Origin: Candidatus Woesearchaeota archaeon | GTDB taxonomy: Archaea > Nanobdellota > Nanobdellia > Nanobdellales > CAZNIQ01 | NCBI GenBank assembly: GCA_964573185.1 | Contig: CAZNIQ010000025.1 | Location: 1 to 10,098 of the forward strand | Reading direction: 5' to 3' | Length of the DNA stretch: 10,098 bases | Shown here: piece by piece, positions 1 to 10,098 of the stretch | How positions within the stretch are numbered: the first letter of the stretch is position 1 | Layout: each line of letters starts with the position of its first letter | Made by a program: the position numbers and the translations under genes | Notes under the pieces: model-generated | The model's database searches: none | What the model was told of the DNA's origin: nothing | Seen by the model: only the letters and a program-made list of their open reading frames with translations

Positions 1-1338
1 TATTCGGTCGTAGATTATTCCATTTTCAACATATTTTTCTTTAAATTCTTCAAATGTTTCAAAGTATTCTGAAATTCTTGTCTCTAAAATGTTTTCATAT
101 ACAGCCCTTTCAATTAATCTTTGATTTACATTTAGCATTTCCGCAATTTCTTTAACAGATTTTCTTGGATATAACCCTATTGCAACCAACTTGGCTTCTT
201 TTCTTTCTTCTCTATTTACAATTTTTCTTCTTAAATATTCTGCTACGACTAAACCTTCTCTTTGTTTTAAAGAATAAGCATATCCTATTTCTGTCAAGAA
301 TTTATAAACATCCTTTTCAGATTTCAGGTATAATCTATACATTACTTTTCCATCATATTCTTTCACTTTGTATATTTCAGATTCTATTCCAAATTCTTTC
401 AATATTTCTTTTATTTCTTCTAAGAATTTAACTAAGTTTTCTTCTAATTCTTTTACTTTTACAAATGTTAAACTTATCTGTAAAGCTGTTTTACCTTTAA
501 CTATTGGCTTTGAACCGTCTGAACCAAATAAACCTGCTAAGAAATTTGCTTTAACCCATTTTGGGCTTTCCTTTAACCATTCTGGTATTCTGAATTCTGC
601 TTTTGTTTTCTCACCAACAGGAGCTCCCAATTTAATTAATAATAATGCAAAAGCTTTTGAGGTAATCTTAATAGAATATTCTTTTCCTTCAGTTTCATAT
701 TCATAACCCCAAGGAGATTTTATCTTTATTTTTCTTTTCCTTTCATAAATTCTTGAAGCTTTAATACTTAATTTTTCTAGATCTCTTCTTAATTCTTCCA
801 ATCCTTCCTTTTCACCGTAGAACCAAACAATATATCTTTCTCTCTTCTTCCCTCTCTCTTCTGTTATTATTCTAGTTATGCATCCATCTCCAATTAGATA
901 ACCTAAAATTCTAGCAAGGATTCCAATTCTTAAATCATTTGATTTCAAAGGTAACAATTTTCTTTCTTTAAGATACTTAATTATTTGTGGGTCATATCTT
1001 TCGAAATCTTTTTCAGTTAAAATTACTTTTTCTTTTGGTTTTTCAAACTCAACACCTTCAAATGGGTAAACAGCTATATACTCTCCTACTTTTAGTTCTT
1101 TAGCTAATTTCCATCCTTCTTTTGTTAAAACTGGATGATCAAAAGATAATTCTAGTTCCCTTCCAGTTTCTGTTTTTATCTTTATTATGAACTCGTCAGA
1201 GGGTCTTTCAGATATAAATAAAATTCTGCTTCTCTTTTCCTTTGTTCTTAACTCTACTTCATTTAATAAAGGTATTAAATCTTTTATTTTAATTCTAAAA
1301 CCTAAATCCGTTAGTACTTCGGTATTTCCAGGCAAGCA
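1..1338 (-). mobile_element. Intein with LAGLIDADG homing-endonuclease domain, inserted in RtcB directly after GFDIN; C-terminal splice junction is outside the window
   Basis: After extein ...GGIGFDIN the sequence continues [14 protein letters not shown] (Cys1 codon 1338..1336, intein block A-like). This is followed by [12 protein letters not shown] (block B-like, TxxH type). Two LAGLIDADG motifs follow: [15 protein letters not shown] (about 883..903) and [14 protein letters not shown] (about 511..543). ENGIIYDRI at the window edge resembles block F. The RtcB motif would normally continue GFDINCGVR. Confidence 0.85.
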
Positions 1339-1626
1339 ATTAATATCAAAGCCTATTCCGCCAGGAGTAATTATTCCTTCATTTAAATCAAAAGCAGCAA
1401 CACCTCCAATTGGAAAACCATAACCTTGGTGTCCATCGGGCATTACGATCATCCATTTTTGAATACCCGGTAATGTAGCAACATTTCTTGCTTGTTCTAA
1501 CGTTTTATCTTCTTGCATTTTCTTAAGTAGTATTTCTGAAGCATATATTCTTGCAGGAACTCTCATTGGGGGCTCTTTTGGTATTTCCCAAATAAGATCA
1601 GAAACTTTTCTCAGCTTAATGTACAT
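1..1626 (-). CDS. rtcB: RNA-splicing ligase RtcB, N-terminal part interrupted by an intein; the rest of the gene lies beyond the left window edge
   Basis: Manual minus-strand translation from ATG 1626..1624 stays open to base 1 (542 codons). It is absent from the ORF track because it runs off the edge. The N-terminus [31 protein letters not shown]...[31 protein letters not shown]...PGGIGFDIN carries the conserved RtcB motifs (PDxHxGYGxPIGG, GGIGFDIN followed by Cys). Confidence 0.9.
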
Positions 1627-1656
1627 AAAAATAACTATGTTATAAACTTTTTAAAG
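1627..1656. promoter_or_regulatory. 30-bp divergent promoter spacer between rtcB (minus) and the methyltransferase fusion gene (plus)
   Basis: The spacer is entirely A/T-rich. The plus-strand ATAAAAATA (about 1625..1633) is centred about 27 nt upstream of ATG 1657. The minus-strand CTTTAAAAAG (complement of about 1648..1657) is centred about 26 nt upstream of ATG 1626. This spacing fits archaeal TATA boxes and leaderless transcripts. No BRE or TSS can be verified. Confidence 0.35.
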
Positions 1657-1704
1657 ATGAGGAGGGGCACACTCTCTGAGAATGATGAGAGGAGCGAGAG
1701 CCGA
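1657..1704 (+). ncRNA. Candidate box C/D sRNA-like element with degenerate terminal boxes, coincident with codons 1-16 of the downstream CDS
   Basis: Layout is ATGAGGA (C, 1 mismatch to RUGAUGA), 12 nt GGGGCACACTCT, CTGA (D', 1676..1679), GAA, TGATGA (C', 1683..1688), 12 nt GAGGAGCGAGAG, CCGA (D variant, 1701..1704). The 12/3/12 spacing is canonical and the internal boxes are perfect, but both terminal boxes are imperfect. The segment is locally GC-rich relative to its surroundings. Confidence 0.4.
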
Positions 1705-2847
1705 ATACTTCTTGTTCGTAAAATAAAAGATAAGGAAGCGTACCCACCAAAAGAAGACTCCTTCTTATTACAAAAATATGTTAAAATTTTTGCTAAAGGA
1801 ATAGTTTTGGATATTGGCACTGGTACTGGAATTCAAGCAATAACAGCAGCTTTAAAATCTAACGTCAAAAGAGTAATAGCCTCTGATATTGATAAAGATG
1901 CATTGATTATTGCAAAGTTTAATTCTGAGCTAAATGGAGTTTATGAAAAGATAATTTTTGTCCAATCCAACTTATTCGAAAGAATTCCAAAAATAAAATA
2001 TGATACTATTATTTTTAATCCCCCATATTTACCTGAGGAAGGAGTAGAGGATTATAAAACAAAACTTTGGACGGTTGGAGGTGAGGAAGGAAATGAACTT
2101 ATCTTAAGGTTTTTAGAAGAAGCTTGGAAATATTTATATAAAAATGGCATTATTCTTTTAGTTTTTTCATCTTTAAGCAATCCTAAAAAGATATTATCTT
2201 TTGCAGAAGAATTAGGATATTCATATAAGCTTTTAGAATCTAAAAGATTTTTCTTTGAAGAAATCTATGTTTACTTATTCAGCAGGTCTCATGATCATCA
2301 TCTTTCAGCACAGGAAACGTTCATCACCGAAGGTTGGCATTCTCATATTTATTTAACAGATAGAAATACTATTATAAAAAAGTTTAAAGAAAATTTAAGG
2401 TTAAACTATGAAAAGGAAAAATATTTTTTATTAAAGCTAAAGGATTTCGATTTTACTCCAAAGATTATAGATTTTGATGATAGCGAAATGAAAATAGAAA
2501 TGGAATATATTAAAGGAAAAACATTGAAGGAAGTTATTAAAAAAGGAAAGTTAACTGTCGATTTAATTAAGGATATTTTGGAGATTTGTTACACGCTAGA
2601 TAAATTGAGAATAGATAAAGGGGAGATGAATAGACCATGGGAACATATAATAATTTCAGATAGAATTGTCTTTATTGATTGGGAGAGAGCTAAAGAAACT
2701 AGAAAGCCTTCTAATGTAACAAATTTTCTACAGTTCTTACATAAAATTAAATTTATTGATATAACAAAAATAAAAGATATTTTAAGGAAATATAAGAAAA
2801 CCTATGATAGAAAGTATATTTTAGAGATAATCAGAAATCTAGGATAA
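1657..2847 (+). CDS. Fusion protein: N-terminal HemK/Mtq2-type (archaeal HemK-related) SAM-dependent methyltransferase plus C-terminal divergent Bud32/RIO-like kinase-fold domain
   Basis: The methyltransferase part (aa ~27-208) has YPPKEDSFLL, VLDIGTGTGIQAI (SAM motif I) and IIFNPPYLP (NPPY, codons 121-124 at 2017..2028), and ends ...FFFEEIYVYLFS like stand-alone archaeal HemK-related proteins. The C-terminal part (aa ~225-396) has GWHSHIYL...TIIKKF, KIEMEYIKGKTLKEVI, RIDKGEMNRPWEHIII and VFIDWE. These align by eye to the Bud32 elements (G-loop, VIIK, MEYIxG, HxDLxxxN, DFG) but with substituted catalytic residues. Confidence 0.75.
   Translation: MRRGTLSENDERSESRILLVRKIKDKEAYPPKEDSFLLQKYVKIFAKGIVLDIGTGTGIQAITAALKSNVKRVIASDIDKDALIIAKFNSELNGVYEKIIFVQSNLFERIPKIKYDTIIFNPPYLPEEGVEDYKTKLWTVGGEEGNELILRFLEEAWKYLYKNGIILLVFSSLSNPKKILSFAEELGYSYKLLESKRFFFEEIYVYLFSRSHDHHLSAQETFITEGWHSHIYLTDRNTIIKKFKENLRLNYEKEKYFLLKLKDFDFTPKIIDFDDSEMKIEMEYIKGKTLKEVIKKGKLTVDLIKDILEICYTLDKLRIDKGEMNRPWEHIIISDRIVFIDWERAKETRKPSNVTNFLQFLHKIKFIDITKIKDILRKYKKTYDRKYILEIIRNLG
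2279..2327 (-). ncRNA. Box C/D sRNA, antisense to and fully inside the fusion CDS at its domain junction
   Basis: Minus-strand layout is GTGATGA (C, 2327..2321), 12 nt ACGTTTCCTGTG, CTGA (D', 2308..2305), AAGA, TGATGA (C', 2300..2295), 12 nt TCATGAGACCTG, CTGA (D, 2282..2279). All four boxes are perfect, both guides are exactly 12 nt, and the segment is a local GC island. Confidence 0.8.
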
Positions 2848-3651
2848 TTTTTCTAGTACTTCTTTTGCAATTTCTTTTATCTTTTCATCTTTTACATTTT
2901 CTAAAATATATTCCCAAACATTTTTTGAAAAATTATAATTAACCAAAATCTTAAGTAAACAATCGTAATACTTTTTATATTTTTGGTATTTTTCACTTTC
3001 TTTTTCTGGTATACTTAAAAGTTTATTTTTGATCTGCTCATATAATTTAAATCCTAGTTTTACGTCTAGTAATCCATTTGGAACAAACAAATCTATTAAT
3101 ACTTCCTCAAAATCTGGAGGTAAGTTAATTTCGTTATAGTCAAATAATATATGCAACAGTTCATGTAGAAATCCGGAAAACTTTTCTTCAACACTTCGTC
3201 TTTCGTTTTTACCAGCTGATTGGAAAATTATATATCTGTCCTTATATACAAGTGCACTTCCAAAAGATATCGTAGGAGAAAGATTATAAACTAAGTAAAC
3301 TTCTACTTCATTAGGGAATTTCTTTATCAAAAAAGTTTCCTTAATTATTTCTAAAGCTTCTTCTATTTTTTCATTATAAAAGCCTTCAAATTTATTTTTC
3401 AATTCTATCAATTCTTCCTTTATTTCCTCAAACCATTCAATTTTATAATCTACTTTTATCTTTTTATCAAGAATTCCTAATAAAAATTCCTTTCCTTTTC
3501 CCTCTAAACATTTAGAACGAAATGTATATACCAACTTTGCTAATTTAAAATCTAGGAATTGAAAAAATAAAGGATCTAGATTTATAATATGTGATCTATA
3601 TAATAATGAAGCCAATTGTGCTTCTTTAGAGACAACTACCTTTACTTTCAT
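2839..3651 (-). CDS. Hypothetical protein with HExxH motif (possible zinc metallopeptidase-like)
   Basis: Intact 270-aa ORF with coding-like K/E/I-rich composition. It contains a single HELLH motif (aa 163-167, 3151..3165) in the context FSGFLHELLHILFDYNE. I recognise no other family signature. The 3' end overlaps the convergent fusion CDS by 9 nt. Confidence 0.6.
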   Translation of the reverse strand: MKVKVVVSKEAQLASLLYRSHIINLDPLFFQFLDFKLAKLVYTFRSKCLEGKGKEFLLGILDKKIKVDYKIEWFEEIKEELIELKNKFEGFYNEKIEEALEIIKETFLIKKFPNEVEVYLVYNLSPTISFGSALVYKDRYIIFQSAGKNERRSVEEKFSGFLHELLHILFDYNEINLPPDFEEVLIDLFVPNGLLDVKLGFKLYEQIKNKLLSIPEKESEKYQKYKKYYDCLLKILVNYNFSKNVWEYILENVKDEKIKEIAKEVLEKLS

Positions 3652-3689
3652 TAAAATTTATCGAAAATTTCATTGTTTATAAATTTTGT

Positions 3690-3738
3690 TCAGGAGCTTA
3701 GAGGCTCATCAATAATCAGCTCCGCCTGAAATCATCAT
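3690..3738 (-). ncRNA. Box C/D sRNA (intergenic)
   Basis: Minus-strand layout is ATGATGA (C, 3738..3732), 12 nt TTTCAGGCGGAG, CTGA (D', 3719..3716), TTAT, TGATGA (C', 3711..3706), 12 nt GCCTCTAAGCTC, CTGA (D, 3693..3690). The flanks (AUUUUAA 5' and ACAAAAU 3') can form a short terminal stem. It is the GC-rich island of an otherwise A/T intergenic region. Confidence 0.85.
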
Positions 3739-3766
3739 TTAAAATTATTTTTATATTTAATTTTAA
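3739..3766. promoter_or_regulatory. 28-bp divergent promoter spacer between the C/D sRNA (minus) and tatD (plus)
   Basis: Plus-strand TTTAAAAT (about 3739..3746) is centred about 25 nt upstream of the tatD ATG 3767. Minus-strand TTTAAAA (complement of about 3760..3766) is centred about 25 nt upstream of the C box at 3738. The TATA-like elements are interleaved; this is inference only. Confidence 0.35.
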
Positions 3767-4522
3767 ATGCTTGTAGACACACATTCGCATATCTTTTTTT
3801 ATAAAGAGAAAGTTGATGATGTAATAAAAGAATGTAAGGAAAAAGGAGTTAAATACATTGTTGAAAATGGTTTGAATGTAGAAACTAATAGAATTGTTTT
3901 AAATGAAGCTAAAAAATATGATATTGTTCTAGCAGCCTTAGGATTTCATCCAGTGGATATCTCAAAGGAAAAAGAAGATATTATTGAAAAAGAAATAGAA
4001 TTCATTAAAGAAAATAAGGATAAGATTGTTGCCATAGGAGAAGTTGGATTGGATTATTACTGGGTAAAAGAAAAAGATCTACAAGAGAAGCAGAAAAAAT
4101 ATTTATATAAATTTATTGAACTAGCAGAAGATATTAAAAAACCTTTGATAGTCCATTCTAGAAATTCTGAAAAAGACATTATAGATATTCTAAGCACAAC
4201 AAAAGCAAAAGTTATTTTACATAGTTATATGGGGAGGATTTCTTATGCTAAAAAAGCTATTGATTTTGGATTTTATTTTTCTGTCCCATCTGTAGTTTAC
4301 AAAAGAAAAGATTTGCACAGATTAATAGAGGAAATTCCTTTAGAGTTAATTTTAACTGAAACAGACTCTCCTTTTTTAGATCCAGTAGGTTACAGAAATA
4401 ATAAGCCATGGAAAGTAATTTACGGTTTAGAAACAATTACTAAAATAAAAAAAGTTGATTTAGAAGAATTAAAGGCAATAATAATTAGAAATTTTGAGAA
4501 AGTATTTCAAGTAAAAGTTTAG
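3767..4522 (+). CDS. tatD: TatD-family metal-dependent hydrolase/DNase
   Basis: N-terminal MLVDTHSHIFF (DxHxH metal site), GEVGLDYYW, PLIVHSR, VILHSY and LTETDSPFL match the TatD/amidohydrolase signature order. Intact 251-aa ORF. Confidence 0.88.
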   Translation: MLVDTHSHIFFYKEKVDDVIKECKEKGVKYIVENGLNVETNRIVLNEAKKYDIVLAALGFHPVDISKEKEDIIEKEIEFIKENKDKIVAIGEVGLDYYWVKEKDLQEKQKKYLYKFIELAEDIKKPLIVHSRNSEKDIIDILSTTKAKVILHSYMGRISYAKKAIDFGFYFSVPSVVYKRKDLHRLIEEIPLELILTETDSPFLDPVGYRNNKPWKVIYGLETITKIKKVDLEELKAIIIRNFEKVFQVKV

Positions 4523-5042
4523 AATTTAATACCTCTGGATGAAAAGTGAAACCATAAATCTCTCTGTTTTTTACCTTAAAAATCGCTGGTTCATCTTTAA
4601 CATATCCTAAAATTTCAAAATTTTCGCTTAAAACAGGATACCTCACTATTAAAAAATAAGCTCTAAATTTGCCAAAAATAGAATTTACATCATAAACTCC
4701 AATAAATCCTTTTTTCTTTAGTTTACCCCCAAATGTTAATGCTATTATTTGAGATCCTGCACCTACTCCTATCACTTTCTTATTCGTATTTTTAATCCAT
4801 TTGAACTTATCTAAATAGTTTAAATATTCAAAATCTTTAATAGCAGTTCCAGATAAAATAATTACATCCTCTTTCGGTTCTTTCTCCAATTCTTTATAAT
4901 GAATTACTTTAACATTTCCTTTTTCTTTAAAAATGTCTACTAAAGGTCCTACAAACTCTTCTTCATGCAACTTATATTTACATAAAGAAATTATCAGGAT
5001 CGAGAGTCCCTCATCATTTTCAGAGTGGGATAACGTCATCAT
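4485..5042 (-). CDS. Class-I glutamine amidotransferase-like protein (GuaA subunit A-like fold) lacking the nucleophile cysteine
   Basis: ILIISL (beta-1-like), VIILSG, VIGVGAGSQIIALTFGG in place of the GxCxGxQ nucleophile elbow, and YGFTFHPEV (His/Glu of the triad). The only canonical in-frame starts are ATG 5042 or 5039, both inside the C box of the overlapping sRNA. Confidence 0.65.
   Translation of the reverse strand: MMTLSHSENDEGLSILIISLCKYKLHEEEFVGPLVDIFKEKGNVKVIHYKELEKEPKEDVIILSGTAIKDFEYLNYLDKFKWIKNTNKKVIGVGAGSQIIALTFGGKLKKKGFIGVYDVNSIFGKFRAYFLIVRYPVLSENFEILGYVKDEPAIFKVKNREIYGFTFHPEVLNSKLLLEILSQNF
4994..5042 (-). ncRNA. Box C/D sRNA coincident with codons 1-17 of the GATase-like CDS
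   Basis: Minus-strand layout is ATGATGA (C, 5042..5036), 12 nt CGTTATCCCACT, CTGA (D', 5023..5020), AAA, TGATGA (C', 5016..5011), 13 nt GGGACTCTCGATC, CTGA (D, 4997..4994). All four boxes are perfect and the segment is a GC-rich island. A TATA-like ATTTTTAAA (complement of 5067..5075) sits about 29 nt upstream of the C box. Confidence 0.8.
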
Positions 5043-5080
5043 TAAGATTTTAAATTTTGTTTAGAATTTAAAAATTAGAT
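5043..5080. promoter_or_regulatory. 38-bp divergent promoter spacer between the sRNA/GATase-like unit (minus) and tRNA-Gln (plus)
   Basis: Plus-strand TTTTAAAT (5048..5055) is centred about 29 nt upstream of tRNA position 1 (5081). Minus-strand ATTTTTAAA (5075..5067) is centred about 29 nt upstream of the C box/ATG at 5042. The symmetric spacing fits archaeal TATA boxes; unverified. Confidence 0.4.
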
Positions 5081-5116
5081 AGCCCCGTCGTCTAGCGGCC
5101 AAGGATGCGGGGTACC

Positions 5117-6169
5117 ATGGCGGCCGACCCCTTCCAACTTCTTTATTCCACAGTTAAACATTTGGAAAAGGAAATGAATGTTTCTTTAGATGAAGTAGCT
5201 GTCACCTATCCTCATTCAGAGATTTCGCGAGAATTTGTTAGAAGACTGCGTAGAAGATTCAAAATCAGAATAAAAGGAGAAGGAACTTTCCATACAACTG
5301 GAAGATTATTAGGATTGGCATTAACAGATGCAAATTTAAGATCTGCATTAAGTGGCTACTTTATAGTTGGAACGACCAGAATGGAAACATTTGAAATTTA
5401 TAAGAAACTTTTTAAAGACATAGTTCTTTTTACAGATTATCCTAGATATATAAATGGCAATCCATTATTACCTCTTTACATGTTGTCTAAAGACAAAACC
5501 TCTGTTAAAAAAGAAAGTATAAATAAGCTTAAAATGCTGCTAACGGACAATTTAGATATTTTTGAGGAAAAAGGGATCTTTGATTTTATAGCAAGCTGTG
5601 TAGATTTTGACGGAGAAGTACATGGCAGAACATTTGTTATTTATAGAAAAGAAAATAGCAGGAAGGGGCAAATATTATCTAAACTTTTCTTATTTTTTGA
5701 AGAAATTGGCATATTAAAAATCACAAATTATGGTTTAAATACATGGAAAGATAGAATATCATTCAAAGTTTCTGCAAAGTATATACGAAATATAATGTTA
5801 TTGCATCCTAATAAAAGGATTGCTTCAGATATTTCAATTCCAAGTATAGTTTTTACAAAAGAAGAACTAGAATGCCTTAGGAAATACCTAAAAGAGGTTA
5901 AATTAATTAAACAAAAGTATGCATACAAATATCTTCTATTATTTAATGATATAAAGGCGGCACAACTGTTAAAAGATAAAGGATTTAAAATAAGTATCTT
6001 TGGTAAAAATATTGCAAAATATTTTGGAGATAAAGCATTACTTCTAGCAATTTTAGATATTATCGGATTTAATATAAAGAACCTGATTCCTCCGTATAAA
6101 TATCCGAGTAGAATATACGAACTTTTGGATAAAGTTGAATATATAAAAAGCCATATAAAGGTTAAATGA
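5117..6169 (+). CDS. Intron-encoded two-motif LAGLIDADG homing endonuclease with a C-terminal extension of about 140 aa
   Basis: Motif 1 is RLLGLALTDANL (LLGLALTDA at 5306..5332). Motif 2 is FDFIASCVDFDGEV (IASCVDFDG at 5588..5614). They lie about 95 aa apart, as in single-chain LAGLIDADG enzymes. The start is set at ATG 5117, the first ATG inside the intron. The track start 5105 lies in the tRNA exon, and ATG 5174 is an alternative. Stop TGA is at 6167..6169, 10 nt before the clamp. Confidence 0.8.
   Translation: MAADPFQLLYSTVKHLEKEMNVSLDEVAVTYPHSEISREFVRRLRRRFKIRIKGEGTFHTTGRLLGLALTDANLRSALSGYFIVGTTRMETFEIYKKLFKDIVLFTDYPRYINGNPLLPLYMLSKDKTSVKKESINKLKMLLTDNLDIFEEKGIFDFIASCVDFDGEVHGRTFVIYRKENSRKGQILSKLFLFFEEIGILKITNYGLNTWKDRISFKVSAKYIRNIMLLHPNKRIASDISIPSIVFTKEELECLRKYLKEVKLIKQKYAYKYLLLFNDIKAAQLLKDKGFKISIFGKNIAKYFGDKALLLAILDIIGFNIKNLIPPYKYPSRIYELLDKVEYIKSHIKVK
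5119..5133 (+). repeat. 5' arm of a 15-bp perfect inverted repeat (GC clamp) closing the intron
   Basis: GGCGGCCGACCCCTT is the exact reverse complement of 6179..6193. Confidence 0.95.
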
Positions 6170-6178
6170 AAAAATGTA

Positions 6179-6193
6179 AAGGGGTCGGCCGCC
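6179..6193 (+). repeat. 3' arm of a 15-bp perfect inverted repeat (GC clamp) closing the intron
   Basis: AAGGGGTCGGCCGCC is the exact reverse complement of 5119..5133. Confidence 0.95.
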
Positions 6194-6239
6194 GGGCCCG
6201 AGTTTGGTCCCCGTGACCGGGGTTCGAATCCCCGCGGGG

Positions 6240-8495
6240 CTAGTAAACTTTAACTTCTATTTCAGTTCCCTTTCTATATAAATAATAGCTTTTTGCAGCA
6301 GCTTCTTTAAAAATTTCATCATGTGTACAAATAATTAATTGGAAATTCTCCAAAGATTTTAAAGTTTCTGCAAGTTTCCTTCTTATTCTTTCATCTAAAG
6401 ATTCTGTAGGCTCATCTAATAATAGAAAGCCTATATTTTTTGATAACAGATTTATTAATGCAAATCTAAAAGCCAAGTCTAAAGCTACTATTTGGCCTCC
6501 AGATAGGGACGCTTCTTCCAAAGGTAAAACAACATCCCTCTCACCAATTTTCTTCTTTACATATATTTTATAAACAAAATCTTTCCTTCCCCTTTCAACT
6601 CTTATCTCAACACTTTCAATATCATCATATATGTAAATCCTCTTAAACCAATAATTTAGATAAATAGTTAATCTTTTGGCAACTTCATCTCTTACCCTTA
6701 TCTTTATTTTTTGGAATACAGTAGCAAGCTTGCTTATTATATTTACAAATTTTTCTAACTCTTCGATGTACTTCTTAAGTTTTTCAACATATTCTTTCTT
6801 CTCTTTTAAGTATTTCAAGAATTTTATATCTATTTTAGGTAAGCTTTCCAGTTCATCTTCAACTTCCTTTATTTTCCTTTCTATTTCTTCTAATTCTATA
6901 CCATACCTCTTAACGATTTCTTTTAATTCCTCTAACTCTTTTATTTTTTCTTTCATCTTAAAGATCCTATATCTTTGAATTTCCAAATCTCTTAACTCTT
7001 TTTCTAATCTACTTTTAGTTTCTTCCAATTCTTTTACACTTCTCTCAATCTCTTTCTTCTTCAAATAACTTAAAGCAGAATATACTTTTTCATAGATCAA
7101 AATTTCGTTTAATTCTTTCTCAAAGTTTTCCTTTATTCTTTCTAATTCTTCTATTTTATCAGTACCAAATTCCTCTAAGGCAAAGTTTAAATAATATTTT
7201 CTTTTATTATAAATCTCTCTCTTCTCTTCTAACTCTTTTTCTAAATTTAAGATTTCTCTTTTTATTTGTAAATCTCTTTTTTTCAACTCTTCTAACTCTT
7301 TTACCTTTTCTTCTAATAATTTTTTTGGATTTTCAATTCTTGAACCACACACAGGACATTTCGGTTCCTTTACTTTTTCTAGTATCTCTATGAGTTTTTG
7401 AATATCCTTTATCTTAACATTTAATTCCCTCAACTCTTCTTTTTTCTTTTCTAATTTTTCTTCTAATTCTTTTATATCCTCTTCTTTTATATTCGGTAGC
7501 TCTTTCAAATTCTTTATAATTCTCTCTATTTGTTTTATTTTATTTAAAATTAAGGACTTTCTTGAGGTATCTACCTTTATTTTCTTTACCGTTTCCTCCA
7601 GCTCTTCTATTTTCTTATCTAAGAACTCTTTAAAATCATCCGTTAAAATATCATACTTTGCACTTTCTTCTTTCAATTCTAATATTATATTTTCAACTTC
7701 TCTTAACTCTTCTTTAATTTTACTATATTTTTCATTAATTTCTTTTTCTTTTTTCAACAACTCCTCATCGATTTCCCTCTTCAAATATTTATATCTTATA
7801 TTTATCCTTTCTAACTCTTTTAATTGTCTCTCCAATTCTTCCCTTCTTTTAGCTAATTCTTCTAGTTTTCCAATATCCTCTCCAAAGTACTTTTGTATAG
7901 AAGCGCTTTCTCTTGTATATTCGGATTTTGCTCTTAGTAATTCTTTTCTTAAATCCTCTAGAGCTTTGCTTAAGGTATCTGCAATCTCTGTAAATTTTTT
8001 CAAATCTAATAATTCTTCTAATTCTTCTGAAAAAGTTTTCTTTCCAGAGCCTAAAACCAAAGATCCTAAAGTTCTTTGTCTAATGAATATAACATTTACA
8101 GCCTTATCTAAATCTTTTACTTTGAGTAAATTTTCTAATACATATCTAGTTATAGTTTCATTTCCAGATGCAACCACTTTTCCATTTTTTCTTATAATAC
8201 CATTTCCAGAAGGAACTTCTCTTATAATTTCATATATATTTTCATTATCCTGTAAAACAACTGTAACTTTTCCTAGAGAACTTCCTCTTCTGACTAAATT
8301 TTCTTTTCTTCCACCTTTTTCGTAAGAAGTTAAAGCTTGAGAGCCAAATAAAGCATAAATTATACCTAATAATATAGATGTTTTACCGGTTCCGTTTTCG
8401 CCTAAAATCAAAGTAACTTTATCATCAAAATCTATTGCTAAGTTTTTATGAATTCTAAAATTTTCTAATACTACTTTTTTTAATTTAACTACCAT
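6240..8495 (-). CDS. rad50: DNA double-strand break repair ATPase Rad50
   Basis: Walker A GENGTGKTS is near the N-terminus. A long E/K-rich coiled coil carries a central zinc hook, KEPKCPVCGS (CPVC at 7358..7347, aa 380-383). The ABC signature SLSGGQ, Walker B LLLDEPT and H-loop ICTHD are at the C-terminus. The start overlaps the mre11 stop by 7 nt. Confidence 0.93.
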   Translation of the reverse strand: MVVKLKKVVLENFRIHKNLAIDFDDKVTLILGENGTGKTSILLGIIYALFGSQALTSYEKGGRKENLVRRGSSLGKVTVVLQDNENIYEIIREVPSGNGIIRKNGKVVASGNETITRYVLENLLKVKDLDKAVNVIFIRQRTLGSLVLGSGKKTFSEELEELLDLKKFTEIADTLSKALEDLRKELLRAKSEYTRESASIQKYFGEDIGKLEELAKRREELERQLKELERINIRYKYLKREIDEELLKKEKEINEKYSKIKEELREVENIILELKEESAKYDILTDDFKEFLDKKIEELEETVKKIKVDTSRKSLILNKIKQIERIIKNLKELPNIKEEDIKELEEKLEKKKEELRELNVKIKDIQKLIEILEKVKEPKCPVCGSRIENPKKLLEEKVKELEELKKRDLQIKREILNLEKELEEKREIYNKRKYYLNFALEEFGTDKIEELERIKENFEKELNEILIYEKVYSALSYLKKKEIERSVKELEETKSRLEKELRDLEIQRYRIFKMKEKIKELEELKEIVKRYGIELEEIERKIKEVEDELESLPKIDIKFLKYLKEKKEYVEKLKKYIEELEKFVNIISKLATVFQKIKIRVRDEVAKRLTIYLNYWFKRIYIYDDIESVEIRVERGRKDFVYKIYVKKKIGERDVVLPLEEASLSGGQIVALDLAFRFALINLLSKNIGFLLLDEPTESLDERIRRKLAETLKSLENFQLIICTHDEIFKEAAAKSYYLYRKGTEIEVKVY

Positions 8496-9682
8496 AGATC
8501 TAATAATGTTCTTTGCTTCAATGTTGCTGTTCCAAAGTATGGTTTCTTAACTTTATTATTTAACCATTCTCTTAGCCTCTCTGCTCCAAAGGTATCATAT
8601 ATCTCTAATATTTTATCTACAAGATCTTCTACCTCCTTTAAATTTTCTCTAAAATATTTTTTCAGTTCTTCTTTTATTAAACTATCTATTAGTGAATCGA
8701 AAGTTTCTATTGTACCAATATTATTAAACTTTATCTCTTTCTCCTTTTTCCTTGAAACATATTCTTCATATAGTATTAAAAAGCCTGCTGTCTTTAAATT
8801 AGCAATAGCATTTCTCAACAAATCTTTTATGTTATCATCTGTTAGAACCTTTAATTTTATCAAAACATCTTTCCCGTTCTCAATTATTTTTTCTATTATC
8901 CTATCAACTTCCTCTTTTTCAAAAACAACATTTTCATAAACTTTAATTTTCCTTACTTTTATTTTAACAAAATTCAGTTTTCCATTATTATAAAAGTAAA
9001 AACCTTTTTCAGCATTTTCTTCTCTTTTAGATATTTCTGTCCTTTCTGTAGAGCCCGGTAAAACATACAAGCTCCCCTCTTTTTCCAAAGGTTCTTGCTT
9101 AATATGAAAATGGCCAAAAGCGTAATAATCAAAACCTTGTGGTAAATCTGTAATAGAAATTACTCTTGGATCTGAATAATCGAAAAGCTCTTTAGGAACA
9201 GTATGTGAAATAAAAATAGAAAATTTATCGTTGTCCGGTGTTATTTTTTTGAATATGGCTTTATAATAAATTCTTAATTTTTCATCTCCAAGATCTTTCG
9301 GTTCAGAAACCCCATTAATGTAAACATTATCTAAAATAAAAGGTTCCTTGTTAACTTCAAAAATCAAACCTGAATGTTTTAGAATTTCAAAAGCTTTAAG
9401 TCTAGATCTTTTTATATCATGATTTCCTTTAATTGAAATAAAATAAATGTTGTTTGCTTTTAATTTTGCCAATTCCTTTACAACTTCTAGCAATAAATCT
9501 CCGGAAAGTTTGAACATCTCATCAAATAAATCTCCTGAATGAATTATAAAATCAACTTTTTTTTCTATTGCAAAATCTATTACTTGTTTAAAAGCGTTAA
9601 GAAAATCCTTTTCACGTATTTCATCGTACTCTATTGGAGTTTTACATCCTAAATGTGTATCAGAAACATGTATGAATTTCAT
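8489..9682 (-). CDS. mre11: DNA double-strand break repair nuclease Mre11
   Basis: Calcineurin-like phosphoesterase motifs occur in order: FIHVSDTHLG (I), HSGDLFD (II), KGNHD (III), FISHT (IV), AFGHFH (V). It lies directly upstream of rad50 and is translationally coupled to it. Confidence 0.92.
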   Translation of the reverse strand: MKFIHVSDTHLGCKTPIEYDEIREKDFLNAFKQVIDFAIEKKVDFIIHSGDLFDEMFKLSGDLLLEVVKELAKLKANNIYFISIKGNHDIKRSRLKAFEILKHSGLIFEVNKEPFILDNVYINGVSEPKDLGDEKLRIYYKAIFKKITPDNDKFSIFISHTVPKELFDYSDPRVISITDLPQGFDYYAFGHFHIKQEPLEKEGSLYVLPGSTERTEISKREENAEKGFYFYNNGKLNFVKIKVRKIKVYENVVFEKEEVDRIIEKIIENGKDVLIKLKVLTDDNIKDLLRNAIANLKTAGFLILYEEYVSRKKEKEIKFNNIGTIETFDSLIDSLIKEELKKYFRENLKEVEDLVDKILEIYDTFGAERLREWLNNKVKKPYFGTATLKQRTLLDLW

Positions 9683-10098
9683 GGATCTTCTAAGAATTCC
9701 CTTATTACTTTTAAAATGTTTTCTCTTGTTCTTGGAAAAGCTCTGAAAGTTATCTTAACATGAAAAACTTCCCCATGATCTACAAACATAAGCTTCCCAG
9801 TATTAACAAAATAATCTTTGTCAAATCTTAAATATAACCTTCCATTTTCATCAACAATTTTCTCTAGATCCCTTAAAATATCTTCTTTATTTTCTATTCT
9901 TTTTTTGATATTTTCTAACACTTTTTTAATTACTCTCCACTTATTTATTTTAACAGTGTAAGTTATTAGTTCAGATGACACTAAACCTTTTCCTTTAACC
10001 TCTTCAATATTTATTTTTTCTTTTTTCAGATCTATGCCCTCAAAAAATTTTAATAAAGCCTCCTTTATCTTTTCGGGATCATCCCAATCGTATACTAT
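9679..10098 (-). CDS. Hypothetical protein, probably 5'-truncated by the right window edge; translationally coupled to mre11
   Basis: The track ORF starts at GTG 9981, but my translation shows the same frame is open to base 10098 (IVYDWDDPEKIKEALLKFFEGIDLKKEKINIEEVKGKGL-VSSELITY...) with coding-like composition. Its stop overlaps the mre11 start in an ATGA (9679..9682). I see no recognisable family motif and no HerA or NurA signatures. Confidence 0.55.
   Translation of the reverse strand: MVYDWDDPEKIKEALLKFFEGIDLKKEKINIEEVKGKGLVSSELITYTVKINKWRVIKKVLENIKKRIENKEDILRDLEKIVDENGRLYLRFDKDYFVNTGKLMFVDHGEVFHVKITFRAFPRTRENILKVIREFLEDP

Follow-up and report, generated by a model that had tools for sequence, protein, structure and literature searches.

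The first 48 nt of a gene for a HemK2/Mtq2-family protein methyltransferase fused to a Bud32-like kinase domain, at positions 1657-1704 (+) of the window (the whole 10,098-nt stretch of DNA that we analysed, contig C25), have the layout of a complete archaeal C/D box sRNA in which the AUG of box C serves as the start codon of the gene. The two terminal boxes of this unit each differ from the consensus at one position, the two positions are partners in a single k-turn base pair, and the substitution in box D removes a stop codon from the reading frame. On the strength of its sequence, we put at roughly 0.55 the probability that the element is a live C/D unit that shares its 5′ end with a leaderless mRNA.

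The window belongs to a metagenome-assembled genome (G000; 593 kb in 37 contigs, 30% G+C) of a tiny heat-loving archaeon. Among the species set that we compared, G000 is the sole member of its own family; its relatives at the level of the order include Nanopusillus-type genomes and a 490,885-bp genome (G002) that we take to be that of Nanoarchaeum equitans. The gene and the parts of the element at its start are the following:

1657-2847 (+): methyltransferase-kinase ORF, 396 aa, with a HemK2/Mtq2-family protein methyltransferase (about aa 25-207) and a weak Bud32-like kinase domain (about aa 253-390)
1657-1663 (+): box C variant AUGAGGA, with G for U at position 5; the ORF has no other usable start codon than its AUG
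1664-1675 (+): D′ guide GGGGCACACUCU, codons 3-7
1676-1679 (+): box D′, CUGA, canonical
1680-1682 (+): linker GAA, 3 nt
1683-1688 (+): box C′, UGAUGA, canonical
1689-1700 (+): D guide GAGGAGCGAGAG, codons 11-15
1701-1704 (+): box D variant CCGA, the C of which pairs with the variant G of box C; codon 16 is CGA (Arg)

Residues 25-207 of the protein match the HemK2/Mtq2 models NF011529 (175.4 bits, cut-off 162) and TIGR00537 (119.4 bits, cut-off 87), and the C-terminal Bud32-like domain, residues 253-390, scores 33.7 bits, below its cut-off of 125. Fusions of HemK2/Mtq2 to a Bud32-like domain are widespread in DPANN archaea, with hundreds of fused homologues; N. equitans and the Nanopusillus-type family have the two parts in separate, unlinked genes. 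The ATG at 1657 is the first start codon after the in-frame stop that lies upstream of the 396-aa ORF, and the next in-frame ATG, GTG or TTG falls inside SAM-binding methyltransferase motif I (VLDIGTGTG), so that the ATG at 1657 is the only usable start. The original prediction, according to which the element makes up codons 1-16 (read as MRRGTLSENDERSESR) and supplies the only start codon of the gene, is thus borne out. It had also held that the element adds an extension of about 17 aa, stand-alone homologues of the methyltransferase starting shortly before the YEPAED motif. This is so in N. equitans and in distant DPANN archaea, whose proteins start 2-4 residues before Y-x-P-x-ED, but not in Nanopusillus-type orthologues, whose ~22 residues ahead of that motif align with residues 17-28 of the 396-aa protein; relative to these members of the same order, the element adds only about 6 residues. 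No SENDE-type box footprint was seen in the protein N-termini that we inspected from the Nanopusillus-type orthologues, which start MDFEYVKHND, and a search of the JGI metagenomes returned only stand-alone kinase and methyltransferase homologues, at no more than 54% identity, and no closer relatives.

On the DNA level, the element reads ATGAGGA, GGGGCACACTCT, CTGA, GAA, TGATGA, GAGGAGCGAGAG and CCGA from 1657 to 1704, i.e. AUGAGGA-12-CUGA-GAA-UGAUGA-12-CCGA, and this is exactly the 12/3/12 C/D-like element that had been reported at the start of the ORF. The 12/3/12 layout is the commonest among the sRNAs of G000 (26 of 72), and the guides have the length of about 12 nt and the fixed spacing that mark archaeal C/D sRNAs. 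Both boxes of the internal C′/D′ motif are canonical and the linker between them is 3 nt long, as in a k-loop. The terminal pair AUGAGGA/CCGA keeps both GA dinucleotides and is predicted to form a k-turn with G-C at 3b.3n and G-C at 4b-4n; the eight G and A residues that make up the tandem G.A pairs in the four boxes are all intact. Fibrillarin, Nop5 and L7Ae are encoded in G000.

To place the element among the sRNAs of its genome, we searched G000 with two patterns. The strict one (RTGATGA-N(10-14)-CTGA-N(2-8)-TGATGA-N(10-14)-CTGA) retrieved 46 fully canonical units. A relaxed version, in which any base is allowed at position 5 of box C, at position 4 of box C′ and at position 2 of boxes D and D′, retrieved 72 matches from the 593-kb genome, one of them the element at 1657, and 0 from the reversed genome; the analytic expectation from base composition is ~0.0015 chance matches per genome. 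These counts agree with the earlier judgement that the arrangement is unlikely to have arisen by chance. That judgement had been based on two occurrences in the window; we count four C/D units in it, and the pair of gene-start units, at 1657 and 5042, stands. In both members of the pair, as had been pointed out, the peptide SENDE is encoded by the succession of box D′, linker and box C′. The three units that accompany the element are:

2279-2327 (-): antisense sRNA, fully canonical, inside the methyltransferase-kinase ORF at the interdomain linker; the sense strand encodes SRSHDHHLSAQETFITEGW
3690-3738 (-): intergenic sRNA, canonical; each guide is one base different from that of its sister-genome counterpart (L090:7175-7223)
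4994-5042 (-): GATase-start unit, canonical, forming codons 1-16 of a 185-aa glutamine amidotransferase ORF (MMTLSHSENDEGLSIL...); the frame stays open because its D guide is 13 nt long

The composition of the element sets it apart from the rest of G000. Its 48 nt have a G+C content of 56%, the top value among the 72 sRNAs and one reached by only 0.65% of the 48-nt windows of the genome, and its GC3 is 0.69 (genome, 0.21), the joint highest among 351 long ORFs. Its codons include the rare CGA (1.2% of Arg), CTC (2.2% of Leu), GGC (6.4% of Gly) and AGC (6.6% of Ser). Because G+C, GC3 and codon choice are all extreme, we take the sequence to have been shaped by an RNA-level constraint or an RNA origin and not by codon usage. 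Another long ORF of G000, with the start ATGAAATCCGGAGAGCCGTCTATGATGG, equals the element in GC3 over its first 16 codons (0.69) and contains the motifs TGATGG, TGAAGA and CTGA; it may be a further sRNA-derived gene start.

Sequence models score the unit weakly. Rfam sR33 gives the element 18.3 bits with a gathering score of 37, and the three canonical units of the window also stay below threshold (e.g. 29.9 versus 45, for the unit at 2279-2327 (-), the best Rfam C/D match in the window). With a profile HMM built from the canonical sRNAs of the genome, the element scores 10.4 bits (E 0.19), compared with 7.5 for the best reversed control. The minimum free energy of the element is like that of shuffled sequences (z = -0.44), i.e. 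there is no significant canonical fold, which is uninformative in that it is what is expected of a protein-dependent k-turn RNA. Since both the curated and the genome-specific models score the unit weakly, our call rests on its architecture, on covariation and on the orthologue.

In a C/D k-turn, RUGAUGA and CUGA form the pairs G.A and A.G, then U.U at position 3b.3n, and then G-C. The two variant positions of the element, in the nomenclature of McPhee et al. 2014 (PMC4382518), are 3b (nucleotide 5 of box C, U to G) and 3n (nucleotide 2 of box D, U to C), and together they turn U.U into a Watson-Crick G-C pair. The terminal boxes had been described as decayed; this was mistaken, as the substitutions affect the two partners of one base pair and are not independent decay. 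The 72 units have 144 box pairs, and wherever 3n in these is a base other than U (20 cases), 3b is not U either (Fisher 2e-18). Among the combinations free of U, A.A occurs 14 times, A.G three times and G-C twice; position 2 of box D is C in just two of the 144 pairs, and its partner is G both times.

The reading frame bears directly on these substitutions. Counted from the AUG of box C, a canonical CUGA in the 12/3/12 layout would make codon 16 UGA, and all 12/3/12 units with CTGA do stop after 15 codons; CCGA makes this codon CGA (Arg). Both G-C cases occur in ORF-start sRNAs, at exactly the box where U would give an in-frame UGA. Other escapes from the in-frame stop are the 13-nt D guide of the unit at 5042 and the CAGA of the unit at C15:12962. 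The change in box D, then, is required by coding, and the change in its box C partner, which coding does not require, appears to restore pairing. The second G-C case is the C′/D′ pair (UGAGGA/CCGA) of a unit at a flippase gene start, C15:12881-12930 (-), where a 13-nt D′ guide would place the UGA of a canonical box D′ in frame. A k-turn of this kind is known from human U4, in which 3b.3n is G-C; it does not fold in metal ions and folds upon binding of an L7Ae-class protein (McPhee 2014, PMC4382518). The U4 snRNA 5′ stem-loop resembles the element at 1657 in having tandem G.A pairs followed by G-C at 3b.3n, but it belongs to another class of RNA in another domain of life, and only the core of the k-turn is alike.

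The only close orthologue of the gene (P0004, 87% identical), in the sister genome GCA_054017035.1, also opens with a C/D unit (L090:6001-6048). It starts ATGAAGA-GAAGGGTCTTAG-CTGA-AAA-TGATGA-GAAGAGCGGGTT-CAGA and shares both the 12/3/12 layout and the position at the gene start, with A.A at 3b.3n and AGA as codon 16. Between the two orthologues, a single pair, 0 of 19 fixed box positions have changed, whereas the guides and linker have changed at 14 of 27 positions (Fisher 1.6e-4). Nucleotide identity over the gene body is 87%, with differences at 37% of four-fold degenerate sites. The peptide encoded between the boxes is not conserved. Fixed boxes with freely varying guides and interbox peptide are the reverse of what the original prediction had named as evidence against itself, namely boxes that vary freely within a conserved amino-acid sequence. 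It had left the choice between a functional non-canonical k-turn and a fossil sRNA gene turned coding leader; the covarying change from U.U to G-C, the A.A of the orthologue and the unchanged boxes favour the first of these.

The same conservation of the boxes in this one pair of orthologues would also be seen after replacement of one sRNA cassette by another, a possibility raised by the finding that the D′ guide is only 3/12 identical between them and that the non-box positions of codons 1-20 differ at 59%, above the neutral proxy. The upstream neighbour of the gene differs as well, being RtcB in G000 and RNA 3′-phosphate cyclase in L090. In the two control sRNAs common to both loci, at 2279-2327 (-) and 3690-3738 (-), the guides are identical or differ by one base: both guides of the former are 100% identical in the sister genome (L090:6623-6671). 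The sister counterpart of the latter (L090:7175-7223) overlaps the 3′ end of the methyltransferase gene, because a 270-aa ORF that occupies 2839-3651 in the window is absent there.

SSU and LSU rRNA were not found in the G000 assembly, and the 16S and 23S rRNAs of nine relatives from the order were used as targets in place of its own. We scored guides by uninterrupted stretches of pairing with trimmed rRNAs, shuffled guides serving as the null; scoring by total pairs including flanks was dropped, as it did not separate real guides from noise. Runs of at least 10 nt were obtained for 28% of canonical guides and for 4.7% of shuffled guides. The D′ guide of the element forms 10 contiguous Watson-Crick pairs with N. 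equitans 23S rRNA near 675-685 (GAGUGUGCCC; site GGAGUGUGCCC), with an extra G.U at position 1 and with U opposite guide position 5. The GGAGU part of this site is conserved in the order and the remainder is variable among the relatives. The element is the only intact unit of G000 with this 23S-directed guide. A canonical sRNA of a relative (G015) has a D guide that shares GCACACUC with the D′ guide of the element, in the same register. At L072 about 1440-1560 (-), on contig C34 of that genome, two C/D sRNAs lie in tandem and have one nucleotide in common, the A of CUGA/AUGAUGA; their internal boxes are degenerate (CGGA/UGAAGA and CAGA/UGAAGA), and the D guide of the first one carries GCACACUC. 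Two exact matches to GGCACACTC outside the rRNA of N. equitans, considered as an orthologous guide, were rejected as they are not C/D units, and among 20 relatives in the order we found no guide fitted to the relative's own 23S rRNA, a match in G009 again not being a C/D unit.

For the D guide, no convincing target was found in the rRNAs of the nine relatives (best run, 7 nt), and no tRNA targets were found for either guide. The D guide of the sister unit, GAAGAGCGGGUU, pairs over 9-11 nt with 16S rRNA at about position 1255, a site conserved in all relatives from the order, and the D guide of the element mismatches this site at positions 1, 2 and 4. As its D guide has neither an rRNA nor a tRNA target, the unit at 1657 would be a single-guide sRNA at best, a status that it would share with most sRNAs that overlap the 5′ ends of ORFs in Pyrobaculum.

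Two promoter-like sequences lie upstream of the element:

1625-1634 (+): box-A/TATA-like A/T-rich stretch ATAAAAATAA, about 23-32 nt upstream of box C, a near match only
1650-1655 (-): TTTAAA box A that abuts box C and is placed for the divergent RtcB gene (start codon 1626, minus strand)

We infer that ATAAAAATAA is the promoter of a transcript starting at or just before the AUG and that the TTTAAA at 1650-1655 (-) drives RtcB. A TTTAAA-type box A (TT[TA]A[TA]A) begins 26-36 nt upstream of box C in 34 of the 72 sRNAs, about half of them, with a peak at -30 to -25; a start some 30 nt ahead of box C matches the promoter geometry of N. equitans (box A consensus and a distance of 26 nt; Randau 2012, PMC3491384). 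The 30-bp spacer between the RtcB and methyltransferase genes (1627-1656), in which the box A of each gene abuts the start codon of the other, seems to hold two interleaved promoters, so that both mRNAs would be nearly leaderless. The gene for the RtcB tRNA-splicing ligase, at 1-1626 (-), contains an intein that has a LAGLIDADG homing-endonuclease domain (Pfam), and its ORF runs off the window.

The element is one of several units placed in this way. In eight of the 72 units, the AUG or GUG of box C opens an ORF of more than 150 aa with little or no open frame upstream, and in six of the eight the ORF encodes clear domains, i.e. those of the HemK2-kinase, the GATase, a polysaccharide flippase, a GCD14/Trm61-like tRNA methyltransferase, a family-4 UDG and a tRNA-binding-domain protein. 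The sRNA leader of the GATase gene is present only in G000: the sister orthologue is without it and starts MYITIISLCKYK, and at the GATase gene of a metagenome relative (L118/L119) there is another sRNA, with the ATG of a C′ box as the start codon. Because the GATase leaders differ or are absent among relatives, the turnover of gene-start sRNA units appears to be rapid, which fits Randau's "mobile C/D box sRNAs". At about 12440-12500 (-) of contig C10 (L096: about 1440-1501), an M16 peptidase gene starts ATGATGA-AAGGGCACACTG-CTGA-AAA-TGGTAT; this unit is half-decayed, having lost C′ and D, and its D′ guide resembles that of the element, with GGGCACACU shifted by one base, so that it is probably a fossil of the same guide family. 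On contig C15 (L091), divergent flippase and GCD14/Trm61-like genes each open with a C/D unit, at 12881-12930 (-) and 12962-13009 (+); the two units are 31 bp apart and have two TTTAAA boxes between them.

If the preferred reading of the element as a live unit is right, events may proceed as follows. Transcription would probably begin at box C or a few bases ahead of it and give a leaderless mRNA. Some of the transcripts would be bound by L7Ae at the terminal C/D k-turn (G.A, A.G, G-C at 3b.3n, G-C) and at the internal C′/D′ k-loop; Nop5 and fibrillarin would assemble next, and RNA past box D would be trimmed to leave a guide RNA of ~50 nt. The D′ guide would most likely direct 2′-O-methylation of a U within the 23S rRNA element GGAGU, the D guide being an orphan. 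Transcripts that escape assembly would be translated from the AUG of box C, the boxes and guides then being read as the N-terminal tag MRRGTLSENDERSESR. Since the start codon lies inside the k-turn and would be removed by excision, RNP assembly and translation would be mutually exclusive for any one transcript.

The best-surviving alternative, an improbable one in our estimate though a real contender, is that the element is a recent relic. A rearrangement would have put an sRNA gene in front of the methyltransferase gene and so donated the promoter and the start codon, and the RNA function would since have been lost or be in the course of being lost; the boxes would look intact either because little time has passed since then or because a new cassette arrived in each lineage. 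Such a history would account for a D guide that does not match the conserved 16S site kept in the sister, for unrelated D′ guides in orthologues whose upstream neighbours (RtcB and RNA 3′-phosphate cyclase) also differ, for the half-decayed unit with a similar D′ guide at the M16 peptidase start, for a GATase leader that is confined to G000 and matched by a different sRNA in another relative, and for the weak HMM and Rfam scores. It would also agree with the 5′ overlaps in Pyrobaculum, in which coding overrides guide function (Lui 2018, PMC6009581). It sits less well with the paired changes in the terminal boxes, of which coding explains the one in box D but not its counterpart in box C, the more so as the orthologue has a matched pair of its own. 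The tandem G.A pairs, moreover, retain all eight G and A residues, no box position out of 19 has changed when neutral sites have diverged by 37%, the rare GC-rich codons have not been replaced by the usual AT-rich ones, and no other intact unit of G000 carries this 23S-directed guide.

Considerably less probable is an operator without remaining guide function, in which the k-turn and k-loop would serve as a site for L7Ae or the full RNP that masks the 5′-terminal AUG, so that output of the Mtq2-kinase protein would depend on the supply of unbound RNP proteins. The pattern of conserved boxes with both guides free to change is what such an operator would leave; a G-C 3b.3n k-turn that stays unfolded without protein is what a protein-operated switch would be expected to have, and the AUG inside box C is the element of an L7Ae switch that is seen at 1657. 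L7Ae is known to repress mRNAs through k-turns at or near start codons (Daume 2017, PMC5539422), and Lui 2018 (PMC6009581) discusses the same possibility. A lone k-turn would suffice for this purpose, however, and yet the exact 12/3/12 spacing is kept in both orthologues; the D′ guide has its 10-nt rRNA match, and the arrangement is common to about eight unrelated genes, which speaks against a regulon-specific operator. Chance resemblance within ordinary coding sequence, favoured by the weak sequence-profile scores, is highly improbable in view of the 72 matches against 0 in the reversed genome (~0.0015 expected), the covarying pair, the identical architecture of the orthologue, and a G+C content and codon usage that are extreme for G000.

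A live unit of the kind that we favour would have close counterparts in known systems. Tripp et al. 2017 (Mol Microbiol 103:151) reportedly found, in six archaea, C/D sRNA genes that overlap ORF 5′ ends in the sense direction. [quoted passage not shown] 2018, NAR 46:5678, PMC6009581). The element at 1657 shares with these overlaps the mostly orphan guides, the co-transcription that we propose and the idea of competition. It differs in that the initiation codon in Pyrobaculum lies in the C′ box or the D guide, whereas the element uses the AUG of box C and has all of its boxes and guides translated, and in that its reading frame appears to have forced a compensated change in the k-turn pair.

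The N. equitans sRNAs 1-26 are ~50 nt long, with 12-nt guides, a 3-4 nt linker and unpaired termini; they are verified by RNA-Seq, UGAAGA/CAGA variants are frequent among them and sRNA3 has a CCGA D′ box (Randau 2012, Genome Biol 13:R63, PMC3491384). Most of them overlap mRNAs, several adjoin methyltransferase genes, and they sit at the borders of rearrangements and split genes (Randau 2012, PMC3491384). The units of G000 are alike in their compact build, with 12-nt guides and a short linker, and in their box variants. In the six of these 26 sRNAs (Additional file 2 of that study) that we read in frame from box C, a stop occurs in the first 20 codons, so that none of the six opens a gene; in the element at 1657, by contrast, the whole unit makes up codons 1-16, box C provides the start codon and the terminal 3b.3n pair is G-C.

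Control of archaeal mRNAs by L7Ae through k-turns near start codons has been described (Daume et al. 2017, mBio, PMC5539422; Huang et al. 2019, RNA, PMC6298567). The element is similar in having a k-turn at the translation start, with a sequence that is predicted to need protein to fold. The known cases, however, are single k-turns in 5′ UTRs that bear a Shine-Dalgarno sequence or just after the start codon, whereas the element is a complete C/D and C′/D′ unit around a probably leaderless AUG. Sense overlaps of sRNAs with ORF 5′ ends are thus already published; a start codon in box C, translation of the whole unit and a compensated k-turn change driven by the reading frame appear to be absent from the papers that we consulted.

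At the element, one 48-nt sequence is subject to two codes, i.e. the k-turn and spacing rules of a guide RNP and an ORF that begins at the first base of the RNA, and a molecular compromise between them can be read from the boxes: the U of box D would give a stop and is replaced, and its partner in box C changes too. The locus, a natural case that is easy to mutate, lends itself to tests of two questions raised for Pyrobaculum and Sulfolobus, namely whether excision of an sRNA competes with translation of the same transcript and whether L7Ae-class proteins control leaderless mRNAs. For annotation, it illustrates that C/D finders which expect canonical boxes, and gene callers which distrust GC-rich leaders with rare codons, mis-handle such DPANN loci.

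A broader proposal, which we offer tentatively and consider doubtful as a whole, is that the C/D sRNA genes of this lineage act as portable cassettes of promoter and start codon that are captured as the 5′ ends of genes after rearrangements. A captured unit would persist as a translated guide RNA, its k-turn pair reshaped to the frame (U.U to G-C or A.A, with the in-frame UGA removed) and its RNP assembly competing with leaderless translation. Behind this proposal stand the gene-start position of about eight of the 72 units, the different sRNAs at the same gene in relatives and the decayed copies. Given such competition, expression of several housekeeping genes would depend on how much methylation-RNP protein is available. 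If cassette capture is true, it would extend the idea, put forward earlier, that the fragmented genomes of the Nanoarchaeota are shaped by mobile C/D sRNAs.

Follow-up and report, generated by a model that had tools for sequence, protein, structure and literature searches.

Four putative box C/D sRNA genes on gene borders of a compact nanoarchaeal genome

A group of four C/D box elements lies between positions 1657 and 5042 of a contig of a Candidatus Woesearchaeota archaeon (GCA_964573185.1, CAZNIQ010000025.1:1-10098). The whole stretch of 10,098 nucleotides is referred to here as the window, and each element is named by the first coordinate given in Table 1. [quoted passage not shown] L7Ae (PF01248, 105 bits), Nop5 (PF01798, 216 bits) and fibrillarin (PF01269, 309 bits) are all encoded in this genome. 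The elements are interspersed with genes for RtcB, a methyltransferase-kinase fusion, a protein with no family match, a TatD-family hydrolase, a GATase-like protein and a tRNA.

Table 1. Genes, sRNA elements and promoter-like sequences at the locus
Feature	Position	Strand	Remarks
Divergent promoter spacer, 30 nt	1626..1656		Between RtcB and the 1657 sRNA/ORF
Box A-like TAAAAATA	1626-1633	+	About 30 nt upstream of the 1657 C box
Palindromic TTTAAA	1650-1655		29 nt before the RtcB ATG (1626-1624, -)
Variant C/D box sRNA gene (1657)	1657..1704	+	AUGAGGA-12-CUGA-3-UGAUGA-12-CCGA; guide/linker/guide 12/3/12; C AUGAGGA 1657-1663, D' CUGA 1676-1679, C' AUGAUGA 1682-1688, D CCGA 1701-1704; codons 1-16 of ORF 1657-2847
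ORF, 396 aa	1657..2847	+	Fusion of a HemK2/Mtq2-type methyltransferase with a Bud32-like kinase domain (weak match)
Canonical C/D box sRNA gene (2279)	2279..2327	-	GUGAUGA-12-CUGA-4-UGAUGA-12-CUGA; 12/4/12
Coding strand of the 2279 element	2279-2327	+	Encodes SRSHDHHLSAQETFIT within the interdomain linker of ORF 1657-2847
Box A-like TTAAATAA	2349..2356	-	22-29 nt upstream of the 2279-2327 C box; within kinase codons IYLT
ORF, 270 aa	2839..3651	-	No family match; missing at the corresponding place in a close relative
Box A TTTATAAA of ORF 2839-3651	3676..3683	-	32 nt before the ORF ATG, 7 nt past the 3690-3738 D box
Canonical C/D box sRNA gene (3690)	3690..3738	-	AUGAUGA-12-CUGA-4-UGAUGA-12-CUGA; 12/4/12; inside the divergent spacer of ORF 2839-3651 and TatD
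Box A TTAAAA of the 3690 sRNA	3761..3766	-	Abuts the TatD ATG at 3767
TatD-family hydrolase gene	3767..4522	+	
ORF, 185 aa, GATase class I-like	4485..5042	-	Nucleophile Cys replaced by Gly (codon 4761-4763)
Canonical C/D box sRNA gene (4994)	4994..5042	-	AUGAUGA-12-CUGA-3-UGAUGA-13-CUGA; 12/3/13; codons 1-16 of the GATase-like ORF
Divergent spacer, 38 nt	5043..5080		Two TTTAAA boxes
TTTAAA	5049-5054		32 nt upstream of the tRNA gene, whose 5' end is at 5081
TTTAAA	5067-5072		30 nt upstream of the 4994 C box

The boxes of 2279, 3690 and 4994 are perfect and would allow a terminal C/D k-turn. The element 1657 is a variant that keeps the tandem G.A pairs, its AUGAGGA/CCGA pair deviating from the consensus at the 3b:3n position only. 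D' and C' boxes, guides of about 12 nt and a linker of 3-4 nt are present in all four. A sequence profile trained on 20 sRNAs encoded on other contigs of this genome returned precisely these four elements as full-length matches, with E-values of 4.6e-9 (2279), 1.1e-8 (3690), 1.3e-8 (4994) and 3.1e-5 (1657); the next-best match had E = 0.55. The C/D matches in Rfam, in contrast, all fell below the gathering thresholds (snoPyro_CD at 29.9, 22.5 and 21.3 bits, sR33 at 18.3 bits), as chance motif matches devoid of RNA function would. The probability of such matches is nevertheless negligible: 83 motifs are found in the genome against 0.3 per genome expected from block shuffles, profile E-values reach down to 5e-9, and a relative has orthologues of three of the four, conserved in a manner specific to the boxes.

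All four elements proposed by the first-pass annotation are thus present, and its description of their surroundings holds. In 1657 and 4994 the element opens with the first ATG of an ORF; 3690 stops 38 nt 5' of an ATG, and 2279 falls where the methyltransferase half of ORF 1657-2847 meets its kinase-like half. They form local GC-rich islands, with 45-56% G+C against a mean of 28% (97.5th-99th percentile of 48-nt windows), and none of the seven remaining TGATGA words in the window has a CTGA at 9-15 nt.

A box A-like hexamer starting at -33 to -26 was found for 47 of the 83 sRNAs of the genome (57%), all four elements of the window among them, compared with 9/83 in a control window. The share with a suitably spaced box A rises to 72% among the sRNAs that face a divergent gene, and the same signal occurs at -31 to -26 of ORF ATGs. 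Each of the four elements has its own TTTAAA-type box A, so that its transcription most likely starts 1-3 nt before the RUGAUGA. The earlier suggestion that the sRNAs share promoters and 5' ends with mRNAs applies to part of the set. It fails for 3690, where the downstream gene has a box A separate from that of the sRNA, and for 2279, which is antisense within a coding sequence and has a private box A. Sharing is, however, predicted for 1657 and 4994: each has a single box A, some 30 nt 5' of the C box, and the space would not hold another promoter.

The C/D motif occurs 45 times in exact form in the 594-kb genome, and the figure of 83 allows up to two box mismatches. Thirty-five of these elements are fully intergenic, 27 lie on a stop codon, about 10 on a sense start and 11 are internal. 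The genome-wide scan bears out non-random placement, but not a preference for start codons specifically, as stop codons are touched more often (27 versus about 10). An sRNA usually stands at a set distance of 25-38 nt from a start codon, or one promoter length: 27-36 nt to a divergent ATG and 25-38 nt from the D box to an ATG on the same strand. [quoted passage not shown] The density of four elements in 3.4 kb has a Poisson P of about 0.0015 for a region chosen post hoc. This density is high, yet not unique: sRNA genes cluster across the whole genome (variance/mean 2.6 in 10-kb bins), and eight of them fall within 3.4 kb on contig C1.

The best overall explanation, with a probability of roughly 80%, is that all four are true box C/D sRNA genes of the archaeal type, part of a guide set of about 83 members in a nanoarchaeal genome of 0.6 Mb. 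Transcription would be directed by a box A some 30 nt 5' of each C box. Extreme compactness of the genome, together with leaderless transcripts, probably accounts for most of the placement at gene borders. Adjacent units would then stand about one promoter length apart (25-38 nt to the start codon), their box A elements crossing in divergent spacers, or would have a few bases in common with a neighbouring stop codon. At 1657 and 4994 the overlap is deeper: with the C-box AUG as the sole usable start of the downstream ORF, a single primary transcript would either be bound by L7Ae, Nop5 and fibrillarin and trimmed to an sRNA of roughly 50 nt, or be translated from its 5'-terminal AUG, the sRNA then encoding the first 16 residues. 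The boxes, spacing, promoters, start codons and conservation come directly from sequence and comparison, whereas transcript ends, RNP assembly, translation of the overlap and competition of these two fates are inferred.

The target search was made against the rRNAs of relatives, as the assembly of this genome lacks its own rRNA genes. Perfect complementarity of at least 10 nt was found for 49 of 166 guides, compared with 6.1 expected from shuffled guides. Among the eight guides of the window, the best matches to the relatives' rRNAs are those of the D' guides of 1657 (10 nt, in the 23S rRNA of a relative), 2279 and 4994 (9 nt each); the other five reach 8 nt at most. No tRNA target of at least 8 nt was found for the eight guides, and no guide orthologues of the four sRNAs were found in 20 other genomes of the order.

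Both 2279 and 3690 have counterparts in the close relative L072. The 2279 element is identical at 48 of 49 positions, whereas the flanking coding sequence is 85-86% identical (P = 0.0045); third codon positions within the element are identical in 15/16 cases, compared with 70-74% in the flanks. The orthologue of 3690 (11175-11223 in L072) differs by one base per guide but is placed antisense to the last part of the fusion gene, over its 3' end. Which genes adjoin the 3690 sRNA and the GATase gene varies even among close relatives, as it might if C/D sRNA genes were mobile or recombinogenic and marked sites of gene shuffling. [quoted passage not shown] In relatives of family f2, moreover, the halves of the fusion are separate genes and Mtq2 directly adjoins TatD, whereas here a 1.5-kb block (the kinase half and ORF 2839-3651) lies between them, flanked by the 2279 and 3690 sRNAs. 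An origin of the arrangement at rearrangement borders is nonetheless improbable. The Mtq2-kinase fusion is widespread among DPANN archaea and therefore old, so that the split state of f2 is derived; the linker holding the sRNA is no longer than the linkers of other fusions; and breakpoints are necessarily intergenic, where sRNAs reside anyway. The 2279 sRNA is best described as a probable antisense gene, independently transcribed, in the variable linker of an old fusion.

The elements 1657 and 4994 show a different arrangement, a 5' sense overlap of category 1 in the scheme of Lui et al. 2018 by strand, by the start codon inside the sRNA and by the position of that start relative to conservation. 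No canonical in-frame start (ATG, GTG or TTG) is present between codon 1 and codon 51 of ORF 1657-2847, and none between the C box and codon 25 of the GATase-like ORF, where the next start falls after the first beta-strand (ILIISL). At both loci the sRNA and the mRNA are predicted to share one 5' end, because no canonical start other than the AUG of the C box would keep the conserved N-terminal parts of the Mtq2-kinase and GATase-like proteins intact. Because the start is this AUG, the whole sRNA would be coding and the mRNA leaderless. About nine ORFs of the genome have their start codon within a C or C' box, and the C-box AUG itself is used by four sRNAs genome-wide, two of them in this window. 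In the relatives L049 and L073/L074, the same gene families begin inside C or C' boxes of different sRNAs.

The same arrangement could be an artefact of ORF calling, in which translation really begins farther on and each sRNA is just an ordinary gene of its own within the leader. ORF starts would be pulled into an upstream sense sRNA because AUGAUGA holds two ATGs and the rule "first ATG after a stop" is applied. Geometry alone leaves the C-box frame open in 19/83 sRNAs, and homologue alignments begin only at residue 13-17 (GATase) or 15-28 (Mtq2), the first 14 residues of the GATase-like ORF having no counterpart in homologues. This explanation is quite unlikely, as there is no ATG, GTG or TTG before the conserved cores and an A/T-rich promoter cannot fit in a G+C-rich sRNA, so that the mRNA would begin at the sRNA start anyway. 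The D box of 1657 also escapes an in-frame UGA by different bases in two lineages: it is CCGA here and CAGA in L072, and neither gives the stop that CUGA would.

The L072 orthologue of 1657 has AUGAAGA as its C box, and its D' and C' boxes are conserved. The 3b:3n position of the k-turn changes as a pair, being G-C in this genome and A.A in L072. This position covaries across the sRNAs of the genome (Fisher 1e-21), among which G-C is rare (two cases). The guides have diverged, with 9/12 differences in the D' guide and 4/12 in the other, and the 1657 sRNA may for this reason have ceased to guide methylation. Conserved boxes, a coordinated 3b:3n pair and a D' guide only 3/12 identical, compared with 70% at third codon positions (P = 0.0017), suggest that 1657, and perhaps 4994, could be kept mainly as an L7Ae-binding k-turn/k-loop that tunes or represses translation of a leaderless mRNA, guiding being lost or secondary. 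There is precedent in the repression of translation by L7Ae via 5' k-turns (PMC5539422), in guides overlapping the 5' ends of coding sequences that mostly lack targets (PMC6009581), and in the reduced expression of downstream genes after 5' overlap (Tripp 2017, as reported in PMC7994747). This regulatory role is still considered unlikely. The D' guide of 1657 has the 10-nt 23S rRNA match given above, and guide turnover is normal for working C/D sRNAs too. The broader proposal that k-turn modules act as general 5' signals is not supported, because about 10 of roughly 700 ORFs carry one.

A possible, though doubtful, extension of the preferred reading makes the 1657 and 4994 transcripts true dual-purpose RNAs. 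A complete C/D sRNA would then occupy the first 48 nt of each leaderless mRNA, and translation would initiate at the C-box AUG. Every molecule would meet one of the two fates described above, capture and trimming to a guide RNA or translation, and reading frame and k-turn would co-evolve. If so, the output of Mtq2, a translation-factor methyltransferase, would be coupled to the C/D RNP capacity of the cell, and CCGA or CAGA in place of CUGA would avoid the in-frame stop, box C changing to match. The case for dual use at 4994 is weakened by the loss of the nucleophile Cys from the GATase-like ORF, which may be in decay. A leaderless mRNA with a complete C/D sRNA at its 5' end may be a form undescribed in the literature examined.

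The overall idea that sRNA genes share gene ends is already published (PMC3491384, PMC6009581, PMC7994747). L7Ae bound to a 5' k-turn of an mRNA lowers translation (Daume et al. 2017, mBio 8:e00730-17, PMC5539422), which is the mechanism implied by the earlier regulatory idea. That system has a simple k-turn in the 5' UTR masking the Shine-Dalgarno sequence, whereas here a complete predicted C/D sRNA would contain the start codon of a leaderless mRNA. Tripp et al. 2017 (Mol Microbiol 103:151, as cited in PMC7994747 and PMC5539422) are reported to have found sRNA genes overlapping the 5' ends of ORFs in 7% and the 3' ends in 25% of cases, promoter "hijacking", stop codons within box motifs and k-turn-dependent maturation of archaeal C/D sRNAs. 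According to the account in PMC7994747, 5' overlap reduces expression of the downstream gene, and pseudogenes may be the outcome, in keeping with the Cys-to-Gly change in the GATase of this locus; TATA-like motifs are given there for only 20% of sRNA genes, whereas an independent box A is the rule in the present genome. In Pyrobaculum (Lui et al. 2018, NAR 46:5678, PMC6009581), the C' box or the D guide, rather than the C box, supplies the start codon, and category 4 comprises antisense sRNAs wholly within coding sequences; these are found close to 3' ends, unlike 2279, which occupies a linker in the middle of a protein. Nanoarchaeum equitans (Randau 2012, Genome Biol 13:R63, PMC3491384) belongs to the same archaeal order, and no guide orthologues of the four sRNAs were found in its genome. 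It shares the compact design of 12-nt guides and a 3-4-nt linker with no terminal stem, and the TTTAAA box A promoter about 26 nt before the start, but has 26-27 sRNAs, most of them with no obvious promoter, compared with about 83 candidates here, 57% of which have a box A. The four elements are further instances of an arrangement known from Nanoarchaeum and Pyrobaculum.

The four C/D box elements reported in the window by the first-pass annotation are borne out by their box pattern and by a genome-derived profile. The genome (G000) is 594 kb in 37 contigs, with 30% G+C and 89% completeness, and the window is the entire 10.1-kb contig C25. Twenty exact sRNAs of G000, all located on contigs other than C25, were used to make a sequence profile, and the window was searched with it without filters. 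Exactly these four elements were recovered (E = 4.6e-9, 1.1e-8, 1.3e-8 and 3.1e-5), and the next match had E = 0.55. Rfam also gave C/D matches on the window, all sub-threshold. As had been noted, the elements are G+C islands (45-56% vs 28%), and all seven other TGATGA words of the window are without a CTGA at the right distance. The C/D pattern has 45 exact occurrences in G000 and 83 when as many as two box mismatches are allowed, as against 0.3 matches in block shuffles preserving local composition. G000 encodes fibrillarin, Nop5 and L7Ae. The four elements are predicted to be new cases of an already known kind of guide-RNA gene, and the gain for annotation is four unannotated guide-RNA genes in the window and about 83 genome-wide in a poorly known nanoarchaeal lineage.

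Features of the window, with coordinates on the forward strand
Feature	Position	Strand	Remarks
RtcB with LAGLIDADG intein	1-1626	-	intein PF14528, PF14890; gene runs past contig end
Box A-like TAAAAATA	1626-1633		about 30 nt upstream of the C box at 1657
Variant C/D box sRNA gene	1657-1704	+	D' and C' canonical; C = AUGAGGA, D = CCGA
Mtq2-type methyltransferase fused to weak Bud32-like kinase	1657-2847	+	396 aa
C/D box sRNA gene, exact	2279-2327	-	GUGAUGA-12-CUGA-4-UGAUGA-12-CUGA
Box A-like TTAAATAA	2349-2356		own box A of the 2279 sRNA, within IYLT codons
ORF of no known identity	2839-3651	-	270 aa
Box A TTTATAAA	3676-3683		own box A of ORF 2839-3651, 32 nt before its ATG
C/D box sRNA gene, exact	3690-3738	-	AUGAUGA-12-CUGA-4-UGAUGA-12-CUGA
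Box A of the 3690 sRNA	3761-3766		abuts the TatD ATG
TatD	3767-4522	+
Class I GATase-like ORF	4485-5042	-
C/D box sRNA gene, exact	4994-5042	-	AUGAUGA-12-CUGA-3-UGAUGA-13-CUGA
TTTAAA	5067-5072		30 nt upstream of the C box of 4994-5042
tRNA gene	5081-6242		split by an intron of about 1.1 kb carrying a 354-aa ORF
Rad50/Mre11-like genes			in the window

The ends of the tRNA intron are paired by a 13-bp G+C helix (5119-5131/6181-6193). ARAGORN, run on the whole window, did not detect this tRNA because of the 1.1-kb intron.

The mismatched candidates are non-random, as their box variants are paired. Among the C/D candidates of G000, an altered U in C or C' (UGAAGA, UGAGGA) accompanies an altered U in D or D' (CAGA, CCGA, CGGA). 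With the two positions left free, the pairs counted were U/U in 122 cases, A/A in 17 and other combinations in 15 (Fisher P = 1e-21), and a U in C with a non-U in D was found in zero cases across all candidates. UGAAGA occurs with CAGA in about 11% of the C/D and C'/D' pairs, and G-C, A.G and G.U are rarer. In the established k-turn geometry, the covarying positions correspond to the 3b:3n pair, next after the tandem G.A pairs. Element 1657, with G in C and C in D, fits this pattern.

The placement of the sRNA genes was classified against 708 ORFs called by a simple longest-ORF rule (95% coding). Among the 83 elements, 35 are fully intergenic, 27 overlap a stop codon, about 10 overlap a start codon in sense and one in antisense, and 11 are internal to an ORF. 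Placement is far from random, since 88% of random 50-nt segments of G000 would fall inside ORFs. A specific preference for start codons was rejected, because stop codons are touched more often. Spacing in G000 is narrow, with 27-36 nt between an sRNA and the ATG of a divergent gene, 25-38 nt between the D box and a same-strand ATG, and 0 nt to a convergent stop codon in 11 cases. The sRNA genes are clustered (variance/mean 2.6). The density of the window is high but not isolated; the densest cluster, on contig C1 at about 14.0-17.5 kb, holds eight C/D candidates in 3.4 kb, several of them abutting without a spacer.

Most C/D sRNA genes in G000 seem to have their own minimal promoter. A TTTAAA-like hexamer begins at -31 to -28 of RUGAUGA, and the same signal is found at -31 to -26 of ORF ATGs. 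A fixed motif set was present at -33 to -26 of 47/83 sRNAs, compared with 9/83 in a control window, and the box A signal precedes 326 of 701 ORFs (71 in the control window). A box A at -33 to -26 was found for 36 of the 50 sRNAs that face a divergent gene, and for all four in the window. In nanoarchaea, box A (TTTAAA) was mapped 26-27 nt upstream of transcription starts (Randau 2012; PMC3491384), which together with the box A positions in G000 would imply leaderless mRNAs and sRNA starts 1-3 nt before the C box. The median gap between divergently oriented genes in G000 is 39 nt. The window spacers 1627-1656 and 5043-5080 contain two box A elements each, and each of these adjoins one start and is about 30 nt away from the start on the opposite side. 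The simplest reading would be that sRNA genes are minimal transcription units like others, with spacers squeezed to one promoter length. The observation of the first-pass annotation is confirmed, and its proposal that sRNA genes share promoters and 5' ends with mRNAs is partly supported. It would hold for 1657 and 4994, where the C-box AUG is the start and a box A lies about 30 nt upstream, and not for 3690, where sRNA and downstream ORF have separate box A elements, or for 2279, which is antisense with a box A of its own.

The order-level comparison genomes lie outside the family of G000 and are tiny (0.4-0.8 Mb); one is a 0.5-Mb single-contig, Nanoarchaeum-like genome. The 16S rRNA 3' ends read ...GGATCTAGTTAA in family f2 of these relatives (L051, L053-L056) and ...GGATCACCTCCT in the Nanoarchaeum-like genome (L052). 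The anti-Shine-Dalgarno sequence seems to be absent from the f2 16S rRNA, which would fit leaderless translation.

The ATG of the Mtq2-kinase ORF is the C-box AUG of element 1657, and no further ATG, GTG or TTG occurs in frame before codon 51, within the methyltransferase core. Homologues align from residue 15-28. Order-level relatives have their own N-terminal extension of about 22 residues ahead of the YPPxEDS motif, and a protein started at 1657 would thus be of normal length. In the close relative GCA_054017035.1 (protein 87% identical), an orthologous element occupies the same position. Identity is 12/13 over D' box, linker and C' box, 6/7 in the C box and 3/4 in the D box, as against 3/12 in the D' guide, 8/12 in the D guide and 85-86% in the remaining gene. 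The guides are turning over, the divergence of the D' guide being significant even against the third-position rate (P = 0.0017). The D' guide of G000 has a 10-nt match to the 23S rRNA of one relative, which is suggestive only. The C box and the D box each differ at one base, and these two bases are the partners of the 3b:3n pair (AUGAAGA/CAGA in the relative, AUGAGGA/CCGA in G000). A canonical CUGA D box would create an in-frame UGA, which both lineages avoid using different bases. These comparisons argue that boxes and RNA structure are under selection together with the frame, a clean comparative case of mutual constraint between coding region and RNA gene. The C-box frame kept open by unusual geometry was rejected as a sign of translation, since the argument is circular (ORFs are callable only in open frames) and only the orthologue comparison counts. 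In one f2 genome (L049), the start of Mtq2 lies within the C' box of a further sRNA.

Element 2279, on the antisense strand, sits precisely where Mtq2 homology gives way to kinase homology. Stand-alone f2 kinases begin MKKIDEGWHS, and the G000 frame reads ...SAQETFITEGWHS without a start codon. The sRNA was rejected as the creator of the fusion, which is widespread in DPANN archaea (hundreds of proteins, 355-425 aa in length, match over 84-93% of the query) and whose linker is not lengthened in G000. The linkers of other DPANN fusions are as long or longer, so the sRNA occupies a variable linker. The element is 48/49 identical in the close relative, the only change being in the D'-C' linker, whereas the flanking coding sequence is 85-86% identical (P = 0.0045). 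Third codon positions over the element are 15/16 identical, compared with 70-74% in the flanks (P = 0.038). This conservation is the signature of a second, RNA-level constraint, with synonymous sites frozen over an antisense sRNA so that coding region and RNA gene would constrain each other.

At element 3690 no shared 5' end is needed, because the downstream ORF 2839-3651 has its own box A. In the close relative, the orthologous sRNA has a single changed base in each guide and is placed antisense over the 3' end of the fusion gene, the last residues of which, EDHHSSASPEIIIK, are the sRNA reverse complement. ORF 2839-3651 is absent at the corresponding place there. The link of this sRNA to a CDS start is therefore not conserved. 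The segment between the 2279 and 3690 sRNAs looks inserted relative to f2, where Mtq2 and TatD adjoin, but as the Mtq2-kinase fusion is ancient the polarity is more likely the reverse; we give little weight to the reading of the C/D sRNAs as mobile.

The GATase-like ORF has the N-terminus MMTLSHSENDEGLS-ILIISLCKYK. In its four closest homologues the start precedes I(T/L)IISLCKYK by 1-8 residues, and the alignments of all relatives begin only at residue 13-17. No canonical start was found between the C box and the first beta-strand, and the protein, if made with this strand, would start at the C-box AUG. The sRNA-start arrangement is not conserved among relatives. The gene of the close relative (MYITIISL; L075) has no sRNA there, in a relative 76% identical (L073/L074) it takes its start codon from another sRNA, in the C' box AUGAGGA, and in f2 an sRNA is on its 3' side. 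On the metagenome contigs L073/L074, the gene is flanked by four C/D sRNA genes, a back-to-back pair per side. In G000 alone the nucleophile Cys of G-x-C-x-G is Gly (codon 4761-4763(-); GVGAGSQ vs GICAG[AS]Q in the four closest homologues). The change may reflect a decaying or repurposed gene or a single-base assembly error. Possibly an sRNA captured the 5' end and function is being lost in the gene behind it.

For about nine ORFs of G000, the one canonical start near the 5' end falls within a sense sRNA; it is part of the C box in four of them and of the C' box in five. All ORFs starting at a C-box AUG (C1 13997-14046(-), contig C7 17049-17097(+), and 1657 and 5042 in the window) share an '(S/A)ENDE' peptide. 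This peptide is simply the D' box, A-rich linker and C' box read in frame, and flags sRNA-derived N-termini. This is a warning for annotation, since what is called an ORF start, a stop or an 'N-terminal extension' in such genomes is often box C/D sequence. No rRNA genes are present in the G000 assembly, and guide targets were therefore scored on rRNA sequences from relatives. On these, real and shuffled guides could not be told apart by an ungapped 12-mer score; contiguous Watson-Crick runs told them apart at family level, not decisively for the eight guides of the window. No guide orthologues were found in 21 genomes of the order with up to two mismatches, and the few pattern matches were coding sequence.

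The general phenomenon has already been published, from sRNAs overlapping the ends of coding sequences and boxes that contain start or stop codons to L7Ae on mRNAs, and no new question is opened. Most C/D sRNAs of N. equitans overlap mRNAs, several of them methyltransferase genes (Randau 2012; PMC3491384). The overlap categories defined by Lui et al. 2018 (PMC6009581) cover 5' sense overlaps whose start codon lies in the C' box or the D guide, target loss in the guides that overlap, stop codons in the C box, and antisense sRNAs internal to a CDS. Repression of translation by L7Ae through 5' k-turns was shown by Daume et al. 2017 (PMC5539422). For six model archaea, the survey of Tripp et al. 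2017, as summarised in PMC7994747, gives 7% 5' overlaps, 25% 3' overlaps, TATA-like motifs in only 20% and reduced expression downstream of 5' overlaps; decay of a gene behind a 5'-overlapping sRNA is an outcome foreseen there. The G000 case is of the same kind and differs in degree: sRNA genes of G000 as a rule have their own promoters, the start may be the C-box AUG of a predicted leaderless transcript, so that the whole sRNA would be coding, and one antisense sRNA lies in a mid-protein linker.

Follow-up and report, generated by a model that had tools for sequence, protein, structure and literature searches.

A box C/D sRNA-like element forms the start codon and first codons of a methyltransferase-kinase gene in a small archaeal genome

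Introduction

Overlap of box C/D sRNAs with the 5' ends of genes is already documented, and the case described here is a tidy version of this known overlap. In Nanoarchaeum equitans most sRNAs overlap mRNAs, some adjoin methyltransferase genes, and in several the 5' terminus lies immediately at box C (PMC3491384). Those with UGAAGA and CAGA boxes (Randau 2012, PMC3491384) resemble the element at positions 1657–1704 of the stretch analysed here in their four-box layout of ~48–50 nt, their 12-nt guides, and a nucleotide other than U on both sides of the k-turn pair 3b·3n. They differ in that they have been shown to be expressed, mostly have predicted rRNA targets, and carry an A·A pair, whereas the element at 1657–1704 carries G-C, is wholly translated, and has a box C that is the start codon.

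The “category 1” C/D sRNAs of Pyrobaculum overlap ORFs at their 5' ends and in the sense direction (Lui et al. 2018, PMC6009581; see also Tripp et al. 2017, which is cited in that paper). As in our case, sRNA and mRNA lie on one strand and probably share one promoter, the guides that overlap the ORF are mostly without targets, and the same two fates have been proposed, excision of the sRNA or a block of initiation by L7Ae (PMC6009581). The Pyrobaculum sRNAs are only partly coding, with the start codon in box C' or in the D guide, whereas at 1657–1704 the start codon belongs to box C itself and the coding sequence takes in all four boxes and both guides. It is this all-coding layout with a box C start that creates the problem of an in-frame UGA at box D, which is resolved here by the substitution at 3n.

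Translational control that depends on L7Ae and acts through k-turns in mRNAs has been described in Sulfolobus (PMC5539422). Such leader k-turns (Daume et al. 2017, PMC5539422; Huang et al. 2019, PMC6298567) share with our element a k-turn at the initiation region and a predicted protein-dependent folding. They are single k-turns in 5' UTRs beside a Shine-Dalgarno sequence, unlike 1657–1704, which represents a complete C/D sRNA on a probably leaderless mRNA. A further likeness is to the 5' stem-loop of U4 snRNA (McPhee et al. 2014, PMC4382518), in which the bulged strand also has GA and then G, the other strand has C and then GA, and folding depends on a protein of the L7Ae family (PMC4382518). 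This is a structural likeness only and not homology; archaea have neither the U4 context nor a Prp31-type partner.

The element and the gene that it opens

The window, by which we mean the whole 10,098-nt stretch of DNA that was analysed, is contig C25 of a 593-kb archaeal assembly (37 contigs, 30% G+C), the relatives of which within the genome collection are small-genome nanoarchaeal lineages. An earlier note on this DNA had described a four-box C/D-like pattern at 1657–1704 on the plus strand, and the sequence reads exactly as given there: ATGAGGA (1657–1663), 12 nt, CTGA, GAA, TGATGA, 12 nt and CCGA (1701–1704). The features of the locus are as follows.

1625–1634 (+): A/T-rich TATA-like box ATAAAAATAA, centred ~27–28 nt upstream of the ATG and adjoining the start codon of the divergent RtcB gene (1624–1626, minus strand)
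1657–2847 (+): ORF of 396 aa, a HemK2/MTQ2-family methyltransferase (~residues 25–207) followed by a Bud32/RIO-like kinase domain (~223–390)
1657–1663 (+): AUGAGGA, a variant box C with the start codon AUG; its first GA is assigned to the sheared pairs, and its fifth letter, G, to k-turn position 3b
1664–1675 (+): D' guide GGGGCACACTCT, codons 3–7
1676–1679 (+): box D', canonical CUGA, the same in the orthologous locus L051 (see below), where the codon that overlaps it encodes Ala in place of Ser
1680–1682 (+): GAA, the 3-nt linker of the C'/D' k-loop
1683–1688 (+): box C', canonical UGAUGA, the same in L051
1689–1700 (+): D guide GAGGAGCGAGAG, codons 11–15
1701–1704 (+): CCGA, a variant box D whose second letter, C, is k-turn position 3n; the box is read as the Arg codon CGA

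The peptide encoded from the ATG at 1657 is MRRGTLSENDERSESR. Its SENDE stretch, which had been put forward as a supporting footprint, is the mere translation of CTGA-RAA-TGATGA-G in this frame and hence provides no independent evidence. ViennaRNA predicts no competing structure for the element, which folds no better than shuffled controls (z = -0.34); this is expected for a k-turn RNA and therefore uninformative.

The ORF is matched by Pfam MTS (E 4.5e-16) and NCBIfam TIGR00537 (119 bits vs a cut-off of 87), and its NCBIfam Bud32 match lies below the cut-off of that model; fusions of methyltransferase and kinase are common in DPANN archaea according to a protein search. The element is the sole source of a start codon, as had been proposed, there being no other in-frame ATG, GTG or TTG in the 39 open codons upstream of 1657 nor before the conserved YPP motif. 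As to the N-terminal extension of about 17 aa that the same note had claimed, residues are indeed added, but the size depends on the homologue chosen for comparison. A Nanoarchaeum-like homologue begins 3 residues ahead of the Y of the motif. Homologues from the neighbouring family begin with MDFEYVKHNDLIIYYKIYDLECYPP, a 22-residue extension of which the last 16 residues align with residues 14–29 of the present protein; the element contributes ~13 unalignable residues in place of ~7 ancestral ones, a net gain of ~6 compared with this family.

The AlphaFold model of the protein has a mean pLDDT of 89, with residues 11–20 at ~62 and values below 50 at residues 1–9 and 213–217. Since residues 1–9 fall below 50, the N-terminal peptide is predicted to be disordered, and constraint on it at the protein level should be weak.

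A family of C/D sRNAs in the genome

A regular-expression scan of the genome found 46 strictly canonical C/D matches (45 after collapsing). A relaxed scan, in which D' and C' had to be perfect and each terminal box was allowed at most one mismatch, found 57 elements, against a mean of 0.03 expected by chance genome-wide, as estimated from 60 first-order Markov simulations of the genome. All but two of these (55/57) differ from the consensus, if at all, solely at box C position 5 (3b) or box D position 2 (3n), and the 12/3/12 spacing found at 1657–1704 is the commonest architecture (26/57). Its linker and guides also agree with what is usual for archaeal C/D sRNAs, a linker of 3–6 nt and guides of ~12 nt. 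About 9 of the 57 donate a start codon, via box C or box C'. With such numbers, the contention that the arrangement recurs and is not due to chance holds good. Fibrillarin, Nop5 and L7Ae are encoded in the genome, all above Pfam cut-offs.

Three other canonical sRNAs are present in the window, all on the minus strand (2279–2327, 3690–3738 and 4994–5042). In an Rfam scan of the window (E <= 1) these reached 21–30 bits, below the gathering threshold, and there was no match at 1657–1704. An HMM built from the genome's 45 canonical sRNAs matches the element partially (10.8 bits, E 0.18); as elements of the A·A type score 9.5–12 bits with the same model, it does not discriminate.

That the element is a chance resemblance in A/G-rich coding sequence is extremely improbable. 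The N-terminal coding sequence is purine-rich and the element lies under all profile thresholds, as such an explanation would have it, but only 0.03 matches are expected in the entire genome, and the same boxes with the same spacing occur at the same start codon in the sister species.

In this genome (G000) there are also sRNAs that directly abut tRNA genes (C7:15588–15721, C26:7861–7984, C26:2897–3036 and C3:33808–33962), resembling the dicistronic tRNA-sRNA units of N. equitans.

The variant letters of the terminal boxes

The sheared pairs of a C/D k-turn are made between the GA of box D and the first GA of box C, and the next position, 3b·3n, consists of the U of UGAUGA opposite the U of CUGA. 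The pairing within the element was assigned from this established geometry, using the nomenclature (3b, 3n) of PMC4382518. In box C the R, the U and the first GA are unchanged, likewise the G whose pairing partner is the box D C; this box deviates solely at 3b, from U to G. Box D retains its C and its GA and deviates at 3n alone, facing the change in box C and giving a G-C pair. So assigned, the two non-consensus letters are predicted to be the facing 3b·3n nucleotides, changed from U·U to G-C.

Variants of the terminal boxes were counted in 21 genomes of the order. Both 3b and 3n are changed in 77 elements, which comprise 74 with A·A, 2 with A·G and a single one with G-C, namely 1657–1704; a further 29 combine a variant box C with a canonical box D, and no element in the 21 genomes has box D changed while its box C is canonical. 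The G-C state is thus unique among 106 variant-box elements matched across this set. Within orthologous sRNA families that have conserved guides, the pair switches among the states A·A, A·U, G·U and A·G, from which we conclude that 3b·3n is labile in working sRNAs. The UGAAGA/CAGA form occurs in the RNA-seq-validated N. equitans sRNAs 8, 9, 14, 16, 17, 19, 21 and 23, including the most abundant one (PMC3491384, supplement 2). Pipelines that annotate by consensus boxes would miss real sRNAs of this order with variant 3b·3n, and would mis-call or question start codons such as the present one.

The terminal boxes had been regarded as decayed. We do not share this view, as the changes concern the paired nucleotides 3b and 3n, the A·A of the sister species is the standard variant of the order, and the box D change is forced by the reading frame. 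In the k-turn of human U4 snRNA, 3b·3n is G-C; this k-turn is unfolded in metal ions and folds upon binding of L7Ae, like a box C/D k-turn, and a Watson-Crick pair at 3b·3n predicts that ions do not induce folding (PMC4382518). By analogy with U4, the G-C pair at 1657–1704 appears compatible with protein binding.

Reading-frame constraint and other sRNAs that donate start codons

With 12/3/12 spacing, box D is read as xxC-TGA in the frame that starts at a box C ATG. The box C frame stops precisely at the box D TGA in 20 of the 57 elements, leaving a mini-ORF of 15 codons. At 1657–1704 a canonical CUGA would likewise place an in-frame UGA at codon 16, so that a nucleotide other than U in box D is obligatory for the gene to be read through.

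Three escape routes from this stop codon are found among the elements of the genome whose box C starts a long ORF. One is a D spacer of 13 nt, seen at the GATase start (4994–5042) and at a UDG-family gene (C7:17050); another is a 5-nt linker (C1:13997); and the third is a non-U in box D, seen at 1657–1704 and at C15:12963. The latter element (UGAAGA/CAGA, also 12/3/12) opens a gene for a GCD14-type tRNA methyltransferase with the peptide MKKNSATENDEK. The canonical sRNA at 4994–5042 (minus strand) opens the GATase ORF with the peptide MMTLSHSENDEG. This element, referred to by its end at 5042, had been likened to 1657–1704; it does open an ORF as well, but its spacing is 12/3/13 and not 12/3/12, and it is the 13-nt D spacer that shifts the box D TGA out of frame.

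The GATase of the sister genome starts MYITIISLCKY, with neither the sRNA-encoded extension nor an sRNA upstream, and the overlap at 4994–5042 is for this reason considered specific to the genome studied here. A metagenomic GATase homologue with 76% identity starts in the C' box (AUGAGGA) of another sRNA. Five C/D sRNAs lie within ~750 nt around this gene (locus L099, a marine metagenome contig, 1092–1835). Just upstream of the orthologous methyltransferase gene, genus g4 of the neighbouring family has an A·A sRNA that is unrelated, and in genome G009 the box C' of the upstream sRNA is the methyltransferase start codon. As these methyltransferase and GATase genes show, sRNAs at gene starts turn over. 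Identity of the g4 sRNAs (G009, G016 and G017) with the element at 1657–1704 was considered and rejected, their guides being unrelated.

Comparison with the sister species

The protein search yielded one orthologous protein, P0004, at 87% identity (locus L051, NCBI assembly GCA_054017035.1). Its gene starts with ATGAAGA, 12 nt, CTGA, AAA, TGATGA, 12 nt and CAGA, and box D is read there as Arg (AGA). Beyond this orthologue no protein in the search exceeded 57% identity, and a scan of metagenomes for further orthologues gave no close relative. In the 57%-identical relative (L097), methyltransferase and kinase are separate overlapping genes, and the start is without an sRNA. As no further close relatives were found and L097 lacks the sRNA, the arrangement with an sRNA at the start appears, by this comparison, to be specific to the present lineage.

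The earlier note had advised aligning orthologous loci. In the one alignment available, with L051, the boxes proved to be conserved and the guides did not. The box letters are identical at 19 of 21 positions, as opposed to 13 of 27 at the interspersed non-box positions of the same 48 nt (Fisher P = 0.002, or 0.01 without the ATG), statistics which are those of a single orthologue pair. Both differences in the boxes concern 3b and 3n (A·A in L051, G-C here). The CU of box D' is retained despite a change from Ser to Ala (TCT to GCT), as is the C of box D despite a change from Ser to Phe (AGC to TTC); that box letters are kept across two residue changes favours a constraint at the nucleotide level, as far as one pair of sequences can tell. 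Guide identity is 3/12 for D' and 8/12 for D, i.e. 11/24 in total, as compared with 89/96 guide positions kept in four other sRNAs that are common to both genomes (P = 1e-6).

We favour, with somewhat better than even confidence, that 1657–1704 is a genuine C/D sRNA gene which has been co-opted as start and leader of a probably leaderless methyltransferase-kinase mRNA, with k-turn boxes that are still under selection and a guide function that has been eroded or retargeted. Of the two options left open previously, a functional non-canonical k-turn or a fossil, it is the k-turn that we prefer on account of the paired 3b·3n change and the 19 of 21 conserved box letters, the fossil being the less likely of the two.

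A fossil, in the sense of a former C/D sRNA captured as coding leader and start codon with no role left at the RNA level, we consider rather unlikely, though well worth weighing. The boxes would then look intact through recent divergence together with protein-level selection on the start codon and a few residues, and indeed the start codon and the conserved E-N-D-E residues can account for some of the conservation seen in the boxes. The non-conserved guides, diverging far faster than those of the four shared sRNAs, are what a dead guide RNA would look like. Consistent with this, the element has no Rfam match, its box D change is synonymous (AGA/CGA, Arg) and its box C change conservative (Lys/Arg), such that both could be neutral, and among 17 Pyrobaculum guides overlapping ORF 5' ends just 2 (12%) have a predicted target (PMC6009581). 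On the other hand, a fossil does not readily account for the excess of conservation in boxes over the non-box letters between them, for box nucleotides that outlast two residue changes, or for the fact that the only two box differences fall on mutually pairing nucleotides, converting A·A to a Watson-Crick pair; also, the encoded peptide is predicted to be disordered, and only weak protein constraint would be expected.

Targets of the guides

As rRNA is absent from the assembly, targets were sought on the 16S and 23S rRNAs of four related genomes, the criterion being at least 9 consecutive Watson-Crick pairs that cover nucleotide 5 upstream of box D or D' (PMC4644070). By this criterion the D guide of the sister, GAAGAGCGGGTT, has a target on 16S: it forms 11/11 consecutive Watson-Crick pairs with the 16S rRNA of G001, covering position +5 (shuffle P ~0.007), and 10 with those of G002 and G004 at a conserved site. 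Because of these 11 consecutive pairs with 16S, the ancestor of the element was, in all probability, a real guide.

The D guide of 1657–1704 keeps seven distal pairs on the sister's 16S site and is mismatched at the first, second and fourth nucleotides upstream of box D; no target by the above criterion was found for it on the rRNAs of the four relatives. Loss of a 16S match that the sister keeps is also in line with a fossil. The D' guide forms 10 consecutive Watson-Crick pairs plus one G·U with 23S rRNA, that of the N. equitans-like G002 only (shuffle P ~0.03); the hairpin that contains this site is different in the rRNAs of the other three relatives. The use of foreign rRNA makes for low sensitivity, as only 11 of 90 canonical guides reach the same score vs 3 of 90 reversed-guide controls. 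A search of 39 tRNAs (aragorn) for targets, and of the whole genome for complements of both guides, gave nothing beyond the element's own antisense strand. Judged from these pairings, it appears to be the guide complementarity that is eroded, and not the boxes. In the rRNA of this lineage the 16S site is expected to read AACCCGCUCU, and the 23S site of a live D' guide would read GGAGUGUGCCC.

Related genomes were also searched for an sRNA with the sister's 16S guide. The sole near-match (G018) falls within the coding sequence of a chaperonin-like protein and was dismissed as fortuitous.

Transcription start and possible regulatory role

The intergenic spacer to the divergent RtcB gene comprises 30 nt, and the sister locus L051 has a similar A/T-rich block, ATAAATAAAA, at the same distance as the TATA-like box at 1625–1634. 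The short spacer, and the A/T-rich box that both species have ~27 nt ahead of the ATG, make a leaderless start plausible, and we infer from this arrangement a promoter role of the A/T-rich box and a leaderless transcript that begins at box C.

The RtcB RNA-ligase ORF (window 1–1626, minus strand) carries an intein with a LAGLIDADG domain. In the sister genome the equivalent divergent position is occupied by a gene for RNA 3'-phosphate cyclase (RTC).

For the co-opted sRNA that we favour, we infer expression, protein binding, a leaderless start and a regulatory consequence in the following way. The element, which lies wholly inside the fusion gene, would supply the start codon, the first 16 codons and presumably also the transcription start, and the leaderless transcript would start at or beside box C. 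L7Ae could then bind the C/D k-turn and the C'/D' k-loop, to be joined by Nop5 and fibrillarin. The resulting RNP would either block the 5'-terminal AUG or shield the 48 nt while the remaining transcript is degraded, so that each transcript would become either an mRNA or a small RNA.

A narrower possibility is that the k-turn and k-loop are only an L7Ae site on the leaderless mRNA 5' end that tunes translation, with no functional free guide RNA being made. L7Ae represses translation via k-turns in the 5' leaders or just past the start codons of archaeal mRNAs (PMC5539422). According to Huang et al. (PMC6298567), regulatory k-turns should fold only when protein-bound, and protein-dependent folding is a property of a Watson-Crick 3b·3n pair (PMC4382518). 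Guides free to drift with boxes held in place is also the pattern that is seen. We nevertheless regard this possibility as quite improbable: the full four-box 12/3/12 architecture is kept although one k-turn suffices for L7Ae, the sister keeps a perfect 16S guide, which suggests a role in trans at least there, and nothing ties the methyltransferase-kinase to L7Ae dosage.

The most far-reaching form of the co-opted-sRNA reading, which we put forward as a doubtful proposal, is that sRNP assembly on the leaderless mRNA 5' end switches between translation of the methyltransferase-kinase and release of the small RNA, and that read-through of box D selected a compensated, U4-like G-C k-turn. If this were true, constraints of coding and of RNP folding would be met at once by covariation within a k-turn, and exonisation of mobile C/D sRNAs would be a means of remodelling gene starts and gene fusions in reduced archaeal genomes.

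The locus would be an extreme of gene overlap in a 0.6-Mb genome, where a complete guide-RNA gene provides the promoter-proximal start, the start codon and the N-terminal peptide of an enzyme, and where a single opposed pair of k-turn nucleotides may reconcile the avoidance of a stop codon with the fold of an RNA. It also offers a concrete case for the idea, arising from Pyrobaculum and Sulfolobus, that binding of an sRNP or of L7Ae competes with initiation of translation.

Other RNA genes in the window

The sRNA at 2279–2327 (minus strand) is fully canonical and lies antisense inside ORF 1657–2847. It covers residues 208–224 of the plus-strand protein, the low-confidence linker between methyltransferase and kinase (pLDDT <50 at 213–217), and its guides are 24/24 identical in the sister genome. 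As the 57%-identical relative has separate overlapping genes without this sRNA, the methyltransferase-kinase fusion may have arisen by read-through across the sRNA gene. The sRNA at 3690–3738 (minus strand) is a canonical intergenic C/D sRNA. In the sister genome the orthologous sRNA overlaps the methyltransferase-kinase gene antisense at its 3' end, and the extra C-terminal tail of the sister protein, EDHHSSASPEIIIK, is encoded by it.

The window also contains a split or giant-intron tRNA (5081–5130 and 6182–6241, plus strand), which encloses an ORF at 5117–6169. The product of this intervening ORF (P0246, 350 aa) has no Pfam or NCBIfam match and no relative in 40 related genomes, and an intact tRNA-Gln(UUG) was not found in the genome by aragorn. 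The 5' part comprises the acceptor strand AGCCCCG, the D arm and the 5' strand of the anticodon stem, followed by GGCGGCCGACCCC. The exact reverse complement, GGGGTCGGCCGCC, occurs ~1.08 kb downstream on the same strand and is followed by the anticodon loop xUUUGGU, the T arm and the 3' acceptor strand. When joined, the two halves give a tRNA-Gln(UUG) with A1-U72.

Follow-up and report, generated by a model that had tools for sequence, protein, structure and literature searches.

In the window analyzed here, a 10,098-nt stretch of DNA from a Candidatus Woesearchaeota archaeon, the minus strand at positions 2279-2327 probably carries a real archaeal box C/D sRNA gene with two guides; read on the opposite strand, these 49 nt also specify the 17 residues that join the two domains of a fused protein. 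This assignment is based on the perfect boxes of the element, its conservation, and its occurrence in an sRNA-dense lineage that possesses Nop5. Furthermore, the domain comparisons suggested, with a likelihood somewhat better than even, that the host gene arose by a lineage-specific fusion, in which stand-alone genes for an Mtq2-like methyltransferase and a minimal ArkI kinase were joined through the antisense sRNA lying between them.

Box C/D architecture of the element

Inspection of the minus strand revealed the arrangement GTGATGA-ACGTTTCCTGTG-CTGA-AAGA-TGATGA-TCATGAGACCTG-CTGA, and thus bore out the original prediction of a perfect antisense C/D sRNA with two 12-nt guides at this position. 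From C box to D box, the 49-nt core (2279..2327) consists of the C box GTGATGA (2321..2327, within Phe-Ile-Thr codons of the plus strand), the 12-nt D' guide ACGTTTCCTGTG (2309..2320), the D' box CTGA (2305..2308), the D'-C' loop AAGA (2301..2304), the C' box TGATGA (2295..2300, within Asp-His-His codons), the 12-nt D guide TCATGAGACCTG (2283..2294), and the D box CTGA (2279..2282); the mature RNA probably includes a few extra flanking bases. All four boxes are perfect, with a 12/4/12 spacing, and the element displays the hallmarks of archaeal box C/D sRNAs, namely, a C box RUGAUGA and D box CUGA, D' (CUGA) and C' (UGAUGA) boxes in the interior with a short loop (range 3-9 nt) between them, guide spacers of about 12 nt, and a 49-nt core as compared with a usual total of about 50-60 nt. 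The local G+C content was 45%, which is typical of sRNAs, as against 29% for the whole gene.

Such an architecture was found in none of 3000 Markov-1 random windows, whereas the motif scan of the real window detected three C/D sRNAs of identical build, all on the minus strand (2279-2327, 3690-3738, and 4994-5042). Across the window, a second assembly of the locus (L023), and a related contig (L001), seven box C/D sRNAs of identical build besides that at 2279-2327 were identified, corresponding to approximately 5 per 17-21 kb, and L001 was also shown to encode Nop5 (PF01798).

The Rfam model RF00095 (snoPyro_CD) matched positions 2276-2330 of the minus strand end to end with 29.9 bits (E=0.005), a score below the RF00095 gathering score of 45. 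The element therefore resembles RF00095 and the archaeal sR families in box order, 12-nt spacers, length, and full-length alignment to the model, whereas its guides and flanks are unrelated to theirs; given the low score and the unrelated guides and flanks, it is a member of no curated sequence family.

Conservation and candidate promoter

Conservation was assessed against the single diverged orthologue available on L001 (87% identity), and hence on one sequence pair in which coding constraint also contributes. The counterpart at L001 10623-10671 was identical to 2279-2327 in 48 of 49 nt, and when the gene was scanned in sliding segments of 49 nt (1047 in total), one difference or fewer occurred only in the segments that start at 2278 and 2279. 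The sole substitution, at position 2304, falls in the D'-C' loop (AAGA here, TAGA in L001). The dS of the linker was 0.22 as compared with 0.76 in the flanks, and its dN was 0; the third-position test by itself was marginal (P=0.05). As judged from this genome pair, boxes and guides are conserved above neutral expectation, and nowhere else in the gene is nucleotide-level conservation as strong as in 2279-2327.

On the minus strand, a TATA/box-A-like motif GTTAAATAAATAT (2345..2357), located within the kinase codons SHIYLT, starts 30 nt upstream of the C box. TTTAAA is likewise found at -29/-30 upstream of the sRNAs at 3690-3738, 4994-5042, and L001 21078-21125, and box A of Nanoarchaeum equitans is TTTAAA, about -26 from the transcription start (PMC3491384). 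The motif is a weak candidate for the promoter of the 2279-2327 sRNA, considering that it occurs in a 27% G+C genome and that its L001 counterpart has decayed to GTTAGATAGATAT. The sRNA would be transcribed from the minus strand, perhaps via this box, and the transcript would associate, by way of a k-turn and a k-loop, with L7Ae, Nop5, and fibrillarin, and guide 2'-O-methylation of rRNA or tRNA in trans.

The sub-threshold Rfam score, the decay of the promoter-like motif in L001, and the marginal third-position test would also fit a silent or fossil element, the boxes of which are a relic or a coding coincidence yielding no functional small RNA, and the conservation of which reflects coding constraint. 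We regard this as highly improbable. The four boxes have stayed perfect in two genomes despite a dS of about 0.76, the one substitution lies in the loop, the number of such architectures expected by chance is close to 0, and an sRNA-typical base composition is embedded in an A+T-rich gene. In addition, the 49-nt segment with the highest conservation in the gene coincides with the least constrained, disordered segment of the protein, as described below.

The host protein and its interdomain joint

The host ORF (1657..2847, plus strand) encodes a 396-aa protein in which profile and structure searches identified a HemK2/Mtq2-like methyltransferase followed by an ArkI-family kinase. Since the ORF was found to be identical and uninterrupted in two more independent assemblies (ENA ERZ27262635, L023; Logan SRR7968109, L024), and thus in three altogether, a hidden stop codon or an assembly artefact, which would have undermined the predicted fusion, could be excluded.

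The methyltransferase domain (aa 28-207; 1738..2277, plus strand; Pfam PF05175) scored 175 bits with NF011529 (cut-off 162) and 119 bits with TIGR00537 HemK2/MTQ2 (cut-off 87), carries an FNPPYLP motif, and matched N6AMT1/KMT9 and Mtq2 in Foldseek searches. Its class I SAM fold, the NPPY motif, and the family HMM scores above cut-off place this N-terminal domain in the HemK2/Mtq2/N6AMT1 family. The C-terminal domain (aa 225-396; 2329..2844, plus strand), which had previously been described only as kinase-like, was assigned to the ArkI family (AQ578) as a minimal kinase domain, based on its match to Geoglobus acetivorans Ark1 (PDB 8yv4; E=4e-32, TM 0.91, rmsd 1.6 Å) and, with a profile, to TkArkI (PDB 7vnx; E=9e-19). 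It carries IDWER and RKYKK, in agreement with the DFE-type metal loop and the C-terminal YK(R/K) by which ArkI is defined (PMC9095486). Members of this family are RNA 2'-kinases, the characteristic reaction being 2'-phosphorylation of tRNA U47. Thus, the fold and both motifs are shared with TkArkI (Ohira et al., 2022) and Ark1, whereas the predicted kinase described here follows an Mtq2-like methyltransferase in a fusion and no longer possesses a separate start codon. As no in-frame ATG, GTG, or TTG is present near its start, the kinase could be produced only as part of the fusion. With respect to the L001 orthologue, dN/dS was about 0.07 in both domains alike, a value indicating that both are under purifying selection.

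As originally proposed, the plus strand reads the 49 nt as aa 208-224; in the 1657-2847 ORF, the linker codons (2278..2328) encode FSRSHDHHLSAQETFIT. In the AlphaFold2 model of the host protein (mean pLDDT 89.7), the methyltransferase fold ends with a strand at 201-209 and the kinase fold begins with one at 220-225, and 212-218 between them is disordered (pLDDT<50). The joint is therefore predicted to be a disordered loop between the terminal strands of the two domains, and the sRNA element, just as had been claimed, falls precisely on it. The suggestion that this odd His/Ser-rich linker is a by-product of an RNA gene likewise gained support, considering that it is encoded by the most conserved 49 nt of the gene, the only change in which lies in the D'-C' loop. 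The RNA gene would thus set the sequence of the linker and the protein would put up with it. Such tolerance is conceivable because the linker is flexible and because antisense C/D sRNAs rarely carry stop codons: over the eight sRNAs of this lineage, 13 of 24 frames were stop-free on the antisense strands as compared with 1 of 24 on the sense strands.

The same ORF also starts within an sRNA-like sequence. A C/D-sRNA-like element in the sense orientation, ATGAGGA-12-CTGA-GAA-TGATGA-12-CCGA (1657..1704, plus strand; sR33 match, 18.3 bits), provides the start codon of the host ORF from the AUG of its C box and encodes an N-terminal extension missing from all homologues. The L001 version of this element reads ATGAAGA..CAGA, so that in both genomes the host ORF begins inside a sense sRNA-like element, and in L001 it additionally traverses another antisense sRNA at its 3' end. 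ORFs of this lineage therefore do extend through sRNA genes.

Origin of the fusion

The methyltransferase-kinase fusion itself is widespread in distant DPANN/Woesearchaeota, with more than 100 matches of 355-425 aa. Based on this spread, the fusion was at one stage taken to be simply ancient, a view that was revised after per-domain searches and trees (neighbour-joining, about 180 columns, moderate support). In these trees, the kinase domain was located inside the clade of minimal stand-alone ArkI including Geoglobus Ark1 and Nanopusillaceae (255 of 300 bootstraps), whereas it grouped with the kinases of the Woesearchaeota fusion proteins in only 2 of 300. It also has three indels and a missing N-terminal helix in common with the minimal stand-alone ArkI proteins, among them that of Geoglobus, a euryarchaeon. 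The methyltransferase domain grouped with the stand-alone methyltransferases P0141-143 in 121 of 200 bootstraps. Moreover, the ends of stand-alone methyltransferases (..YVYEFSFSRK*) and the starts of stand-alone kinases (MKKIxEGWHS) map within the sRNA-covered segment, at the edges of the sRNA. These observations are consistent with a course of events in which the sRNA gene would have lain between, and slightly overlapped, the two formerly separate genes, and the methyltransferase and kinase would have become one ORF by readthrough of the antisense sRNA gene.

Thus, the original idea that two adjacent genes were welded at an opposite-strand sRNA gene is supported insofar as both domains group with stand-alone genes and the termini of the latter fit the sRNA edges. 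The precursor arrangement, in contrast, was not found: none of the relatives examined had adjacent separate methyltransferase and kinase genes with an sRNA between them. The stand-alone kinases instead adjoin ProRS.

Alternatively, an old methyltransferase-ArkI fusion like that of Woesearchaeota might have been inherited, with the sRNA later arising in, or inserting into, the permissive linker and replacing the helical linker found in the distant fusions. The stand-alone genes of sister lineages would then have been produced by gene fission, perhaps with the break at the sRNA itself, which would agree with the proposal based on the C/D sRNAs that flank split genes in Nanoarchaeum. The abundance of the fused architecture at a similar length is compatible with such a history, as is the finding that stand-alone kinases in two branches share ProRS synteny, as would be expected from one relocation, and the monophyly of the stand-alone nanoarchaeal kinases was weak (30 of 200 and 36 of 300 bootstraps). 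Linker length also varies, and the linker is 5 aa longer in most homologues; a simple 49-nt insertion can therefore not account for the joint. We nevertheless consider an inherited fusion rather unlikely. Considering the affinity of the kinase domain to stand-alone ArkI, including the shared indels and missing helix, a fused ancestor would need several independent fissions, and the methyltransferase domain likewise sides with stand-alone genes. In addition, inspection of three distant fused loci revealed no C/D boxes, and no remnant sRNA was found beside the stand-alone genes in L025-L030.

Guide targets and possible action in cis

[quoted passage not shown] The sequences searched were proxies, namely, Haloarcula 16S, 23S, and 5S, E. 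coli, a soil (thaumarchaeal-like) archaeal 23S, and a few tRNAs; E. coli rRNA was dismissed as a proxy for being too distant. In these proxies, the search for rRNA or tRNA targets suggested at the outset yielded no match above chance for either guide. The best match of the D' guide, at Haloarcula 23S 259 (CACGGGCAAUGU; 9 WC + 2 GU), was at the 90th percentile of the null and hence at chance level, and the D guide gave nothing above chance in Haloarcula, E. coli, or thaumarchaeal-like rRNA or the few tRNAs. Candidate sites for a trans target would be the loop of 16S helix 8 and the hairpin in 23S domain I that corresponds to Haloarcula 259. No target was found in tRNA-Gln, tRNA-Ser, or the tRNAs and 5S of relatives either, and neither guide was found with up to 4 mismatches in the relatives' loci L020-L022 and L025-L029 or shared by the 26 published N. 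equitans sRNAs. Scans aimed at the lineage's own rRNA were equally fruitless: AGTGGGATAACG..CACAGGAAACGT returned nothing from metagenomes, CGCCTGAAA..GATCGAGAGTCC gave 3 chance matches in GTDB genomes, all bacterial, and AGCTTAGARGCAGC..ATCGRGAG retrieved 13 soil archaeal 23S fragments from metagenomes, none of this lineage.

As a control, guides of neighbouring sRNAs matched the conserved rRNA sites 23S GAGCUUAGAAGC (11/12) and 16S GGUGGGGUAACG (10 WC + 2 GU); therefore, these elements behave as methylation guides. The latter site is that of the D' guide of 4994-5042, which had erroneously been placed in 16S helix 7/8, next to a site of the 2279-2327 D' guide. Since just 3 of 14 guides of the neighbouring sRNAs gave a clear proxy match, not finding a target in the proxies is uninformative.

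On the host mRNA, the N+5 base of the D' guide is opposite 2313 (G2313, the third base of the Gln219 codon) and that of the D guide is opposite 2287 (U2287, the first base of the Ser211 codon). The sRNA might accordingly act in cis as an antisense regulator that pairs with the host mRNA or directs 2'-O-methylation at these two bases, and would then modulate an RNA-modification enzyme at the level of translation or stability. Owing to the antisense arrangement, the host mRNA is a perfect complement of both guides, the proxy rRNAs and tRNAs gave no trans target, and the possibility of such regulation has been raised for antisense sRNAs (Lui et al., 2018; PMC6009581). Such complementarity, however, is shared by any antisense gene and hence carries no information; it is a consequence of the gene arrangement and does not have to be the function. 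Neither does the missing proxy target count for much, and the neighbouring sRNAs resemble ordinary rRNA guides. Besides, each of the 10 CDS-internal sRNAs of Pyrobaculum has one or more targets in rRNA or tRNA (PMC6009581). Overall, a cis-regulatory function appears improbable.

Comparison with known systems

Overlaps between C/D sRNAs and coding sequences are already known. In Pyrobaculum, "category 4" sRNAs lie wholly inside protein-coding genes, 9 of 10 of them in antisense orientation (Lui et al., 2018, NAR 46:5678, PMC6009581). These resemble the present element in that a complete dual-guide C/D sRNA lies antisense in a coding sequence where the protein tolerates change, and they have provoked the same speculation on antisense regulation or mRNA methylation. 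The Pyrobaculum cases, however, are from Thermoproteales, are located close to gene 3' ends, and in every instance have a predicted target in rRNA or tRNA, whereas the element described here occupies a mid-gene interdomain joint in a genome-reduced nanoarchaeote, apparently forms the linker of a fusion, and has no proxy target.

The C/D sRNAs of N. equitans are compact (about 50-60 nt), lack a terminal stem, and mostly overlap mRNAs (Randau, 2012, Genome Biol 13:R63, PMC3491384). The present element, a compact C/D sRNA overlapping an mRNA in a related nanoarchaeote, resembles them in these respects. In contrast to the N. equitans sRNAs that flank the halves of split genes, it lies inside a joined gene where relatives have two genes. 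The host organism also shows N. equitans-style split-tRNA features. As in the archaeal tRNA-Trp intron C/D sRNA and the eukaryotic intronic snoRNAs, a guide RNA gene is nested in another gene; those intron-hosted guides, however, are on the sense strand and released by processing, whereas 2279-2327 is antisense within translated codons. A complete RNA gene supplying the peptide between two conserved domains appears to be unusual, and has not been described in the literature examined.

Implications

If the proposed joining of stand-alone genes is correct, the locus would illustrate a concrete route of gene fusion in ultra-compact genomes: because antisense C/D sRNAs rarely carry stop codons, an upstream ORF losing its own stop would read on into the next gene. 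The locus is also relevant to the suggestion by Randau that the sites where genes of Nanoarchaeota have been split are marked by C/D sRNAs: in sister lineages, where the two genes are separate, their ends fall at the position of this joint. A more far-reaching combination, in which the sRNA is the seam of a recent gene fusion and its C/D RNP might also methylate the host mRNA in cis at G2313 and U2287, is distinctly improbable in our estimation. If true, the output of an enzyme that modifies tRNA or the translation machinery would be tied to how abundant the methylation machinery is, and the locus would represent a natural intermediate for the participation of C/D sRNAs in gene joining and splitting in Nanoarchaeota. 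With its two defined nucleotides, the locus offers a clean test case for guide-RNA-directed methylation of archaeal mRNA, and the fusion of an Mtq2-like methyltransferase with a predicted ArkI RNA kinase would be relevant to tRNA modification in thermophilic DPANN archaea.

Architecture of the embedded sRNA and its host gene

The minus-strand element at 2279-2327 reads, in order, GTGATGA, ACGTTTCCTGTG, CTGA, AAGA, TGATGA, TCATGAGACCTG, and CTGA, which is the textbook architecture of an archaeal dual-guide box C/D sRNA and confirms the perfect boxes of the original prediction. A regular-expression scan of the window detected this architecture three times, each on the minus strand (2279-2327, 3690-3738, and 4994-5042); 3000 Markov-1 randomisations yielded none. 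The Rfam model snoPyro_CD aligned end to end with 2276-2330 (−) at 29.9 bits (E = 0.005), under its gathering score of 45. On the plus strand, the same 49 nt are translated as FSRSHDHHLSAQETFIT, corresponding to aa 208-224 of the 396-aa methyltransferase-kinase ORF at 1657-2847. Since this gene was identical and uninterrupted in two other independent assemblies from the same population, ENA ERZ27262635 (L023; 99.95% identity across the entire window) and Logan SRR7968109 (L024), the possibility of a sequencing or assembly fusion, raised earlier, was excluded.

A methyltransferase of the HemK2/Mtq2/N6AMT1 type with an NPPY motif (PF05175) forms the N-terminal domain (aa ~28-207); its scores exceeded the cut-offs of both NF011529 and TIGR00537, and Foldseek matched it with N6AMT1/KMT9 and Mtq2 structures. 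The C-terminal domain, hitherto described as kinase-like, is a member of the ArkI/AQ578 RNA kinase family, as it matched Geoglobus acetivorans Ark1 (PDB 8yv4; E = 4e-32, TM 0.91, rmsd 1.6 Å) and, by family profile, Thermococcus ArkI (PDB 7vnx; E = 9e-19). The product of ArkI is 2'-phosphouridine 47 in tRNA (PMC9095486). In the AlphaFold2 model (mean pLDDT 89.7), aa 201-209 form the last methyltransferase strand, aa 212-218 are disordered (pLDDT < 50), and aa 220-225 form the first kinase strand; on these modelled boundaries, the sRNA would span exactly the domain joint, in agreement with the position originally assigned to it. The dN/dS value of 0.07 in each domain indicated strong purifying selection. 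Because a sequence check identified no in-frame ATG, GTG, or TTG near the joint, the kinase domain can be produced only within the fusion.

Neighbouring sRNAs and guide targets

The elements at 3690-3738 (−) and 4994-5042 (−) are likewise predicted to be C/D sRNA genes with perfect boxes. Even in the distant Haloarcula rRNA used as proxy (L003), their guides matched conserved sites: the 3690-3738 D guide pairs with 23S rRNA GAGCUUAGAAGC at 11 of 12 positions in the GTPase-centre loop (E. coli ~1061-1072), and the 4994-5042 D' guide with 16S rRNA GGUGGGGUAACG through 10 Watson–Crick and 2 GU pairs (E. coli ~254), the two matches lying above the 99th percentile of the null distribution. In the listed GATase ORF (4485-5042), the first ATG is the C-box ATG of the 4994-5042 sRNA, and the true start may therefore lie further downstream. 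Another sRNA, at L023 16632-16679, sits 33 nt upstream of tRNA-Ser(CGA) on the same strand. The density of C/D sRNAs is very high in the lineage of L023 and the related contig L001; for N. equitans, with a genome of 490 kb, the published number is 26. Three 12.5-kb Nanopusillaceae loci contained no convincing C/D sRNA, and one of them (L025) gave one degenerate regular-expression match, overlying the kinase start codon.

As the lineage's own rRNA was not recovered by collection scans designed for it, the proposed target search for both guides of the embedded sRNA was performed on proxies, and yielded no better-than-chance match in Haloarcula 16S, 23S, and 5S rRNA, E. coli rRNA, a soil archaeal 23S rRNA, or a few tRNAs. 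The best match, of the D' guide with a hairpin in 23S domain I (Haloarcula 259, CACGGGCAAUGU; 9 Watson–Crick and 2 GU pairs), ranked only at the 90th percentile of the null values; this hairpin has the stem-loop form of the predicted target CAC-AGGAAAC-GU(G). Absence of a target is weak as evidence, because of 14 neighbouring guides just 3 were clearly matched in the proxies. On the host mRNA, the N+5 rule places G2313 and U2287 opposite the guides; methylation of this mRNA in cis by the embedded sRNA is conceivable but unlikely.

Conservation of the embedded sRNA

Conservation was assessed against one diverged orthologue (P0002, 87% protein identity), encoded on a 124-kb contig of GCA_054017035.1 (L001). 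The sole difference in the L001 copy of the sRNA (10623-10671) falls in the D'-C' loop, where AAGA is replaced by TAGA (window 2304). Over 1047 sliding 49-nt windows of the conserved gene part, the mean was 6.5 differences, and only those starting at 2278 and 2279 had at most one. dS was 0.22 in the linker versus 0.76 in the flanks, and a third-position conservation test was on its own marginal (P = 0.05). The linker segment is disordered, varies in length and sequence among homologues, and has a G+C content of 45% versus 29% for the gene. Maximal nucleotide conservation coincides with the segment least constrained as protein.

The 17-kb L023 and the 21-kb L001 each contained five perfect C/D genes of identical build, and L001 also encodes Nop5. 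Based on the conservation, the sRNA-rich lineage, Nop5, and the rRNA matches of neighbouring guides, the 2279-2327 element is taken to be a functional sRNA gene, as far as can be judged from sequence. The TATA-like GTTAAATAAATAT begins 30 nt upstream of its C box, and TTTAAA lies at the same distance upstream of three other sRNAs, for which the N. equitans box A serves as comparison (PMC3491384); the TATA-like motif is degraded in L001, and at a genomic G+C content of 27% motifs of this kind occur frequently.

ORFs running through sRNA genes

ORFs of this lineage demonstrably run through predicted sRNA genes. At its 5' end, the methyltransferase-kinase ORF carries a sense-strand C/D-sRNA-like element (1657-1704, +; ATGAGGA..CTGA..TGATGA..CCGA), as does its L001 counterpart at 10001-10048 (+; ATGAAGA..CAGA). 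[quoted passage not shown] The L001 ORF traverses another antisense sRNA (11175-11223, −), the orthologue of window sRNA 3690-3738, before ending, resulting in the C-terminal extension EDHHSSASPEIIIK. The window equivalent at the gene's end (2820-2850) is an sRNA remnant only (TCAG..AGGAT), and an additional ORF of 270 aa with no known domain (2839-3651, −) lies between the host gene and the intact sRNA 3690-3738; rearrangement breakpoints therefore adjoin sRNA genes. Among eight sRNAs, 13 of 24 frames were stop-free on the antisense strands versus 1 of 24 on the sense strands.

Other features near the locus

An interrupted tRNA-Gln(UUG) gene (5080-6243, +), missed by default ARAGORN, was called with introns allowed. 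An insert of 1,089 nt follows position ~32-35 of the tRNA and contains a 354-aa ORF (5105-6169) with no Pfam or NCBIfam match; an Rfam "mascRNA" match at 6207-6241 corresponds to the 3' half of the tRNA. The complementary G+C-rich 13-mers GGCGGCCGACCCC and GGGGTCGGCCGCC flanking the tRNA parts resemble the "zipper" of the trans-spliced tRNA halves of N. equitans, whereas here both halves lie on one strand, in order. Based on Pfam families for L023, the gene upstream of the host gene (window 1-1626, −; L023 4633-7512) encodes the RNA ligase RtcB with an intein that carries a LAGLIDADG endonuclease domain.

Origin of the fused arrangement

The methyltransferase-kinase architecture occurs in more than 100 proteins (355-425 aa) of Woesearchaeota and other Nanoarchaeia, as would be expected of an older fusion later overprinted by the sRNA. 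A simple old fusion was first suggested by this distribution and by three fused loci of distant relatives with no C/D boxes, and was revised after per-domain searches and trees. In those fused homologues, the linker forms a helix (KSxLLKELEKK..IxYLAxGKRG) with homology to the TkArkI N-terminal helix. At 46-60% identity, the window kinase domain is most closely related to 177-192-aa stand-alone proteins that begin MKKIxEGWHS and are encoded by Nanopusillaceae (Nanobdella, strain YN1, Nanopusillus) and by allied MAGs; the window kinase, these proteins, and Geoglobus Ark1 all lack the N-terminal helix and have three indels in common. In neighbour-joining bootstraps on about 180 columns, the window kinase domain fell inside the stand-alone clade in 255 of 300 replicates (TkArkI root) and with the Woesearchaeota fused kinases in 2, and the methyltransferase domain grouped with stand-alone P0141-143 in 121 of 200 replicates and with the fused set in none. 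These groupings speak against the overprinting of an older fusion, which we regard as rather unlikely.

Stand-alone methyltransferases stop 2-7 residues past the YVY strand (e.g., ..YVYEFSFSRK-stop), and the termini of the stand-alone proteins therefore map to both sRNA edges, with only the sRNA between. The simplest reading, to which we give moderate credence, is that the two genes fused specifically in this lineage, across an antisense sRNA gene. The originally proposed welding of two adjacent genes was thus upheld in part: the stand-alone groupings and the termini at the sRNA edges agree with it, but the trees were neighbour-joining only and no relative with the two genes adjacent was found among the loci inspected, where stand-alone kinases adjoin ProRS and stand-alone methyltransferases are located elsewhere. 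The stand-alone minimal ArkI genes of Nanopusillaceae type (L025-L027 and L030) showed conserved synteny with a ProRS-type class II aminoacyl-tRNA synthetase gene, with a 4-nt overlap in three genomes. A fused ancestor followed by several fissions, perhaps at this sRNA, is a less probable alternative, and parallels Randau's proposal for the split genes of N. equitans.

C/D sRNA genes commonly overlap coding genes, as reported for 97 of 526 in six Pyrobaculum species, in which ten lie wholly within a CDS, nine of them antisense, and all ten near 3' ends and with a predicted target (PMC6009581); in N. equitans, the majority of sRNAs overlap mRNAs, with several of them bordering split genes (PMC3491384). 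The embedded sRNA likewise lies wholly within a CDS in antisense orientation but, in contrast to the 3'-end cases of Pyrobaculum, is situated mid-gene at the interdomain joint. Unlike the CDS-overlapping C/D sRNAs of these two studies, it apparently forms the linker of a fusion.

Follow-up and report, generated by a model that had tools for sequence, protein, structure and literature searches.

A box C/D sRNA gene coincides with the 5′ end of a GATase-like open reading frame in an archaeal metagenome contig

The DNA examined here, 10,098 nt of a metagenome contig (the window), carries on its minus strand a box C/D sRNA whose bases are also the first 17 codons of an open reading frame (ORF) for a class I GATase-like protein. 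Judged by its sequence, the element is a genuine box C/D sRNA gene of the archaeal type. Does one transcript then supply both the guide RNA and the protein? The reading that we favor, and hold with moderate confidence, is that an sRNA gene with its own promoter sits on the 5′ end of the GATase-like gene and that a single transcript has two competing fates, guide RNA or leaderless mRNA. The locus is a clean new example of an overlap already described in archaea, not a new principle. The novelty that the first-pass annotation had implied for the overlap, and for a switch built upon it, was overstated: sense 5′ overlap, start codons within sRNAs, common transcription, and the idea of an L7Ae block with excision all appear in published work (PMC6009581; PMC7994747). 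The elements of the locus are as follows.

4994–5042, minus strand: box C/D sRNA core of 49 nt, AUGAUGA-12-CUGA-AAA-UGAUGA-13-CUGA
5042–5036, minus strand: C box, AUGAUGA (ATGATGA in the DNA)
5035–5024, minus strand: D′ guide, 12 nt, DNA CGTTATCCCACT, RNA CGUUAUCCCACU
5023–5020, minus strand: D′ box, CUGA
5019–5017, minus strand: D′–C′ spacer of 3 nt, AAA
5016–5011, minus strand: C′ box, UGAUGA
5010–4998, minus strand: D guide, 13 nt, DNA GGGACTCTCGATC, RNA GGGACUCUCGAUC
4997–4994, minus strand: D box, CUGA
4984–4990, minus strand: TTTCTTT stretch, 3 nt past the D box, within I-S-L codons
4485–5042, minus strand: GATase class I-like ORF of 185 aa (Pfam PF00117, E 2e-8), codons 1–17 of which are the sRNA

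The description of this element as a textbook C/D sRNA proved sound. All of its boxes are perfect, with an RUGAUGA C box at the 5′ end, a CUGA D box at the 3′ end, and an internal D′/C′ pair; the guide lengths (12 and 13 nt) and the 49-nt core accord with the size of archaeal C/D sRNAs (~12-nt guides, ~50–60 nt). The 3-nt D′–C′ spacer matches that of other sRNAs in the lineage and of N. equitans sRNAs. A strict motif scan of the window returned three perfect minus-strand sites (5041–4994, 3737–3690, and 2326–2279) and no others, and the same scan applied to 2000 dinucleotide-preserving shuffles returned none. The Rfam model snoPyro_CD gave a weak match at 4991–5045 on the minus strand (21.3 bits, E 0.91), below the gathering score of 45, and the other two perfect sites were also under threshold (29.9 bits for 2279–2327 and 22.5 bits). 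These low scores are attributable to the model having been built from Pyrococcus. Because the species-conserved sRNAs of the window also fail in Rfam, the threshold says little about sRNAs of this lineage.

The composition of the segment sets it apart from the gene that it heads. The first 17 codons have 43% GC vs. 26% in the remainder of the GATase-like ORF, and the guide regions reach 50–62% GC in a genome of 27% GC. The rare-codon score of these codons was −26.7 vs. −13.6 ± 2.7 (z about −4.8), and none of 4333 internal windows scored as low. Such very rare codons point to a constraint acting at the level of RNA. The TTTCTTT stretch that follows the D box is a possible leaky archaeal terminator, which would favor the short RNA; T runs also come after free-standing sRNAs, both here and in N. 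equitans.

Upstream of the C box are two palindromic hexamers.

5067–5072: palindromic TTTAAA (box A/TATA-like), 25–30 nt upstream of the C-box A5042
5049–5054: second palindromic TTTAAA, 26–31 nt upstream of the tRNA-Gln 5′ exon (5080, plus strand)

The TATA-like box that had been noted upstream of the C box is thus the TTTAAA at 5067–5072, and its distance is right for a transcript that starts at the sRNA. Transcription start sites of N. equitans are described as having a box A (TTTAAA) 26–27 nt before them (PMC3491384). The spacing of the upstream box is 29–32 nt for the sRNAs of the window that begin at 3738, 2327, and 1657, like that of the GATase sRNA. The hexamer at 5067–5072 is presumably the promoter of the sRNA/mRNA transcript. 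From its spacing alone, the one at 5049–5054 is presumed to be a divergent promoter for tRNA-Gln.

The neighboring tRNA-Gln gene runs divergently from the sRNA promoter region and is interrupted.

5080–6243, plus strand: tRNA-Gln(UUG), exons 5080–5113 and 6203–6243, with an insertion of 1089 nt (about 5114–6202)
5174–6169, plus strand: 331-aa ORF within the insertion, with two LAGLIDADG-like motifs, LLGLALTDANL and FIASCVDFDGEV

ARAGORN detected this tRNA with introns allowed; with introns disallowed, no tRNA was found. Complementary 13-mers flank the insertion (GGCGGCCGACCCC at 5118–5130 and GGGGTCGGCCGCC at 6183–6195), cofolding of the two halves gave −79.8 kcal/mol, and a T-arm-like match is present on the 3′ side at 6207–6241. 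The 331-aa ORF had no matches in Pfam or among PDB sequences, BLASTP against an RtcB intein endonuclease was not significant, and an AlphaFold single-sequence model (pLDDT 39) was unusable. Its one homologue (P0131) likewise interrupts a tRNA, whose exons have the same sequences, and the tRNA-Gln intron of a relative (L004) contains a frameshifted ORF with a match to Pfam LAGLIDADG_3. The GC-rich block at 5075–5130 was considered as a part of the sRNA transcript, in the manner of the tRNA–sRNA dicistrons of N. equitans; it proved to be the opposite-strand tRNA 5′ exon plus trailer.

The GATase-like ORF begins with ATG-ATG (5042 and 5039), downstream of an in-frame TAA stop at 5063–5061. The entire sRNA lies within codons 1–17 of an ORF on the same strand, with the only usable start inside the sRNA. 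Two earlier claims, that the C-box AUG is the sole possible start and that no ATG, GTG, or TTG intervenes before conserved structure, were both upheld: only the ATGs at 5042 and 5039 precede the conserved core, and the next candidate is a TTG at codon 25, past the ILIISLCK strand. Likewise, translation of the segment gave S-E-N-D-E from D′/C′ and placed the D box within I-L-I-I, as had been stated. Homologues of the protein begin ~13 residues later with an ATG of their own (MYITIISL, MISIISTC, MILIISLC), and that ATG is missing here. Two sRNA-free relatives (L004 and L005) still have the ancestral start codon, which is gone from the window gene. In the closest relative (L002, 76% amino-acid identity), the GATase gene has a positionally homologous 5′ sRNA, with its start codon in the C′ box.

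The arrangement recurs within the window. Besides the GATase sRNA, the following C/D elements and associated gene were identified.

1657–1704, plus strand: C/D sRNA-like element heading the methyltransferase, AUGAGGA-GGGGCACACUCU-CUGA-GAA-UGAUGA-GAGGAGCGAGAG-CCGA
1657–2847, plus strand: HemK2/MTQ2-kinase fusion ORF (HemK2-like methyltransferase), whose only start is the C-box AUG of the sRNA
3690–3738, minus strand: free-standing intergenic C/D sRNA, 38 nt upstream of an ORF at 2839–3651
2279–2327, minus strand: C/D sRNA antisense to the methyltransferase interdomain linker (peptide SRSHDHHLSAQETFITEG), with the best Rfam score (29.9 bits)

The next in-frame start of the methyltransferase ORF is a TTG at codon 51, within the SAM motif. 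If begun at the C-box AUG, the protein would start with MRRGTLSENDERS... and would have an N-terminal extension of about 24 aa relative to its homologues; the rare-codon score over the sRNA is −27.8. The orthologue in a related contig (L071), 87% identical, has an sRNA of the form AUGAAGA-12-CUGA-AAA-UGAUGA-12-CAGA at the same place and also begins at the C-box AUG. The D boxes CCGA (window) and CAGA (L071) avoid an in-frame UGA that CUGA would create in the methyltransferase. At the GATase sRNA, the frame passes through because the D guide is 13 nt long. Read from the C-box AUG/GUG, the frame is open in 3 of 3 sRNAs that head ORFs. The corresponding figures are 2 of 25 for the sRNAs of N. equitans and 0 of 13 for those free-standing sRNAs of the lineage that are readable; in this comparison, the open frame of the GATase sRNA is partly the reason that it was noticed. 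Since this frame is open in the ORF-heading sRNAs but rarely elsewhere, translation probably begins at the C-box AUG. The replicates in the lineage (a second gene, its orthologue, and the relative with a C′-box start) indicate that selection keeps the frame across the sRNA open.

Similarly built sRNAs are frequent in this lineage: there are six in a 16.6-kb contig (L001), five in the 2.5-kb contig L002, and five in L071, and a Nop5 gene (PF01798) is present in a related MAG. Comparison of their guides divides them. The guides of the free-standing sRNA at 3690–3738 are kept at 11/12 and 11/12 positions in L071 (11175–11222), in a different gene context, and both guides of the sRNA at 2279–2327 are identical in L071 (10623–10670); the linker peptide opposite the latter is conserved in P0011. 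The D′ guide of the GATase sRNA, by contrast, agrees with that of its L002 counterpart at 6/12 positions and the D guide has been rebuilt, and the guides of the methyltransferase sRNA diverge between the window (1658) and L071 (10002). Boxes are thus conserved while guides drift in the 5′-overlapping sRNAs, and free-standing sRNAs keep 11–12 of 12 guide positions, which renders the guide function of the 5′-overlapping sRNAs doubtful.

The D′ guide of the GATase sRNA has a 7-nt in-register core (UUAUCCC) in common with the D′ guide of N. equitans sRNA3 (shuffle p about 0.03), for which 23S G541 is a predicted target (PMC3491384). The D′ guide may still direct 23S rRNA methylation at that site. 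The D guide had no relative among N. equitans guides (p 0.83) and extends over the conserved core of the protein; it is probably an orphan. The tRNAs and further RNAs of related loci offered only self-antisense matches and weak G-U-rich runs. A Bathyarchaeota 16S + 23S set (L048) gave no significant match, control guides included, and is too distant a proxy. The pattern GAGTAACAC-N(10–40)-GTGGGATAAC, representing a 16S site near position 135, was sought in genome contigs and yielded 63 loci, nearly all of them bacterial 16S and none of them nanoarchaeal rRNA; one (L025), labeled “uncultured archaeon”, is a bacterial 16S. A tighter rRNA-target pattern had one random, non-rRNA match in metagenome contigs, and an N. 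equitans-type 23S signature had no matches in viral contigs.

How might the two genes share these bases? We envision that, in a small, AT-rich, probably nanoarchaeal genome, a C/D sRNA gene that brought a box-A promoter of its own came onto the 5′ end of the GATase-like gene. The nanoarchaeal affinity is suggested by the low GC content, sRNAs of the N. equitans type, helices in the style of split tRNAs, and remote homologues labeled Nanoarchaeia or Woesearchaeota. Transcription would start at the C box or 1 nt before it. The transcript could be bound by L7Ae, Nop5, and fibrillarin and trimmed or terminated just past the D box, giving a guide RNA of ~50 nt. A run-on transcript would be a leaderless mRNA that opens with the C-box AUG and has the sRNA as codons 1–17, which would lengthen the protein by a 13-residue extension, MMTLSHSENDEGL. 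As both fates would draw on one molecule, guide RNA and mRNA would compete. One may further conjecture a switch in which occlusion by L7Ae, Nop5, and fibrillarin opposes translation and excision of the sRNA decapitates the mRNA.

A more far-reaching form of this scheme can be put forward tentatively: that C/D modules of this lineage have been co-opted as 5′ cassettes of leaderless mRNAs, providing the promoter-proximal transcription start site, the C-box AUG, and an on/off choice between RNA and protein that depends on L7Ae or the sRNP. If so, selection would act on the boxes and the open frame (hence the 13-nt guide and the CCGA and CAGA D boxes) and not on the guides, and an x-ENDE-x peptide at the N-terminus would mark where D′/C′ had been translated. 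The design occurs at ≥2 genes per 10 kb and is conserved between species.

The condition of the GATase-like protein bears upon whether its mRNA matters. Its catalytic Cys, otherwise universally conserved, is Gly94 (GGT, 4763–4761) in the window sequence alone, so that output of the protein may matter little. It is conceivable, although we regard it as unlikely, that the sRNA is functional and the ORF a relic that, having lost its start codon and its nucleophile, is little or not at all expressed and is heading to a pseudogene, its open frame being incidental. A published summary adds to the case, stating that 5′ overlap strongly lowers downstream expression and may yield pseudogenes behind sRNA genes (PMC7994747). 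Against this, the reading frame is intact, dN/dS is about 0.16 vs. L002, and unique substitutions show no excess (6 vs. 6 and 6 in the relatives); by these measures the gene is under purifying selection. Moreover, it is the unusual length of the D guide that holds the frame open, and the frame is preserved at the methyltransferase gene in two species as well.

The divergence of the guides invites a different question: are these sRNAs guides at all? The boxes may have been kept for L7Ae, with or without Nop5 and fibrillarin, as a k-turn cassette that regulates or stabilizes the mRNA, the guides being drifting spacer or coding sequence with no target. The contrast between the 5′-overlapping sRNAs and the free-standing ones is as this account would have it; of the Pyrobaculum guides lying across the 5′ end of an ORF, 88% are orphans (PMC6009581), and Sulfolobus L7Ae represses mRNAs via k-turns near start codons (PMC5539422). 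We nevertheless consider it distinctly unlikely. The high GC content of the guides and their very rare codons argue for RNA-level selection beyond the boxes, and the D′ guide matches an N. equitans guide in register.

Initiation at a downstream non-canonical codon of a transcript that has already lost the sRNA, such that the mature products share no sequence, is very improbable. Homologues do begin exactly there (MISIIS, MILIIS), and near-cognate codons exist at ATC15, CTG16, ATA17, and ATT18; however, a canonical codon is absent, no Shine-Dalgarno-like sequence was seen upstream of codons 15–18, and leaderless initiation depends strongly on AUG. The frames that are open from the C box here and at the methyltransferase (two species) would also be unnecessary. 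Finally, that the boxes arose by chance in ordinary coding sequence with no small RNA being made is scarcely credible, for although the Rfam score falls under threshold, the three sites had no equal in the shuffles, the codons of the segment are the least typical in the contig, the N-terminal extension is missing from homologues, and the lineage has many sRNAs with identical geometry and conserved guides.

The favored reading, one transcript with two fates, has close precedents. A sense 5′-overlap class with co-transcription and reduced downstream expression is described in PMC6009581 (Lui 2018) and PMC7994747 (summarizing Tripp et al. 2017), and L7Ae/sRNP assembly that blocks initiation and sRNA excision that destroys the mRNA were proposed earlier in the same sources. 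The GATase locus resembles this class (category 1 of Lui 2018; Tripp 2017) in having the sRNA on the coding strand and the start codon inside it; a shared promoter and co-transcription are suspected there too, and in that class most overlapping guides lack a target. In the Pyrobaculum overlaps, the start lies in the C′ box or D guide (PMC6009581), whereas the GATase sRNA has a C-box AUG, so that all of the sRNA would be read as codons and the mRNA would start, without a leader, where the sRNA starts. The C-box design at two genes within 10 kb, found across species with frame-preserving D-box variants, also differs from Pyrobaculum.

The sRNAs themselves are like those described for N. equitans (Randau 2012, PMC3491384), which are compact (50–58 nt), have 12-nt guides, 3–4-nt D′–C′ spacers, and no terminal stem, and are preceded at ~26 nt by a TTTAAA box A; both sets include the box variants UGAAGA, CAGA, and CCGA. 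According to the same source, most N. equitans sRNAs overlap mRNAs, several of them methyltransferase genes, and some adjoin tRNA or split genes. Unlike the ORF-heading sRNAs of the window, those of N. equitans rarely have an open C-box frame (the 2 of 25 given above), and the available portions of PMC3491384 report no C-box start codon. The organisms are also different, the window being a metagenome contig of about 27% GC. By analogy with the L7Ae–k-turn repression reported by Daume et al. (2017; PMC5539422), L7Ae could control translation through a k-turn-forming motif located at or beside the start codon. The k-turns in that study are found either in the 5′ UTR or shortly after the start codon and are not complete C/D guide RNAs.

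What becomes of a guide RNA and an mRNA that have one 5′ end in common is a question already raised in the archaeal sRNA field, and the GATase locus offers an unusually clean natural test of it: with no alternative start codon, every protein molecule must derive from a transcript that escaped sRNP maturation. Gene callers will label such N-terminal extensions as protein and overlook the RNA gene. A peptide of the “SENDE/AENDE” type close to an N-terminus is an inexpensive sign of a hidden C/D sRNA in DPANN/nanoarchaeal MAGs.

The minus strand reads ATGATGA-CGTTATCCCACT-CTGA-AAA-TGATGA-GGGACTCTCGATC-CTGA from position 5042 to 4994. The first-pass annotation had described this element as a C/D sRNA that doubles as the 5′ end of a GATase-like ORF, with D′/C′ translating to SENDE and the D box falling within the ILII codons; the minus-strand read-out, the ORF and its in-frame starts agree with that description in every detail. 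We scanned the 10-kb window with a strict pattern (UGAUGA, guide of 10–14 nt, CUGA, 2–9 nt, UGAUGA, guide of 10–14 nt, CUGA). This yielded three perfect sites, all on the minus strand, and a fourth was found with altered boxes. The perfect motif occurred in none of 2000 dinucleotide-preserving shuffles.

C/D sites in the window
5041–4994, minus strand: perfect site (strict scan)
3737–3690 (element 3690–3738), minus strand: perfect site, intergenic (strict scan)
2326–2279 (element 2279–2327), minus strand: perfect site, antisense in the methyltransferase ORF (strict scan)
1658–1704, plus strand: fourth site, two box changes (scan)

The Rfam Pyrococcus C/D model matches all three perfect sites below threshold (29.9, 22.5 and 21.3 bits vs. 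45); since a related genome has kept two of these sRNAs with identical or near-identical guides, we ascribe the low scores to the limited reach of the model. A segment of a 16,986-bp metagenome contig (ENA ERZ27262635), reverse-complemented, makes up the window, which has ~27% GC and contains short GC-rich islands; six C/D sRNAs lie in 16.6 kb of the contig. The gene products of the window are Mre11, Rad50, TatD, a HemK2-kinase fusion and the GATase-like protein; Nop5 is encoded by a related MAG. The sRNAs of the contig are built like the 26 sequenced C/D sRNAs of Nanoarchaeum equitans (PMC3491384 supplement): guides of 12 nt, a D′–C′ spacer of 3–4 nt, no terminal stem, and, in both lineages, box variants that include UGAAGA, CAGA and CCGA. 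The contig probably derives from a nanoarchaeon or another DPANN archaeon.

The GATase-like ORF (4485–5042, minus strand) opens with ATG-ATG inside the C box. Upstream, the frame is closed by a TAA at a distance of 21 nt, and the next in-frame ATG, GTG or TTG is a TTG at codon 25, which bears out the earlier claim that no other usable start precedes the conserved strand. The product belongs to the class I glutamine amidotransferases (PF00117, E 2e-8). Most of its eight homologues start 1–3 residues ahead of the conserved ILIISLCK strand (MYITIISL, MISIISTC, MILIISLC), compared with which the window protein has 13 extra N-terminal residues. In two sRNA-free relatives (L004 and L005), ATG immediately precedes the equivalent strand; the window codons at that position are GGA-CTC-TCG-ATC, and the canonical start is gone. 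Codons 1–17 are unlike the coding DNA of their own genome. They have 43% GC vs. 26% in the remainder of the ORF and employ CTC (1% of Leu), TCG (3% of Ser), CTG (3%), TCC (5%) and ATC (7%); they score −26.7 for synonymous-codon use, vs. −13.6 ± 2.7 across 4333 internal windows, all of which scored higher. Thus, RNA-level constraints appear to shape this stretch, although it is the sole entry to the ORF.

The closest relative of the GATase-like protein (76% amino-acid identity; contigs L002/L003) likewise has a C/D sRNA on the 5′ end of its gene. The C, D′ and C′ boxes of the two sRNAs align, and the two D′ guides agree at 6/12 positions; the region of the D guide has been rebuilt, with CTCT in the window at the L002 D-box position and a new CTGA 9 nt downstream. 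L002 has no open frame from the C box, which leaves the AUG within a variant C′ box (AUGAGGA) as the only start; an AT-rich TATA box is not apparent ahead of this sRNA. Since L004, L005 and more distant homologues have no sRNA at the GATase 5′ end, we conclude that a shared ancestor of the window and L002 lineages gained the element, displacing the original start. The 2.5-kb L002 contig holds five C/D sRNAs clustered about the GATase orthologue (1092–1835; L003 identical): one at its 5′ end, two at its 3′ end, and two upstream in tandem on the opposite strand, 1 nt apart and 4 nt from the sense sRNA.

The GATase-like gene has not degenerated: measured against the closest relative, its dN/dS is 0.16, and its lineage-specific substitutions are not in excess of those of its relatives. 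The nucleophile Cys of the G-x-C-x-G-x-Q motif, invariant in 8/8 homologues, is Gly94 in the window protein (GVGAGSQ; GGT 4763–4761, minus strand). This Cys-to-Gly change in G-I-C-A-G-x-Q is unique to the window sequence, which retains the triad-region His and Glu. The loss points either to a non-catalytic role or to a protein output that is now less important, the latter being consistent with the possible decay of 5′-overlapped genes suggested in PMC7994747.

The same design recurs at 1657 (plus strand), where the HemK2/MTQ2-kinase fusion ORF starts MRRGTLSENDERSESR and the DNA reads ATGAGGA-12-CTGA-GAA-TGATGA-12-CCGA. Codons 1–17 score −27.8, as atypical as those of the GATase ORF. Homologues of the HemK2/MTQ2 protein begin 1–4 residues ahead of a conserved Y-x-P-x-EDS motif; the window protein and P0011, its 87%-identical orthologue from a related-species locus (L071), have an N-terminal extension of ~24 residues. 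The L071 DNA reads ATGAAGA-GAAGGGTCTTAG-CTGA-AAA-TGATGA-GAAGAGCGGGTT-CAGA, and its C-box ATG is the sole start of the P0011 ORF, as in the window.

C/D sRNAs predicted to be translated whole
Window 1657–1704, plus strand: from the C-box AUG of the HemK2/MTQ2-kinase ORF; peptide MRRGTLSENDERS
L071 10001–10048, plus strand: orthologous sRNA; peptide MKRRVLAENDEKS

In the geometry of a 12-nt guide, 3-nt spacer and 12-nt guide, a consensus CUGA D box gives an in-frame UGA. The methyltransferase frame stays open because CCGA (window) and CAGA (L071) replace CUGA, and the GATase sRNA avoids the stop because its D guide is 13 nt long. The frame from a C-box AUG/GUG is open past the D box in 2/25 N. 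equitans sRNAs and is open in 0/13 readable free-standing sRNAs of the window’s lineage and 3/3 ORF-heading sRNAs; the open frame of the GATase sRNA is partly an ascertainment effect, of which the methyltransferase pair is free. Frame openness, together with the methyltransferase pair, is the best evidence available here and argues that translation begins at the C box.

The TATA-like box proposed upstream of the C box is present: TTTAAA (5072–5067) begins 30 nt upstream of A5042. The sRNAs at 3738, 2327 and 1657 and the L071 orthologue likewise have an A/T-rich box that begins 29–32 nt ahead of their C-box purine. Mapped starts in N. equitans are preceded by TTTAAA at 26–27 nt, and those of its sRNAs that have a promoter of their own begin with a purine (PMC3491384). 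Given this spacing and precedent, a transcription start at the C box, or 1 nt ahead of it, is predicted. The transcript would be a leaderless mRNA whose 5′ end is identical to that of the sRNA. By analogy with the known biology of the C/D family, we infer that one molecule could become either an sRNP or an mRNA through L7Ae binding, Nop5/fibrillarin assembly and 3′ trimming or termination; a leaky terminator could be provided by the TTTCTTT run 3 nt past the D box.

A tRNA-Gln(UUG) has its 5′ exon in the GC-rich block adjoining this promoter. The 37-nt spacer between that exon and the sRNA/GATase start (5043–5079) holds two palindromic TTTAAA boxes, each 25–31 nt upstream of one divergent start point, and resembles a minimal bidirectional promoter region.

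Interrupted tRNA-Gln and its ORF
Exons 5080–5113 and 6203–6243, plus strand: tRNA-Gln(UUG), interrupted, 1089 nt between exons
5174–6169, plus strand: 331-aa ORF in the insert; LAGLIDADG-like motifs LLGLALTDANL and FIASCVDFDGEV

Perfectly complementary GC-rich 13-mers flank the insert, resembling the leader/trailer helices of Nanoarchaeum split tRNAs, and the two parts are predicted to cofold into an acceptor stem, a T arm and a long helix. The insert is either a kilobase-size BHB-type intron or the mark of a cis-adjacent split tRNA; published archaeal tRNA introns measure 11–129 nt, and adjacent split halves are known in Aeropyrum (PMC3218864). The tRNA-Gln is also interrupted in two other archaeal MAGs. 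The 331-aa ORF has no Pfam or PDB sequence match, and its sole homologue among 1.84 billion representatives, P0131, also sits inside a tRNA with identical exon sequences (L072 2904–4701; 1710-nt insert, 21-nt flanking helix). An intron of 461 nt at the canonical 37/38 site interrupts the tRNA-Gln of the L004 MAG (84–619, minus strand) and holds a frameshifted opposite-strand ORF that matches Pfam LAGLIDADG_3; the motifs of that ORF line up by eye with the two of the 331-aa ORF. Full-text literature searches found no report of an endonuclease-bearing BHB-type archaeal tRNA intron. Elsewhere on the contig containing the window (L001 9475–12354, outside the window), the gene for the RNA ligase RtcB is interrupted by an intein that carries a LAGLIDADG_3 endonuclease domain; it is this ligase that would join the spliced tRNA halves.

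A Bathyarchaeota rRNA proxy gave no match for the GATase sRNA guides, nor for control guides, and scans of large collections for lineage rRNA with hypothesis-driven patterns returned bacterial 16S or a random match. Counted from the D′ box, the D′ guide CGUUAUCCCACU and that of N. equitans sRNA3, which is predicted to target 23S G541 (PMC3491384), have a UUAUCCC core at matching positions (7-nt run; p about 0.03 by shuffling). In-register matches to N. equitans guides were found for other sRNAs of the lineage as well; for the GATase D guide there was none (p 0.83). When the window is compared with L071, the guides of free-standing sRNAs are conserved (12/12 + 12/12 and 11/12 + 11/12 identical) despite relocation.

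sRNA in the methylase/kinase-like interdomain linker
Window 2279–2327 and L071 10623–10670, minus strand: antisense, peptide SRSHDHHLSAQETFITEG, both guides identical

The sRNA at 3690–3738 (minus strand) corresponds to L071 11175–11222 (minus strand; guides 11/12 and 11/12). Intergenic in the window, it overlaps the methyltransferase 3′ end antisense in L071, adding a C-terminal tail, EDHHSSASPEIIIK; by sequence comparison, this pair shows relocation of an sRNA between gene contexts. In the methyltransferase 5′ sRNA, the boxes are kept and the guides have diverged, in agreement with the 88% of guides overlapping ORF 5′ ends that lack a target (Lui et al., PMC6009581). Such 5′ elements may thus persist as L7Ae/k-turn cassettes and not as methylation guides.

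C/D sRNA genes that overlap ORF 5′ ends in the sense direction are a described class. As relayed in PMC7994747, Tripp et al. (2017) found it to comprise 7% of 300 sRNAs from six archaea, with start codons at varied sRNA positions and lowered expression of downstream reporters. Randau (2012) reported that the majority of N. equitans sRNAs overlap mRNAs, including several methyltransferase genes (PMC3491384). That L7Ae/sRNP assembly could block initiation and sRNA excision destroys the mRNA was proposed before by the Lui and Tripp groups (PMC6009581 and, for Tripp et al., as relayed in PMC7994747). The 17 overlapping guides of this class in Pyrobaculum have start codons in the C′ box or D guide (PMC6009581), whereas the window uses the C-box AUG. 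Our claim is a modest one: the window case is an extreme variant of the known class. What may be particular to it is a C-box AUG as sole start, translation of the whole sRNA and a predicted leaderless transcript, together with the occurrence of the design in two genes and its conservation across species with frame-preserving box variants. A distant HemK2/MTQ2 homologue from ‘Candidatus Nanoarchaeia archaeon’ (P0058, alignment A3) also has an N-terminal extension, MSILKSEMDKRQEF, which could be a translated remnant of a D′/C′ box pair; if so, the association between the methyltransferase and its 5′ sRNA would be older.

Follow-up and report, generated by a model that had tools for sequence, protein, structure and literature searches.

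The 15-nt GC-rich inverted repeat found in the window (the whole stretch of 10,098 nt that was analysed) very probably represents the core of an 18-bp outer helix, h', which belongs to a BHB splicing motif of the relaxed HBh' form and which brackets a protein-coding intron that interrupts a nanoarchaeal tRNA-Gln(UUG) gene at position 32/33. When introns are allowed, ARAGORN calls this gene at 5080-6243 with an intron of 1,089 nt. All of its parts lie on the forward strand and correspond to a 5' exon of 33 nt (5081-5113, tRNA positions 1-32; delimited by ARAGORN on the window and on the spliced sequence), a BHB-type intron with 30% GC (5114-6202) and a 3' exon of 40 nt (6203-6242, tRNA positions 33-73) that carries the anticodon TTG at 6204-6206. 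Joining 5113 to 6203 results in a 73-nt tRNA-Gln(UUG) that is recognised by ARAGORN, folds in silico as a normal tRNA-Gln and has more than 100 near-identical counterparts among tRNA-Gln genes, with 26 nt of the 5' exon being identical in more than 100 crenarchaeal ones. In its intron-less form, the tRNA-Gln DNA at this place reads GGATGCGGGGTTTTGGTCCCCGTGA.

Upstream of the gene, a TATA-like box (GATTTTAAATTTTG, 5046-5059, forward strand) was read from the sequence with its centre ca. 28 nt before the tRNA +1, and is a putative promoter of the whole pre-tRNA; a similar box occurs at an equal distance from a tRNA-Ser gene of the same contig. At the other end, a Rad50 gene is encoded by the minus strand, and its stop codon (6240-6242) extends over the discriminator base of the tRNA-Gln. 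No tRNA was reported at the locus by ARAGORN at default settings, the long-intron option being required, nor by Rfam at E<=1. Since standard tRNA finders run in this way miss such a long-intron gene, similar ones have probably been scored as "missing tRNAs" in MAGs of DPANN and crenarchaeal origin.

In the minimum free energy (MFE) fold of the full-length pre-tRNA, the two intron ends are brought together next to a 4-bp central helix H, formed by CGGG (5108-5111) and CCCG (6197-6200) and flanked on opposite strands by two bulges of 3 nt. The 5' bulge, G-U/A (5112-5114, the slash marking the splice site), is unpaired and contains the predicted 5' splice site 5113/5114; the 3' bulge, A-G/U (6201-6203), contains the predicted 3' splice site 6202/6203. 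Cleavage past the second nucleotide of the 5' bulge gives the correct mature tRNA, and cuts at the symmetric positions of both bulges leave exons that form a functional-type tRNA according to ARAGORN. The 3' bulge measures 2-3 nt, given that the MFE fold allows U6203 a weak G-U pairing. On the exon side, helix h is weak or alternative, being represented in this fold only by a G-U pair and by an alternative CCAAG/UUUGG pairing, while h' on the intron side is very strong. The weak pairing of U6203 thus makes the exon-side helix poor and the motif a relaxed HBh' form, whose cleavage would need an endonuclease of broad specificity, of the (alpha-beta)2 or epsilon2 type. No EndA gene, including one of either type, was found within the 17-kb contig, and a gene for RtcB is present on it. 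A self-splicing intron was also considered and rejected, Rfam at E<=1 giving no group I or group II match.

The initial annotation had proposed that a 15-bp clamp joins the intron ends, which the data bear out: the reverse complement of 5119-5133 (GGCGGCCGACCCCTT) is found without mismatch at 6179-6193 (AAGGGGTCGGCCGCC). The fold widens this helix to 18 bp with a single bulged A, and places it beside the BHB motif so that both splice sites are united across the ORF of about 1 kb, as was also claimed. Its 5' arm (5115-5133) starts with CC, the bulged A5117 and U5118 before the perfect stretch, and its 3' arm (6179-6196) begins 9 nt past the stop codon of the ORF, the pairs being C5115-G6196, C5116-G6195, U5118-G6194 and G5119-C6193 onward. 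The pair probability of the clamp is ca. 0.93 from 37 to 95 C. Beyond the CGGG/CCCG core, the intron-end sequences 5114-5133 and 6179-6202 comprise the CCGACCCC block.

It is extremely improbable that the complementarity is incidental and plays no part in splicing, whether as a GC-rich repeat arisen by chance, as the hairpin of a terminator or as duplicated ends left by an integrated element, and this explanation is effectively refuted by the fold, the shuffles, the spliced tRNA, the helices of homologous introns and the pair probabilities obtained upon shuffling of the clamp. The general fact that mobile elements do insert into tRNA genes is all that speaks for it. The observed pair is far above chance: mononucleotide shuffling of the 1,163-nt pre-tRNA gave an exact inverted repeat of 15 nt once in 500 trials, and shuffling confined to the two GC-rich flanks gave one of at least 12 nt in 0 of 5,000. 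The arms are inverted and not direct repeats, they lie 1 kb apart, which makes a terminator hairpin impossible, and they adjoin a 4-bp helix of the canonical type, whose 3-nt bulges give a perfect tRNA when cut. The central helix H has a probability of 0.5-0.65 with the clamp versus 0.00-0.01 after shuffling of the 3' arm, so that in silico the 4-bp helix that defines the splice sites is predicted to form only when the clamp is present.

These folds suggest a mechanism. Because 1,089 nt with a GC content of 30% separate the splice sites, and because the host is a thermophile, the central helix and its bulges would need an adjoining stable long-range helix. The clamp would nucleate next to the central helix and thereby present to the splicing endonuclease the 4-bp helix and two 3-nt bulges that it recognises; cleavage at 5113/5114 and 6202/6203 would be followed by joining of the exons by RtcB, which probably also circularises the excised intron, the clamp staying as its closing stem. 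This model predicts splicing itself, the precise cleavage points and circularisation of the intron.

Homologous introns support the clamp as a retained structure. Two Desulfurococcaceae introns that carry an ORF at the same site have a helix at the same place, one of 21 perfect base pairs (L002/L124; GACGGGGGUCCUCCGUCUACC) and one of 14 bp (L086/L126), with an irregular internal loop lying between it and the central helix in L086; the helices of these homologues, 14-21 bp in length, are unrelated in sequence to the one described here. In a further homologous intron (L125), the 3' arm is missing. With three or four independent homologous introns, one of which has no 3' arm, the covariation amounts to a few replacements of whole helices and not to many compensatory pairs. 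GC clamps of 13-16 bp also occur in unrelated long introns or gaps at position 37/38 of tRNA-Gln (L010, L067, L022, L038 and L123), while short tRNA-Gln introns have short hairpins only. The latter include short non-canonical BHB introns at 32/33 of crenarchaeal tRNA-Gln genes (L054, L102 and L108; ca. 17-29 nt), which share with the long intron its site and its 3' end, CCCG-A-N/U, but which have no ORF and a short hairpin instead of a clamp of 15-21 bp. The CCCG plus A-N/U motif is in fact kept in all tRNA-Gln 32/33 introns found, long and short, and the short ones may be either the ancestor that took up an ORF or what deletion has left of the ORF intron. No tRNA-Gln with a 32/33 intron was found on viral contigs, and the locus displays no synteny with Desulfurococcales, an early indication that its host, a nanoarchaeote, does not belong to the crenarchaeotes. 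In five nanoarchaeal relatives reached via the conserved Mre11-Rad50 synteny, tRNA-Gln is not located beside Rad50 and no tRNA occurs within +/-10 kb. The Mre11 of one nanoarchaeal genome, GCA_054017035.1, shows 82% identity.

The intron is occupied by an ORF of 350 codons plus stop (5117-6169, forward strand), with an alternative start at ATG 5174 that gives a product of 331 aa. By motif inspection, the product contains two LAGLIDADG-like motifs, LLGLALTDA (D71) and IASCVDFDG (D165), that are 94 residues apart and thus have the acidic ends and the spacing of about 90-100 residues of monomeric LAGLIDADG enzymes; D71 and D165-G166 are invariant in an alignment of three sequences. No match was obtained, however, in Pfam (LAGLIDADG profiles included), NCBIfam or PHROGs, nor among PDB sequences by sequence or profile searches, and hhalign against I-DmoI gave an E value of 0.57, yet aligned the second motif of the ORF to an I-DmoI motif. 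AF2 models are poor (pLDDT 40 and 45). In the second one, residues 107-185 (ca. 151-229 of the ORF) follow an alpha-beta-beta-alpha-beta-beta-alpha order, and the top Foldseek matches include I-Tsp061I and many I-DmoI chains, although these are weak (E 0.02-0.2, TM ca. 0.25). The label "endonuclease" given to the product initially is plausible from the motifs but unproven. The family is small: a word-index search and a profile search of 5.8 billion proteins returned only the ORF product itself, an exhaustive search of 1.8 billion representatives returned one true relative, and the three relatives found in all are located in tRNA-Gln 32/33 introns of Desulfurococcaceae. The dN/dS of 0.18 between two Desulfurococcaceae copies, calculated on a gapped alignment, indicates that the ORF family is under purifying selection.

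The organisation of this intron resembles that of the ORF-carrying BHB introns of crenarchaeal 16S and 23S rRNA genes (I-DmoI, I-PorI, I-Tsp061I and others), which are ca. 0.6-1 kb long and nearly filled by one ORF having two LAGLIDADG-like motifs ca. 95 residues apart, whose ends are paired in a stable stem and which show the same patchy distribution with degenerate copies. It differs from them by its host gene, a tRNA instead of an rRNA gene, and by a protein that has no match to LAGLIDADG profiles. In the papers and reviews searched, homing endonucleases are mentioned only for rRNA introns, and the longest archaeal tRNA intron listed across 90 genomes is of 129 nt, the present one being ca. 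8 times longer than the longest of that survey. Protein-coding BHB introns now reach from rRNA genes to a tRNA gene.

It had further been proposed that the clamp buries the start codon of the ORF. The observation on which this was based is correct, since ATG 5117-5119 sits 3 nt past the predicted 5' splice site 5113/5114 and its G is the first base of the clamp. Based on this position, the clamp might have been selected mainly to hide ATG 5117, so that translation would be restricted to the intron after its excision, in a near-leaderless or circular state. Archaea commonly use leaderless translation, the reading frame is open from 5105, and MAFFT sets residues 4-19 of the ORF against residues ca. 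72-95 of P0002, all of which favour this explanation. It is nonetheless unlikely. Homologous ORFs start 60-70 nt beyond the clamp, at an ATG located behind a TATA-like TTTTTAAAT/TCTTTAAAT box in L002/L124 and L125, so that the burial is not conserved; gene callers pick ATG 5174 (P0001, 331 aa), and BLASTP homology starts only at residue 56. In models of the linear or circular intron at 85 C, ATG 5174 is 84% unpaired while pairing amounts to ca. 80% for the first 18 nt around ATG 5117. Equally long clamps are also found in long introns that have no ORF and in split halves. Burial of the start codon as a designed feature is thus weakly founded, and ATG 5174 is predicted to be the accessible start.

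The same arrangement of tRNA part, BHB and GC helix is known from split tRNA genes, as had been pointed out. In the split tRNAs of Nanoarchaeum equitans and of Desulfurococcales (Randau et al. 2005; Chan et al. 2011, PMC3218864), a GC-rich, perfectly complementary stretch of 12-15 nt is placed behind the 5' part and ahead of the 3' part, as it is here; in split halves, such complementary stretches adjoin a relaxed BHB, and Staphylothermus has a perfect trans-pairing of 13 nt. In N. equitans and some Desulfurococcales, this device, with a helix of 12-21 bp, allows separately transcribed halves to meet. The literature agrees that tRNA-Gln is among the split tRNAs of N. equitans, but the split site initially given for it, 37/38, was wrong: its tRNA-Gln(UUG) is joined at 32/33 from a mature 33-nt and a mature 40-nt half (Chan et al. 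2011, Table 1, PMC3218864), which according to that paper are encoded in strain Kin4-M near 419223 on the minus strand (5' half) and near 356559 on the plus strand (3' half). The tRNA, the anticodon, the junction and the lengths of both parts are therefore all as in the present gene, whose host is likewise a nanoarchaeote, and the 32/33 junction, the 33- and 40-nt parts and this host make the resemblance stronger than first claimed. Unlike those of split tRNAs, the two parts here are not at separate loci: they share a strand, the ORF fills the gap of 1,089 nt between them, and they can be transcribed as one precursor.

The locus may alternatively be split already, the 5' half with its arm, the ORF and the arm with the 3' half being three transcripts and the clamp acting in trans as in N. 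equitans. Two strong TATA-like boxes, TATATAAAAA (6140-6149) and CATATAAAGG (6151-6160), are located 20-35 nt upstream of the 3' arm, and a weaker one, CTTTATT (ca. 5142-5148), occurs ca. 27 nt upstream of ATG 5174. Neighbouring splits do exist, since L067 has its two tRNA-Gln halves, which form a 13-bp clamp, 1.9 kb apart with two housekeeping genes of the opposite strand between them. At 27% GC, however, TATA-like strings are expected by chance all through the ORF, no oligo-T terminator lies right behind the 5' arm, and the space between the arms is filled nearly exactly by an ORF of the same strand that overlaps the 5' arm and stops 9 nt before the 3' arm, a situation similar to that of ORF-carrying rRNA introns of archaea. 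The locus can be explained without separate transcription, and such a split is quite improbable; a single precursor with an intron in cis, as described above, is preferred.

Overall, the gene with its cis intron has the appearance of the "still joined" stage long sought for split tRNAs. If the DNA were broken or rearranged at any point of the AT-rich intron, a split tRNA-Gln of the N. equitans type would result directly. The earlier suggestion of a cis-linked intermediate is better founded than claimed with respect to junction, exon lengths and phylum, while it is inferred from these similarities that the split of N. equitans descends from an intron of this kind. We tentatively consider it possible, though not probable, that a mobile BHB intron carrying an endonuclease and specific for tRNA-Gln(UUG) 32/33 has moved between Nanoarchaeota and the Desulfurococcaceae on which they live, and that its breakage by rearrangement gave rise to the split tRNA-Gln of N. 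equitans, the GC-rich leaders of whose two halves would be the surviving arms of the clamp.

Since 2005, it has been argued whether split tRNA genes are ancient relics in two pieces or result from the recent breakage of intron-containing genes. One phylum now displays three states of tRNA-Gln, contiguous in Nst1 and N. acidilobi, interrupted at 32/33 by a clamp-closed cis intron of 1.1 kb in the present genome, and split at 32/33 in N. equitans, which renders the question of their origin directly testable by sequence comparison and RNA work. If a mobile intron was indeed involved, this locus would be the first cis intermediate to be seen on the way to a split tRNA, and direct evidence for the "split-late" side. 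Finally, a break in a Logan contig was observed at position 6205; polymorphism of the intron is disfavoured as its cause, and a repeat shared with the tRNA-Gln(CUG) paralogue is the best explanation.

No tRNA was found in the window by ARAGORN at default settings; with long introns allowed, the program returned a tRNA-Gln(UUG) gene at 5080-6243 with an intron of 1,089 nt. Joining 5113 to 6203 in silico yields 73 nt with a regular tRNA-Gln fold, in which the 5' exon (5081-5113, 33 nt) provides tRNA positions 1-32 and the 3' exon (6203-6242, 40 nt) positions 33-73, placing the intron at the non-canonical site 32/33, upstream of the anticodon. An Rfam search found no group I or group II intron signal.

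The two ends of the intron had been proposed in the initial annotation to pair through 15 complementary nucleotides, and 6179-6193 is indeed the exact reverse complement of 5119-5133 (GGCGGCCGACCCCTT). An exact 15-nt inverted repeat was matched in one of 500 shuffles of a 1,163-nt region and, with shuffling confined to the two GC-rich flanks, the longest inverted repeat was of 11 nt or less in all 5,000 trials. Because GC content is low across the window outside the tRNA-Gln locus (21-38%), the arms of this clamp stand out as conspicuous GC islands that symmetrically flank an AT-rich stretch. In the minimum free energy fold of the whole-length precursor, the clamp forms and adjoins a central 4-bp helix (5108-5111/6197-6200, CGGG/CCCG), from which it is separated by a 5' bulge of 3 nt (G5112-U5113-A5114); the long helix h' consists of C5115-G6196, C5116-G6195, a bulged A5117, U5118-G6194 and then the 15 perfect pairs, while a 3' bulge (A6201-G6202-(U6203)) is unpaired beyond the 4-bp helix on the opposite strand. 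This predicted fold is that of a bulge-helix-bulge (BHB) motif at the splice sites with the clamp as its helix h'. Each predicted splice site comes behind the second nucleotide of its bulge, precisely where the mature tRNA needs it to be, and the weakness of the exon-side outer helix makes the motif one of the relaxed HBh' type. In partition function calculations, the clamp has a mean pair probability of ca. 0.93 at 37-95 C and is predicted to be practically the sole stable long-range structure of the precursor at 85 C, while the probability of the central helix falls from 0.41-0.65 with the clamp to 0.00-0.01 when the 3' arm is shuffled. Since the energy parameters of the model are extrapolations at such temperatures, these values are supportive, rather than proof, of a dependence of the central helix on the clamp.

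The intron is filled by an ORF of 350 codons (5117-6169), which has an overlap with the 5' arm and ends 9 nt ahead of the 3' arm. Its product had no match in Pfam, NCBIfam, PHROGs or PDB sequences, and a search of 5.8 billion proteins recovered no relative but itself, annotated from ATG 5174. An exhaustive search of 1.8 billion representatives gave one true relative (P0002, E 5e-10), which aligns across the whole core. Two motifs are conserved, G-L-x-x-T-D-A (LLGLALTD71A) and F-x-x-S-x-x-x-x-D-G-x-x-H-G (IASCVDFD165G), and both may be read as LAGLIDADG motifs; their acidic residues are 94 residues apart versus 96 in I-DmoI, whose sequence was verified against PDB. Alignment to I-DmoI by hhalign was non-significant, with motif 2 pairing with the I-DmoI motif. 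AlphaFold models were poor (pLDDT 40 and 45), the second having an alpha-beta-beta-alpha-beta-beta-alpha order in its second half, and the top Foldseek matches include I-Tsp061I and many I-DmoI chains at weak E values (0.02-0.2). The ORF product is probably a divergent two-motif LAGLIDADG endonuclease and is proposed as a candidate member of that family.

P0002 is encoded in a Desulfurococcaceae MAG contig of 37% GC (L002), inside a tRNA-Gln(UUG) gene and likewise at 32/33. There, a perfect 21-bp clamp, unrelated in sequence to that of the window (GACGGGGGTCCTCCGTCTACC), directly adjoins the bulge. This gene was mis-assigned by ARAGORN as a tRNA-Gly(CCC) with a 1,710-nt intron (L002 4904-6701) because the program shifts the intron by one helix turn, and automatic annotation of intron-containing tRNA genes of this kind is unreliable. 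Scanning metagenomes with the protein alignment provided three further ORF-intron loci (L124, L125 and L086/L126), and copies of the first and third of these had come up before in the scan of species genomes. L124 is a near-identical copy, L125 is a 76%-identical variant with two substitutions in the 5' arm and a 3' arm lost at the contig end, and L086/L126 is a decaying copy with a 14-bp clamp and an ORF broken into three frames. L086/L126 also has an irregular loop between clamp and central helix and a second, short intron at 37/38. Every member found of this protein family lies inside a tRNA-Gln 32/33 intron, and in these homologous introns the clamp helix is conserved while its sequence differs. 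Between two Desulfurococcaceae copies dN/dS is 0.18, indicating that the family encodes a real protein. Insertion at the same site, a helix kept without its sequence and one decaying ORF form the pattern that would be expected of a site-specific mobile intron.

The endonuclease start codon had also been described as buried in the clamp. This stands in so far as ATG 5117 lies at the helix base, the surrounding 18 nt being ca. 80% paired at 85 C in models of both the linear and the circular intron, but the homologues in L002/L124 and L125 start elsewhere, at an ATG 60-70 nt beyond the clamp with a TATA-like box ahead of it. A throttled translation start at 5117 is possible but unsupported. The window has a weak TATA-like CTTTATT ca. 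27 nt upstream of ATG 5174, which is the start used by gene callers and is predicted to be 84% unpaired at 85 C; homology is secure from residue 56 on. Most simply, a deletion would have pushed the clamp against the reading frame, with 5174 as the working start.

No synteny was found between the contig and crenarchaeal tRNA-Gln loci. The best named matches of its Mre11 are in Nanoarchaeota, Nanopusillaceae, Candidatus Nanopusillus and Nanoarchaeota NZ13-N (42-48% identity), one relative is 82% identical, and the contigs of these relatives have 23-35% GC, similar to the 27-29% of the window. Taken together, these data identify the host as a nanoarchaeote. Nanoarchaeota live attached to Desulfurococcales/Sulfolobales hosts.

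In N. equitans, each tRNA half comprises a tRNA part and a GC-rich stretch whose complement is found only in the partner half, giving a relaxed BHB, and Staphylothermus halves pair perfectly over 13 nt. The initial annotation had likened the tRNA-Gln locus to such genes while placing the tRNA-Gln split at 37/38; the N. equitans tRNA-Gln(UUG) is in fact joined at 32/33, its two mature parts having 33 and 40 nt (Chan et al. 2011, PMC3218864). This correction strengthens the likeness, junction and exon lengths being those of the gene in the window. In the nanoarchaea Nst1 and N. acidilobi, tRNA-Gln genes are contiguous and split tRNAs absent so that, next to the split gene of N. equitans, the window intron adds a third state to those of the phylum. 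Wherever the intron broke, the outcome would be the arrangement of N. equitans, with each half retaining its clamp arm; in the reverse direction, the window gene may be a split gene that was re-joined.

When 185,579 species genomes were scanned with the shared 26-nt exon core, at least 119 loci matched and, among the matches listed, all belong to Desulfurococcales/Sulfolobales-type Thermoproteota. Some of these listed matches are free of introns, and others have a short intron at 37/38 or at 32/33, those at 32/33 sharing the CCCG-A-N|U end (L054, L102, L108). Long 37/38 gaps closed by 13-16-bp GC helices occur in L010, L022, L038, L123 and L067, and in many further cases a 5' part runs into a conserved GC-rich stretch (e.g. 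ACCTCGGCCGCCGCCCCC) while a 3' part is absent within 3-7 kb. The lone 5' parts (L005, L041, L046, L065, L075, L087, L092, also L021, L062, L098, L069, L037, L043, L077 and L057, the last in the complete genome of Ignicoccus pacificus, CP006868.1) end at position 37, the GC-rich stretch coming after (e.g. ACCTCGGCC[G/A]CCGCCCCC). They represent candidates for split tRNA-Gln genes in Desulfurococcales/Sulfolobales, and no report of such genes from these lineages was found in the literature searched. In MAG CALJEN01, UUG and CUG 5' parts (L041, L065) have the same leader and may therefore share one 3' half, like N. equitans tRNA-Glu. In an Acidilobaceae MAG (L067, JALWOJ010000101.1), tRNA-Gln(CUG) halves with a 13-bp GC clamp lie on one strand 1.9 kb apart, and the gap is occupied by two intact opposite-strand housekeeping genes, PfkB-type sugar kinase-like and class I aldolase-like; this locus is a split gene with neighbouring halves rather than an intron. 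Within the tRNA-Gln family, clamp length increases with the distance bridged, and long introns and candidate split genes use the same clamp device. The window clamp (5115-5133) has CCGACCCC(C)TT in common with L067 and a CGGCCGCC-like string with L010 and the candidate split leaders, both being so short and GC-biased that homology and composition cannot be told apart.

A long closing helix beside a BHB is a known device and it is the setting that is new. The open-access reviews and papers searched make no mention of a tRNA gene with a protein-coding BHB intron and attribute homing endonucleases to rRNA introns, and a table of 90 genomes lists tRNA introns of up to 129 nt. On this open-access basis, what is new is the combination of such an intron with a nanoarchaeal host, a position that coincides with the split of N. 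equitans, and relatives in the host lineage.

Several observations concern the surroundings of the gene. TATA-like boxes are centred ca. 28 nt upstream of +1 in both tRNA genes of the contig (window 5046-5059 and, in the numbering of contig locus L001, ca. 15620-15633), a spacing which, from two genes, would hint at best at nearly leaderless tRNA precursors. Such precursors are described in N. equitans, which is without RNase P. The minus-strand Rad50 gene (6240-8495) has its stop codon at 6240-6242, overlapping the tRNA discriminator base and last acceptor nucleotides. Contig L133, from an assembly made independently for the same strain (Logan SRR7968109), ends at window position 6205, two nt inside the 3' exon and directly after the wobble base. 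A repeat common to a tRNA-Gln(CUG) paralogue with an identical 3' part is the likely cause of this break, co-existing intron-plus and intron-minus alleles being a less likely one. The RtcB tRNA ligase gene (window 1-1626, minus strand, with its continuation upstream in L001 3574-6453) contains an intein that carries a LAGLIDADG_3 homing-endonuclease domain, which places two different mobile elements in the tRNA-splicing pathway less than 5 kb apart. Finally, sub-threshold matches to archaeal C/D box sRNAs (snoPyro_CD, sR5 and others; best E 0.005) with clear C/D/C'/D' boxes occur on the minus strand at 3698-3742, which is intergenic, 2276-2330 and 4991-5045, and an ATGATGA...CTGA unit is found on L001 directly upstream of the tRNA-Ser promoter.

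Follow-up and report, generated by a model that had tools for sequence, protein, structure and literature searches.

The window, that is, the whole stretch of DNA analysed, comprises 10,098 nt of Candidatus Woesearchaeota archaeon (GCA_964573185.1, contig CAZNIQ010000025.1, positions 1 to 10,098, forward strand), a tiny, heat-loving, symbiotic archaeon, and contains a tRNA-Gln(UUG) gene which ARAGORN, with introns allowed, calls with a 1089-nt intron. All the features described here lie on the + strand. The 33-nt 5' exon (5081..5113, tRNA positions 1-32) is followed by the intron (5114..6202), located at position 32/33, and by the 40-nt 3' exon (6203..6242), whose limits are given by ARAGORN, by the cloverleaf and by the uninterrupted genes of relatives. 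The joined exons form a 73-nt cloverleaf in agreement with the ARAGORN call, and the tRNA-Gln context proposed in the first-pass annotation is thus borne out. The spliced tRNA differs from the uninterrupted genes of the same order at 2-5 of its 73 positions, compared with 6 for those of Desulfurococcales, and carries the acceptor stem AGCCCCG; the exons being typically nanoarchaeal, exon co-conversion or transfer of the whole gene from Desulfurococcales was rejected. Moreover, 9 genomes of the same order have tRNA-Gln(UUG) alleles without the intron, one of which corresponds exactly to the predicted junction, and the 43-nt junction pattern of the spliced tRNA matches the uninterrupted gene of the same-order genome G018 with 0 mismatches. 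A near-identical tRNA-Gln(CUG) gene, 1 nt different, carries no intron.

The intron ends can be read as a BHB motif directly from the sequence. On the 5' side (5108..5114), the CGGG strand at 5108-5111 is followed by the 3-nt bulge G-T^A at 5112-5114 (^ marks the cut, here after 5113), while on the 3' side (6197..6203) the CCCG strand at 6197-6200 is followed by the bulge A-G^T at 6201-6203, with the cut after 6202. A 4-bp helix, CGGG/CCCG, therefore lies between two 3-nt bulges, each cut after its second base, although the outer exon helix is weak and the motif belongs to the relaxed BHB form. On the intron side, 2 bp and a 1-nt bulge lead into 13-14 bp, which include a GC clamp of 13 bp that closes the intron and whose strands (5119..5131 and 6181..6193) are exact reverse complements of each other. 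The fold of the full pre-tRNA pairs the BHB bases as read from the sequence; short constructs fold by MFE preferentially into the mature anticodon stem, and the full pre-tRNA into the BHB form. [quoted passage not shown] The enzymes for its removal are encoded in the same genome: two adjacent ORFs with EndA domains, representing two subunits of the splicing endonuclease, lie on contig C6, and the RtcB ligase gene lies inside the window. According to the literature, BHB splicing requires only EndA and RtcB, and no maturase (PMC4090602, PMC4033280).

The intron is nearly filled by an ORF of 350 aa (P0001; 5117..6169), translated without a stop. It starts with an ATG at intron base 4 and runs through the 5' strand of the clamp helix, which at the same time encodes codons 1-5. 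A database gene call (P0002) uses instead the ATG at 5174 (M20; 5174..6169), giving 331 aa. The sequence comparison favours the long form, because residues conserved with the relatives P0003 and P0006 lie upstream of M20. The GC content of the ORF is 29.2% and its GC3 21.7%, against a GC3 of 17-23% in four neighbouring genes, and its codon usage correlates with that of these neighbours at 0.90, the neighbours among themselves reaching 0.90-0.93. Since composition and codon use are host-like and the nearest relatives are only 26-30% identical, the view, already put forward from the AT-rich composition, that the ORF is old in the lineage and not a recent arrival is supported. A rival reading makes the ORF a neutral, dying relic, namely an inactive homing-endonuclease gene before its first stop codons, and in its favour it can be said that a decayed copy exists in the Desulfurococcales genome G676 and that a second nanoarchaeal copy, which could show selection, was not found. 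Nevertheless, at the base composition of the ORF stops should come about once in 11 codons, and the probability of 350 open codons in a row is about 5e-15; full amelioration to host codon use implies a residence so long that a frame free of selection would not have stayed intact; and the positions conserved with the relatives are spread along the full length. We consider the relic explanation decidedly improbable.

As regards the protein, two LAGLIDADG-like motifs had been pointed out about 95 aa apart, and both are present in the intact frame on one chain, LLGLALTDA (aa 64-72; 5306..5332) and IASCVDFDG (aa 158-166; 5588..5614), with a measured spacing of 94 aa. The first is degenerate, as had been described, with Ala for the terminal Gly and the first acidic position lost. 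Family alignments place a putative catalytic Asp in each, D71 and D165. Direct searches with P0001 of Pfam, NCBIfam, PHROGs and PDB sequences gave no match, LAGLIDADG included, and P0003, P0006 and the profile of the three-sequence family gave no direct match to any LAGLIDADG model or solved structure. The connection is made through an intermediate. A bridge protein in the genome G517, related to P0001 by BLASTP at 2e-8, scores 25.7 bits against Pfam LAGLIDADG_3 (cut-off 22.5) and has a canonical second motif, FLAGILDGDGYV. The profiles of the tRNA-Gln family and of a 14-member family from initiator-tRNA introns, 7 of whose members exceed the LAGLIDADG_3 cut-off, align with each other over 221 columns (hhalign 96.9%, E 1.3e-10), and the best PDB match of the initiator-tRNA profile, running from motif 1 to motif 2, is 1mow, the I-DmoI/I-CreI chimera (E 0.029). 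When that profile was run with filters off against the 1898 six-frame ORFs of the genome, it found the intron ORF at aa 49-241 (E 2e-6) and one other ORF, in a stretch which is a putative intein, the next match having E >= 0.09; under the default HMMER filters it misses P0001, the match appearing only with --max. Both motifs of P0001 align with those of the bridge family and of I-DmoI. A predicted double-domain LAGLIDADG core can thus be delimited at aa 49-241 (5261..5839) from the alignment to the initiator-tRNA profile. In the same genome, a canonical LAGLIDADG ORF on contig C4 was considered and rejected as a close relative of the intron-ORF family (hhalign 12%).

Two AF2 runs, with 3- and 5-sequence alignments, gave pLDDT values of 35 and 42; in the low-confidence model, aa 151-229 adopt an alpha-beta-beta-alpha-beta-beta-alpha order with a confidence of 51-63. 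Foldseek returned no match for this model at E <= 0.001, and in the non-significant part of its list LAGLIDADG proteins recur near the top, the LAGLIDADG domains of WhiA appearing only there. The lack of any direct database match, of a confident model and of a significant Foldseek match could mean that the protein has no LAGLIDADG fold, the motifs and weak profile links being due to chance or convergence. However, three independent links, BLASTP at 2e-8, hhalign at 96.9% and hmmsearch at 2e-6, agree in register and across both half-domains, and the bridge family passes the curated threshold of Pfam, which makes such a coincidence very improbable indeed. The assignment to a single-chain, two-domain LAGLIDADG-type enzyme is supported, but becomes visible only via the intermediate family; the direct Pfam search, whose failure the first-pass annotation had itself named as a refutation of this assignment, returns nothing. 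Furthermore, alignments of the tRNA-Gln family with the bridge protein (26-60% identity) show no variation at D71 and D165, and all or nearly all of the 14 members of the initiator-tRNA family have the corresponding Asp, from which a catalytic role for both residues may be inferred.

In addition, P0001 has an N-terminal region of about 55 aa, which includes a basic stretch, and a C-terminal extension starting at IASDISIPSIVF (aa 235) and reaching the end (5819..6166). This extension, conserved with P0003 and P0006, amounts to 116 aa and not to the approximately 140 residues first estimated; the statement that it has no recognisable motif holds, since searches of PDB and Pfam gave no match. It is net basic (22 K+R versus 12 D+E) and predicted to be helical, its conservation is limited to the tRNA-Gln family, and hhalign finds no match between it and the tails of the initiator-tRNA family (0.5%). 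These features fit a target-specific add-on, such as the DNA-binding module suggested at first, without proving it.

The distribution of the element was then considered. Among 1.8 billion representative proteins, P0003 (E 5e-10; BLASTP 5e-15 over aa 56-343) and P0006 are the sole real relatives of P0001; word-index protein searches gave nothing beyond the query itself and these two, and scans of viral contigs were negative. At the DNA level, homologous ORF-bearing introns occur at tRNA-Gln(UUG) 32/33 in 5 of 301 genomes of a Desulfurococcales-type order, and every copy of the tRNA-Gln type (G417, G418, G684, G676, the P0006 contig L005 and the metagenome locus L020) occupies this position. Further copies were found in 0 of 20 genomes of the archaeon's own order and in 0 of 400 sampled in the phylum Nanoarchaeota. 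Relatives thus differ in whether one conserved site carries the element, and distant lineages have it at that very site. In G676 the ORF has decayed, with 6 stops and frameshifts, whereas the intron and its BHB have been kept; an intron-less tRNA-Gln(UUG) copy was looked for in this genome and not found.

These data bear on the role of the protein. It had been suggested at first that a degenerate LAGLIDADG protein might have been co-opted to fold or splice the giant pre-tRNA, and a former endonuclease which no longer cuts DNA could likewise be kept as an RNA chaperone or maturase, or as a WhiA-like DNA-binding regulator. The degeneration of motif 1 (Gly to Ala, first acidic position lost), a host-like composition, implying that the intact frame has resided long in the genome and under selection, the basic N-terminal stretch together with the basic helical tail, and the uninvaded tRNA-Gln(CUG) paralogue are all in line with a function of this kind. 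On the other hand, the BHB lies at the exact splice sites and the host has EndA and RtcB, so that a maturase is unnecessary (PMC4090602, PMC4033280), and the G676 intron is retained with a destroyed ORF where no intron-less copy was found. Both motif-terminal Asp, at the catalytic positions, are conserved among proteins only 26-60% identical, as expected of a nuclease and not of a degenerate maturase, and the patchy occurrence in two phyla, invariably at a single target site, is what characterises a selfish element. The maturase proposal finds no support in this comparison, and a non-cutting role in general seems improbable. As for the uninvaded tRNA-Gln(CUG) gene, either high specificity or loss of activity could account for it.

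It is probable, then, that the ORF encodes a LAGLIDADG homing endonuclease, single-chain, with two domains and highly divergent in sequence, which resides in the BHB intron of tRNA-Gln(UUG). The intron would be removed by the host EndA and RtcB, and insertion would therefore cost the tRNA nothing. The protein could be made from the excised intron, with its AUG at intron base 4 and hence effectively leaderless, or, alternatively, from an internal promoter with the start at M20. It would use D71 and D165 to cut tRNA-Gln(UUG) genes that lack the intron, in the region of the 32/33 junction, and repair of the cut would copy the intron into the intron-less allele, while the basic tail, specific to the tRNA-Gln family, would most likely add contacts to the target DNA.

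The closest parallel for the RNA architecture is the split tRNA-Gln(UUG) of N. equitans, a member of the same taxonomic order as the source archaeon, reportedly described by Randau et al. in 2005. Its break lies at 32/33 and its pieces are of 33 and 40 nt, as here (table of Chan, Cozen and Lowe 2011, PMC3218864). In both cases the helix is CGGG/CCCG, the bulges are GT^N and A(A/G)^T, and a GC-rich clamp of 13-14 bp immediately adjoins the BHB on its outer side, although the clamp sequences are unlike. The CGGG/CCCG core is in fact common to loci L002 and L005 and to N. equitans, and the element CCCGA(A/G)^TTTGG is common to the intron, to N. equitans and to the Desulfurococcales copies. In N. 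equitans, however, the halves are about 63 kb apart on opposite strands, with their own promoters and a 5' half ending in a T-run, and a search for ORF remnants there found none; here the pieces are contiguous, separated by 1089 nt with an intact gene between them. It might be proposed that the two pieces are adjacent half-genes, separately transcribed and trans-joined through the GC clamp, with the ORF free-standing between them, following the model of the split tRNA-Asp of Aeropyrum pernix, whose halves are likewise adjacent. The clamp-plus-BHB architecture shared with the N. equitans halves suggests it, as do TATA-like A/T boxes, which are seen at 6141-6162, 20-40 nt ahead of the 3' clamp strand, and at about 5140-5147, ahead of M20. 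Nevertheless, such strings are expected by chance at 71% A+T, the 5' clamp strand is not followed by an oligo-T terminator, in contrast to N. equitans, whose 5' half ends in T5-ATTTT, the pieces lie on one strand, in order and 1.1 kb apart, and the long ORF, starting 4 nt into the intron and overlapping the clamp, fits a single transcript. Trans-joining of half-genes is therefore regarded as unlikely. It concerns the RNA pathway and is compatible with a protein of the LAGLIDADG type.

Compared with known systems, a homing endonuclease in the tRNA-Gln intron would be closest to those of archaeal rRNA introns (I-DmoI, I-PorI, I-ApeI, I-Tsp061I), which are likewise encoded by two-motif, single-chain LAGLIDADG genes in BHB introns, and with which it shares a stable-RNA host gene, a hyperthermophilic archaeon, a patchy presence and splicing by the host EndA and ligase. 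The I-DmoI intron resides in the 23S rRNA gene of Desulfurococcus mobilis, and it is to the I-DmoI half of 1mow that the bridge-family profile aligns best. The differences are that the host gene here is a tRNA, interrupted at the non-canonical position 32/33, that the ORF occupies the intron from base 4 onwards, sharing sequence with the clamp helix, and that P0001 is too divergent for a sequence match in Pfam or PDB. Moreover, the rRNA-intron enzymes are of about 190-220 aa, compared with 350 aa for P0001, which has in addition its tail and N-terminal region. The giant tRNA-iMet introns of Thermoprotei (L022-L040) are also BHB-type, of 1.0-1.3 kb and closed by a GC helix, and encode proteins of about 300-370 aa with a LAGLIDADG core homologous to that of P0001; they differ in their target (iMet, site 37/38), in a canonical motif 2 which exceeds the Pfam cut-off, and in C-terminal tails without detectable kinship to that of P0001. 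Finally, a tentative parallel may be drawn with WhiA and HO-type LAGLIDADG proteins, which consist of the scaffold plus an added C-terminal DNA-binding domain, helical in WhiA. P0001 appears to be built along similar lines, with an additional module C-terminal to its predicted LAGLIDADG scaffold, but the comparisons linked its tail to no known domain, by sequence or by structure.

Archaeal tRNA introns have been described as short and ORF-less, with an unknown mode of spread, and endonuclease genes are mentioned for rRNA introns only (PMC4090602 and PMC4033280, both of 2014, and the 2023 meeting report PMC10714607); our literature search found no published report of endonuclease-bearing tRNA introns. 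A BHB intron that codes for a protein, appears to be mobile and lies in a tRNA gene offers a concrete, DNA-level route to the gain of tRNA introns at non-canonical sites. Since standard domain searches miss this endonuclease family, such elements go under-annotated and the tRNAs that carry them are listed as missing. The confinement of all the relatives to Desulfurococcales, the lineage to which the known hosts of Nanoarchaeota belong, hints at an exchange of elements between the lineages of symbiont and host.

Furthermore, as the intron lies at the exact break site of N. equitans, it may show the origin of split tRNA genes. It is tentatively suggested, as a possibility short of even odds, that the tRNA-Gln locus is a surviving intermediate towards split tRNA genes and that the element family is shared by Nanoarchaeota and Desulfurococcales. 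A homing-endonuclease gene would have inflated a BHB intron at 32/33 to kilobase size, selecting for a long GC clamp, and in the lineage of N. equitans an intron of this kind would then have been broken by an internal rearrangement that parted its ends, which the clamp still pairs. If this is true, tRNA introns would be able to home across phyla via a near-identical tRNA target (2 of about 27 positions differ). Because the locus has its site and BHB core in common with the split gene of N. equitans, the debate on whether split tRNAs are early or late would gain a testable scenario, in which the order of events runs from an intron, through a giant endonuclease-bearing intron, to a split gene.

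The intron ORF (P0001; window 5117-6169, plus strand) is intact and runs for 350 codons to a TGA stop, and both motifs previously quoted for it are present, LLGLALTDA at residues 64-72 and IASCVDFDG at residues 158-166, with a spacing of 94 residues. Stops should occur roughly once in 11 codons in a sequence of this base composition; a 350-codon open frame would arise by chance with a probability of only about 5e-15. The host-like composition noted in the first-pass annotation also holds: GC is 29.2%, GC3 is 21.7% (17-23% in the four adjoining genes), and codon usage correlates at 0.90 with these neighbours, which correlate at 0.90-0.93 among themselves. Since GC3 and codon usage fall within the neighbours' range, the element is compositionally at home. 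The tail, from IASDISIPSIVF to the C-terminus, comprises 116 residues instead of the roughly 140 first estimated.

Without introns, ARAGORN sees no tRNA at this locus; when introns are allowed, a tRNA-Gln(UUG) with a 1089-nt intron is called around P0001, and the exons 5081-5113 and 6203-6242, once joined, fold into a 73-nt cloverleaf. [quoted passage not shown] Since the exon side has almost no helix, the BHB counts as relaxed. When the whole pre-tRNA is folded with its intron shortened, it takes the BHB form; short constructs, in contrast, favour the mature anticodon stem, which means that the two forms compete. Two EndA-domain ORFs lie side by side in the genome, in the arrangement of those heteromeric endonucleases that accept relaxed BHB motifs, and the gene for the RtcB tRNA-splicing ligase, which would seal the exons, lies within the same window (1-1626, minus strand, running off its end). 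No Rfam family, group I and II introns included, matches the intron. The predicted splice junction is confirmed independently by uninterrupted tRNA-Gln(UUG) genes in nine genomes of the same order, which differ from the predicted spliced tRNA at 2-5 of 73 positions; one of them (G018) shows zero mismatches to the 43-nt predicted-junction pattern.

Across 1.8 billion representative proteins, searched exhaustively with phmmer, P0001 has one real relative, the 529-aa P0003 (E 5e-10), whose alignment spans residues 56 to 343 (BLASTP 5e-15), so that the tail is part of the family. A second relative, P0006, was obtained by word-index search, and further copies came from six-frame genome searches (G418, G684, G676) and a metagenome scan (L020). 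The genomes are Desulfurococcaceae or Desulfurococcales MAGs. Each copy occupies position 32/33 of tRNA-Gln(UUG), with the CGGG/CCCG core kept, bulges GC↓A and AA↓T, and an 18-21-bp clamp whose sequence is unrelated. Residues conserved with P0003 and P0006 align upstream of M20, where the database gene call begins (downstream of a TATA-like TTTATT), and this favours ATG 5117, four bases into the intron, as the probable start. With that start, the excised intron would act as a nearly leaderless mRNA, one clamp strand forming its first five codons. In the Desulfurococcales copies the ORF begins some 64 nt inside the intron, preceded by a TTTTTAAA box.

The proposed two-motif LAGLIDADG identity could not be recovered by direct search, since Pfam gave only a sub-threshold 20-residue match and NCBIfam, PHROGs and PDB sequences gave none, but it did emerge through an intermediate family. 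A 354-aa ORF of genome G517, distantly related to P0001 (BLASTP 2e-8 over residues 70-234), passes Pfam LAGLIDADG_3 with 25.7 bits (cut-off 22.5), and its second motif, FLAGILDGDGYV, is canonical. It belongs to a family found in at least 18 Thermoprotei genomes, always within initiator-tRNA intervening sequences of 1.0-1.3 kb; 7 of its 14 aligned members pass LAGLIDADG_3, and its profile has as best PDB match, from motif 1 to motif 2, the I-DmoI/I-CreI chimera 1mow, weakly (E 0.029). Profile-profile comparison joins the tRNA-Gln and initiator-tRNA families with 96.9% probability (E 1.3e-10, 221 columns). Run without speed filters on the complete six-frame set of 1898 ORFs from the window's genome, the initiator-tRNA profile matched the P0001 ORF (residues 49-241, E 2e-6) and one 1295-aa ORF, the next match having E >= 0.09; with default filters the P0001 match is lost. 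The 1295-aa ORF, on contig C27, encodes a large protein whose matched stretch (residues 751-878, E 1.7e-6) is probably an intein endonuclease domain. The motif-end aspartates D71 and D165 are invariant across all alignments, motif 1 ending in T-D-A in the tRNA-Gln family and in x-D-G in the initiator-tRNA family. Two AF2 runs reached mean pLDDT values of 35 and 42, the better model containing an alpha-beta-beta-alpha-beta-beta-alpha order at residues 151-229 (pLDDT 51-63). Foldseek on this low-pLDDT model found nothing at E <= 0.001, and PI-SceI, I-SceI, I-DmoI and WhiA recurred near the top of the non-significant list, so that list and predicted topology are no more than compatible with the LAGLIDADG fold. 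It is thus intermediate-family homology, and not structure, that identifies P0001 as a divergent single-chain LAGLIDADG enzyme.

The tail (residues 235-350) is net basic, with 22 K+R and 12 D+E, is predicted to be helical, and is conserved with P0003 and P0006. PDB and Pfam contain no match to it, and the tails of the initiator-tRNA family, although equally long, do not match it either (hhalign 0.5%). The two families therefore have a common core, unrelated tails and a different tRNA target each, a pattern that a target-recognition add-on would give.

The distribution of the element is patchy: the ORF is found in none of 20 other genomes of the order and none of 400 sampled from the phylum, leaving a single nanoarchaeal copy, and in 5 of 301 genomes of the Desulfurococcales-type order, with empty tRNA-Gln sites in relatives. 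The comparison does not support the suggestion that the protein acts as a maturase or helps to fold the pre-tRNA. In G676, six stops and frameshifts disrupt the ORF while the intron, BHB and clamp are retained, and this MAG, which may be incomplete, yielded no tRNA-Gln(UUG) copy lacking the intron; splicing is thus independent of the protein. In general, splicing of BHB introns is not expected to depend on an intron-encoded protein. The same G676 tRNA gene (L014, contig C22, minus strand) contains another intron, about 15 nt long, directly 3' of the anticodon. In both phyla tRNA-Gln(CUG) is uninterrupted (G000:C2:25780-25822, L050, in the window's genome; G417:C15:18158-18188), base 34 being its sole difference from the invaded UUG gene within the junction region in these two genomes, which, as a natural case, hints at specificity or else at lost activity. 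The exons of the window's tRNA-Gln are nanoarchaeal, not Desulfurococcales-like, and protein identity is just 26-30%, so any transfer between the phyla would be old.

Two more clamp-closed interrupted tRNAs occur in the window's genome. The first (L018; G000:C4:34700-35678, tRNA on the minus strand), with an Asn-like loop CTGTTA and called Lys by ARAGORN, holds an insert some 590 nt long that is sealed by a 20-bp GC helix; the insert's ORF (305-922, plus strand, antisense to the tRNA) encodes a 205-aa canonical I-DmoI-like two-motif LAGLIDADG protein (LAGLIDADG_3 E 2e-9). The second (L019; G000:C26:7900-8522), with the CAU anticodon loop CTCATAA, is interrupted by some 400 nt that lack a long ORF and are closed by a GC helix of 13 bp, and it contains another small intron. 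Among the Thermoprotei loci (L022-L040), the initiator tRNA of at least 15 genomes has 1.0-1.3-kb intervening sequences at about 37/38 encoding the 300-370-aa LAGLIDADG family, several copies being decayed (L036, L037, L039), and in many of these tRNAs leader and trailer pair around the entire tRNA (GGCGGGG...CCCCGCC). Within the window, the RtcB gene itself holds an intein whose endonuclease domain is of the LAGLIDADG_3 type (Pfam E 3e-17). A 270-aa ORF (2839-3651, minus strand) flanked by a methyltransferase-fusion gene and TatD matches nothing in Pfam at E <= 0.001; the remaining neighbours are ordinary (GATase, Rad50, Mre11, an RNA_binding-domain protein).

The tRNA-Gln(UUG) of Nanoarchaeum equitans is split at 32/33 into mature pieces of 33 nt and 40 nt (Chan, Cozen and Lowe, PMC3218864), exactly the exon sizes of the window. 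Its 5' half was located at the published coordinate, the halves reading ...GCGGGGT↓TCCCCGTGGCTGCCC and GGGCAGCCACGGGGCCCGAA↓TTTGG...; the CGGG/CCCG helix is the same, the bulges are GT↓T and AA↓T, and the GC clamp has 14 bp. Similarly, its initiator tRNA is split at 37/38 (PMC3218864), the position of the giant Thermoprotei introns. Endonuclease genes have been described for archaeal rRNA BHB introns only, and tRNA introns have been treated as ORF-less, in the freely accessible reviews and papers covered (PMC4090602, PMC4033280, PMC4496867, PMC6125680, PMC10714607). To this, the P0001 locus adds a cryptic endonuclease family and an exact match to an N. equitans split site; clamp-closed interrupted tRNAs and shared split sites together support, without proving, a path from an endonuclease-inflated intron to a split gene.
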